Source: Ranitomeya imitator (Eukaryota). From it: a DNA stretch of 64,000 nucleotides. A program made the position numbers and the translations under genes. The notes beneath the pieces are model-generated. The model did no database searches, was not told the DNA's origin, and saw nothing but the letters and a program-made list of their open reading frames with translations. Positions 1 to 64,000 of the stretch are shown here, in pieces (position 1 is the stretch's first letter; every line of letters begins with the position of its first letter). Location: NCBI RefSeq assembly GCF_032444005.1, contig NC_091284.1, positions 133,982,001 through 134,046,000 on the forward strand. The letters run 5' to 3'.

Positions 1-1385
1 GCAGTAAGAATCATAGCATGGCTACACAATTTCTGCCAGGTATGTTTTACTCTGAAGCACTGTGGCCTTTCAGATAAAATACACTTTGAAAAGCTAGCTG
101 GGAACTTTAGGGAGAAACGAGACTAGTCCAATGCAGCCTCCGACTGCCTTGTCCTTGCCCTGCTCTAGGTGATTAACAGGACTCCCTATTTACACAGATA
201 GAGATCAGGCAGGTAGAAGCCCATCCATTGTCTGCTCTGGACCAGTTACTGCCTGTGGTCCATGGCTGGCTTTTCAACTCATGTGTTCTCTGAAATGCTA
301 CAACGTTTCAGAGTGAAACATACCTTGCTGCAATGGTGCCCCCGGACTATGATTCTTGGCACCCGTGGTTCAGGCAACATAAATCCAGTGACAGGATCCC
401 TTTAATTCTTCTACTTTTATAATCATAATCACAGTATAAAGCCCATTGTGATTTCTATTTCCTGAGCAAATCAATGGCAGACAATACTAAATCCAACCCA
501 GTAAAACAAAGCAGACACAATAAACCCTAGGACAAGGGAGTCTGGATTTCAACTCTTCCTTTTCCATTTTGATTAGGGGTTTGATGAGAGAAACTGCCAA
601 GTAAATGTCAGCAAAGGCAAAGTACAAATGAACCATTTGTCATGTGAGCAATGGGTGCACACAGTGGGGAATCCTTCGCAGAAAATTAAGGAATCTGCAT
701 CGAAGCTGTCACTGCAGTATAACGGAGCCCAGACAACAGCTTATAAAGAAATGTTATACTGCTGTATAACAGACCTGTGCTGGATATATTGTAAAGGTCT
801 CCTTAACACAATAGCACTTACTGTAACTTTCCGGAAATACATGTCTTGTAACAGAATGTAAAGATACACAGCCAGCAACCCCATAATACATTCTCTAGAG
901 ACAAAAGGACCTGTTCACATATGGGAGCTATAGGACAGAACTCCTGCATATCCCAACTGTATACCTACAAACTATGAAATATCTAAAAGAAGTATCCTTC
1001 TATATTATTTCAAAACACTCTTGCGGTGATTACTTTGTATCTCCATTCATACTGCACCCACACACACAAATGATAGACCACTTGAAAGGTAAACTTGCCC
1101 CCTTCAGCAAGAAGATAGCCAAACAAGCCACACATCCACGATGTGATCACAAAATACATTTTAAACATTCATTTTCAGAAAACTGCAGTAAGGAAAAATG
1201 ACCTGCAGGTGGCACCACACTACCCCAAAGCATATTAACACAAAGCTGAAACAAATCCTAACATTTGCCTTGGGGGCTTTCCAGTTTGCCGAACTCCTTG
1301 CCCAGCCGATTTCAGGCAGGTACATATAAAATATTTGCTACATATGTGGAAGAAGAATAAAAGTAAAACTTTACCTGTTTACGAC

Positions 1386-1916
1386 TTAGAGGGAACCGGT
1401 CACCTGAATTTGGCGGGACCGGTTTTCGGTCATATGGGCGGAGTTTTCGGGTGTTTGATTCACCCTTTCCTTACCCGAAGGCTGCATGCTGGCCGCAATA
1501 TTGGATTGAAGTTCATTCTCTGTCCTCCATAGTACACGCCTGCGCAAGGCAATCTTGCCTTGCGCACGCGCAGTATGCTTTGCCCAACTGCGGGCAAGGC
1601 CGAAAAGCATTAGTGCGCATGCGCCGGCGCACTATGTCCCGGAACACAGCAAAATACTTCCGGGACATAGTGCGTCGGTGCATGCGCACGAATGCTTTTC
1701 GACTTTGCCCGCAGTTGGGCAAAGCATACTGCGTGTGCGCAAGGCAAGATTGCCTTGCGCAGGCGTGTACTATTTAGGACAGAAAATGAACTTCAATCTA
1801 ATATTGCGGTCAGCATGCAGCCAGCGGGTAAGGAAAGGGTGAATCAAACACCCGAAAACTACGCCCATATGACCGAAAACCGGTCCCGCCAAATTCAGGT
1901 GACAGGTTCCCTTTAA
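1386..1916. mobile_element. Palindromic T2/Kolobok-like MITE (TTAA target, AGGG-AACC termini)
   Basis: Begins ttagAGGGAACCGGTCACCTGAATTTGGCGGGACC and ends GGTCCCGCCAAATTCAGGTGACAGGTTCCCTttaa; the two halves are near-perfect reverse complements around 1641-1665. This explains the mirrored ORFs 1386..1610 and 1692..1916. Confidence 0.85.
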
Positions 1917-2503
1917 GCTTTAAAACTGAAGATATAAATTAATGCAGCCTAAAAGGGACCGGACAGGTTCTGAACCATCAGATTTTCCATATTATTGGAC
2001 AGTCATTGAAAAGTCTTATCTTCCTTCTAAAGTTGCAGCTTACTGGTGAACGGGAGTCGCCTCTGGTTCCAAGTAAAAAACTGCAGCATTGACATAACTT
2101 AGACTGTATATTGTTTCCAGATGCGAGAGATTGGTGGAAACAACCTTGCAAAAATTGAAAAAACAAAAACAAAACGGAAGGGACGAAAAAAAAAAAGGTA
2201 AAATAATCTGCAGATATTACTTTTTTTTTTTAAAGGAATATTCTCAATTATAATACAATGGCGTAAATGCGCTCACTTATGGGGTCAATTCTCCATCATT
2301 TTTACTGTCAAAGTGGCACTGCTGTACAGGGAGCTGCTCCGTTCACAAACATAGGGCTGTGTTGCACTTCCCTACACTGCAGATAGATGGCAGTGCTGCT
2401 GTGGAGGGGAAAAAAATGCTGCTGCCCCTATTATTCTGACAATCAGACCCCTTCTGATCAGTAAGTAAAATACCATTATGTTTAATGTTGGGGGATCTCT
2501 TTT

Positions 2504-2700
2504 AGGCTGGAGTCACACACAGTGTATATTTATAAAAAAAAAAAAAAAAAAAAAAAAAATCGGTGTTTTACACGTACGAGAATCGCAGAAATGTTCCCTG
2601 AACAGTGATCCGTATGTCATCGGTGTGCAGTGCGAGGATGCGATTTTCTCGCATGTAACATCCGTATGGCGAGATTTTCTGTCTAATAATAATAAAAAAT
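2504..2700. mobile_element. Truncated Harbinger-like MITE (left end only)
   Basis: tta|GGCTGGAGTCACAC terminus of the same style as other MITEs in the window; no right TIR found. Confidence 0.5.
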
Positions 2701-3399
2701 AATATATATATTATGTAGATGTAGAATTTTGAATTGACCTTTGGAAAGAAGGCTGGGTCAGTTTTAATTATTACTCTGTCCTCCAAAAAGGTAGTGTATA
2801 TGAAGTATCAATAGAGATAGCTTGAATCTCACTAATGCGTCGAGCCGACGTAAGGGCAACCAGGAGAACCGTTTTTAAGGTTAGAGTTTTTTCTGAGATG
2901 GAGTGAAGAGGCTCAAAAGGAGGAGAGGTTAAGGCCTGGCGCACTAAATTTAGATCCCAGGGAGCTACCTTTGGAGGAGGTTTAAATGGTCTGGCTGTAA
3001 AGGAGGCTCGGATGAACCTATACACCCAGGGGTGATCAGCCAATTTTTGATCAAATATGGCGCCAAGCGCCGAACCTGCACCTTTAAGGTGCTGGTAGAT
3101 AAACCCCGTTCCAACCCTTTTTGGAGGAACTCCAAGACTTCACTTATTGGGACTTTATGAGTGGTACTTGACAGGCGTCATCCTGAAAACTCTAGAAATT
3201 ATTGCCAGATTTTCTGATATTTATCGGATGTAATTTTTTTCCTGCTGGATAGCAGAGTCGCAATTAACGGAGCTGAAAATCCCTTTGCTAGCAGAAGCCC
3301 CCTCTCAAGTTCCAGGCAGTGAGATGTAGGCTGTGTACTTGAGGATGGGATACTGGACCCTGGTGTAGTAGATTTGGAACATCTGGAAGGATCCATGGC

Positions 3400-4110
3400 T
3401 CAGATATGGACATACGTCTGAGCCAGGTGAACCATTCCCTCTTTGGCCAGAAAGGTGCGATCAGTATTATTCGTGTCCCGTCCTCTCGGATTTTTTTTCA
3501 ACACTGTTGGTATTAGCGGAATCGGGGGAAATGCGTAGGCAAGTTGGAACTTCCATTGGTGCAACAGCACATCCACTCCTTCTGTGTTCTCCCCTGGGTT
3601 CAAGGAATAGAATCTTTCTACCTTCTGGTTTTGTTTTGTGGCAAAGAGATCTACCTGTGAAATACCCCAACTGGTGCAGATTTCCCCAAATTTTTCTTGA
3701 TTTAGGGACCATTCGTTCTGGTGTAGCACGTGCCCGCTTAAGAAGTCTTCAACAAGGTTGTCCGTCCCTTTTAGGTGTGTGCTTGTCAAGGATAAGAGGT
3801 GATTTTCTGCCCAAGAAAACAGTCTTTTGGCTTCTTCTAACAGAGACCTCGACCTTGTTCCCCCTTGTCGATATATGTAAGAGACTGCTGTGCTGTTGTC
3901 GGATAGGACCACTAGGTGATTTCCTTTCACAGTCCCTTCTATTTGTAGAACTGCTTGCCTTACTGCTGTTAGTTCCTTTAGGTTGGAGGATGCCGACTCC
4001 ATTTGAGGATCCCATCTGCCTTGCAGAATCTGATCTTTTAAGTGGGCCCCCCAGCCGAGAGGGCTCGCATCAGTGGTTCGTACCACCGGATTGGGGATCG
4101 ACCATGGCAC
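3400..4110 (-). pseudogene. DIRS1 RNase H plus Dam-like methyltransferase domain remnant
   Basis: TTDAS/ELTAV/SDN/EDFLS RNase H motifs followed by VDLFAT ... AYAFPP, typical of the DIRS1 methyltransferase extension. Confidence 0.85.
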
Positions 4111-4213
4111 CCCTATTTTTAAATTCTCTAATTTGAGCCACCAATTTAAAGAGTCCTGAACTTGTGGCCATAGGGCGATTTTCCGATTTAAATTGTAGGG
4201 GTTCTTTGCCTGT

Positions 4214-5161
4214 TCAGTCAGGATTTGCCACTGTAACTCTCTTGAATGCAGTTGAGCCCATTAAACCGCCGGAATTGTGGCTGTCAACATCCCTAGAAGG
4301 GACATGGCTTCTCTTCTTATCGAGATGGACCGGGCCAATTGGGTTTGTTTTATGGCTTTGATTTTCCTGTTCGGAAGGACACACACTTGTTTGATTGAGT
4401 CCAGCTGAATTCCCAGGAATTCCTGTATCTGGTTTGGAATCTGTTTTGATTTTTTTAAATTTATTAACCATCCTAGTTTGGACAGTAGGTTCCGTACTTT
4501 TGTGACTGCCTCTATGCAGTCTTCCTGGCTGTCTGCTATAAGGAGAAAATCTTCTAAAATCGTGTACTAATGAGATGTTTTTCTTCCTTACCAACGATGC
4601 CATCTCTGAGATAATTTTTGTAAAAATTCGGGGGGCTACCGATACCCCGAAAGGGAGACACTGGTACTCTAGATGAGTGGGAATTTGATTTATTTCTACT
4701 ACCAACCTTAAACATTGTTGATGTTCTACACAAATGGGAACATGATAGTAGGCATCTGTGAGGTCTATGACTGCCATGTAACAGACTGGATATAGCAGTT
4801 TTACTGTAGTTTTTAACGTCTCCATTTTGAATTTTTCTACTCGGATATATTGATTTTGGGATTTTAAGTTGAAGATAGTTCTTAGTGAACCATCCGCCTC
4901 TGGTGTGGGAAACAGGGTACTGTAAAACCATTTCCCTATCTCTTGTGCAGGTACTTTTATAAGGACTTGTTTTTCCATGAGGAGATGAACTTCCTTTTCT
5001 AGCATCACCTGGTTTCTTTTTGCCACATGGGTGATTTTTACTCGATGAGGAGGGAGGGAGGTGAATTTCAGCTGTAGGCCTTCTGATAATAGGGTCATTA
5101 CCCATTGTGAGACTTGTAACTTTTCCCACTGATGGACAAAGAACCGAAGCCTTCCCCCCAC
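4214..5161 (-). pseudogene. DIRS1 reverse transcriptase, frameshifted near the YxDD box
   Basis: RT motifs present up to PRIFTKII, then the frame is lost (ISLVHDF...) where YLDD is expected. Confidence 0.85.
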
Positions 5162-6901
5162 CCGGATGTCGGTGTCATTGTTGTTTGGGTCTGGTTTTTG
5201 AGGGGGTTTATTAAAGAGCTATCCTCTTTCTCTTCTGTCATTCCAGGCCTTCCCACGTGTGGACTTATCCCCTGGCCGACCCCGGCCGGCTTTTCCAGGA
5301 CCCCGAAAGGAACGCCAGGTATCATTCCAACGGCGTCTTGAGAAGGGGGGAGGAGGGAAGTGTTTTTTCTTTTAATTAGATTTAATACATTCTCGTGGAA
5401 AGGGAAAGCTCTCCGTTTTTTTCCCTCTAGATTACTAAACATAGAGTCTTGGGTTGTTTTATGTTCTTTTGGTGTTTCGACCTCCAAAGTGGATCTAACT
5501 AGTTTTAGTAGTTTCCCCACGTCTTCAGATAATACATACGGTCGACCACACTCTTCGTCTGAAGAGTCTAAATCGGAGTCATCACCAGGTGGTAATTCCT
5601 CCGGTTCACCTTCTGATTGCACGTCAGAGTTTTGGGCAGGTCTAGGGGGTGGATTTTCAGAGCTATGTAACCCATGATGTTTCATCTGCACTTTTACTGT
5701 GATTTTAACTTGATCCCTAACGATACTGTAGCTTTTATGTTTTGGAGCAATGATGAGGATTCCTCGGCCACGGTTTTATCTATGCATAGCCGTCAAATCT
5801 GCTTCTCATAAGTTCTAGAAAGCGCTTTATTACAGAGTGCACACACTTTGTTTTTCTGTTTGGCCGTAGCTTTCTTTCCCTGCATAACATGATACAGAAA
5901 GACACTGTTACTGACGTGTTTTGCCTTACAAAGGCACTCACCCACCAGAACCTCAATACAATGGGAGTCTGTGGGATGTCCACCAGAATCGGCGGGTCCG
6001 CCATTGTCAGAGAAGCTAATGCCACAGTTACTTGTGCAGTGCTTCTTTAAATATTATAGAGTGAGAGCGGTGTGAGCGTCCCTGAACATTCTCCCCCTGG
6101 GAGTGTCAGCACACCACTCTCCCCGGCGTGCGACGTCACTTCCGGTCTGAACCGGAAGTCGTTCCATTCACCTTGGCGCCAGCTTAGTGATGGGCACGCC
6201 CCCTACCCCGGCCCAGCCTCCGGCCAGGAGCGGACGCCGGAGAGCCCGCAGCGAGACGCATGCCATCCAACAGCTATGTGCTCTGTGAGTAATGCCGCAC
6301 ATTGCTCCCCCTGTGCGCCGACCAGCTGTTCCCGCCGCGGACCTCGGTCTCCAGACCGGCACGGCCCAAGAGAGAACCCTCCGGCATCGCAGGCTCCCCG
6401 CAGGAAGAGGAAACCGAACTGAGGAGAGAAGTGCCTCCCCCATCTTTTATCTCCTCTGCAGGTTTCCTGTTCCTGGGGGCTGGGACCATTTCTCATGTAT
6501 AGGTGCTGTCATGGGGAAGGGAAAAAATAGGCAGCATGTGCATGAGATTTAAGAAATCCCATTCACTTTGCCGGTGTAACGTGGCGTGGGCCAGTAGCCA
6601 TGGGCGAGGTACTTGTGTCTTACGCCCCTGCACGCTACATTAAGGTGGGTGTCCTGGCTGGGCGGGTAGACTTGTGCTGTGAGGGCGCTACGCCGGTTAA
6701 AGCCACATGTCACCGATGTTGCTGGTTTGCCAGGCCAGGTGTTGGACAATTCAATGTGGGAGAGCACCATTTAAAAATAAACTTTGTACTCAACGGTATC
6801 TTGGTAGGGAATGTATACAAGAGATAGTGAGTACACAGTCTTATGAACGTTTCCTTTACAACTAGCAGCATTTTCTACACCGTTTCCTTCTTTCTTCTCT
6901 C

Positions 6902-6971
6902 TATTGTTCTCGATCGTTACCTTTCCTGTTTCTACTTATTGTTCTCGATCGTTACCTTTCCTGTTTCTACT
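6902..6971. repeat. Perfect 35-bp tandem duplication
   Basis: TATTGTTCTCGATCGTTACCTTTCCTGTTTCTACT twice (6902-6936, 6937-6971). Confidence 0.9.
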
Positions 6972-9859
6972 TATCTTCTATTTCCACTGTTTCTTACTAC
7001 TTCACCACAACCCAGCTCAACACTACAGTCCTTTCAGCAAGAGTCATGTACTCGTCACATGGATCAGTATGTTCTTTTCACTAAGGGAGCCAGTATGGCA
7101 GGTACTTATCTTTTCTAATGCTGACATTCTGGAACGCGATAGATGCTACTGCGCAGACACCGTCACCAGCACCATTTTGATGAATATTTTTTTTTCCCCA
7201 AACAATCTATGCAGTATGTAAAATAGGGGCAGGTCACTTAGGGATCAGTGTCCTGTCATAAGCCATACAGATGAATATGTTAGCAGAGCAAAACAAAGAC
7301 CACTCTACAGGCCACCCCAAAGCACGAGAATCTCATTACCTGAAAACTACAAATAAAGATAAAACAACAACCACAAGACAAATTTCATCAACCCAGGTAT
7401 CATTTTATTCAGTATAACAGTGCCATCCTGACACTGTCTGTAGATTACTGAACAAAATGCTGCAGACAGGTTCGATTTAAGGAAATATAGTTTTAGCACA
7501 GTAATGGTATGGCCCTAGGGAGTTGGTAAGTTTCAGTGCCACCTTAGATGCTGTGCCTAGAGAGGTCACTTTGCCACATAAGAGGACACCAGTACTTCTA
7601 ATGGCGCGGATATGGTTCTCGGAATAGGACTCAGCATAATTAAGCCATAAGCACAAGATACAAGTCAATTCCTATAGGCATAGTACATGGCAAAGATAAA
7701 ACATGGATAAATCTATTGGGGAAGATTTATGAAACCTGTCTATAAGCAACCATTCACAGCACAGCTTTCATTTTGCCAGCATGGGTATAGAAATAAACGG
7801 TTGTGTTCTGATAGTTTGCTATGGGCAACGTAACCAGTGTTCACAAATGGGTCTATGAGGCCTTTTCTAATATTTTTCCTAGTTGATCATTTTTTCCCTC
7901 TGGAAATTATGGAGTTATGCCAGAGGTGTCGGAGATAGTATTTTAATTTCTTCTGCTTAAAGGGGGTTTCCACTTTTAGGAAAATGGACTCCAAACACTC
8001 AAAAATACCTAAAATATCCAACAAAGCAGGTGCTCACCCATCCCATGCCCTGCTCCGGTGTCAGTGCTTTAGCTGCAGCGTAGATGCCACATCAGCTGCA
8101 CATATCACCGCTGCAGCCAATCACTGAGCTCTATGATTAGTCATCACAGTCACAGGGAGCTGGCGCTTGACCCGCCGAAGGTGGATACCTGCTGTGTTTG
8201 TTATTTTCAAGCATTTGGTGTCTATTTTTGTGGCAGTGGAAAATCCTTCTATATTGCAGTACGTATGTTAGCCATGGATTCCATGGATTGGAAATAAGAT
8301 CGCTCCAAAACATCCTCTTTCTGCACTCCATGTGCTAAATGTGTTCAGCCACATTTATTAATGTGTAAAGGTCAATAGTAAGGATGGGTTCAGACAGAAT
8401 CCGCACTGCAGCGAAATCCCCAGTGAAAATCCTGCAACATAGCGGCTGTGTGCAGAATCTGCAGTGTTTAGTTGAGTTTTCACAGCGCCTACCATATATA
8501 TTAGAAGCGGTCACACATTCTAGGTGTGGATTCAGCCATGTCTGAACGAGACCGATGCCCACTATACAGAGGATAATAATGTCCTCATATCTGCGCACAA
8601 ATCCTTCTCATAATTTTTTTCCATTACTATGAAGCAGACTGCAAGTTTATAACATCAGCATTTTACATACATTCATTCCCGGAAAAAGTGTTTTTCCTGA
8701 GGATATCGGATGTTCGGTAAATGTACAGAATACACAACAGTAAACCCTCTGCAGCCTGGAAACGGACAGACTAACAATCCGGTATCCAGGCTCTGCAGAC
8801 GTCTTTCCATAAACACCTGGTGATTACATGATGACAAACACACCAATGTAAATGATACGCTCTCAGACAAAGATTTCCATTAAACCCATGACAAAATATA
8901 CAAGATGTATAGCGCGTAATTGATTAAGAAACCCATTGTGCTCCACTCAAACATGCCAATATGACAGAAAATTGCTGTATAGAATCAACTATATATAATA
9001 TCAGAATATGTAAGATGTGAAAACTAAATAACCTAATGTTCCACGAAGAGGGGAAGGCACCCTTGTCCCTATTAAGAGAATGACAGTCTCCTATACTTAT
9101 ACTGACCCCTAGTGGACACATTGAGATTGCAATAGTTGACTTTATTAATTTGTCATGTCATTGCAGTAGTTAAAAGCATAGTTTTCAGGCGGTTTACTGC
9201 ACAAAAATGCAATAAAATCCACTCTGAACGCTTTTCCAGCTGATGTCCTCCATGCACCCCGTTCTATACAGCCGTCTCAGCTTTTAAACCTGCATTATGT
9301 GTCTGAACGCTAGAAACGTCATGGCGTTAATGGACACATTATGTACACAGCTCAATGTACTGTGCACAGGAGACTGGTATATGCAGTAACAGCTTACTAA
9401 ACTCAGGGATGGATTTCTAACAAGAAACATGGCAAAGTTGGAGCAGTCCTAGTTTTAAAAGCAATTTGTCATCAGAAAATGACAAAAGGTTTATATCTTA
9501 AATGTATATTAAAAAATGTATATCAGTTTTCATATCACGATCTGTGTTAAAATAAAATGGAATTTTGCAGTGTTCGCATTGGCCACTGGAGTTACTGTAA
9601 ACTCCTTCTTGTGCAGGAAATTCACTTGTACATTAGCAGCAACAGACTTACAAAGGCAATCTTTTCTACTGAAGCAGCTAATCAGCATGTGCAAATGGGA
9701 TTATGAGGGAATCTGTGACAACACCTATGGTGAACCCAGTGTTACCTGCTGTGTATAGATGAGCTTTCACCTGTCATTGTGATCCTGCTTGTAATAATAA
9801 TGAGACTTCAGAAATATCTTCTGGAACTGGGAGTCTAAAATTGCCTCAGCTGATCTATA

Positions 9860-11012
9860 CAGCTGACATGTGCCCGCTACAGCCGTGGGTGGAATCGCGA
9901 TCCACTTGCGGCTGTTAACTAGTTAAATGTCGCTATCAATCTCCGACAGCGTTATTTAACTCGCGCTTACCAGAAGCGCGTCCTTTATCCCACTAATCAG
10001 TGACCCCATCACATGATCGCAGGTCACCAATGGGTCGGTATGGCAACCAGAGGTCTCCTGCAGACCTCTATGGTTGCCATAGCCAGATTGCTATGAGCAC
10101 CGCCAGGTGATCAGCACTCATAACAAGTGAGCATTTCTGCTACACACAGGCGATCTGATCATCACCTGGATGTAGCACAAGCGGTTAGACAACTGCAGCT
10201 TCTAGTCTCCAATGGAGACTATTGAAGCATGTAAAGTTTAAAAAAAAAAAGTTTTTAAAAATCTAAAAAAAAAATAAAAAAAAGTTATAATCACCCCCGT
10301 CGCCCCATTCAAAACAATAATAATAATAAAAAATATATACACATATTCCGTTTTACCATATAGTGAACATGGTATATATAAAAACAAAAAAACAAAAAAA
10401 AACCCACAACTGTGGAGTTGCACTTTTATTTTTGCAATTTCACCACACTTTGAATTTTTGTTTCTGGTTTTCCAGTACAGAACATGTTAAAACCAATGGT
10501 GTAGTTCAAGGAAACATCTTGTCCTGCAAAAAACAAGCCCTCACATGGCCATCCAGTAGTTTGAGAAAACAGATAGACCGCACCACCGCCTATTAATCTT
10601 AGTGGAAACTGCTCACCTGCGGTGGAAGTCAGATCTCGGGTGCTGTGTCAGACCTCCATGTAGACTTGTTCATTTGCAAAGAAGAAAGAGGCAGCACTCG
10701 CCGATCATCCGAGACAGGTAAGTTTATTCACACACGGTAAAAATCTTCACGGCCGGGGGTGCTGTACAATGAGAACAATCAGGCTTGCCGCTCTCATTGT
10801 ACAGCACCCCCGGCCGTGAAGATTTTTACCGTGTGTGAATAAACTTACCTGTCTCGGATGATCGGTGAGTGTTGCCTCTTTCTTCTTTGCAAATGAACAC
10901 CTCACATGGTCATATTGACCGAAAAAAAAAAAAAAAAAACTTATGGCTCTGAGAAGGAGGGGAGCAAAAAACGAAAGCGCAAGAAACTGAAATACACTTG
11001 GTCGTTAAGGGG
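9860..11012. mobile_element. Fragment of large TTAA-type (piggyBac-like, CCCCTT terminus) non-autonomous repeat
   Basis: Ends TGGTCGTTAAGGGG|ttag; reverse complement of the copy at 55829-56980 (shared CAAGCCCTCACATGGCC, TTATGGCTCTG, CAGCTGACATGTGCCCG). Confidence 0.65.
10553..10899 (-). mobile_element. Penelope-like element remnant (inverted pseudo-LTR pair plus tail) with 14-bp TSD
   Basis: 108-bp arms 10667-10774 and 10792-10899 (2 mismatches, 17-nt loop) containing GGTGAGTGTTGCC. Flanked by CCTCACATGG(C/T)CAT at 10539-10552 and 10900-10913, which restores the host repeat. Confidence 0.7.
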
Positions 11013-11921
11013 TTAGTAAAGATTGTAACCTCAAAAGAAAAAAAAACATTGTAAAAACAAACAATAAAAGAAAAGACAAACAAGAGGTCATTTTCTGATA
11101 ATACATTCTCTTAAAATTAGTCAGTCTACTCCATATGTGACTATTGATAGGCAGGGTCCAGAAATCCTCCTTTGCATCAGGTGTGTAGTCAGCGAATATC
11201 TACGTGGGATCTCCGTGTTCTGGCACGCACCATAGAATCTCATAACTGGTGACACGTGGTAATGACCCACCATCAATGCAGGATGTTTCCAGAGTGCAGA
11301 ACACGATATAAAGAGCACAATATAATACAATTGCTTTACAGAAATGTGATATCTCAGCCTGCAGAACCTGAAACACCAAATCTGCAACCACCTGAAACCT
11401 GGGGAGCAGAACTGACCTATTCGATAAGTCATCCAATTAATGGAAAAAAAAAATTGTACAAAATGAAGACATAGGAGGTTCGGTACAATTTCTAGGTCAC
11501 TATTCAAAGAACATTTGTCGAATTGAGAAATGATCAGACAACAGTTGATTAATTATCATTGCATTTAACGGTTGACTTCGAATAATGACTTTACACGTAA
11601 GGGCAACTCGAAACCTGTGTGAAAGCAACTTATCTTCAAGCCTTCCTGTAAGAAACTAATAAATGCTAGGTGATCGGAAAGTTGTGTGATCTCTTATCTG
11701 TTTGACAAATATCTGATTGTGTATGTGCAGATTGGGATGACTCATGTCTACTGTAATCATCATCTAATGGCAGCTGTTGAAACCTTGGACTACGGCATAA
11801 TTGATACCAAGATCTTCTAAAAGTCTAAATTATACGCTGATCTGGCACAAGTGTCAAAAGCCACACGACCTGCAGTGATGAATGAATCAGTGCAGAAGTG
11901 TGCAGGAACACAGAAGTATTA

Positions 11922-12230
11922 GGCTACGTTCAGATTTGCGTTCCGCCGGGCTGCGTCGGGCGCAGCCGCGGCGACGCATGCGTCATGCGCCCCTATATTT
12001 AACATGGGGGCGCATGGACATGCGTTGTGCTGAGTTTTGCGATGCATGCGTCTTTTTGGCCGCACGCGTCAGGACGCAATGGACGCAGGAAGATGCATTT
12101 TTTTTGCGTCCAAAATTTGGCAAAAAAGGACGCATGCGTCGCAAAACGCAGCGTTTTAGCGTGCATTTTTATTTGCGTTGTGCGTTGCGTCGCCGACGCA
12201 GCGGCGCACAACGCAAATGTGAACGTAGCC
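11922..12230. mobile_element. Harbinger-like MITE, complete
   Basis: TTA|GGCTACGTTCAGATTTGCG ... CGCAAATGTGAACGTAGCC|TTA; 3-bp TTA TSD. Confidence 0.85.
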
Positions 12231-12699
12231 TTAGCGGCAAAATTGTACATGTTTTCTGTGCACCTGCAGGTGGAGGTCAGCATTATGTGTCAGCTTAAAG
12301 GGTGATCGTGCCTGTCACCTTAGCTGACTGTATGGCCAGATGGCTGGTCATTGAGCAGAGATCCAAATCTGTTCATGTGCCAACACCAGCGCCATTTTGC
12401 TGATAATTTCCAGGAGATTCATCTGTTTAAGAATGGTGCTGGCACAAACTTTAGAAAAGAAGGAAGATACACATGCCAAAGGCAAGTGGAGGGGTCGGGG
12501 CAGGAGCTGAAGACCCTACTCACGGTCCTGCCCTATGCACCAAAAGCTTATTTCACCCAAAAGTCCAATACTGATTAAACAACCACCAGGATGCAGATTT
12601 CTTCACTACAGGTATGTATTTATTCTGTATAACAGCGCCATTATGGCCGTGCCTTTACTTTACAATCAAAATCGTACTGACAGGTTCTCTTTAACTGAA

Positions 12700-12757
12700 T
12701 AATAATAATTAATAATAATTTTATTTATATAGCGCCAACATATTCCGCAGCGCTTTA
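12700..12757 (-). mobile_element. 3' tail of SINE/L2-type retroposon
   Basis: Minus strand AAAGCGCTGCGGAATATGTTGGCGCTATATAAATAAAA(TTA)n, the same tail as the SINE at 43730-43960. Confidence 0.6.
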
Positions 12758-13989
12758 GAATGTGAAAGTGAATGGTTTACACTAGCACATGGAACAGAAG
12801 GTCTGAACTTGTGCAAGAAACAAATCCATCGTACGAAAGACAAAAACGGCCCTATTGACTATAGAAAGGGCTGTTTGGTAAAAAAAAAAATTAGCAAAGC
12901 ACAGCATGTGGCATATTTTCTTCCCGTAAAAATGAAGCAAATGTAAACCTAGTCTTACAAAACCTATATTCATATACCCTAAATACAAAGGATGGAATTC
13001 TGGTCAGCATCCTCTTGTCTTGGCCAAAGTGGTGAATAGGTATCAACAGCATCTCTCTAGAGGACCTGTCCTGTACTGCATTACACGGGTAAGCCAGTGA
13101 TTTGGAGGAGCAGACTGCAATGCTTAGGTTCCCCTGTGGGAGTGCTGCAGGTGAACTCAACAGTTATTACCAGATTTCTCTACGGATTACAGCTGATCGC
13201 TGGGAATTCAAGTCGGGAGTCCCAAAAATGAATAAAAGCATTAGAAGTAAAATTGTACATATAAGCAAAGTAGGACTAACTCAGCATGAAATCATGGCCA
13301 GGCTGAATGTTTCTAATGGACTATGAATGAAGTTCTAAAACACTTTACTTGAACTGATCGAGTTGTATCCAAAGCCCTGTCTGATAGACCCGAAGAGACC
13401 ACACCAGCAGAAGACAAATCCAAAAAGCTTCATAGACTGAGAAAACAGCAAGAAATACTGAAGAAAAATAGAGACTCCAGACTGCGAAAGTTTTGTCAAA
13501 AGATGTTTGTAAGTAGAGGCTGGAGAGGTCTCATTTTCTGTGACCAGGTATGATTGATATATCTAAATGCGGCTGTATATTTAACCTTGGCATTATTCCT
13601 CATACAAACATTTCCAGTGAAATGTACAAAGCCATCACCATGAATTCTTCCATTTCCATCTATCCCAAGGCTAGGACATTGCCCGGGTTAATGTGGAGTG
13701 ATGTTCTCCTTTTATACAGAAAAGGCCGGTGACCTTTCATTTCCAAGCTTGTATAGCTCGTAGGAAGCCATTATCCTGAGAAGTCTGCTGTTTATAACCA
13801 TTCTATTGGATGAGACAAAAAAAGACATACATTTACCCCGATATCACCACATTATCTGATGTAGAACCTCAGTGAACCCTTCCCATTGTCCTCTGCTAGA
13901 CAAGTGAAGGACAGAAATGTAAAAAGGAAAAACATGTCTACGGTGATGATGAATGACTTTAGCTGCAGATGTCATAAAAGCTGTAAAGC

Positions 13990-14450
13990 TTCACCACTGT
14001 TCAAAGTGTTTTCGACAAAAAAAAGTAGTTAGGGTAACACAGGGCGTTTTTGCTGCTTTTTTATCTGCAGCAAAACCTGATTTCTTGGCAAGAAAGAAGC
14101 CGCAGCAAAAACGCAGGTTTAGGGGCGTTTTGGGGCTAGCTTGTGTCTCTTTGTCCATGCTAATGTCCATGACTTTTCTGCAGAAAAAAAGCTGCAAATA
14201 ATGATACCTGCGTTTTTGCTGCGTTTCTTCAACACCCATTCAAGCCAATGGGTGAAAAATGCTGCAAAAACACTGACAGAAGCGACATGCTCTATGTCCA
14301 AAAAAAGCAGCAAAGCACAAAATCCTGATGACAAAAAAAACAATGTGTGTGCATGAGATTTCTGAAATCTCACAAGCTTTGCTGGTACTGTAAAAAGCAG
14401 CTGAAAATTAGCAAAAAACCGCAGCAAAAACGCCCAGTGTGAACATACCC
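13990..14450. mobile_element. Harbinger-like MITE, right end only
   Basis: Ends GTGTGAACATACCC|TTA; internal GCTGCGTTTT/AAAACGC repeats; left TIR not found. Confidence 0.55.
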
Positions 14451-15763
14451 TTAAGCACTTCTAAAAGTGACAGAATTTTTGCACAACTCAGCTACAGAAA
14501 AATGGGCAGAGTCAGGGAGGACACAGGTGGCATAGCCATGCCCCATCCCTCCCTGTCCAGTTTACTAAAAGTGCCGACTGGGGTAGCACTTCGGGCAGGT
14601 GGCCCACGCCACAGAAAAGATGTACCAAATTAAGATGGACCTCTTAATAAATTTGCTGCATCGTACTCCAGAGAGCCCTTTATTAAAATACCAGTATTAA
14701 TAAATCAGCACCAAACTTTCCTTTATTGGCAGCTGCAATCAATGGGAGTTTGATGGGCAAAAAATGACAGTAAACTAATAATCTTTAGGCAGACTCGCAA
14801 TCAAAATTATTGAATCCCCATTGCAAATTGGCCAAACAAAGTTTCTCCAAATTCAACATAAAATGCCACTTTCATTGACTACTGCAGTCTTAGAATTATT
14901 CAATCCCCCAAATAAAATGATTTAAAGCGCACCCATCTACACATTAGGTATTGTGTCATGCATACCTAATGCAATTAACAATGACCTGTATTTGTTGCAT
15001 GCGGTGTGCTTGAAATAAAAGACATAAAATACCTGGACTTCCTAGGGGGTTGACAGCAGTGATGTTGGAAATAAGACTTGATGGTGGAATGGAAGATACA
15101 TTTTATTCCTCAGTGGCGAGTGCTAGGTACGGTTTGATCCAGGAAAAATTTCTAAACAGTGTTTACTATACCCTAGAAAGGTTGAGGAGGTTTGTGATGA
15201 TCTGGATGATTTGTGTTTTCATTGTCAAGCAGTTGTGGCCTCCTTTCTGCACTTGATTTGGTCCGGTCTGAAAATTTCATCCATTCTGGTCTGAGCTGCT
15301 TCTATATCTTCATGAACACTTTTAGTTCCCTAGGGTGCTGTCCTCTACAGAGTGCCTGCTGAGTATGACACATGAACTTATTGAAGTATCCCATGATAAA
15401 CTATTTCTTATATTTCCGATTGTCTGTGCTAGAAAAATAATTATAATGGCAGCTAAATCCATGGAAGTCCCTTGTATGCTCCAGTGGCTGCAATTAGTCA
15501 ATATATTCCGTTATATTACGTCTTCTATACATATAGGAGGTGTGCTTATAGAAGTGTGATAAGGTATGGGAACAATGGTTAGCCATAGCATTCAGAAGTT
15601 TTTTTCTGATGACTCTTCTATGCCAGTGTCAATGAACAAAAGAACAATGTACCATAACTCCAGAGCCTGCTAAATCTATCTGAACGTCTTTTGCAGTCAA
15701 GTGGGGGTTCTGATTTTCTTCTCTAGCAATCCTACGAGCAGCTGTCACTGAAATTTTGCTTAA

Positions 15764-16488
15764 GGTACCTTCACACTAAACAACTTCACAACGATATCGC
15801 TAGCGATCCGTGACGTTGCAGCGTCCTGGCTAGCGATATCGTTGTGTTTGACACGCAGCAGCGATCAGGATCCTGCTGTGATGTCGTTGGTCGGAGCTAG
15901 AGGGCCAGACCTTTCTTTCGTCGCTGGATCACCCGCTGACATCGCTGAATCGGCGTGTGTGACACCGATTCAGCGATGTCTTCACTGGTAACCAGGGTAA
16001 ACATCAGGTTACTAAGTGCAGGGCCACGCTTAGTAACCCGAAGTTTACCCTGGTTACCAGCATAAAAGTAAAAAAAAACTAACACTACATACTTACCTTC
16101 TGCTGTCTGTACTCCGGCGCTGTGCTTCTCTGCACTCCTCCTGCATCCTGTGTCAGCGTCGGTCAGCCGGAAAGCACAGCGGTGACGTCACCGCTCTGCT
16201 TTCCGGCCGCTGTGCTCACAGTCAGTGCAGGAAACCAGAGCGCCAGGGACAGACAGCGAAGATAAGTATGTAGTGTTTGTTTTTTTACTTTTACGATGGT
16301 AACCATGGTAAACATCGGGTTACTAAGCGCGGCCCTGCGCTTAGTAACCCGATGTTTACCCTGGTTACCGGCATCGTTGGTCGCTGGAGAGCTGTCTGTG
16401 TGACAGCTCTCCAGCGACCAAACAGCGACACTGCAGCGATCGACATCGTTGTCGGTATCGCTGCAGCGTCGCTTAGTGTGAAGGTACC
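15764..16488. mobile_element. Harbinger-like MITE nested in Tc1
   Basis: TAA|GGTACCTTCACACT ... AGTGTGAAGGTACC|TTA with internal repeated GGTTACTAAG..TTAGTAACC hairpins. Confidence 0.85.
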
Positions 16489-16922
16489 TTAAGTCTTCCA
16501 GATCTTATCTTGACCTCCACTGTTCCTGTTATCTGCCATTTTTTTTAAACACATTTCAAACTGAGGAAGGGGCAACTTGAAAACGCTTTGCCATCTTTTT
16601 ATAGCCTTCTCCTGCTTTGTGGGCCTCCACCATTTTCAGAGTGCTACGCAGCTGCTTTGAAGAACCCATGGCTGCTGTTTTTTTGCACAATGTTAGAGGA
16701 GGCTGGGTTTTTATGAAGCTAAGAAATTTGCATCACCTGGCCTTTCCTAACAAGCCAATTAAGGTCGGAAACCTTGGTCAAAGTTATCAGAGCAAACAAA
16801 ACTTCAAAGATGCCAAAACTTTTGCACTGACCCATTTTCCCGACTGTAATTTTTAAAATGTAAATGATGAAAAAATATATATATTTTTTGTCTGAAATAC
16901 AAAGGAAATGTGTCTTCTTTAA

Positions 16923-17390
16923 GGCTACTTTCACACTTCCGTTTTCTGGGGTCCGTCGTGGTGCAGCNNNNNNNNNNNNNNNNNNNNNNNNNNNNNNNNN
17001 NNNNNNNNNNNNNNNNNNNNNNNNNNNNNNNNNNNNNNNNNNNNNNNNNNNNNNNNNNNNNNNNNNNNNNNNNNNNNNNNNNNNNNNNNNNNNNNNNNNN
17101 TCCCGGACTTAAATCTTTCCGGGCATGCTCAGAAGAGAAAAACTGGATTCCTGTGTGTGATGGTCAGCAACGGATCCTGCGCCCATAGGCTTCCATTGGA
17201 GCCAACGACGGGCAGCGCAGGATGCGTCGCTGACCGATTTTCTGACGTGCACAAAAAACGTTACAATGAACGTTTTCTCTGCACGACGGACCACTATTTT
17301 ACGACGGATCAAATTTTTTTGCAGGATCCTGCATTCTCAAAAATCTACGGATTGTGACGGATCTGAAAAGACGGAAGTGTGAAAGTAGCC
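16923..17390. mobile_element. Harbinger-like MITE nested in Tc1 TIR, spanning the assembly gap
   Basis: TAA|GGCTACTTTCACACTTCCGT ... ACGGAAGTGTGAAAGTAGCC|TAA. Confidence 0.85.
16968..17100. other. Assembly gap (133 N)
   Basis: Run of N characters. Confidence 1.
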
Positions 17391-18835
17391 TAACTTTAGG
17401 CCTTTTAGAGATCTTCATCTTGCTTAACTGTTCACAATAACAGTAATTTTACCAGGGGTGCCCAAACTTTTATATGCCTTTGTATAATGACATATACTCT
17501 TTGAGAAAAGCCCAGGGAAACTCACATGTATTATGTAGGCCTGGTGACTGGGAACTATGCCAGAAAAGGGGACTGATTGCTATATTACCAGCTCTGAGTG
17601 CGGCCAATCCGTTTGGATGTGATAAAGTTTATTACAAAAATACGTAACAATACATTATAAAGTGACTAACGAATAGAGATGTCATCTGTCATTATACTCC
17701 ATGCCCTGCAATGATGAGATTACACTACTGACACTGCCCTAGTCTACACAGCAAAGCTGAAAATTGACGTGCAGAAAATAGGAACTACCATACTGCATAT
17801 TCTACAGAGTTTAGAAATTATAAAACACACACAGTCACATAATGTAAAAAGAAAACAAAAAAATCTTAATTTAAATCATTGCTCATTTTCAGACGATACA
17901 TTTTCTTAAGGTGACAGAATTAAGCTTCCCCTTATGTTCTTCATCACAAAGCCCAGCAGGACTACAGACAACATAAAGGAAATTTCCACAAGGCCAGCAT
18001 CTGAAATCCTGGCACTAGCTTCCTGCAAAGAACTTCTTTATAACCCAGAATGCAGCAGTGGAGATTTCGCAATTACCAATTAGTCGGCTCTTCTAATTAA
18101 TAAAAATGTAGCTGCATAATGTATGCATAATTAGTTTTCTTGGCTTCAGGGCATTTACAGTATTTCCCTGGGTCCGTCTGATCATTTCGAACGTTTGATA
18201 ATTCAACAGCTGTCATGTAACGGTAAGACCTTATTAAAGCAATTTTACTGTACTTATACCTATCATCATTAGGAAGAGTAATTTACGCTAATTGTAACAG
18301 CAAAGACTGAAAGTTCCATAATTAGAACCTGACAATGACATGTTCCTGGCTTAAAATAAGGAACAGCCCACAGATGAAAGTTTGGAATTACCTCTCCCAG
18401 GCCTAGGTTTTATTAAAGCCATGCATCCCTGTTTTGAGGCATTATTATGGAAACTATTCAACAGTGAAAAGCATAGTGCACTGGCTCCACATAGCCTGGG
18501 AAAAACTACTATAGGAGGCACTGAGCACCACTCGCTACAGCAAAAAGAATATTCTAGAGGTAAACAATGAGGTAATATTCCTGAGCAATACAAAAAGAGG
18601 AGAAAACTACAAAACTAAACTGAATGTGCCCAGGCTGCACCACAATTCTGGCTATGTATGCACCAAACAATGTCTTGCAAACACTTTTTTTCCTAGCTAG
18701 ACAGTGTCTAGAATATGGGCACGGTTTTGCAAAAAAAGGCTTAGCATCAAGGGGTGGTCCGACACATAAAATGTATTTTCTAATTTACTCAATTATACAA
18801 TACCCTACATTTCTCCCAATCTATCTAATCCATCA

Positions 18836-19724
18836 GTCTGTGTGCACACATTCCGTTTTTTTTTTCGCTATATAAACGAGATAAAACCACGAAAAAAAAA
18901 ACGCTCACATTAAGCATCCTATTAAAAGAATGCAATCCGCATTTTGCATGCACATGCTGCGTTTTTTTCCTGAGTGGAAATGCATTCCGGAAAAATACGC
19001 AGCATGTTCATTAATTTGCGGAATTGCGGGGATTCCGCACACATAGGAATGCAGTGATCCGCTTACTTCCCGCATGGGGCTATGCCCACCATGCGGGCAG
19101 TAAGCGGATCATGTGCGGTTGGTACCCAGGGTGGAGGAGAGGAGACTCTCCTCCACGGACTGGGCACCATATCACTGTAAAAAAAAAAAAGAATTGGAAT
19201 ACAAAATTGTGATGTACTCACCTTCCGATGGCCCCCGGAGTCCGCCCGCCTCTCAGCGGTGCACGCGGCGGCATCCGTTCCCAGGGATGCTGTGTGCGAA
19301 GGCCCTAGGATGACGTCGCGGTCACGTGACCGTGACGTCATCCCAGGTCCTTCGCACACAGCATCCCTGGGAACGGAAGCCACCGCATGCACCGCTGAGG
19401 AGATTGGGGGCCGTCGGAAGGTGAGAATCTTTTTTTTTTTATTTTTTTTATTATTTTTAACATTAGATCTTTTTACTATTTATGCTGCATAGGCAGCATA
19501 AATAGTAAAAAGTTGGTCACACTTGTCAAACACTATGTCAGTTTTCCAAGCGGTGCTACAGATCGTTTGGAAAACGCTAGCATTCTGCAAGCTAATTACG
19601 CTTGTAAAACGCTAGTGTTTAGCGGGAATATGCATGCAAATTCTGCATGCGATATACCCGCGGCAGGAATTGCGGAATTGCCGTGGAAATTTCCACGGCA
19701 ATTCTGCAATGTGTGCACATAGCC
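18836..19724. mobile_element. Harbinger-like MITE with internal inverted halves
   Basis: Ends AATGTGTGCACATAGCC|TAA; degenerate left end TGTGTGCACACATT; central GATGACGTCGCGGTCACGTGACCGTGACGTCATC palindrome. Confidence 0.7.
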
Positions 19725-21169
19725 TAACGCTTTCACCACCTTGGTATTTTTTGATTTTTTGCTCCCTTTCTTCCCAGAGCCATAACTTTTTATTGCTTCA
19801 TCTGTATGAGGGGCGTGTTTTTTTTTTTAAAGTTGTACTTTTGAACGACACCATTGATTTTACCATGTAGTGTACTGGAAAAGGGCTGGGGGGGGGGGGG
19901 GGACTCCATGCGAGGTGAAATTGCAAAAAAAAAAATGCAATTCCACAATTATTTATTTTTTTTAACCATGTACACTAAATGATAAAACTCACCTGCCATT
20001 ATGATTCTCCAGGTCCTTACAAGTTCACACATACTAAGCATGTATAGGTACTTCCATTTTTCAGGGTCTGGGAATTGGTGACGGCTTATTTCTTTAGTGA
20101 TGTTTTTATTGATACCATTTTGGGGTAGATAAATTATTTTGATCACCTGTTATTGCATTTTATTGCAATATTGCGGCAGCCAACAAAAACGTAATTCTGG
20201 AGTTTTGATCTTTTTTCGCGTTATGCCGTTTACCGATCAGATTAACTATTTTCATATTTTGACAGATTGGGCGTTTCTGAACGATTCTTGCATAACCGCC
20301 CTGTGAAGAGGTCCTGGATCCTGAGTGATGGACAGTGTGAGATGTGAGAGCAGCGCCAGCACTGCTTCTATCTCTACCACCGCCATAGTTTCCAACTGAA
20401 AGACAACATCAAGAGGAAGAAATAGAACCAGTCATTGACATCAGAGTCACCAAACAGCTTTTAGCCGCGCCCTCAAACGAATAGTCATTAGACGGCGGCG
20501 CTGGTGTCACTGTCTGCTTCTTTCACCGCCCCCTGCTAACAATTCATTTTTGGGCAGTGCTAAAAGCTGTGAGATGGCTCCCTTGTCACTTACTGCTTCT
20601 ATTTCCTATCTTGACGCATCTTCTTTCATTGAAGCTACAGCAGTGGCGGAGATAGAAACAAAGTGTCAGCGCTGCACTTACATCTCCCAGGATCCAGGAC
20701 GCCTTTAGAGGGGCAGTGATGCAAGAAACTAGTAACTGCAGTGCTGTTGCCTGTGATGCCCTGTTCTAGGAGGGGCAATGGACGAAGCACGGAGTGAGTG
20801 CAGTCCCAACCTCCTGTGACGTTACGTTTGAGAGACCTCTAAAACGAAATGTGACAGCAAGTTCAATTAAAAAAAAAAAACACATTTAAAAATTAACTAG
20901 ACAGGGAGAAGATTTATTGTGTAATAAAGTAAATTACAAAAGTGGTTAAGGTGTAAGGTTAGATATGTAGAAAATAAACTTTAAGTGCAGGACTACCCCT
21001 TTAAAAACCCAATCGTGAAACATATATTTGAATCAACATATTTGTGCAAAGCAAGTGAAAGAATAGAGAACATAAAGTACCAAAAAAAAGCATCTAAAAT
21101 GTAGCAAGATGCAATAAAACTAACAAACAGCATGAGAAACGGTTATAAATTCAGCACCGCGTCTGACTA

Positions 21170-21594
21170 CGGTATATTCCGGCATATAAGACGACTTTTT
21201 AACCCCTAAAAATTGTCCCAAAAGTCGGGGGTCGTCTTATATGCCGGGTACGGGTGCACGGAGTGATCCTGGATGGCTCCCAGGGTCTGAAGGAGAGGAG
21301 ACTCTTCTTCAGGCCCTGGGATCCATATTCATGTAAAAAATAAAGAATAAAAATAAAAAATATGGATATACTCACCCCTCCGACGGACCCTGGCTCTCAG
21401 CGCTGCAAGCGTCTGCCTCCGTTCCTAAGAATGCAGTGAGTGAAGGACCTTCGATGACGTCGCAGTCACGTGACCGGTCACCTGATCGCTCACGTGACCG
21501 CGACATCATCGAAGGTCCTTCACTCACTGCATTCTTATACTGCATTCTGCGTATATCTTATACGCCCAGTCGTCTTATACACCAGAAAATACGG
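21170..21594. mobile_element. Tc1/mariner-pogo-like MITE
   Basis: TA|CGGTATATTCCGGCATATAAGACG ... CGTCTTATACACCAGAAAATACGG imperfect TIRs. Confidence 0.65.
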
Positions 21595-22069
21595 AAGTCT
21601 AATTTTAAGCTGTTATGAAGAATCCTTGCAATATCTGTACAATAATACAGGAATGAAAGCTCATCTGAATTCGATATGAATACTGTATTCTTTGACCACT
21701 AGACAACATAAAACTTTGTGATTTCTGAATAGTCTCGATGTTAAACAGCTAAAGGTGGTGTCCTGGCAAAAAAAAGTTTTCCCCAGGGGACTAGAGCCGT
21801 AAAAAATAACAAAATAAGAGATGTTCACCTACTGGCAGCCATCTAGATCCTGCACAGTCCTCTCTGTGGTCTTCACTGACACAGGAAAAGGAAATGTAAT
21901 CATTCCAAGAGCAGCAGAACTGCTGATTGGCTGCAGTGGTCAGGTGAATTAAGGGTGACATACAAACCCCCTGAACTTTTATTTTTGACCAGACAACTCC
22001 TTTATCTAAAGATTAAGTATTAAAAAATGTATGGTATGCTTCTATTAGACTATGCTTACATTGCATCTA

Positions 22070-23146
22070 CAGTGGCATGTAACGGTTTGGGCACCCCTGG
22101 TCAAAATTACTGTTTTTGTGAACAGTTAAGCACAAGTTGAAGATGAAATGATCTCTAAAAGGCCTAAAATTAAAGAGGACACATTTCCTTTGTATTTTAG
22201 GCAAAAAAATGTAATGTAATTTTTTACATTTTAGAAATTACAAAAAGGAAAATGGTCTGATGATTTGTGTGCTCAGATAACTTTTACCAAGGTTTCATAC
22301 ACCAATTAGTCTGTTAGGGCTATGGCTTGTTTTTACCATCATTGTTAGGAAGGGCTAGGTTAAGCAAATTTCCCAGCTGTATAAAACTCCAGTCTCCTCT
22401 AACCTTGTGCCAAAAAAACAGCAGCCATGGGTTCTTCTAAGCAGCTGCCTAGCACTCTGAAAATGAAAATGGTGGAAGCACACAAAAGCAGGAGAAGGTT
22501 TTAAGAAGATAGTAAAGCGTTTTCAAGTTGCCCTTTCCTCATTTTGAAATGTAATTAAAAATGGCAGTTAACAGGACAGTTTAGGTCAAAATAAAGTCTA
22601 GAAGACCAAGAAAATTTCAGTGAGCTGCTCGTGGGATTTCTAGAGAGGAAAATCAGAACCCCCGCTTGACTACAAAAGACCTTCAGAAAGATTTAGCAGA
22701 CTCTGAAGTTGCAGTACATTGTTCTACTGTTCAGAGGCACCTGCACAAATATGATAGTCATTAGAGAGTCATCATAAGAAAACCTCTCCTGCGTACTCAC
22801 AGTAAAAAAAGAAAAAAAAAAAGAAAAAGGTTTTACAATGGCCCCAACAATCCCATGATCTGAAAAATCAATGAAAATCTGTGGCTAGATCTCAAAATAG
22901 CAGTGCATGCAAGACGACCCAGAAATCTTACAGAACTGGAAGAATTCCTAAGAAGAATGGATGAAAATCCCTCAACAAGAATTGAAAAATTCTTGTCTGG
23001 TTTCAAAAGAGTTTGCAAGCTGTATTGCTTTAAAAAGGGGTCGCTACTAAGAACTAACCATGCAGGATGCCCAAACTTTACCATTGGCCAGTTTTCTTTT
23101 TTGTATTTTTTAAAAATGTAAAAGATTAAAAAAAAAAAAAAAAAAA

Positions 23147-23208
<62 letters not shown>

Positions 23209-23363
23209 TTACACACATATATATACACTTTTGCCTACAATACGAAGGAAATGTGTCATCTTTAACTTTAGGCATTTTAGAGATCAATTAAACTTCAACT
23301 TGCTTAACTGTTCACAATAACAGTAATTTTGGCCAGGGGTGTCCAAACTTTGACATGCCACTA
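22070..23363 (+). mobile_element. Internally deleted Tc1 element
   Basis: TA|CAGTGGCATGTAACGGTTTGGGCACCCCTGG ... CCAGGGGTGTCCAAACTTTGACATGCCACTA|TA. Transposase N-terminus MGSSKQLPSTLKMKMVE from 22427 and C-terminus (ENLWLDLKIAVHARRPRNL) present; DDE middle missing. Confidence 0.85.
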
Positions 23364-23628
23364 TAGGCCTCTGTTTCGTATATTTACCAGGAGCTATAAA
23401 TTAAATGGATGCTTCCAAAAAAGTCATACAGTGGCGTCAATCACCATTGAAACTCATTGATAAAGAATGCATAGGTTTAATTTGTATTAATTTCATTTTG
23501 CCAGCAATCACTATTTTCTGGACTGGCAAAATGGGGGAGGTTCAGCATACACCAATTCTGGGTGTTTTACAGTGCTCTGATAAATGTATTTCACATTTGG
23601 GTAGAACTTCAGTTTGGTTACTACTTAC

Positions 23629-23708
23629 CTGAGTGAAGTATTTCCCGTCTTGTTTCAATACCTTCATGCAAAGATCCAAAATCAGCCTAAAAAATTCCCA
23701 AGTAGAAT
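23629..23708 (-). CDS. SMS: Spermine synthase exon 9, 80 nt
   Basis: ccttttatgatctAG|AT TCT ACT TGG GAA ... TTC ACT CAG|GTAAGT = (D)[26 protein letters not shown]. Confidence 0.96.
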
Positions 23709-24200
23709 CTAGATCATAAAAGGTAAAAGGAACAATAGTAATTGGATTGGCAACAAAGGATTTTTAAAAGCTTTACAAAACAGTCATCGCTTCTCATATA
23801 TGTTTTGTTTTAATTTTTCCCATTTAACATCCTGATATACTCAAAGAAAAATTAGATCAGAAGATTTAGAATTCGTAAGCAAAATTAAGTCACTTTCAAG
23901 TTGGGAATTCTTCACCTCAGCTAAGATTAAGACATTTCCCCAAATCTAAATTCCACAATGATGAAAACACTAATAATAATAATAATAAAAAAAAAAGTGT
24001 GTGTACTCAATGTCAAGCAGCAGCAGCAAAAGCAAACAAAATTTTAGGGTGTATAAAAAGATAAAATCCTGAGATCCCAATGTATTGTTACCCATTTATA
24101 AATCACTTGTGAGGCAACCTTAGCATATGGGATGATTTTTTTGCCTCTACATTTTAAAAAAGATATTCAGAAATTAGAGTCAGGTCAAAGGTGGGAAACT

Positions 24201-24638
24201 AGATAATTACAAGGGATGAAAGGCCTCTCTTATGGTGAGAGGTTGGAAAAGTTGGGCTTATTTAGCTTAGAAAAAAGAAAACTCCGAGGATATCATTTAA
24301 ATGTAGAACCATATGTGTGGTCAGTACAAAGGACTGGCGCTTGACTTATTCCTTCCAAGGACCATACTAAAGGACAAGGGGGCACTTATTATGGGTGAAA
24401 CAAAGGCGATTCCGGCAGCTAAATAGGAAAAGGTTCCTTACAGTTCCAACAGTCAGACTGTGGAATGCCCGACCACAAGAGATAGTAATGGCCATAACTA
24501 TAACAGCTTTTAAAAAAGGGCTGGATGATTACCTCAATACACATAACATTGTGGGTTATAGTTAATTTTGTGACAAAATGTATAATTGGTGGAGAAAGGA
24601 TGAACTTTATCGACCTAGGTCCATTTTTCAACCTATGT
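24201..24638 (+). mobile_element. CR1 LINE 3' fragment, decayed
   Basis: Encodes remnant ERLEKLGLFSLEKR ... VRLWNA ... FKKGLDDYL and a CR1-like 3' UTR similar to the CR1 at 61252. Confidence 0.8.
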
Positions 24639-25020
24639 GTATTGTCCCATTTATATTGCAAATATACCAAAACGTAAAGAGGACCTTTCACCAATTTTTT
24701 CATGTTGAACTGGACACAGGCAGAAAAAGTGGCTGCAGAGCAGAATAAAACATTTTTGTCTTTTTTTAATTATGCATCTCTGTTGGGGAGATATTGAATC
24801 AAAAGTATTTTGCACCTAATGAGTTAATCATCAAAGTTATCAGAGAGTTTTCACGGGAGCCTGTACTTCTTCCTTTATGATGTTGGCCAATAATAAGCAG
24901 GAAGCAATATTCAGGAGAAAACCCCCCACAATACCTTAGAGTAGGTTTCCCAGTGTGTGACAATTGCAGTATAATATATCTATCTATACAAAACTATGAA
25001 TTAACACATGTGGAATTATA

Positions 25021-26633
25021 CAGGTCCTTCTCAAAAAATTAGCATATAGTGTTAAATTTCATTATTTACCATAATGTAATGATTACAATTAAACTTTCAT
25101 ATATTATAGATTCATTATCCACCAACTGAAATTTGTCAGGTCTTTTATTGTTTTAATACTGATGATTTTGGCATACAACTCCTGATAACCCAAAAAACCT
25201 GTCTCAATAAATTAGCATATTTCACCCATCCAATCAAATAAAAGTGTTTTTTAATAACAAACAAAAAAACCAACAAATAATAATGTTCAGTTATGCACTC
25301 AATACTTGGTCGGGAATCCTTTGGCAGAAATGACTGCTTCAATGCGGCGTGGCATGGAGGCAATCAGCCTGTGACACTGCTGAGATGTTATGGAGGCCCA
25401 GGATGCTTCAATAGCGGCCTTAAGCTCATCCAGAGTGTTGGGTCTTGCGTCTCTCAACTTTCTCTTCACAATATCCCACAGATTCTCTATGGGGTTCAGG
25501 TCAGGAGAGTTGGCAGGCCAATTGAGCACAGTAATACCATGGTCAGTAAACCATTTACCAGTGGTTTTGGCACTGTGAGCAGGTGCCAGGTCGTGCTGAA
25601 AAATGAAATCTTCATCTCCATAAAGCATTTCAGCCGATGGAAGCATGAAGTGCTCCAAAATCTCCTGATAGCTAGCTGCATTGACCCTGCCCTTGATGAA
25701 ACACAGTGGACCAACACCAGCAGCTGACATGGCACCCCACACCATCACTGACTGTGGGTACTTGACACTGGACTTCAGGCATTTTGGCATTTCCTTCTCC
25801 CCAGTCTTCCTCCAGACTCTGGCACCTTGATTTCCGAATGACATGCAAAATTTGCTTTCATCAGAAAAAAGTACTTGGGACCACTTAGCAACAGTCCAGT
25901 GCTGCTTCTCTGTAGCCCAGGTCAGGCGCCTCTGCCGCTGTTTATGGTTCAAAAGTGGCTTTACCTGGGGAATGCGGCACCTGTAGCCCATTTCCTGCAC
26001 ACGCCTGTGCACGGTGGCTCTGGATGTTTCCACACCAGACTCAGTCCACTGCTTCCTCAGGTTCCCCAAGGTCTGGAATCGGTCCTTCTCCACAATCTTC
26101 CTCAGGGTCCGGTCTCCTCTTCTCGTTGTACAGCGTTTTCTGCCACATTGTTTCCTTCCAACAGACTTACCATTGAGGTGCCTTGATACAGCACTCTGGG
26201 AACAGCCTATTTGTTGAGAAATTTCTTTCTGGGTCTTACCCTCTTGCTTGAGGGTGTCAATGATGGCTTTCTTGACATCTGTCAGGTCGCTAGTCTTACC
26301 CATGATGGGGGTTTTGAGTAATGAACCAGGCAGGGAGTTTATAAAAGCCTCAGGTATCTTTTGCATGTGTTTAGAGTTAATTAGTTGATTCAGAAGATTA
26401 GGGTAATAGGTCGTTTAGAGAACCTTTTCTTGATATGCTAATTTATTGAGACAGGTTTTTTGGGTTATCAGGAGTTGTATGCCAAAATCATCAGTATTAA
26501 AACAATAAAAAGACCTGACAAATTTCAGTTGGTGGATAATGAATCTATAATATATGAAAGTTTAATTGTAATCATTACATTATGGTAAATAATGAAATTT
26601 AACACTATATGCTAATTTTTTGAGAAGGACCTG
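25021..26633 (-). mobile_element. Full-length Tc1 transposon with about 200-bp IR/DR TIRs
   Basis: TA|CAGGTCCTTCTC ... GAGAAGGACCTG|TA; TIRs 25021-25220 and 26433-26633 identical except one T indel; AAATTAGCATAT repeated at both ends of each TIR. Confidence 0.97.
25299..26303 (-). CDS. Intact Tc1 DD34E transposase, 334 aa
   Basis: MGKTSDLTDVKK ... HTH (IGCSQSAVSRHL), GRKR, FSDESKF, QHDLAPAH-34 aa-PIENLW, ending GFPTKY*; no stops or frameshifts. ORF-track start 26366 is an upstream in-frame ATG. Confidence 0.95.
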   Translation of the reverse strand: MGKTSDLTDVKKAIIDTLKQEGKTQKEISQQIGCSQSAVSRHLNGKSVGRKQCGRKRCTTRRGDRTLRKIVEKDRFQTLGNLRKQWTESGVETSRATVHRRVQEMGYRCRIPQVKPLLNHKQRQRRLTWATEKQHWTVAKWSQVLFSDESKFCMSFGNQGARVWRKTGEKEMPKCLKSSVKYPQSVMVWGAMSAAGVGPLCFIKGRVNAASYQEILEHFMLPSAEMLYGDEDFIFQHDLAPAHSAKTTGKWFTDHGITVLNWPANSPDLNPIENLWDIVKRKLRDARPNTLDELKAAIEASWASITSQQCHRLIASMPRRIEAVISAKGFPTKY

Positions 26634-26673
26634 TATACTTAACAAAAAAGTGTTAAACAACTGAAAATATGTC

Positions 26674-27570
26674 TTATATTCTAGGTTCTTCAAAGTAGCG
26701 ACCTTTTGTTTTGACGACTGCTTTGCACACTCTTGGCACTCTCTTGATGAGCTTCAAGAGGTAGTCACCGGGAATGGTCTTCCAACAATCTTGAAGGAGT
26801 TCCCAGAGATGCTTAGCACTTGTTGGCCCTTTTTCCTTCGCTCTGCGGTCCAGCTCACCCCATACCATCTCGATTGGGTTCAGGTCTGGTGACTGTGGAG
26901 GCCAGGTCACCTGGCGTAGCACCCCATCACTCTCCATCTTGGTCAAATAGCCCTTACACAGCCTGCAGGTGTGTTTGGGGTCATTGTCCTGTTGAAAAAT
27001 AAATGATGGTCCAACTAAACGCAAACCGGATGGAATAGCATGCCGCTGCAAGATGCTGTGGTAGCCATGCTGGTCCATCACACCTCCTCTTCCATGCTTC
27101 ACGGTGGGAACCAGGCATGTAAAGTCCATACGTTCACCTTTTCTGTGTCGCATAAAGACATGGTGGTTGGAACCAAAGATCTCAAATTTGCACTCAGACC
27201 AAAGCACAGATTTCCACTGGTCTAATGTCCATTCCTTGTGTTCTTTAGCCCAAACAAGTCTCTTCTGTGTGTTGCCTGTCCTTAGCAGTGGTTTCCTAGC
27301 AGCTATTTTACCATGAAGGCCTGCTGCACAAAGTCTTCTCTTAACAGTTGTTGTAGAGATGTGTCTGCTGCTAGAACTCTGTGTGGCATTGACCTGGTCT
27401 CTAATCTGAGCTGCTGTTAACCTGCGATTTCTGAAGCTGGTGACTCGGATAAACTTATCCTCAGAAGCAGAAGTGACTCTTGGTCTTTCTTTCCTGGGGC
27501 GGTCCTCATGTGAGTCAGTTTCTTTGTAGCGCTTGATGGTTTTTGCCACTGCATTTGGGGACATTTTCAA
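26674..27570 (-). pseudogene. Defective Tc1 transposase
   Basis: First catalytic SDE motif reads SEC and the VWGCF..G segment is missing; QQDNDPKH and PDLNPIEMVW retained. Confidence 0.85.
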
Positions 27571-28088
27571 AGTTTTCCCAATTTTTCATACTGACTGACC
27601 TTCATTTCTTAAAGTAATGATGGCCACTCGATTTTCTATACTTAGAATTTGTATCATGGCAAGAAAAAAGCAGCTAACAGTCTATTCAGTAGGACTATCA
27701 GCTGTGTATCCACCAGACTTCTGCACAACACAACTGATTGTCCCAACCCCATTTATAAGGCAAGAAATCCCACTTATTAAACCTGACAGGGCGCACCTGT
27801 GAAGTAAAAACCATTCCCGGTGACGACCTCTTGAAGCTCATCAAGAGAATGCCAAGAGTGTGCAACAAAGCAGTCATCAAAGCAAAAGGTGGCTACTTTG
27901 AAGAACCTAGAATATAAGACATAATTTCAGTTGTTTCACATTTTTTTGTTAAGTATATAATTCCACATGCGTTAATTCATAGTTTTGAAGCCTTCAGTGT
28001 GAATGTACAATTTTCATAGTCATGAAAATACAGAAAAATCTTGAAATGAGAAGGTGTGTCCAAACTTTTGGTCTGTACTGTATATATG

Positions 28089-28129
<41 letters not shown>

Positions 28130-28439
28130 TCGCTGCTCCTCCATGCACAGAACTGCGTCCCTGCCAGTCTCCTTGGATCAAAAGTGCTTCTTCTGTTCAG
28201 ACAAAATGTGGACTCTGCAGATGATCAGCAGCCGCTGATTGTCTGCAGTGCTGATGTGAAGCCCCAAGAGACCAGTGTGGATTCAGTGCTGAGCAAAAAT
28301 ATAAAGGAGTAGTGCCACTTACGGGAGGCAAGTAGGTTTTTGTTTTTCTGTTCCTGAGATCCATTATCAAGGGGGTCGCCTCGTAGTGGACATTCCCTTT
28401 AATGATGTAACACAGAAATGCTAATGTATTAAGAAGCAC

Positions 28440-28554
28440 CTTTTTCTGGAGATGTTGAGATGGGAACAGCAGTAAGGTCGTTAATCACATAATCAAATGT
28501 TTGCCCTTCTTTGGCATACCTCTTCAGCACGGGGACGCAATCTTCAACCAAAAT
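28440..28554 (-). CDS. SMS: Spermine synthase exon 8, 115 nt (conserved YVINDLT with catalytic Asp)
   Basis: atgtggaaAG|ATT TTG GTT GAA GAT TGC ... CCA GAA AAA G|GTGCTT = [38 protein letters not shown](D). Confidence 0.96.
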
Positions 28555-29371
28555 CTTTCCACATAGTCATAAAACAATACAAAAAAGAAACAGAATTAGT
28601 ACAATTACTGACAAGGGTCAGAAACATAAACTTTCAGGTGGAAATAGATAAAAATGGTTTACAGCGGCCACAAGAACCATACAATAATAGTCAGGATCTG
28701 TCTCAATAAGAGTGTCCTAGGCATGATCTGTGACCTGTGCAGAAGTCACTGTTCAGAGAGGCGGAAACGGTGACTTGTGACCATCAACAATTGTTGTGTA
28801 GGTGATTATTTTCTTTGTACTGGTCATGTAGGTGATACATGTAATTGTAATCTTCCCTGTAAGGATAAAGAGAGGACTACTGAAAAGTCCTCACCACAAA
28901 ACGGTAAGTGTCAGACCACCTGTGCAGTGGTCACTGTGCAGGGAGAGATAGGAGGTGAGCTGGGATCATCACCTATTGTCATACTGGTGACACTGGAAAT
29001 ACCAGTCTAGGCCTCTGTTCACATTTACCTTTCTTTCTATTCTATGAACACAAAAATAACCTTTGAATTTTATGCGTTTGATTTGGTTTCCTTAACAGTT
29101 TTTCACTATTTTTACTGAATATGTGATGAAGGCTCCTAACTGAGAATCCAATGCTGGTGTGAAAATATAAGAAGGTGTGGAAGAGTGGGCATCTGGTGGG
29201 AACCAAGATACAGTTTAACATAAGACATATGGCGAAATAAAAATATTAGCATGAGGTGGAGTTCCACAGCATAAAAAAGAGCATTGGGGACTAATATCAG
29301 TGGCTGCTTATTGTGTTTCATGGGAGCCAAGAGCAATTAGTGTCCCTGGATAATACATAACATACACTTAC

Positions 29372-29461
29372 CTGATAACAGTCACCTTTTGGATTGTCTA
29401 ACACATCGCCACATGTTTTTCGCATATGTTGCCTACATCCGTCGATCACCATTTGGTCTAT
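29372..29461 (-). CDS. SMS: Spermine synthase exon 7, 90 nt
   Basis: caCCTTAACatactacatAC|ATA GAC CAA ATG ... TGT TAT CAG|GTAAGT = [30 protein letters not shown]; human [30 protein letters not shown]. Confidence 0.97.
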
Positions 29462-29984
29462 GTATGTAGTATGTTAAGGTGTGATCATGTGTTTTTGACA
29501 ATAGAAAGGGTCCTGGCAGCGTTGACAGAAATAAATGTAATATAGTTCATGATTCACAGGTACGGTATGGAAATCAAATGCAAGATGAATGACAAAGAAG
29601 AGTGGTTTTATTGATACGGCCACTCAATCCGTCAGTCACCACCCTCGTGTTCTCTCTGGACACTGGTATTGGTGATCAAACAACTCACCAGTGCTGGATA
29701 CAGAAGACCTCATGGTCCACAGCCGTTACCAATATCTGTTCTCATTCTTTCTATTCAGAAACCATGTATATTGTAGTACAAGGTGTAAAGCGTAAACCTT
29801 TAGCAAAAAAAAACAAAAAAAACAAATGCTGGTAGAATGTTTTTTTTTTTTTGCTTTTTAAGAGGATCTGCCAGCATACTACACTGTCCAGTTTTAATGA
29901 TTATATGATGTCTGCAGCACTATTAGCCCAAATGGCACAAAAACAATTAAAGGGGTTGTCCGATACATATAATCTATAGTATAT

Positions 29985-31340
29985 ATCTATCTACTATATA
30001 ATTGTCTAAGGGTCACTTCCATCTGTCTGTCCTTCTGTCTGTCACGGTTATTCATTCGCTGATTGGTCTCGCCAGCTGCCTGTCATGGCTGCCGCGACCA
30101 ATCAGCGACGGGCACAGTCCGGAAGAAAATGGCCGCTCCTTACTCCCCGCAGTCAATGCCTGTCGGTGCCGGTGGTAACGGACCGCGTTATGCCGCAGGT
30201 AACGCACTCCGTTACCGCCGCTATTAACCCTGTGTGTCCCCAACTTTTTACTATTGACGCTGCCTATGCGGCATCAATAGTAAAAATGTAATGTTAAAAA
30301 TAATAATTAAAAAAAAAAACCTGCTATACTGCAGCTGTGCTCGTGCCTGTAAAACCCCGGGGAATGAAGGTAATGTAGGTCAATGACCTGTAGTTACCTT
30401 CATTCGCGGTGATGCGCCCTCTGCTGGTTGTCCTCATATGACCTCGAGTGTAAGAACTTTCCTGGAAAGCTCCCAGGCTCGAGTTCATATGAGGACAACC
30501 AGCAGAGGGCGCATCACCGGGACTGAAGGTAACTACAGGTCATTGACCTACATTACCTTCATTCCCCGGGGTTTTACAGCCACGAGCACAGCTGCATTAT
30601 AGCAGAGCTCCTGCCTGTAAAATATTTTAACCCCTTCAGATGGATTTACATCGTGGGACATTACAGATCAACGGAAGCTATGTATATTGTTGGTTTATTA
30701 TTTTTCCTTTGTTACAGAGCGAGGGTCTTCAGGTGGATTGAGAGAGAAATAAAATATTAAAACAACCTGTGTGTTTATTTCATTAAAATACTTTTTAATA
30801 ATGTGTGTGTGTTTTGTTAACCATTTCAGATTATTGGATATTGGATTAATAATGGATAGGTGTCATAATTGATGCCTCTCCATTATTAGTCTGGCTTAAT
30901 GTCACCTTACAATAGCAAGGTGACATTAACCCTTCATTACCCCATATCCCACCGCTACACGGGAATGGGAAGAGAGTGGCCAAGTGCTGGGGGCAGATGT
31001 TTTTAGCCGGGGGGGGGGGGGGGGGAATAACCATGGACCCTCTCCAGGCTATTAATATCTGCCCTCAGTCACTGGCTTTACTACTCTAGTGGAGAAAATT
31101 GCGTGGGAGCCCACGCCAATTTTTTCCGCCATTTAACCCTTTAATTTAATAGCTAGAGTGCCCAAATTTTGCACATACACACTACTAACATTAGTAGTGT
31201 GGAATATGCAAAAAAAAATGGGGATATGAGATGGTCTACTGTATGTAAACCATGTCTCATATCATGTCGGGTTTGGGAAGGAGAACGCAAAAGCCGGCAA
31301 TAGCTTTAAAGCCGGTAATTCTATCTCGCGCTGGATGAAA

Positions 31341-31345
<5 letters not shown>
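29985..31345 (+). mobile_element. Helitron-like/composite non-autonomous repeat, 3' end not found
   Basis: Starts like the 38572 element (TCTA..TATATAATTGTCT); internal hairpin of about 270 bp at 30330-30600; ends at a (TA)n array. Confidence 0.5.

Positions 31346-31346
<1 letters not shown>

Positions 31347-31417
<71 letters not shown>
31347..31417. repeat. (TA)n microsatellite (others at about 23148-23202, 28081-28124, 40875-40928, 42582-42623, 57900-57975)
   Basis: Direct reading; several sit at Tc1 or DIRS ends. Confidence 0.95.
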
Positions 31418-31419
<2 letters not shown>

Positions 31420-31670
31420 CGTATGTTTTTATGTTTATGTTTTTGGGAGCACATGGATCCATTGTATGTCCGTATGTCGGTTTTGCAAGCCTGCGAGAAA
31501 ATCTCGCAGTACGGATGCCATACGGATTACATATGGAGGATGCCATGCGCAAATTACACTGACACACCCTGCCTACGGAGGAGCTACGGACCACTATTTT
31601 GGGGACTTTTCTGCGTATTACGGCCGTAAATTACGGACCGTATTTTTATACGCCGAGTGTGATGCCGGCC
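31420..31670. mobile_element. Harbinger-like MITE, right end
   Basis: Ends GAGTGTGATGCCGGCC|TTA. Confidence 0.55.
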
Positions 31671-32529
31671 TTAAAGATAGATATTTATAATTTGCTTTAT
31701 TATAATATTCCTTACCGTTTTCCTTATCCTGCTAATCCTTATATCTGTCATTTTTATTCTTTACCTCCTGTGATGTTTTGTTTGAACAAACAAACTTTGT
31801 AGAAAAAAATCCAGCTCTCCGTAGTAGAATCCAATGGCCGTGCACGGAAAGAAGTTCGTGTTAGCAGCCATCGAACAGTCTCAAAGAAGGACAGGTATCC
31901 AGCAACACAGCCATCGGTGAAACATTATTTAAAACACTCTGAACTATGATTAAGAACCAGTCGCTTTGAAACGCGTAAGGCCATGAGTTTCCCGGCTTAC
32001 TTGCCTTTTTTCTAAATCAGTGGTTTTATACCATATATTTTAATGACGTTTTGTTTGAGTGGAGTCTCAGATGGGATGTCACAGGAGGATGGCCCTGCAA
32101 TCACCTCTATCACCTCAACCACTCAAAACAAAGAGTTGAAAAGAGTCACCAGGGACAGCGCACAGATTCCACAAACCTTGGAGTCCGATGATAGGAATTT
32201 TCTGTATGCTTCCCAAGATTCGTGAGCCAGGCAACCCAGGGAGTCAAATCATCTCAGGGGTGGGAACAGTCACTGAAAAAATCTCAGGGTGGGTTGATAA
32301 TGGCATCAAACCGAGGGAAGGGGTGCAGACAGACGGCCATATAACTGGTGAGAGGATCGCATCACAATCCTCCTCGTAAATGGCCATCTGCTATCCTGAC
32401 CCGAGCTTAGGAATACATCACGCCGTCTCGCTCTGGTCAGGAGAGGTGCCACGCCAGTCCGGGTATCGCACGAGCTATATGGCCGTCTGTCTGCGCAATA
32501 GAAACGCAGCCAGCTAGTTACAGGACACC

Positions 32530-32954
32530 CAAAAAACAAGGAAAAAGACAATGCACTCACCGGTCCTTGAAATTCATGTGCCTTTAATCAGAACATGTGC
32601 AGGAACTTACAGGAGAACGTGGAAAGGCGGACGACGGCCGTTTCGTGCGACTGCACTTCTACGGGTCCGAACCCGGATTTCGGACCCGTAGAAGTGCAGT
32701 CGCACGAAACGGCCGTCGTCTGCCTTTCCACGTTCTCCTGTAAGTTCCTGCACATGTTCTGATTAAAGGCACATGAATTTCAAGGACCGGTGAGTGCATT
32801 GTCTTTTTCCTTGTTTTTTGTATGCTCTGATACAGTGCACCCGGTGTCCGTGCAACATTCCAGACCAGCAGCGGCACTTAGCAGTGTGACACAAGAGACT
32901 TATTAGGTGTGTTTTAAAGGGAGCAGTGCCGTGTTTGTTTCTCTTTCGTTTATT
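32530..32954 (+). mobile_element. Penelope-like element insertion (inverted pseudo-LTR pair plus 3' tail) with 17-bp TSD
   Basis: GCTAGTTACAGGACACC at 32513-32529 and 32955-32971; arms 32530-32671 and 32679-32820 (142 bp, 1 mismatch); GGTGAGTGC motif, hammerhead-like core and T-rich tail. Confidence 0.8.
32681..32722 (+). ncRNA. Minimal type I hammerhead-ribozyme-like motif, non-canonical core (mirror copy on minus strand 32628-32669)
   Basis: Stem I CGGAC/GUCUG, core CCGUAGA+A, stem II GUGC-aguc-GCAC, GAAA, palindromic stem III C-GGCC-G, GUC site. Folded by eye; activity unknown. Confidence 0.5.
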
Positions 32955-34939
32955 GCTAGTTACAGGACACCATCTACAATACGTCCCCTCCCCAAGGTAA
33001 TTTTAATAATACACATGATTCAATAGACTGAATGTAAAAACAGACATAACGTTCCATTCATGTCGTAGTGAAATGAGGCAGACAGTCTGGATTTCCCTTA
33101 CTGCCAGCCCACCACTTACTGCCACTTCCAGGACAGACACAACCACGTTTCACATGCACAGTGAAGAGAACACAGGCTCCTCTTACATCTGAATGATGGA
33201 GAAAGCCTCACAAATAATGGGATTATGGTTACGTGAGCAAAACTTTGGGGCTTTTGCAGTAAAAATTCACAGACCTAGACAGAAAATCCAATCCATTGCC
33301 ACAGCTTTACTTAAAAGTAGCACTTAGCCAAGCTTCTCAAGCAAAGCCTGCGGGCAGTTTCTTCAAAGCGGCAGTAATAGACGTACCATAGCAGGATATA
33401 AGGATTATTTCCTATGCTAACACCCTTCTTATAAATGCTTAGCATCCACCAGGTACTTCATATCCTGACCCAGGACTGCAATTCATACCTCACAATCTAT
33501 ATGTAATGCTTTAAGGCTTAGAAAACTTCTGCAAATAATTTGATGGCCCATTTGCTTCCTAAATGCAAAATTAAACAACTTTCTAAATTGCCTTCATTAA
33601 AATTTCTCTCCCATTCTGTAGCTGCAGTCTTTTTCAGTCCTTTATTTAATGACGGCACCTGCAAAATAAATATCTCAGCTCCCGACTACAGATTCGAAAC
33701 ACAGGACTCCGTTCCATCGGCCAGGTCTGTCACCTGTGATCACGGGACGGGAGGCCAATTTGATTACCTCCCGGCCTTCCTAGCTCTTCTTTTGATTAGT
33801 CAGGCGGCTAGGATATGGAGTATGGATGATGTCACACAAGACAACTATTCATAAGAAGGTTCAGGAAGGCCAGTAGGTAAGGAGAGTAGCAGGCATCCCA
33901 TCCAGCGGTCAAAAATTGCCGAACGGTCTGATGAACCAGAGTCCTGCAAATTTATTCTCTCATCTCTACTCTTGACAAATCTATCTGCTCTTCCCCTCCC
34001 TTCTCACAGTATTAGATATAGAGGAGGAGGTTTTACACAGATCTTCACATTGTGGAAAGGGGAAAAGGCATCCTCAGTCTCAGGGAGGGCAGAAAAATAA
34101 AATAGGTTGAGGATAATGTGAAAAGCGCATAAAAGGAAAAATAAGTGCAGGATAAAGGCTGTGTTTAAATACTGAATACAGTGACACGCTGGACACAGAC
34201 CTCACCCAGCATGTATTACAGAAAGAGACACTCCCGCAAGAGAAAAAAAAAGTGTAAGCTTGGATCAGGCTGCAGACTGCATATCAGGGGAAAATGGAAG
34301 AAGGAATGCAGATTTCAGACAGAATTGCAGTGCAATTATTTAAAACTAACCACTAATATAAGTAATTATTTTATTCCATGCCAAAGGTATCCTATAAAAT
34401 TAATAATAGTCCTAATTAGCTAAATGGACCTATTAGGGGCATCTAATTCACAAATGGTGTCAATTCTTTCACTTCCAAGCTGCCCTGTACATTATATTCT
34501 TACTCTTATGTAATAACTGGAATGTACACCTGAAACTGTCAAAAGGAAGCCTCTTACCCTGACATTACATAACGTTCTGTCCAAATTCAGGAGAAGGACG
34601 CTAAAATGGTGCAGACATCTCCCAGCATAACTAGCAGTAGAGTGCCAGCAGGGGGCAGCCAAGGCTAGCGGCCTGCCAGGGCCAGCTCCAGCCAATACAT
34701 AGCCGGATAAAAAGACGCATATACATCGCTATGTAGACAGAATACACTATGTGCAGCACAACCAGTGGAGGGCTCAGGAGTGAGCACTGTAATAAAATAT
34801 TTATGCAAATCCTAAAGAAACCATGTAATTAAACACAGAAAATTTAATAATTTCTCTATAGAAAGGTTTTAAACGGAACACCATACGCAGAGTACTCCTA
34901 GAATCACTGGTGCAATAGTCCCCTGACAGAAAAGGATAT

Positions 34940-35094
34940 CTCCACCATGGTAACCATCTTTGGCTTCAGTTTGACGAGCTCGTACAGTATGCCACCATCG
35001 CCTCCGCCTAGAACTAATACTTCTTTTCCACTGTAATCTTCCTTGCCATTGCCCATAATGGCGTTGGTGTACGCTAGATCACTTTCTGCCAAGT
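34940..35094 (-). CDS. SMS: Spermine synthase exon 6, 155 nt (decarboxylated-SAM-binding GGGDGG motif)
   Basis: ttccAG|AC TTG GCA GAA AGT ... ATG GTG GAG|ATATCCTTT = (N)[51 protein letters not shown]; overlaps ORF-track entry 34904..35092. Confidence 0.98.
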
Positions 35095-35430
35095 CTGGAA
35101 GAAGAAGATATCGTACATAGTGAAGAAGAAAACAAAAATGGATTTATTAGAAATTCATCAACAAGACGAAAACAAAAATGGAATTACTTATTAGAAATTC
35201 AGCAACACTCCCTTATGACATGCATTATTAAAAACATTTTCGGGGCTTCAGCTTAATTTATGCCAGACTATGACTGCAGATTGATGAATTCTGACAGCGT
35301 GCATTACACATTGGTATTCTCCTCAACTGCCTGACCAAACGGGCAGTAAAGACTGGCAGTATGTGGTCTGCACACTGGCCATCACGTGTCAAGGTCAAGC
35401 GGATGAAACTCACGCTTGCACGTGATCTAG

Positions 35431-37850
35431 ATTGAGAGAAGAGGATGAGAATCTAGTAGGCATGTGACAGGCATTGAGAGAAGAGGATGAGAATCTAGTT
35501 GGCATGTGACAGGCATTGAGAGAAGAGGATGAGAATCTAGTTGGCATGTGACAGGCATTGAGAGAAGATTATGAGAATCTAGTTGGCATGTGACAGGCAT
35601 TGAGAGAAGAGGATGAGAATCTAGTTGGCATGTGACAGGCATTGAGAGAAGAGGATGAGAATCTAGTTGGCATGTGACAGGCATTGAGAGAAGATTATGA
35701 GAGTTTAGTTGGCATGTGACAGGCATTGAGAGAAGATTATGAGAATCTAGTAGGCATGTGACAGGCATTGAGAGAAGATTATGAGAATCTAGTTGGCATG
35801 TGACAGGCATTGAGAGACGTTTATGAGAATCTAGTTGGCATGTGACAGGCATTGAGAGAAGAGGATGAGAATCTAGTTGGCATGTGACAGGCATTGAGAG
35901 AAGAGGATGAGAATCTAGTTGGCATGTGACAGGCATTGAGAGAAGAGGATGAGAATCTAGTTGGCATGTGACAGGCATTGAGAGAAGTTTATGAGAATCT
36001 AGTTGGCATGTGACAGGCATTGAGAGAAGTTTATGAGAATCTAGTTGGCATGTGACAGGCATTGAGAGAAGAGGATGAGAATCTAGTTGGCATGTGACAG
36101 GCATTGAGAGAAGTTTATGAGAATCTAGTAGGCATGTGACAGGCATTGAGAGAAGATTATGAGAATCTAGTTGGCATGTGACAGGCATTGAGAGAAGTTT
36201 ATGAGAATCTAGTTGGCATGTGACAGGCATTGAGAGAAGATTATGAGAATCTAGTAGGCATGTGACAGGCATTGAGAGAAGATTATGAGAATCTAGTAGG
36301 CATGTGACAGGCATTGAGAGAAGATTATGAGAATCTAGTTGGCATGTGACAGGCATTGAGAGAAGATTATGAGAATCTAGTAGGCATGTGACAGGCATTG
36401 AGAGAAGATTATGAGAATCTAGTTGGCATGTGACAGGCATTGAGAGAAGATTATGAGAATCTAGTTGGCATGTGACAGGCATTGAGAGAAGTTTATGAGA
36501 ATCTAGTTGGCATGTGACAGGCATTGAGAGAAGAGGATGAGAATCTAGTTGGCATGTGACAGGCATTGAGAGAAGAGGATGAGAATCTAGTTGGCATGTG
36601 ACAGGCATTGAGAGAAGAGGATGAGAATCTAGTTGGCATGTGACAGGCATTGAGAGAAGAGGATGAGAATCTAGTTGGCATGTGACAGGCATTGAGAGAA
36701 GATTATGAGAATCTAGTTGGCATGTGACAGGCATTGAGAGAAGATTATGAGAGTTTAGTTGGCATGTGACAGGCATTGAGAGAAGATTATGAGAGTCTAG
36801 TTGGCATGTGACAGGCATTGAGAGAAGATTATGAGAATCTAGTTGGCATGTGACAGGCATTGAGAGAAGATTATGAGAATCTAGTTGGCATGTGACAGGC
36901 ATTGAGAGAAGAGGATGAGAATCTAGTAGGCATGTGACAGGCATTGAGAGAAGAGGATGAGAATCTAGTTGGCATGTGACAGGCATTGAGAGAAGAGGAT
37001 GAGAATCTAGTTGGCATGTGACAGGCAGAGAGAAGAGGATGAGAATCTAGTTGGCATGTGACAGGCATTGAGAGAAGATTATGAGAATCTAGTAGGCATG
37101 TGACAGGCATTGAGAGAAGAGGATGAGAATCTAGTTGGCATGTGACAGGCATTGAGAGAAGATTATGAGAATCTAGTTGGCATGTGACAGGCATTGAGAG
37201 AAGTTTATGAGAATCTAGTTGGCATGTGACAGGCATTGAGAGAAGAGGATGAGAATCTAGTTGGCATGTGACAGGCATTGAGAGAAGAGGATGAGAATCT
37301 AGTTGGCATGTGACAGGCATTGAGAGAAGAGGATGAGAATCTAGTTGGCATGTGACAGGCATTGAGAGAAGTTTCTGAGAACCTAGTTGGCATGTGACAG
37401 GCATTGAGAGAAGATTATGAGAATCTAGTTGGCATGTGACAGGCATTGAGAGAAGATTATGAGAATCTAGTTGGCATGTGACAGGCATTGTGAGAAGATT
37501 ATGAGAATCTAGTTGGCATGTGACAGGCATTGAGAGAAGATTATGAGAATCTAGTTGGCATGTGACAGGCATTGAGAGAAGAGGATGAGAATCTAGTTGG
37601 CATGTGACAGGCATTGAGAGAAGTTTATGAGAATCTAGTTGGCATGTGACAAGCATTGAGAGAAGTTGATGAGAATCTAGTTGGCATGTGACAGGCATTG
37701 AGAGAAGATGATGAGAATCTAGTTGGCATGTGACAGGCATTGAGAGAAGTTTATGAGAATCTAGTAGGCATGTGACAGGCATTGTGAGAAGATTATGAGA
37801 ATCTAGTTGGCATGTGACAGGCATTGAGAGAAGAGGATGAGAATCTAGTT
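35431..37850. repeat. 42-bp minisatellite (VNTR), about 57-58 copies, SMS intron 5
   Basis: Unit ATTGAGAGAAG(AGG/ATT/TTT)ATGAGAATCTAG(T/A)GGCATGTGACAGGC-like; a 2-bp deletion near 37027 shifts the repeat reading frame. Confidence 0.98.
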
Positions 37851-38571
37851 AGTATGTGAAATGGATTGAAAGAAGCAAATGAGTATATTGTGGGCACTTG
37901 ACTACCAATATGCAAATGACATTCTGGAGGTTACATGTCTGCCGGCTAGATCTGGCAATTGAGGGGAATACTTACAGCGTGCACAAGGAGAAATATAGCT
38001 CAAGCCAGAAAAATCCCTTTAATAGTGGGCAAGTTCCTCCCAGGTACATAGGCTTTAGATGAAGAGTTCATTTAGCATATGAGGAATCTCCTCTCCCCTG
38101 TGCTGACAGACACGGATGCTGGAGAGTTTGTGATTTCACCCTACATACCAGCTGTGTGACTCCTACTCCCTTCTTCTGTGCTTTCCCTCCGATCTATACT
38201 ATGATGGCCATGTTCAGCCACAACCAATTTGCTATGGATTTGCGGAGTAGTTTCTACCAAGACCACGCCAGTAGGAGGTCATCAAAGCCAGAGATGAATA
38301 TTGTTACCTTGGCCACGTGTTCATTAGGAATACCTCAAGCTTGGGGCCCTCAACTAATGGCACATTTATATGTACCAACAGCAGTTGTTAAAAGATAATT
38401 GATCACCTACATGCAAGCCGATCGGCAGACATTTATTGGCTATTTACATGGGCCGACAAATGTTCAACGCGCACAGAACAATCATTAGTTCGATCGTTCT
38501 GCGACTATAGAATGTCAAGTTATCAGCAGCACATTTCCGCTATACCGAGGAAAATCTGTTGCTGATAAAAA

Positions 38572-39231
38572 TCTAATATATAATTGCCTAGAATACTACT
38601 TCCTGCAATTTGTGCCAACTTCCGTGGCTTTGTCCGGAGCTAATGTCCGGAGATAAGTGACGTCAACAGTGTCCAGTGTCTGATTGGTTGCCGCCTGCTG
38701 CGAGCGACCAATCAGAAACGTGCCGTACTGTGACACACTCCGCCCGCCATTTTGGTGTGATTTTTGAATTTTTACCTCACAGCAAGTTTCTACTGCGTGG
38801 AGGCGGGCCCAGTGACGTTGCTCTTCAAGCTCCTGCCGAATTTCGTCAAAAAAATGATAATACCATTTACCAAAACTATATATATTTAGTTGTGAAGTGG
38901 TTCAGTGACATTTTCACACCAATTTTGAACTTTTGTTTGGTGTTTTCTCCATATACTGCCTATTATTCACTGACTTATACTGAGAGACTGCCGTTTATTA
39001 ACCTCTTCTTTGCCACATTGGGTATATTGCTCTATTATTTGCCACATAAGGACATTGTCCATTATTGCCCAGCAATTTCTTAAATAACAAGAATTGTCAA
39101 GAGCTGGTGAGTGCAGCCATTTTTTGTTCTTTCTTACTATTATTTATTAATTGTATTATTCTTACATTTGAATAAATAAAGTATATATGGATTCTAGACT
39201 CCCGATTCTTTAGAATCGGGCTGCCATCTAG
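38572..39231 (+). mobile_element. Complete non-autonomous Helitron, 660 bp
   Basis: A|TCTAATATATAA ... CCCGATTCT-tt-AGAATCGGG hairpin (39201-39220) ... CCATCTAG|T: 5' TC, 3' CTAG, A/T target, no TSD. Confidence 0.85.
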
Positions 39232-39609
39232 TGATTTATAAGACGGCTTAGATGGTGGTGATTGTCGACATGTATACACAGGGTAACAATTGGGAAAGAG
39301 CGTTCCTACAAACATTCGTTCCCTGATTATCGTCCCGTCTGCATAAACTTTAATGCAACAATATTACAAAGTTGGTAGATGGGCATTAGGGTACATTAGC
39401 TGCAATGGTCTAAACCTCCATTTGATACTTGTAACAATGGAAGAGGCTGGTTATCTTTAGTTAAAAATGTTTAACCAGTATGAGGGAAAGATTGTGGCAA
39501 CCTCATGGATCTTCATGAAAAATAGAATAGCGGTCACCAGACTGTGCGGGGTTAATCTTAATGCTGCACATCCCTTATAAAGCAGAGAACATGGCACTGT
39601 TCCACTTAC

Positions 39610-39785
39610 TAACATCTCCATTGAGGATCAGAATGTTGCCAAACTGAACGGAGTGGAGAATTTTGATGTTCTGATACGGTGAATCTTTACTATAAACTAT
39701 TTCGTCTATGTCGTACTCCACTAAGCGCCCTTCAGCCGTGGGCCAGTATCGGTCAACCTTTGCTCCCCGAACAATAGCTGGTAAT
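39610..39785 (-). CDS. SMS: Spermine synthase exon 5, 176 nt
   Basis: tttttctactttAG|A TTA CCA GCT ... GAT GTT A|GTAAGT = (R)[58 protein letters not shown](N). Confidence 0.97.
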
Positions 39786-40870
39786 CTAAAGTAGAAAAAG
39801 AACGATCATTAGTTTAATAAAGGAACAACGAAATATCGAGCACGTGGAGGAAGCGAGATATAATGGACTCTAAGATGCACTCAAATTTCGGACATAAGAA
39901 AGAAAGAAAATATTTCAAACTAATCAAAGTGATAACGGCGGTGAATGGGTTATTCATGTGGTGGTCTGTTGTAGAAAAGGAAGTTCATATTTCCTGGTGG
40001 GGTTAATGTAATGTAAGGGCAGAAACTTGGTTTCCAGCGATGTGTCACAGATCTGCTGACTGGCATTTTGATAAAAGCCCTGTGGCTCTGGGGTAGGTAG
40101 TGTAAGAAAAATCAGCTATAAAAAGCCACACAGCTCTCAATAAATGTGCATAGTTTAGGGTTGTCTGGCACTTATACAAACTAATGTCACCTTTATAGTG
40201 GGCTAGATGAAGAGCCCGGCGTTGCCCAGGTATAGTAACTAAGTGTAGTTAGTTATAAAAAATTATAATGATTATATTGCACATAAAAACTCTGTTGAAA
40301 CCAAAGTCTTTTTCTTTTTCTAACACAATATTAACCCTTTGACGACTGCCGATACGACTTAACGGCGGCAGTTGAGGGACCTTATTCCTCCTGCACCTCA
40401 CACTCCTTTATGCACAGCATTTGATTTCTCTTTTTTTTTTGAGGGGGGGGGGGGGGGGGGCGAGGGGAGGGAGAGGGGGATAGGGGGCATTCAGACAAAT
40501 GCAGTGGACCATGCTTATGTGTCCCAAACAAAAATGTATAAAAGAAATAAATGCTCTATTTAGCCGCTATTGTCATTGGGTCACAGAAGAAATGCAAAAC
40601 AATTTCAAAATAAATATGCACCGACAGCGGTGGGTACAGGTGCATTCTGTGCTCTGGGGGCACAGTGGTGGGCACTGGTGCATTTTCTGCTCTGGGGGGT
40701 GCAGACAACCATATCTGCATCTAGATTTGTGTGGGTTAAATAAAAAATATAAATAAGAGTTTGGCCCCCCATTTTCTGTATTCTTGCTATCTGTACGTAA
40801 TGCCCGTGTGCCACCCCAAGAACACCACGGCCACATGAGCATGTTGTGTGATAGATAGATAGAGATATTA

Positions 40871-40932
<62 letters not shown>

Positions 40933-40940
40933 CACATATA

Positions 40941-42565
<1,625 letters not shown>

Positions 42566-42577
42566 TATATATGTATG

Positions 42578-42640
<63 letters not shown>

Positions 42641-43199
42641 ATATTGACACAATAACGCCAGTTGACATATTTCGGGTTCTCCTGAGAGCCTAAACGTGCT
42701 ACCATGGCCTGCAGGGTCTCCAAGCTTGTCTCCAATCTGTGATTCCATAATTCCACGACAGTTCCTTCTTATAGTTGCATTTTCAATATTGAGGAGTGTA
42801 TGTGTATGCAGAACAGAGAAGAATTGCAGATACTGATAGATGCCTTTATAGGCAAACACACCTATGTCGTAAGACATACAGTGTGTGGACCTGTGTGTGC
42901 CACTGCATGGCAGTCACCGAGTGCACTCCCACCAACCAATTAGGAAGCTCACGAGCCACATTATGGGGTGGTAAGTGATCAAAAGGAATTGTTAAAGGAC
43001 TGTTATGAAACAATTTTATTTCCTTTCAACATTACTGATAAATATGAAGCTGATAGCACGGGAAAGAGCTTGGAATGTAATCTCCAAAACTGCCCCTTGA
43101 GGGCAGCAAATGCCAACATTTGTCCGGTCGCAATGCAATCATCCCCACTCCTTATGGCATGGGCGCCGCTACAGAACCACCTCAGGATCACACAATTAC

Positions 43200-43264
43200 C
43201 TTTTCACTTGTGAGATACCATTGTGCAAAATTTCTTTCATCTTCTCCTCAACCTCATCAAGTAG
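43200..43264 (-). CDS. SMS: Spermine synthase exon 4, 65 nt
   Basis: ccttgtctttcttcAG|CTA CTT GAT GAG GTT GAG GAG AAG ATG AAA ... GTG AAA AG|GTAATT = LLDEVEEKMKEILHNGISQVK(R); human [22 protein letters not shown]. Phase joins exon 5. Confidence 0.9.
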
Positions 43265-43729
43265 CTGAAGAAAGACAAGGGTTGTATCAGTAACGTATAT
43301 ACGAAGACATTATATTCATTTAAATAGAATCAGCCATTTCCACATGATATAATCAAGTTCTGTGGATAGTTGTAATGCTGACAATGCCCAGCATGCAGGA
43401 ACCTGAATACAGGGCATAATTTTTTTTTTTATACCATTCTGATAAGTGGATGAAAATCAAAACCCATTTTTTAACTAAAAAAAAAACAAAACTGTAGTGT
43501 CCCATAATGTGACATCAATATATAAATCGTTACTAATGATCCTATATGTTTGTGGGACAACTACTCATGTATGGGTGGGGAAAAATGAGCCAAAAGAATT
43601 GCACAGAAGGCATTTCTGTCACAGTAAAACCAGTACGGCATGCAGCTTGCCATCAACTCCTTGGGAAACATTGTGAGCCTGATGGAGCCGGGATAAATCA
43701 ATAGGGCAGATTAGGGACACAGGCTTTCA

Positions 43730-43960
43730 GAGGGCGACTTAGTCGTTAGCACTGTTACTTTTCAGCACTGGAGTCCTGGGTTCACATCCCACCAAGGACA
43801 ACATCTGCAAGGAGTTTGTATGTTCTCCCCATCTTTGCGTGGGTTTCCTCCAGGTGCTCCAAATTCCTTACACACTCCAAAGACATACTGATAGGAAATC
43901 TACATTGTGAGTCCCAATTGGAAGAGTATGTAAAGCGCTGATGAATATGATGGCGATATA
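43730..43960 (+). mobile_element. tRNA-derived SINE (V-SINE-like)
   Basis: Degenerate A box, B box GGTTCACATCC (43779-43789), core GGAGTTTGTATGTTCTCCCC...GCGTGGGTTTCCTCC..GTGCTCC, tail GTAAAGCGCTG..GAATATG.TGGCG.TATA. Confidence 0.8.
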
Positions 43961-46099
43961 CAACCGATCATAACATAAGTACAATGGAGTAATATGAAAG
44001 TTTGAAGAAAAGAAAAAGAATTCTGTATTATTGTAGATACAAAAGGGATGTTAATTTACCGGGTAAAAAAAAAAGAAATCTACAAAGTAACAAAAAACAC
44101 ATGAATTACGAGCGGGTTTACCAAAGCGTTTGCTGTTAAAATAGTTGTCTGACTTATGAAAACTTTTTCAGTGAGGGATGTTTTAAAACAATAAATGAAG
44201 ACATACTCATCCTCTAAGGCTGCCGTCACACTAGCAGTGTTTGGTCAGTATTTTACATCAGTATTTGTAAGCCATAGCGGAAGCCTGGGATTGGCTGCAA
44301 AAGTCAGGTGACTAGGATAGCCCCACGTCACGTAATTCAAGCTGTAGTCCATCCTAGACACGTGTCAGGATGGACTGCAGTTGGAAGAAAGTGCTTCCGA
44401 GACCTGTGTCTCAACTGACAAAGGAGCTGTATTGTTAGTTGACTCATCAGAGCTGGCAGAGAAGTATGTGACTGAAGAAATAAATCTTCTCCTCTGCAAA
44501 CTGTGCAATGAGGACTGAGACTGGAGAAAAAAAATTATTTGCGCTCAATCAGCCGAGGAGAAAATATATTTCTCCTGATGTCACAGACCTTCTCCTTGGC
44601 TCACGGCAGTATGTGTGCTTATGATACTGGTCTTCTGTCAGTTTAGACAAAGGCATCGAGAACTGTGTTTCTTCAGACTGTAGCCCATCCTGACCTAAGA
44701 CTAGGACGGGCTGCTGTTTGTATTACGTTACGAGGAAAACTTTATTACATTCTTGGAGAACCCATTTAACCTCTCCAGTGAACACCGTAAACAAAACAGA
44801 CAACAGAGCAAAAATGCTGTTTTTTCATCTTACTGCCACAGAAAAAGAGTAACTTAAAGGAGATTAAAAAGTTATATGTAAATAAAATGATATGATAGAA
44901 TAAATTATACTACTGAAAGAGTCAACTTGTCTAGCAAAAAAACAAGACCTCACTTGTCTGTTGATGGAAAAATATAAAACAGCAGCATCATTCAAAATAT
45001 GGAGAAAATAAGTGATTTTTGTAAAATAAGGATTTTTGTGTACTTGTGAGCCATTCATTGGGGGGACACAGACCGCGGGTGTATGCTGCTGCCAATAGGA
45101 GGCTGACACTAAGTGATACAAAAAAAGTTAGCTCCTCCTCTGCAGTATACACCTTCCTGCTGGCTCTCAGCTAACCAGTTCGGTGCCAAAGCAGTAGGAG
45201 ATCAATAACATAAAAGTATAGCATGTCAAACTATAAAACAAGCACAAGCTAATAACAGGTTGGGAGCTGTGTCCTCCAATGAATGGCTCGGAGAAAAGGA
45301 TTTTACAGTGAGTACACAAAAATCCCTCTTTCTCCTTCGCCTCATTGGGGGACACAGATCGTGGGACGTCCCAAAGCAGTCACTGGGTGGGTACAACATC
45401 AGATCAGGCCCTGTGTAACTACTACTTACAACAGCGCTACCGCGGCCTGCAGAGTCCGCCTGCCCAGACTCATATCTGTGGAAGTCTTGGAATTATAGTG
45501 CTTCAAGACTGCATGCGGACTGGACGAACCCGCAAGCTTGCAGGCGTGCTTTATCGACGCCTGGTACCTAGAGCCCAAGACAACCTCGATCGACAGAGTG
45601 GAGTGGAGTTAGGCTGACGTCTAACCCGAAGGACTCCTGGATGGTGTAAAGAATCCACCAGGCTACCATGGCCGATGAAATGGCTAAACCCTTCCTGTAA
45701 CCATCAGGAAGCCTTCCTCTGACCGTCAGGAAGTCCAAATAAGGTGTCCAACCTTCGGAAGGACGCCGTGCATGATACGTACCTACACAGAGCACTCACT
45801 TCGTCCAGAATATGGAGAACCCATCCCGTTTTGTGGACTGGTGCCGAAAAAGATAAGAGAAGAACGATGCCCTTGTAACATTGGGAATACAGTACCACCA
45901 AGGTAACAAGGGACGGGGATGGCCTGAGGACAACTTTGCCTTGATGGTAATAAGGAAAAAAGTCTGAAAGAACAGAGCGTCTAGCTCCAAAGACTTGTCA
46001 GGATGACGAGACCGCAGAGAAAAAAAAAAAGGGGCGACCTTCCCTGATAGTAAAGTCTGTCCGGATCAAAAAAGGAGTCTACTACAAGACTCCCAGGAT

Positions 46100-46420
46100 C
46101 ATTTTTTTTCCCTCTCTATCGGGCATGCGCAGTTTGCACTGCCCTTCTAATTTACAGCGCAGGCGCCGGGGACATTCATGAAAAAAATGGAGGCGGCGCA
46201 CGGAAGTCCTGAGTGATGGCAGGGAGGCATTCATGTCAGGGGGGAAAGACATGCCCCCCTGATAAATTAGAGGTATAAGGGACAAATTATAAAAACGATT
46301 ATTTCAGCGTTGGTAGGGACACCGACTAAAAGAGCCACCTTGACAAAGTGCAGCATTAGTGCAGCACAAGGTGGCTCCTACAGTTAAAAACGCCTGTGGG
46401 GGTGACAGGTTTCCTTTAAA
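46100..46420. mobile_element. T2/Kolobok-like MITE half inserted in DIRS-B YR region
   Basis: Ends GGGGGTGACAGGTTTCCT|TTAA, like the 1916 terminus; left boundary approximate. Confidence 0.6.
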
Positions 46421-49270
46421 GTCCTAAAGTTCTAATGGTATGTGGAAGGGGAAGGACCACATGTGAAAATTCCCTGCGAGAAAGTCCCTACTTGCAGTTT
46501 TGTTGCAATAAGATGGAAAAGTACTAGCTCCGCAAACAAAAAACTAAACGTGGTCCGTGCGGATCTCCCAGGACCACAGGGGCCCTTCCTGTTTCCTAAC
46601 GACTCTCGGAAGTAGGGGAAGGGGGGTTATGGAAACTGGTACCCCGGAAGAATCAGAGCATTTACTGCAAGGGCTTTTGGATCTTGAGGCCAAACCATGA
46701 ACACGAGTACATTGGCGTTCAGTTTGGACGCCATCCGATCTACATCTGTAGTGCCCCAGTGAAGGCAGATCTGATGGAAGACTTCTGGGTGAAGTTCCCA
46801 CACACTTGAGGTGGGACCCTGATGGCTGAAGAAGTCTACCGCCCAGAGATGTACTCCTGGGATGTGTACTGCAGAGATCACTGAATGAAAGATCTTGGCC
46901 CATCAGAGAATGAGGTACCTTATCCATGATGTCTGACCGTGGGAACCTGCTAGAGGATTGACGTATGGCATAGCCGTGGCATTATCTAATTGAATTCAGA
47001 TGGGGTGACCTGCCAGAAGGCAGAGGACCTGCTGTAGGACTAACCGGATCGTTCGGATCCCCAAAACAAAGATCGGGAGAAGAAGGCTGGCATCGGTAGT
47101 CACTAATAATCATTGAACTGGAAGGAACTCCCCTGGATGAGGAAGAAGCTCAGAGACTACCCTCTGAATGCCTGATTGACCTACAGAAAACGAGTGGAGC
47201 GAAGGAAACAGCTTCCATTGCAGTCACCATTTTTTTTCCTCATGACCCTCCCAGCAAATCTAATGGAATGAGCGATCAAGTAAGTGAGTTCTGAGTTGAA
47301 GGGCCACGGCCTTGTCTCAAGGGAGAAATACCAACCCTCTAGAAGTGTTCAGAATCATCCTCAAAAAGAATATCTGCTGGGCTGGAAAAGAGGAAAAAAC
47401 CTGTCTAGATGAAGCTGCCAGCCCAGGAGAGGGTATAGCAATTGATGTAGACGACTCAGCGTAGTCCTGGAAGAGCGGCTAGAAAGTCCACCGTATAGGG
47501 CAGGACGACCACGCCTCTGGGGTGCAAGAGGAACAAGATGGCCGCCATAACCCTTGCAAACACTCAGGTGCGGTAGCAAGACTGAAGGCAAGGTCGTGAC
47601 TTGAAAATGCTGTTTGCAAATGGAAAAGTGAAGGAATTTCTGAAGAGGGGAAAATAGGAATGTGAAGGTAAGCAACCCGAATGTCGGTGGATTCCAGAAA
47701 CTCCACCCTTTTTCCGTTGAGGTAATGGCTGAGCGGAGGAACTCCATCCGAAGAAGGACCTTGTCCAGCTTGGTAAAAGTTTGAGGTCCAGGATCGGTAT
47801 TACTTTTCGGCCCCCCCTTTTGGAACCAAGATCCCTTAGATCTAGACCGTCCCGGACAATTCTTCCACTGCTGGTTGGGTCTATAAGACACATGCGATCC
47901 TAGGGAGTGATGTTAGAGGCTTTTTGAACGCAGAGTACGCTTCCATACTCTGAGCTATAATGCCCTTCTGGGTGTAATGGCATTTGCTGATGACAGCGCC
48001 GCTCAACTAGCTGCATCCAAGAGGCGTAAACCAGCTAGTCTCTCGCTCAAGAAATTTGATTGACCAGCTGTACTGTCTTCGGGAAAAGGTTACTGATGTG
48101 AATCAAAGTAGTTATGGTATCCGACCAGGAGACCATTGCTCTAGCAACCCATGCGGTGGCCAAGGAAGGGTAGAGCACTCAACCCGAGGCTGCAAGACGA
48201 AACGAACCAGATTTGCTATCTGACAGTCTGTTGTAATTTTAATTGATGACCCATCGGGCAGGAATACTGGTAGACAAACCACAGGAGATTCTACCCGGAT
48301 AATCTGCCAAGTGGCAGAATGCGCGGCTGCATCCAGGTCAGGAAAAGCCGTCTCTTGCTACCTCCGCTCTCTTTTGACAGTGCGGAGTTAAAATGATGAA
48401 CCCTCGATCCACCACCCTCTTAAAAAGGGAAGTGGAGCGGGATTGTCCACCTTCTTGCATCATTCGCTAAATAGTAGAGATGCAGAAAGGGGTGCTCGGA
48501 CGCCAAAAAAGGGTGACACTGTACATCCATCAAGTTCAGGTCACCGGGAGGACAGGGTTGGTTCCGGTGTTAGGCCTGGCTGCAGAAGAGTATACATGGA
48601 GACGACACTCCATGTGCTCGTCTATTGATGGTGTGGGGAGATCGGTGCACTTTAAAAGGACCCGTCGCCCCTAAGAAACAGACCAGGCATGGCATCCCAC
48701 GTCGTAGGGTGGTATAATTGAAGGGGACACCCCACGTGTTTGCATATTGCTTATCCGGACGCTCCCTGTCCGGGTGAATGACAAATGCTTTGCAAGGGAG
48801 TTTAGTCGCCTTATGAGGGACACTGCGTGATCTAGAGTGGACCCATAGCCCTCATCAATCTACAGAGATTGGTTGATGATATAAATAGGTGAACCCATCC
48901 CCTTCTGAAGTTCTGGCGAGTCCAGATCCAAGGCAATATCCAATCCATATTCAGAGTCTTGTTCTCAGCAATCATTGGTGAGGGAGATCAGGAAATGAAG
49001 CTTCCATTTTCTATAAGCCTGTACGTTTCTAGAATACTTGCGGCCCCTGCTAGCCAACAGCTCCCATATAGGAGAGGAACCATATATATCACTCCTGCGA
49101 GCACTCCGAGCCACAGAGTGCTCCGAGTTCATGGAGGGCTTCAATCTCTTGATCAGAGAAGCCATGGGATGTGGCAGTGATTAATCCCACTCAGGGGAAC
49201 TAGGTACTCTGGAATAAGCTGGGATCGGTGGCGGAGGGTTCCAGAGTTCATTTAGGGTGACCGGCTTTGG

Positions 49271-49360
49271 ACTGGTCATGTGCCCTTAAGACAAGGGAAT
49301 ACTGGTCATGTGCCTTTAAGACCAGGGAATGCTAGTCATGTGCCTCTAAGACTGGGGACT
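49271..49360. repeat. 30-bp tandem repeat x3 within DIRS-B
   Basis: ACTGGTCATGTGCC(C/T)TTAAGAC(A/C)AGGGAAT units. Confidence 0.85.
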
Positions 49361-49462
49361 AATATGGGTCATTCATGTAAGTACAGGAGGGAAGAGGGCA
49401 GTACTTCCTTACCAGGCTGCAGTCGTTGAGCTCCTTTAATGCAAAAAACATCGCCTCTGCCG

Positions 49463-49534
49463 GGAGAGAGAGAAAGAGAAAGAGAAAGAGAAAGAGAGAG
49501 AGAAAGAGAAAGAGAGAGAGAGAAAGAAAGAGAG
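49463..49534. repeat. (GAGAAA)n/(GA)n microsatellite
   Basis: Direct reading. Confidence 0.9.
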
Positions 49535-51321
49535 ACCATTTAGGGGGCAGAGCCACAGACACAATATGGGCGGAGCCTCGCGACTTCCATGAATAGGCCC
49601 AAGACAGGGCCTAAATTTCTGCAGCTGGCAAGAGCAATACCAGGGGTAGAATAGAAGGGCATTGGGCCGGGAAAACCGAACGCTCCCATGCCAGACAGAA
49701 AACCCCAAAAAGGATGGGCGGAGCCGCCTTAACGTGCCATAGTGCGGGCGCGACTTCTGGGATGCGGCCTACACATCGGCCGAAGCCGGGAGCTAAATTT
49801 TTGCAGCCGGCCGGAGCATTACCTTATGGAGGTGGGCAACAGGGAAGCCATGTTATTATCCTACTGCAGGGGCCCATCGCCTACTGGATCCACTCACCAT
49901 TGGTGCGCGTTCCGGCATGGAGCCGACCACGGATGACTGGGATTCAGCGCCAAGGAAAGTGCGCACTGTGCTGTTCTGCTGCAGGTTAGGTATTGCAGCG
50001 TGGACAGTGCAGGGATAAAGCAATAACCCTCAATCCATCATAACTCTTGTTAGGGAGGTGGAGAGGAACCGTCCGCCTCCTTGGGCCATCCGCTTTAACA
50101 GTGGTGGTACAGTAGGGGCTGCTCGGACGCCAAAAAGAAGGAGCCTCTGTAAATCCACAGACTTCAAGGATCCGGGTGGGCTGGGCAAGTTGTCTGGCAA
50201 TAGGCCTGGCTCCAGGAGAGGATACATAGAGGCAACACTCCATGTGCTCTCTCGTTGCTGGTGTGGAGAGATCGGGACCCGAAGGAACAGTCGCCCCTAA
50301 AGTGAGCTCAGGCACGGCTTCCCACGTCGCAGGAGAGGGTACAGGGAGGTGACACTCCGTGTTCTCACCTGTTGATGGTTCGGGGGAGATCGGAACCTTG
50401 AAAGGATCTGTCGCCCCCTTCACTCCGTTAATAAACATTTAAAAAAAATTTTTTTTACAGAAAAGTAAAAAATAAAATAAAAACGATGGGGTCTGAACCA
50501 GACCAAAGTGCCTCGGCCTCCTACAGACACTAAGCAAGAACTGGTTAGCAGAGAGCCAGCAGGAGGGTGTATACTGCAGGGGAGGAGCTGAGAGCCAGCA
50601 GGAGGGTGTATACTGCAGAGGAGGAGCTAATTTTTTTTGTATCACTTAGTGTCAGCCTCCTAATGGCAGCAGCATACACCCACGGTCTGTGTCCCCCAAT
50701 GAATGGCTCGGAGAAAAGGATTTTACGGTGAGTACACAAACATCCCTATTTTACAAAAATCACTTATTTTCTCCATATTCTGAATGATATTGCTTTTTTT
50801 TATTCTTCCATCAACAGAGACAAGTGAGGTCTTGTTTTTTTGCTAGACAAGTTGACTCTTTCAGTAGTATAATTTATTCTATCATATCACTGTGTCCCCC
50901 AATGAGGCGAAGGAGAAATATGTTAATTAGTGAGCAAAATAAGCAAAACATTAAAAAATCCTACATAAATCGGTTATCATTGTAATGGTACTGAACCAAA
51001 AGACTAACCACACATTGAACGGCATACAAAAAATAAAATAAAAACAATTCATGAATTGCTATTCTTGCTCATTCTACCTGACAAACTAAGAAAGAAAAGC
51101 AATCGAAAAATGTTTTGTTCCCCAAAATGGTACTCAAAAAATCGTCAACTGGAAATTTACAAATCTAGAATGTTGCCTCAATTTAAATTAAGAGTTTGGA
51201 AACTATTTGGCACAATATTATCAAAACTAATTGTACTATGTGGCTATGTATTAGTTAACCTTGAGGTAGGAAGATGTGCTACACAGAAAATACCATATAT
51301 ATGGGGAAATTATATACTCAC

Positions 51322-51412
51322 ATTCTGAACAGAATCATTTTTGTCCGGCTCATCAAGGCTTTGCAGATCAAACAGCACTAAGCCATGAGGATAGATTCTC
51401 ACAGTTGCAAAA
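51322..51412 (-). CDS. SMS: Spermine synthase internal exon (orthologue of human exon 3), 91 nt
   Basis: Minus strand: ttttctctttcAG|T TTT GCA ACT GTG AGA ATC TAT CCT CAT GGC ... CAG AAT|GTGAGT, translating FATVRIYPHGLVLFDLQSLDEPDKNDSVQN; matches recalled vertebrate SMS FANLRIYPHGLVLLDLQS. Ends on a codon boundary, in phase with the next exon. Confidence 0.93.
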
Positions 51413-51791
51413 CTGAAAGAGAAAATACAGAGAAATATATGGCAGCATTATTCACAGATATCGTGTTTAACACAACGCGCCATCCTACGACCCTTTAGCA
51501 CAATGGTAATATCAAAGCAGACTCTAAAAAGAGAGCAATGGCTGTAAAGTCTACAATATTTTCTAGGCTTTGGTTACAATTACTCAATGCCAGCAGGCTG
51601 CTGACAAAGCACAATGCTTTTTTGTTCTGTGCATTTCAAACCTCTGTGTAATTCTACTGGAGGCCAATGTCACATGACTATTAGATATTAAGGAAATTTG
51701 CTTAGTAAAAACAAAAATGAATCCAGTTAAAACATCACAATACTCGCACGTTGTGAAAGATTCCCAGCCTTGTGACTACACTATAGACTAT

Positions 51792-52427
51792 GGGCCTGAT
51801 TCATCAAGACTGGAGTTCATGTTGGTTTTAATGAGGAGGTGTACTGGAGTCAGATACTTCTGATTCACGGACAAGTGGTGTACCCCTCGGTGTGTGCCAT
51901 GTAACAAATCTTACTAAACTAAGACTTGTGAACACCGGCACTAGTCATGAATTTGATGAGCGGCAGTCGTCGCGGCCCCATCCACTTTATCGGAGCTGGG
52001 TGAAAATGGCTTGCATACAATAAAAGTCACAATTTTAGTGCAGCCTTGAGTTGCATCAAAATGATGTGACATTTTAAGCATGTGTGTTGCAAATGTTATA
52101 CAGAAAACGGGCATATGTGCCAATTCATCAAGCAGTTTTTAACAGTTTTCTCCTTGAAATGTTGCAAAATTTTTATGCAACTTTTGGATATTTTATTCGA
52201 GGCCCGGCCAGCTCCAACACACTTTGGAAAATTGGGAGGAACTCAGCTAAGAGGAAGCATGGCCAAGAATCTCAAACAAATTAATCATAATTTACACCAC
52301 TAAAATTAGGTAAAACTACAACAGAAATGTACTCCGGTCCTCGACTTGAGTACATTCTTTGCCGTGGAAAACAGCAGCTAAAAGATACAACAGATTCATT
52401 CAGAGGAGCTACTTAATGAATTTGCCA
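51792..52427. mobile_element. Decayed MITE (GGCCTGATTCATCAA-type termini)
   Basis: GGGCCTGATTCATCAAGA ... TTAATGAATTTGCC imperfect TIRs. Confidence 0.4.
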
Positions 52428-53945
52428 CATCAGAGCCATACAATCTTGTCATTGGCTAACATTAACCCTACTGCTCACACACCTCATTGGTAGAATGTAG
52501 AGTATTGCTTTTCAGAATCATCAATTCCCCAAAAATATAGGTATTCTAATTATTCCCAGGTATTTAATAAGGCACACAGCAAGAATAACTTGGGGGTAGT
52601 TCGTAATTTACAGCAACTAGTAATCTGTTAATAGATCATAGACTATATTTTTAGTGTAATAAAATGAATAAAAATACCTAATAAAAGAGATTAAAGTCTA
52701 ATAAAAAACAAACAAACTGTAATTGCTCATGGGTCGGCATTCTCCAGGAAAGCGCCAAAGCTTCCACTAGAATTAGCCGACACCAGTTGCATTTTCTTAC
52801 ACTGTATTTCTTGGACTACTTTGTACTCAAGCTGACATATTTGTGTGTCTAGCAGCCGGAGCGAGGTGTGGATTGTTTTCGGCCTTCCTTCCACTTAAAC
52901 ATGGGTGCGTCTTATCATGAAGTGCATCTGAGAGTTCAAGAAATAAATATATTGTTTCCAGAAATAAATGTCCTTTAAAAAAAAACAAAACAAAAAAAAA
53001 AAAACAATGTACCGTAACTTGTATCATTTTCATCTATTCTCCAAAATCCCAAACTATTTTCAGCTGGACAGGAACAATCAAACAATAGGCAACAATGCAA
53101 TTCCTATGATGAAAAATAAATGTAACTATCAAAGGGGAGAGCCAGACATAAGAGATAAAGGGTTAATCCTGCTAGGGAGGGGGCTCATTGTCTCAGACCC
53201 CTGTGATCCTGATCGTGGAGAAACTGCAGAAATGATTACATGATGCTACACCCTTCTAAGCTTTCAGAGCACAGCGGTGCTGGCAGCCACTTGTCTGTGC
53301 AGTGAACTAGTCCAGCACCGCGGGTGACCAGAACACCATTATACACCAGTTTAAAAAAAAGAAAAAAAAAAAAAAAAGAAGGTGGCATAGCGCTGCACCA
53401 GTGCGCTTCATTGCCAAAATCACTAGTCCATCATAAAGCGCAGATTCATAAAATAGAATACTTCCTTTAGCCCCTTGCCTCTGCAGCCAGTTTACATTCT
53501 AAATTTCTATTTTATCCTCCTCTTCTTCCAAAAGCCACCATTTTTGATTATTTTTCCATCCACAAAGCTTTATGACAGCTCATTTTTTGACAGACGAGTT
53601 GTAAACAGAAAAAATTATTCCAAGTGAGGTGAAATGGTAAAAAAAAAAAAAAAAAAAAATCTGCCATTGTTTTTCTTTTTTAAAATGTTTCCAGTGTTTA
53701 TTGTATGGTAGAAATGACCTAGTAACACAATTCTACGGATTAGTACAATTACGGCGATACCAAATTTGATTACTTCTTTATTTGAATCTGGGAAAAAAAA
53801 ATCAAATTTGTAGAAATAAACGTCATTGTGAGTCGCCAGTTTCTGAGACCAGTCAACTTTTTATTTTTCCTGTCAGTTTAGTGTGGGCTTGTTTTTTTTA
53901 CTGATTAAATACACACGCGGTCAAAATTGTTGGTACCCCTCAATT

Positions 53946-54670
53946 AACGGGAACCCATCACCCCGAAAATCGATGGTGAGGTAAGCCCACCGGCATCAGG
54001 GGCTTATCTACAGCATTCTGTAATGCTGTAGATAAGCCCCCGATGTTACCTGAAAAAGGAGAAAAAGACGTTATATTATACTCACCCAGGGGCGGTCCCG
54101 CTGCTGGTCAGGTCAGATGGGCGTCTCTGGTCCGCTCCGGCGCCTCCCATCTTCATTACAAGACGTCCTCTTCTGATCTTCAGCCACGGCTCCGGTGCAG
54201 GCGTACTTTGCTCTGCCCTGTTGAGGGCAGACAAAGTACTGCAGTGCGCAGGCGCCAGGCCTCTGACCTTTCCGGTGCCTGCGCACTGCAGTACTATCCT
54301 CTGCCCTCAAGAGGGCAGAGCACATGTCTGTGCTATATACTGCGTGGGCTATGCTATATACTATATGGGCTGTTATATATACTACATGGCTGTTCTATAT
54401 ACTACGCGGGCCGTGTTATATATACTACGTGGGCTGTTATGTGCTACGTGGGCTGTGTTATATACTACATGGCTGTTCTATATACTACGTGGGCTGTGCT
54501 GTATACTATATGGGCTGTTATATGCTACGTGGGCTGTGCTACATACTACGTGGCTGGATTATATACTACATGGCTGCGTTATATGCAATCATGAATCGTG
54601 GTATGTGTTAAAGGGGGGGCCCACTGAGACTCTTTTGCCCGGGGCCCTCAAAAACCTGGAGCCGGCCCTG
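53946..54670. mobile_element. Chimeric insert: T2-MITE-like left part plus hAT-like right end with minisatellite
   Basis: Right end CCTGGAGCCGGCCCTG (hAT-like TIR) at 54670; internal palindrome about 54190-54320. Confidence 0.55.
54330..54590. repeat. About 19-20-bp minisatellite (TATATACTACGTGGGCTGTG), about 13 copies
   Basis: Direct reading; source of the low-complexity Tyr/Cys-rich ORFs 54043..54757. Confidence 0.9.
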
Positions 54671-54918
54671 TATGTAGTTCAGAAATGTAAGATCCATGAG
54701 ACTGTAGCCAACCTCCCTGGATGTGGCCGCAGGAGGAAAATTGATGACCAATCATAGAGACTGATAATACGAATGGTAACAAAAGAACCCAGAAAAACTT
54801 CTAAACAGATTAAAGGTGAACTTCAAGCTCAAGGAACAATCAGTGTCAGATCGCACCATCCGTCGTCGTATGAGCCAAATTAGACTTCATGGGAGACGAC
54901 CAAGGAGGACATTGCTAA

Positions 54919-55335
<417 letters not shown>

Positions 55336-55828
55336 TGAGGATAACATTGGACTGTTCTGAAGTGGCCTTCTATGAACCCTGACCTAAATCCTATTGAGCA
55401 TCTTTGAAGGTTGCCTTCTCCAGATGGCATGTTTCAGCTCTTTCCAAACACAAGACAACTGGAGCAGTTTGCTCTTGAGGAGTGGGCAAAAATACCTGTC
55501 AAGAGGTGCAGAAGTCTCATTGACAGTTACAGGAATAATTTAATTGCAGTGATTGCCTCAAAAGGTTGTGCAACAAAATATTAAGTTAAGGGTACCATCA
55601 TTTCTGTCCAGGCCTATTTCATGAGGTTTATTTATTTTTTTATTCTGTGGAAGCATGGTTGAAAAGCAATGTCTGACTTTCATTTGTTCATTTTCAGAGT
55701 TTTTTTTATTTATTATTACTTTTGTCAGATTCAAGTTATTTCTTTGACCATTGTGCGGTTTTCTGTCATTAAACGAGGGGTACCAACAATTTTGACCATG
55801 TGTGTAACAGTTTTAATAGCAATTTTAA

Positions 55829-56980
55829 CCCCTTCAAGACCTTGCTTTTTTCAGTTTTTGCGTTCTCGTTTTTTCGCGCCCCTCCTTCCCAGAGCCATAA
55901 GTTGTTTTTTTTTCCGGCAATACGGCCATGTGAGGGCTTGTTTTTTGTGGAACGAGTTGTACTTTTGAACGATTCCATTAGTTTTACCATATCATGTACT
56001 GGAGAACAGAAAATAAATTCAAAGTGTAGTGAAATTGCAAAAAATTGCAATCCCACACTTGTTTTTTGTTTATCTTTTTTGCTCGGTTCACTAATGCTAA
56101 AACTGACCTGCATTATGATTCTTTCGAGTTCATAGACACCAAACATGTCTAGGTTACGTTTTATGTAAGTGGTAAAAAAAAATTCCAAACTTTGCTAAAA
56201 AAAAATTTTTTTTACCCAATAGCCGTAGCGTCTCTATTTTTTGTAATCTCGGGTTGAGTGAGGCCTTATTTTTTGCGTGCCAAGCTGACGTTTTTAATGA
56301 TACCATTTTGGTGCAGATACGTTCTTTTGATCGCCCGTTAATGCAGTTTAATGCAATGTCGCGGCGACAAAAAAAAAGTTATTCTGGCGTTTCAATTTTT
56401 TTTCCTCGCTACGCTGTTTAGCGATCAGGTTAATGCTTCTTTTTATTGATAGATCGGGCAATTCTGAACGCAGCGATACCAAATGTGTAGGTTTGAATTT
56501 ATTGTTTTATTTTGAATGGGGCGAAAGGGGGGTGATTTAAAAACTTAACTTTTTTTTTTTTTTTTAACTTTTGCCATGCTTCAATAGCCTCCATGGGAGG
56601 CTAGAAGCTGGCATAGCCTGATCGGCTTTGCTACATTGCAGCGATCATCAGATCGCTCTTATGTAGCTGAATTGCAGGCTTGCTATGGGCGCCGACCACA
56701 GGGTGGCGCTCACAGCAAGCCAGCATCAGTAACCATAGAGGTCTCAAGGAGACCTCTGGTTACTATACAGACGCATCGCTGACCCCCGATCATGTGACGG
56801 GGGTCGGCGATGCATTTCCGGCCACAATCGCCGGTTAAATGCCGCTGTCAGCGTTTCACAGCGGCATTTAACTAGTTAATAGCAGTGGGTGGATCGCGAG
56901 TTCACCCACCGCTATTGCGGGCACATGTCAGCTGTTCAAAACAGCTGACATGTCCCGGCTTTGATGCGGGCTCACATCAA
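55829..56980. mobile_element. Large TTAA-type (piggyBac-like) non-autonomous repeat fragment
   Basis: TTAA|CCCCTTCAAGACC terminus; inverted homologue of 9860-11012. Confidence 0.7.
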
Positions 56981-56999
56981 AGCAGGGGATCCGACCTCC

Positions 57000-57894
57000 G
57001 CTTTTTCCCCGACACCGTACTGGACTCCTTACTGTGTTGGGACCTTTGGCGTTCTTTACTGGTGGTGTCCTGGTATCCTTTCTGTTGTCGCCATTTTTGC
57101 TGCTGCGGCGACGCTGCTATAGGTGGTGGTGATTCTGGCAGGGGTGATGCCGGGTTGCTCATACTGCTGCTGGTCTGCGGACGCTGCCCTAATGATGCGC
57201 GCTGCGCTGGTGCTGCGGCGACTAGTAGCTCCTGAGGCTCCTGCTGATAATACTGCAGAGCCACTGGGAGATTGTAACTACTCCCATTTAAAGATTTCCC
57301 GCCTGCGCAGATGCTCCATCCTCGGCGCCCGAGCGGCAGTCAACCGCCGGCGTCTGCGCAGAAGCACCCTGCCGCATCGCGAGACCAGCAATTCCCGGGC
57401 ATGCGCCGTACTTTCAAGATGGCACCCGGGAGTGCAGATATGGTGCTGCTGACCGGGGCTCCCGGTCCTATGCATACCCCTAATGCGCAGCTCTGCACGC
57501 CAGGTGGCGGTACAGTGTGCAGACTGACGCATTGTTTGGGAGGGCCGCGCCGCTCCTCCAGCAACCACAGAGGGACCCCCCTGGATGTTGCCGCTGCTGC
57601 ATCTTACCTGGGGAGGTGACCGCAAACTCGTCACCTCCCCTGCATACCCTAGAGGCCCACTAGCCCCCAGCGGTGGCGCTTCGGGTAACCACCCCAGCCG
57701 AGGCAGAGGGACCCCAGCTGCCTGAATCGGACTGGTTGGCCCCGGAATCCCACGTCGATCTGGTAAGTCCGTAGGTCTCCCATCAAGGACAGGAAACCAA
57801 CTGATGCGGGAGAGTGGTACCGCCTTTTTAGCTGTACCTGTCCTTGGTGGGCAGATCCCCTCTCTACGTGGTGCCGTCATGGGCGACAGAGAAA
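57000..57894 (-). mobile_element. 5' fragment of a third DIRS1-like element (DIRS-C)
   Basis: Minus-strand start TTTCTCTGTCGCCCATGACGGCACC resembles DIRS-A TTTCCCTTCCCCATGACAGCACC; same ITR stem-loop; GC-rich gag-like sequence; no pol region. Confidence 0.65.
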
Positions 57895-57911
57895 ATTTTA
57901 TATATATTATA

Positions 57912-57980
<69 letters not shown>

Positions 57981-58323
57981 TTTTTTTTTATTATTATGAA
58001 TTATACAATTATCGATTTTTAACAATTCAGTGCATTCTATTATCCTTTCAAAACAAGGACATTTCTTTAATCCTTTTGTTTTCTGAAAATACCGTATATA
58101 TTTTTAGTAAAATGGAGAAACCGGAAAATGTGGCCTCATAGCAGGTTGGTCCAAGAGATATTCAGAGCAGAGCAAATTAATGATTTCACACATAATTTTG
58201 TCATCGATCGATTCCGGAACCATTATTTGGGTAAATGATATTATTTTACATCATGCATTCTCATTCAAGTTTTCCTTTTGTTATGATGACAATGTGCATG
58301 TTAATCGCATTCCTCTCATTTAA

Positions 58324-58662
58324 GGCTATGTGCACACGTTCAGGTTTTTTTGCGGTTTTTTTTTTCGCTATAAAAACGCATACATATGCATCCCATCATT
58401 TATAATGCATTCCGCAATTTTTGTGCATTTTTCGTGGAAAAAAACGCATCGCGATAAAAAACGCAGCATGTTCATTAATTTGGCAGATTTCCCACTATAT
58501 TATTGCATTGGGAACCCCCGGGAAATAAGGCAAAAAATCCGCCAAAAAAAAAAAAAGTGCAAAAAAAACAAAACAAAAAAAAACGCATGCAGATTTCTTG
58601 CAGAAAATGTCCGGTTTTGTTCAGGAAATTTCTGCTAGGAATCCTGATGTGTATATATAGCC
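58324..58662. mobile_element. Harbinger-like MITE, complete
   Basis: TAA|GGCTATGTGCACACGT ... TGTGTATATATAGCC|TAA. Confidence 0.8.
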
Positions 58663-59553
58663 TAATAAAGACTAAGTCCAATAACATGACCGCTGCATTT
58701 ACCGAGTGCCCCGGGCCCTGTTGGCCACTGCATCTAGGTGGCAAGAGCTGCGGAGCAGAATTCTCCAAGCATCTTACAACAAGAGGTAAGCATGTCGGCT
58801 TAGTCCACTTCTCATGGGAGAGAGTCTTCTGCACTCTTCTGTACAATAAATTAATGACACCCTTTTGGTCTCCCGTCTGACTGCTGGAATCGGCACTGAT
58901 CAGCAGAGCAAGGAACTTTTATCTCAGATGGAATGGGACAGAAGAGCGCATGCTTGAGCTACATTCATTACCTATCAGAATGTCAAGTGTTGCACTCTGC
59001 TCTTTCTGGCAGCCCCATAAGGAACAAATGGAGTGGCGTTCGAGTGTCTGAAATAACATTCCATTTTGTAGCAAGAATAAAAATTCACCATTCTGACGAT
59101 CGAGTCCCAGTATTCGGGAACTTACCGATCAATGAGTTTTCGCCTATCCTTTGGATAGGCGATAAAGGGCTTGTCCGGCAAAAACAAGTTAAGACTGCCT
59201 AGACTCCTTCTCTCTTCACATATGCATGCACAGCCTCCCATTTTCTAATTTATGAAAGCACCGTATAGCTATAATTTAATCTACTTTGTAATCCAAATGA
59301 ATCTGGGATCAAGCCGCGCAGATCGGTGGGGTGGTGTAGTTATGACAGAAGGCAGATTTACTTGATACAACAGCTTTGTCCTTGCCACCAATTCCTATCC
59401 TGATTACTGGAGTGACAGTAAAGACTGAACGTTTGATATACTCCTTCACATGAAGCCTAGAGAAACATCACAAATAGGGAAAAAAATTCCTGAAGATGTT
59501 TAGAAATGATCAGTTTTCGCCAAGGGAACAATCTATGTGGAACCTTCTTCTAA

Positions 59554-60660
59554 GGCCCCTTTCACACATCCGTGTATCCGGTACGTGTGGGGACAGTTTT
59601 GACACGTACCGGAGACACGTGCACGTGTGTGTTTCCACGGACCGTGTGTCTGTGGGCAAAACATTCTGGTATGTCCGTTTTTTGCCATCAGCACAGACAA
59701 CACCAGCTGAGATCGTTTGGAAATTAATGAAAAATCCGACGCGAGTTCCCCCCTATTTTATTAACTAACCAGACAAAACTCACAGCTGGGGGCTGCAACC
59801 CCCAGCTATCAGCTTCTGCAATGTTGATTATCAAGAATAGAGGGGTCCCCATGCTGTTTTTTTTTTATTTTAATTAAATAAATGATTTAAAAACACGGCG
59901 TGGGGTCCAACCCCATTTTTGCCAACCAGCCTTGCTAAAGCTCACAGCTGGGGGCTGCTATTCTCAGACTGGTAAGGGGCCATTGTTATAGCCCCCCCCC
60001 CCCCCAGCTGCCAAAAAAAGGCGCATCTATTAGATGCGCCTCTTCTGGCGCTTTGCTCGCCTCTTCCAACTTGCCCTGTAGAGGTGGCAAGTGGGGTAAT
60101 ATTTGTGGGGCTGGTATCACCTTTCAGGTGATATCAAGCCCACGTCTTCGTAATGGAGAGGCGTCTATAAGACACCTATCCATTACTAATCCTATAGTTG
60201 TAATGTTAAATAAAGACACAGCCAGAATAAGGTCTTTAATTTAAAAAAATTACAGACACCTTTAATGTTCTAAATTAAACCATACTTACTGTAGCACCTA
60301 ATTCCCCGATGCCCTCGATCTCCTGTAATAAAAGTAAAACAAACCAACAATATACCATACCATCCGTCGTTGTGTCCCACGCTGTAATCCAAGTCTGGGG
60401 GCTAAATAGTTTTCAACCAGGAAGGTGCAGAGAGCGCAGCATCATTCACCAGCGGTGACATCATCACGGCCGGGCTAAACCGAGGTGACCTTTGGACCGT
60501 GGGAAAAAGACGGTGATGATGTCACCGCTGGTGAATGATGCTGCGCTTTCTGAAGCTCATTCATCAGTGGGTTTTCAGCAGGGACAGTCACATCTTGGCA
60601 CCGTCCTGGTTGAAAACTATTTAGCCCCCAACCAAAACAAATACACGCTCAGCCAAAAGG
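59554..60660. mobile_element. Composite MITE-type repeat (Harbinger-like left end)
   Basis: TAA|GGCCCCTTTCACAC start; internal similarity to 30700-31100 in inverted orientation; internal hairpin 60440-60545; right end unclear. Confidence 0.5.
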
Positions 60661-61251
60661 ATCATGCATGCGTATTGGGAGGTTACGAGACATAGCAGCT
60701 CACAGGGGTATTAAGTGTATGCATCTTAACGAAAGGCATTAGGTTGTTTGTTGGGTTTATGTATGTCACATAATTTAGATTCATCCTAGTTTATGTAAAT
60801 TTTGATATGAAATAACTATGGTAAATAAGGGGAAAAAGAACACGTCGGAACTTTCTGAAAAGTTTATACAAGTTGTATGAGAATAAACGTGGGCTAATAG
60901 GTTAATATCACAGAGCACTATCATCTAAATTGCATGAATGAAGACATTACCTAGTCAAGTTTTGGGGTAAAAAAAAAAAAAAAAATAAAAAATCAGTTCC
61001 CTATATGGATGTCTTTAATCCTGGTTTGTACAAATATATCCGTTATTACTGCAAAGTGAAAATGGAGTAAGCATGGAAGGAGCAGCACAAATGATATCCT
61101 TGGAGATTAGCTTTCCTTAGCAGTTCATAAAATAGCAGCCGATTGTCTTGAGCTAACAGGAAGATGCAATCTAATCCGCAAATCAATTCAAGGTCACGTT
61201 GTAGGGTTGAGCATGAAAACTTGCAACAAATACTAGCCCCAAATAGCATTT

Positions 61252-63564
61252 ACATAGTAACATAGTAACATAGTTAGTAAGGCTGAAAAAAGACATTTGT
61301 CCATCCAGTTCAGCCTATATTCCATCATAATAAATCCCCAGATCTACGTCCTTCTACAGAACCTAATAATTGTATGATACAATATTGTTCTGCTCCAGGA
61401 AGACATCCAGGCCTCTCTTGAACCCCTCGACTGAGTTCGCCATCACCACCTCCTCAGGCAAGCAATTCCAGATTCTCACTGCCCTAACAGTAAAGAATCC
61501 TCTTCTATGTTGGTGGAAAAACCTTCTCTCCTCCAGACGCAAAGAATGCCCTCTTGTGCCCGTCACCTTCCTTGGTATAAACAGATCCCCAGCGAGATAT
61601 TTGTATTGTCAACTTATATACTTATACATGGTTATTAGATCGCCCCTCAGTCATCTTTTTTCTAGACTAAATAATCCTAATTTCGCTAATCTATCTGGGT
61701 ATTGTAGTTCTCCCATCCCCTTTATTAATTTTGTTGCCCTCCTTTGTACTCTCTCTAGTTCCATTATATCCTTCCTGAGCACCGGTGCCCAAAACTGGAT
61801 ACAGTACTCCATGTGCGGTCTAACTAGGGATTTGTACAGAGGCAGTATAATGCTCTCATCATGTGTATCCAGACCTCTCTTAATGCACCCCATGATCCTG
61901 TTTGCCTTGGCAGCTGCTGCCTGGCACTGGCTGCTCCAGGTAAGTTTATCATTAACTAGGATCCCCAAGTCCTTCTCCCTGTCAGATTTACCCAGTGGTT
62001 TCCCGTTCAGTGTGTAATGGTGATATTGATTCCTTCTTCCCATGTGTATAACCTTACATTTATCATTGTTAAACCTCATCTGCCACCTTTCAGCCCAAGT
62101 TTCCAACTTATCCAGATCCATCTGTAGCAGAATACTATCTTCTCTTGTATTAACTGCTTTACATAGTTTTGTATCATCTGCAAATATCGATATTTTACTG
62201 TGTAAACCTTCTACCAGATCATTAATGAATATGTTGAAGAGAACAGGTCCCAATACCGACCCCTGCGGTACCCCACTGGTCACAGCGACCCAGTTAGAGA
62301 CTATACCATTTATAACCACCCTCTGCTTTCTATCACTAAGCCAGTTACTAACCCATTTACACACATTTTCCCCCAGACCAAGCATTCTCATTTTGTGTAC
62401 CAACCTCTTGTGCGGCACGGTATCAAACGCTTTGGAAAAATCGAGATATACCACGTCCAATGACTCACCGTGGTCCAGCCTATAGCTTACCTCTTCATAA
62501 AAACTGATTAGATTGGTTTGACAGGAGCGATTTCTCATAAACCCATGCTGATATGGAGTTAAACAGTTATTCTCATTGAGATAATCCAGAATAACATCCC
62601 TCAGAAACCCTTCAAATATTTTACCAACAATAGAGGTTAGACTTACTGGCCTATAATTTCCAGGTTCACTTTTAGAGCCCTTTTTGAATATTGGCACCAC
62701 ATTTGCTATGCGCCAGTCCTGCAGAACAGACCCCGTCGCTATAGAGTCCCTAAAAATAAGAAATAATGGTTTATCTATTACATTACTTAGTTCTCTTAGT
62801 ACTCGTGGGTGTATGCCATCTGGTCCCGGAGATTTATCTATTTTAATCATATTTAGCCGGTTTCGCACCTCTTCTTGGGTTAGATTGGTGACCCTTAATA
62901 TAGGGTTTTCATTGTTTCTTGGGATTTCACCTAGCATTTCATTTTCCACCGTGAATACCGTGGAGAAGAAGGTGTTTAATATGTTAGCTTTTTCCTCGTC
63001 ATCTACAACCATTCTTTCCTCACTATTTTTTAAGGGGCCTACATTTTCAGTTTTTATTCTTTTACTATTGATATAGTTGAAGAACAGTTTGGGATTAGTT
63101 TTACTCTCCTTAGCAATGTGCTTCTCTGTTTCCTTTTTGGCAGCTTTAATTAGTTTTTTAGATAAAGTATTTTTCTCCCTATAGTTTTTTAGAGCTTCAA
63201 TGGTGCCATCCTGCTTTAGTAGTGCAAATGCTTTCTTTTTACTGTTAATTGCCTGTCTTACTTCTTTGTTTAGCCACATTGGGTTTTTCCTATTTCTAGT
63301 ACTTTTATTCCCACAAGGTATAAACCGCTTACAGTGCCTATTTAGGATGTTCTTAAACATTTTCCATTTATTATCTGTATTCTTATTTCTGAGGATATTG
63401 TCCCAGTCTACCAGATTAAGGGCATCTCTAAGCTGGTCAAACTTTGCCTTCCTAAAGTTCAGTGTTTTTGTGACTCCCTGACAAGTCCCCCTAGTGAAAG
63501 ACAGGTGAAACTGTACAATATTGTGGTCGCTATTTCCTAGATGCCCGACCACCTGCAGATTTAC
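61252..63564 (-). mobile_element. 5'-truncated CR1 LINE, young
   Basis: ORF2 C-terminal part with KSPGPDGIHPRVL, PGNYRPVSLTS, YLDFSKAFDTV, GVPQGSVLGP, FADD; 3' GGCTGAA..TTCAGCC hairpin and (TTACTATG)n tail; candidate 5-bp TSD CATTT (61247-61251, 63565-63569). Confidence 0.95.
61363..63564 (-). pseudogene. CR1 ORF2 (end of endonuclease/linker plus RT) with one premature stop
   Basis: ORFs 61651..63579 and 61363..61566 are in the same frame, separated only by TGA at 61653-61651 (likely CGA>TGA); endonuclease N-terminus missing by truncation. Confidence 0.92.
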
Positions 63565-64000
63565 CATTTCATTATACATCCATAGTGTATGCGGACACTT
63601 GACCGTTAGTTACAGATATAGTTGCATGATGGACTTCCCTTCCTAAGGCCATGAAGCTGAGCCATCACCTGTAAGTAGAATAACCTCTGATCATCTGGGA
63701 AGGCTGTCCACAAGATTTTGTTGTGCGTTTGATCCTAAATGAGTATTTGGGAGGTCAGACACTGATGCCGCTTCACATGAAGCAGAAAGGAGGCCTGCAT
63801 CACAAGAAGAAGGGAGGTGCCTGACCAAGACAGAAGCGCCCATCAGACCAGAGCGCATAAATATAATAAAATGCTGGCTTGCAGTCAGCATTCTAGAATG
63901 CTGTAACACACGGCTGAAAAGTGGTGGCTGTAGATGATATGGGAAAAACCTGGTGACAGATTCCCTTTAAATTCTATGGGTGAATAAAAAATATTTTAAG

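Follow-up and report, generated by a model that had tools for sequence, protein, structure and literature searches.

An inverted copy of opposite-flank DNA inside the 5′ terminal repeat of a decayed DIRS1-type element in a frog genome

The DNA analyzed here, a stretch of 64,000 nt that we call the window, carries a DIRS1-type element on the minus strand between 45029 and about 50918. The segment adjoining the 3′ end of this element (X) recurs in inverted orientation (X′) within its 5′ ITR. The features are listed below with their coordinates and strand, and with the evidence for each in brackets.

45029 to about 50918, minus strand: the whole DIRS1-type element (ITRs, ICR and RT/RNase H remnants)
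44888–45028, plus strand: X, native host DNA adjoining the 3′ end of the element and source of the copy (inverted match to 50747–50889)
45029–45055, minus strand: truncated 3′ terminal extension with 18 nt missing (alignment to ICR 45282–45326 and to 50702–50746)
45056–45181, minus strand: 3′ ITR, consisting of the 16-mer CATTGGGGGGACACAG and the ITR body (96% and 94% complementary to 50538–50697)
45267–45365, minus strand: ICR, the circle junction (matches to both element termini)
45366–50537, minus strand: decayed internal region (tblastn, ORF lengths)
50538–50686, minus strand: 5′ ITR body (inverted matches to the 3′ ITR)
50687–50701, minus strand: first copy of the 15-mer CTGTGTCCCCCAATG, continuous with the ITR body (direct reading of the sequence)
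50702–50746, plus strand: full-length 45-nt 3′ extension, inverted inside the 5′ ITR (direct match to the ICR)
50747–50889, plus strand: X′, the inverted copy of the flank 44888–45028 (alignment, depth and bridging contigs)
50890–50918, minus strand: second 15-mer CTGTGTCCCCCAATG (50890–50904) and the true 5′ terminal extension (100% complementary to ICR 45329–45357)
50905–50918, plus-strand reading: AGGCGAAGGAGAAA, complement of the 5′ extension
50916–50920, no strand assigned: junction core AAATA (sense TATTT; repeated at 45025–45029, TCTTT in the ICR)

On the plus strand the ICR (45267–45357) is ordered as 15-mer, 3′ extension, TC, 5′ extension and reverse complement of the 15-mer. It thereby reads as a 3′ terminus followed by a 5′ terminus, and the loose ends of other copies at 50687 show this same ICR context. 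The two ITRs are complementary at 96% between 45061–45172 and 50586–50697 and at 94% between 45130–45181 and 50538–50589, and the ICR half 45267–45331 is a 94% direct match to 50687–50751. Together with the perfect complementarity of 50890–50918 to the other ICR half, this bears out the orientation of the element and the assignment of the ICR halves made in an earlier sequence-only reading of the window. The 15-mer CTGTGTCCCCCAATG occurs only four times in the window within two mismatches, compared to an expectation of 0.13.

Remnants of RT/RNase H were detected by tblastn at 46636–47821 (minus strand), where the element aligns to residues 702–1115 of the protein P0005, which carry RVT_1 and RT_RNaseH. 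The RT region of the element is frameshifted, its reading frames are badly broken, and its longest ORF piece does not exceed 183 aa. A Pfam search with ten ORF pieces of the element returned no match, because the element is too decayed. A recombinase-like remnant at about 45430–45850 is suggested by a weak, 40-aa tblastn match (45730–45849) to a chimeric gene model; a putative recombinase C-terminal motif, “...AGSSSPHAVLKHY”, was recognized by eye and has no profile match. With its ITRs, ICR and RT/RNase H remnants, the element is an old and decayed DIRS1-like retrotransposon. A word-indexed protein search with the 150-aa 5′ ORF for the 5′ ends of other copies gave no match, the canonical 5′ terminus had 0 exact matches among JGI metagenome contigs, and exact look-ups of the two ORFs spanning the left and right junctions gave no record.

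Several smaller rearrangements are visible within the element. Its 5′ ITR contains a 39-nt tandem duplication (50547–50624, 95% identical) that is not present in the 3′ ITR, and contig joints indicate that other family copies vary around this position. The gag-side half harbors a direct duplication of about 335–339 nt (48376–48708 and 50003–50333, 72.6% identical, 1.63 kb apart), and three 30-nt tandem units lie at 49271–49360.

A second, better-preserved RT/RNase H retroelement remnant is found at 3294–5248 (minus strand; tblastn E of about 1e-101 to the DIRS-type proteins that also align to the first element), which shares no DNA similarity with the element at 45029–50918 and has no obvious ITRs nearby. 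The window also contains an inverted repeat at 1378–1644 and 1658–1924 (267 nt, 93% complementary, arms 13 nt apart), and a MITE-like fold-back in the left flank of the element (44323–44735), which is 65% self-complementary over 428 nt and has its better arms at 44323–44390 and 44668–44735. The homologous proteins P0001, P0003, P0005, P0006 and P0010 all come from one very large assembly, GCA_958301615.1. In this assembly, the gene models P0001, P0005, P0006, P0010 and P0013 fuse host domains (PIG-S, SMN-neighbour, cytochrome b561, LAP2alpha and SH3) with pieces of DIRS RT, and P0001 translates an ITR plus 3′ extension with 92% identity to 50650–50727. These five models are likely TE-contaminated gene predictions.

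At its right end, the plus strand of the element reads ITR body, 15-mer, 45-nt 3′ extension, X′, the 15-mer again and the 5′ extension. At the left end, the order is X (44888–45028), a shortened 3′ extension (45029–45055), the 16-mer (45056–45071) and the ITR body. The whole of 50586–50889 is an inverted copy of 44888–45172, with an identity of 88.5% over a 305-nt alignment, a value that is lowered by an 18-nt gap. As the sequence-only reading had noted, the 3′ extension is full-length in the right copy and shortened at the left end, which lacks 15 + 3 nt that are kept both in the right copy and in the ICR. X′ itself (50747–50889) is 94.4% identical to the reverse complement of 44888–45028 over 143 nt, in agreement with the earlier claim that the 5′ ITR holds an inverted copy of the opposite flank; the differences amount to seven events (six substitutions and one 2-nt indel) instead of the “roughly ten” given there. 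X is present only twice in the window.

One breakpoint of the insertion lies within the ITR pair, where the copy is continuous with the ITR arm. The junction at the other side, 50889/50890, shows 0 nt of microhomology between the donor (...CATATCA/TTTTATTT) and the acceptor (...CCCACGGT/CTGTG). Divergence is equal in the two pairs of arms, with five events in 116 nt of the ITR arms and seven events in 143 nt of X/X′, suggesting that the copying event was not much younger than the insertion of the element. The differences between X and X′ are unevenly distributed: all seven events fall in the proximal 71 nt, and the distal 72 nt match throughout (Fisher p=0.006). A recent gene conversion of one arm by the other in lineage A may account for this.

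For four runs (organism A, run X1; organism B, runs X3 and X5; organism J, run X20), Logan contigs were placed on 50300–51500. Two contigs of organism B, records 23 (230 nt, 50816–51046) and 31 (151 nt, 50816–50967), lead from X′ through the 29-nt terminus into the right flank and cross both 50889/50890 and 50918/50919, and a contig of organism J, record 14 (220 nt, 50718–50925), spans the 3′ extension, X′ and the terminus. Two further contigs of organism B, records 22 and 30 (starting at 50729 and 50726, respectively, and ending at 50845), show the states of the right copy (GGT at 50727–50729, C at 50780, A at 50789, T at 50795, T at 50800 and AG at 50816–50817). All five of these records bear private substitutions, and the flank contigs of organism B are single copy and ~97% identical to the window. 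Since contigs of B and J bridge the junctions and the B flank is this similar, the inverted-copy structure is orthologous in three differently labelled organisms and older than their split.

A caveat for organism A comes from its own contigs, which would suit an assembly artefact in which the two ITRs were wrongly joined or collapsed. Record 7 (run X1, 649 nt) matches 50723–50889 without mismatch, stops before 50890 and continues with 482 nt unlike the window, and none of the A contigs listed bridges 50889/50890. This divergence probably represents a de Bruijn cross-over into the left flank via a 72-nt perfect inverted repeat, which is to be expected because the repeat is longer than the k of 31 and the path into the 29-mer, whose copy number is very high, was likely pruned. 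An artefact would also have to produce junctions bridged by independently substituted contigs in two other organisms, and the arms differ at seven sites and by an 18-nt deletion, so that they are not a collapsed duplicate. We consider this explanation highly improbable.

Even less credible is a reading of the 143 nt as a regular component of the ITR in this family or in one of its subfamilies. The ITR, the 15-mer and the 3′ extension reach summed depths of 2e5–8e5, which points to tens of thousands of copies of the DIRS family in this frog genome, and the unique right flank has a depth of 11 in organism A and 8.7 in B. At 50761–50805, the depth per position of X′ is only 14.3–27 in A, 4.8–28 in B and 5.5 in J, which corresponds to one or two copies. 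A summed depth of ~2e4 in the bins 50806–50873 would suit a family sequence, but these bins fall in an older, unrelated interspersed repeat that is also represented elsewhere in the window, which explains their depth. Moreover, at least 15 joints among those listed, aligned over 21–33 nt on their shorter side, connect 50678–50693 to 50890–50896 and skip ~202 nt. These are the canonical 5′ ends of other copies, composed of ITR body, 15-mer and 5′ extension, which means that the family is without the insert. In line with this, X′ words occur only in A, B and J, and the small runs of other species that hold DIRS words contain zero X′ words. The sequence-only reading had named two outcomes that would overturn it, an assembly artefact and a place for the segment in the family consensus ITR. 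Neither agrees with the bridging contigs and the low depth of X′, and the structure is real and peculiar to this copy.

The direction of copying depends on which of the two segments is native to its surroundings. In sense orientation, the 5′ junction of the element reads ...AACA-TATTT-CTCC, both 3′ junctions read ...ATCC(C/T)-TATTT-TAC, and the ICR reads ...ATCCC-TCTTT-CTCC. The junctions match a trinucleotide rule of integration, with a short core common to the target and the circle junction (PMC7192593). The core found here is TATTT at the junctions and TCTTT in the ICR, with no target-site duplication. TATTT at both junctions would be expected for integration by a recombinase at a target resembling the circle junction, and the shared core argues that 45029 is a canonical 3′ end and that X is target DNA. 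In its G/C content of 0.28, X resembles the flanks (0.30–0.39) and differs from the element (0.50).

The distal ~95 nt of X belong to the older interspersed repeat (family match z=11.6 compared to shuffles), diverged copies of which lie at 55826–56700, 19748–20283 and 10107–11015 of the window. Its continuity to the left of 44888 was assessed by a shuffle test and by spacing. Collinear similarity there has z=2.7, a value reached by 14 of 1000 shuffles (2.6% in an empirical test), and the motif TTT(A/T)ACC..AGTGAACA..GTA is located 111 nt upstream of the 44888 boundary, compared to 98–117 nt in three family copies. An nhmmer profile of the repeat gave marginal E-values (0.05) to the left of 44888, as well as A-rich false positives in the right flank. 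With moderate confidence, weakened by the A-rich composition, the older repeat would thus run collinearly across 44888. The core of this repeat resembles CCAGTACATGATATGGTAAAAC...GCAAAAAACAAGCCCTCACATGG; the DIRS element is integrated inside a diverged copy at 44765–44980, and the copy at 10656–10909 contains a 244-nt palindrome (92%). In the runs of A, B and J, X was not seen a third time at 88% or above. The TATTT core, the collinear repeat and the lack of a third copy all speak for the left 141 nt being native to the locus. The empty site would then read ...AAGTGATTTTTGTAAAATATGTTAATTAG..., and the copy was made in place, after integration, because the flank of a future integration site cannot sit in a retrotransposition intermediate.

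Alternatively, the whole unit 44888–50918 could be a transposed daughter carrying the flank of its parent at both ends, in which case the left X would not be local. Such an origin would explain the shared end point of both arms and the equal age of the ITR pair and the X pair. However, the TATTT cores at 45025–45029 and 50916–50920 mark canonical ends, the older repeat continues to the left of 44888 with the right spacing, a third X copy is not seen in any of the three organisms, and the junction between X′ and the 5′ extension would be no normal recombinase site. We regard a transposed daughter as very unlikely.

A DNA break or stalled fork, followed by a switch between the ITR arms and by rejoining, is the best explanation for the structure and in our view a reasonably probable one. 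The DIRS1-type element would have integrated canonically at a TATTT core, adjoining host X. We infer that the 5′ ITR subsequently suffered a DNA break or a stalled fork, at a time before the divergence of A, B and J, and that the free 3′ end paired with the other ITR arm by strand invasion or template switching. The arms share ~115–125 nt of inverted homology and lie 5.4 kb apart; since this spacer makes a simple hairpin fold-back unlikely, strand invasion is assumed. Extended outward over 203 nt, the new strand would have copied the 15-mer, the 3′ extension and then 143 nt of flank X. It would next have been released and end-joined, with no microhomology, to the opposite side of the break, whose end had been cut back as far as the 15-mer. 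This predicts a templated inverted insertion of 203 nt, of which one junction is homology-mediated and concealed by the ITR and the other (50889/50890) is blunt.

This DNA-level reading is the simplest account and needs no coincidence of breakpoints. The native flank, together with a copy confined to its own element, would point indirectly to an origin in chromosomal replication or repair. Against it stands that no intermediate is visible. The sequence-only reading had proposed a template switch between the paired ITRs, which we retain as the best explanation, deduced from the structure. It had offered two variants, of which copying at the DNA level is favored by the native X, and reverse transcription of a read-through transcript less so, as its product must return to the source copy.

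The second variant deserves a closer look. A read-through cDNA could have entered the fold-back step of DIRS replication, copied on into the flank, been finished on the ICR and replaced the 5′ end of its own source copy. In the Cappello model, as summarised in PMC7192593, the right LTR serves as the template from which the left one is restored, and the ICR then templates its completion. The plus strand of the right end indeed has the exact cDNA polarity and the order predicted for such a run-on (ITR, 15-mer, 3′ extension, flank and ICR-templated 29 nt), the family is extremely active (summed depth up to 8e5), and linear single-stranded cDNA is abundant for Dictyostelium DIRS-1 (PMC7192593). 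The equal divergence of the ITR arms and of X/X′ also agrees with a run-on; it fits an event at or soon after insertion equally well, which leaves room for an origin coupled to retrotransposition, and does not separate a DNA-level from an RT-level mechanism. However, with X native, the product would have to find its way back to one particular copy, its source, out of tens of thousands, and the jump from the end of X′ into the ICR would be homology-free, landing 8 nt inside the ITR–ICR homology. Furthermore, there is no A-tract or other RT signature at 50889/50890, and the 30 nt upstream of 44888, read in sense orientation, contain neither AAUAAA nor AUUAAA. An RT run-on is therefore an unlikely origin of the insertion, and it is doubtful, to a slightly greater degree, that the structure represents a fossil of the DIRS fold-back step that ran on into the flank, was finished on the ICR and converted its own source copy.

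Three further candidates were rejected. Target-primed insertion of the Penelope or LINE type would have to account for the repeated 15 nt as a target duplication, but these are the very 15-mer found ahead of the 3′ extension in the donor, and an RNA acting in trans would not find its own source copy. A nested or adjacent second DIRS copy still requires a duplication, as the junction between 3′ extension and flank occurs twice. Recombinase-mediated inversion yields no duplication.

The logic of two different junctions, on which the favored break-and-switch reading relies, is known for rearrangements mediated by inverted repeats. In DUP-TRP/INV-DUP rearrangements (PMC11293582, PMC4352052) and in MMBIR (PMC2621351), one homology-driven junction likewise lies inside inverted repeats, and the second forms in cis where homology is slight or absent. 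As in DUP-TRP/INV-DUP, the duplicated segment here is inverted. In contrast to those rearrangements, it measures ~200 nt and not kb to Mb, the repeats are the ITRs of one retrotransposon, no triplication is present, and the event is fixed and common to related species. Templated inverted insertions have also been described at double-strand breaks, where one end similarly invades a donor, copies past the homology and is end-joined; fold-back insertions in yeast are mostly 5–34 bp long and involve very short inverted repeats near the break (PMC11724301). Here, the donor lies 5.4 kb away and the insertion is 203 nt long. Coupled homologous and non-homologous repair was reportedly described by Richardson and Jasin in 2000.

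The closest parallel in geometry is step 1 of Cappello's model for DIRS-1, in which, as summarised in PMC7192593, a 3′ end in one arm is extended outward along the other; the arrangement is identical, and the product at our locus likewise has cDNA polarity and ends in ICR-type sequence. In the model, however, the cDNA is extrachromosomal and should never contain the flank of its own integration site, whereas the flank here is native and a return to the source would be needed. A different kind of flank capture is provided by 3′ transduction. L1 and SVA elements move flanking DNA by read-through, so that sequence downstream of the 3′ end of the element reaches a new locus in direct orientation. 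As in such transductions, flank beyond the 3′ end is duplicated; unlike them, the copy stays at the locus, is inverted, lies inside the 5′ repeat and has no poly(A). The captured flank is not found at a new locus, X runs on directly into the local flank and was observed in just two copies, and the distal end of the captured segment shows no A-tract or polyadenylation signal.

Capture of host flank inside a DIRS ITR was not described in the literature that we searched. Rather than a new means of mobilizing host DNA, the structure most likely records a DNA copying error that happened once between the two inverted repeats of the element. The class of mechanism is well known, the event is a single one in an element that is dead, and nothing points to its recurrence or mobilisation. 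The suggestion of the sequence-only reading that this is a route by which DIRS ITRs duplicate host DNA thus finds no support, as one fixed event with a familiar logic and no visible daughter copies stands behind it. A single fixed event of this kind has little consequence on its own. If the fossil reading were true, the locus would provide natural evidence for Cappello's step 1 and an example of DIRS-specific inverted duplication of host DNA; to our knowledge, nobody has yet made a direct observation of RT fold-back in DIRS replication. A DNA-repair origin and an RT fold-back origin could be told apart by how the distal breakpoints of captures are distributed. More generally, the locus shows that small inverted duplications can arise on the long inverted repeats of DIRS elements and draw neighbouring host DNA into the element, and if such captures are frequent genome-wide, DIRS ITRs would be a measurable source of local structural mutation.
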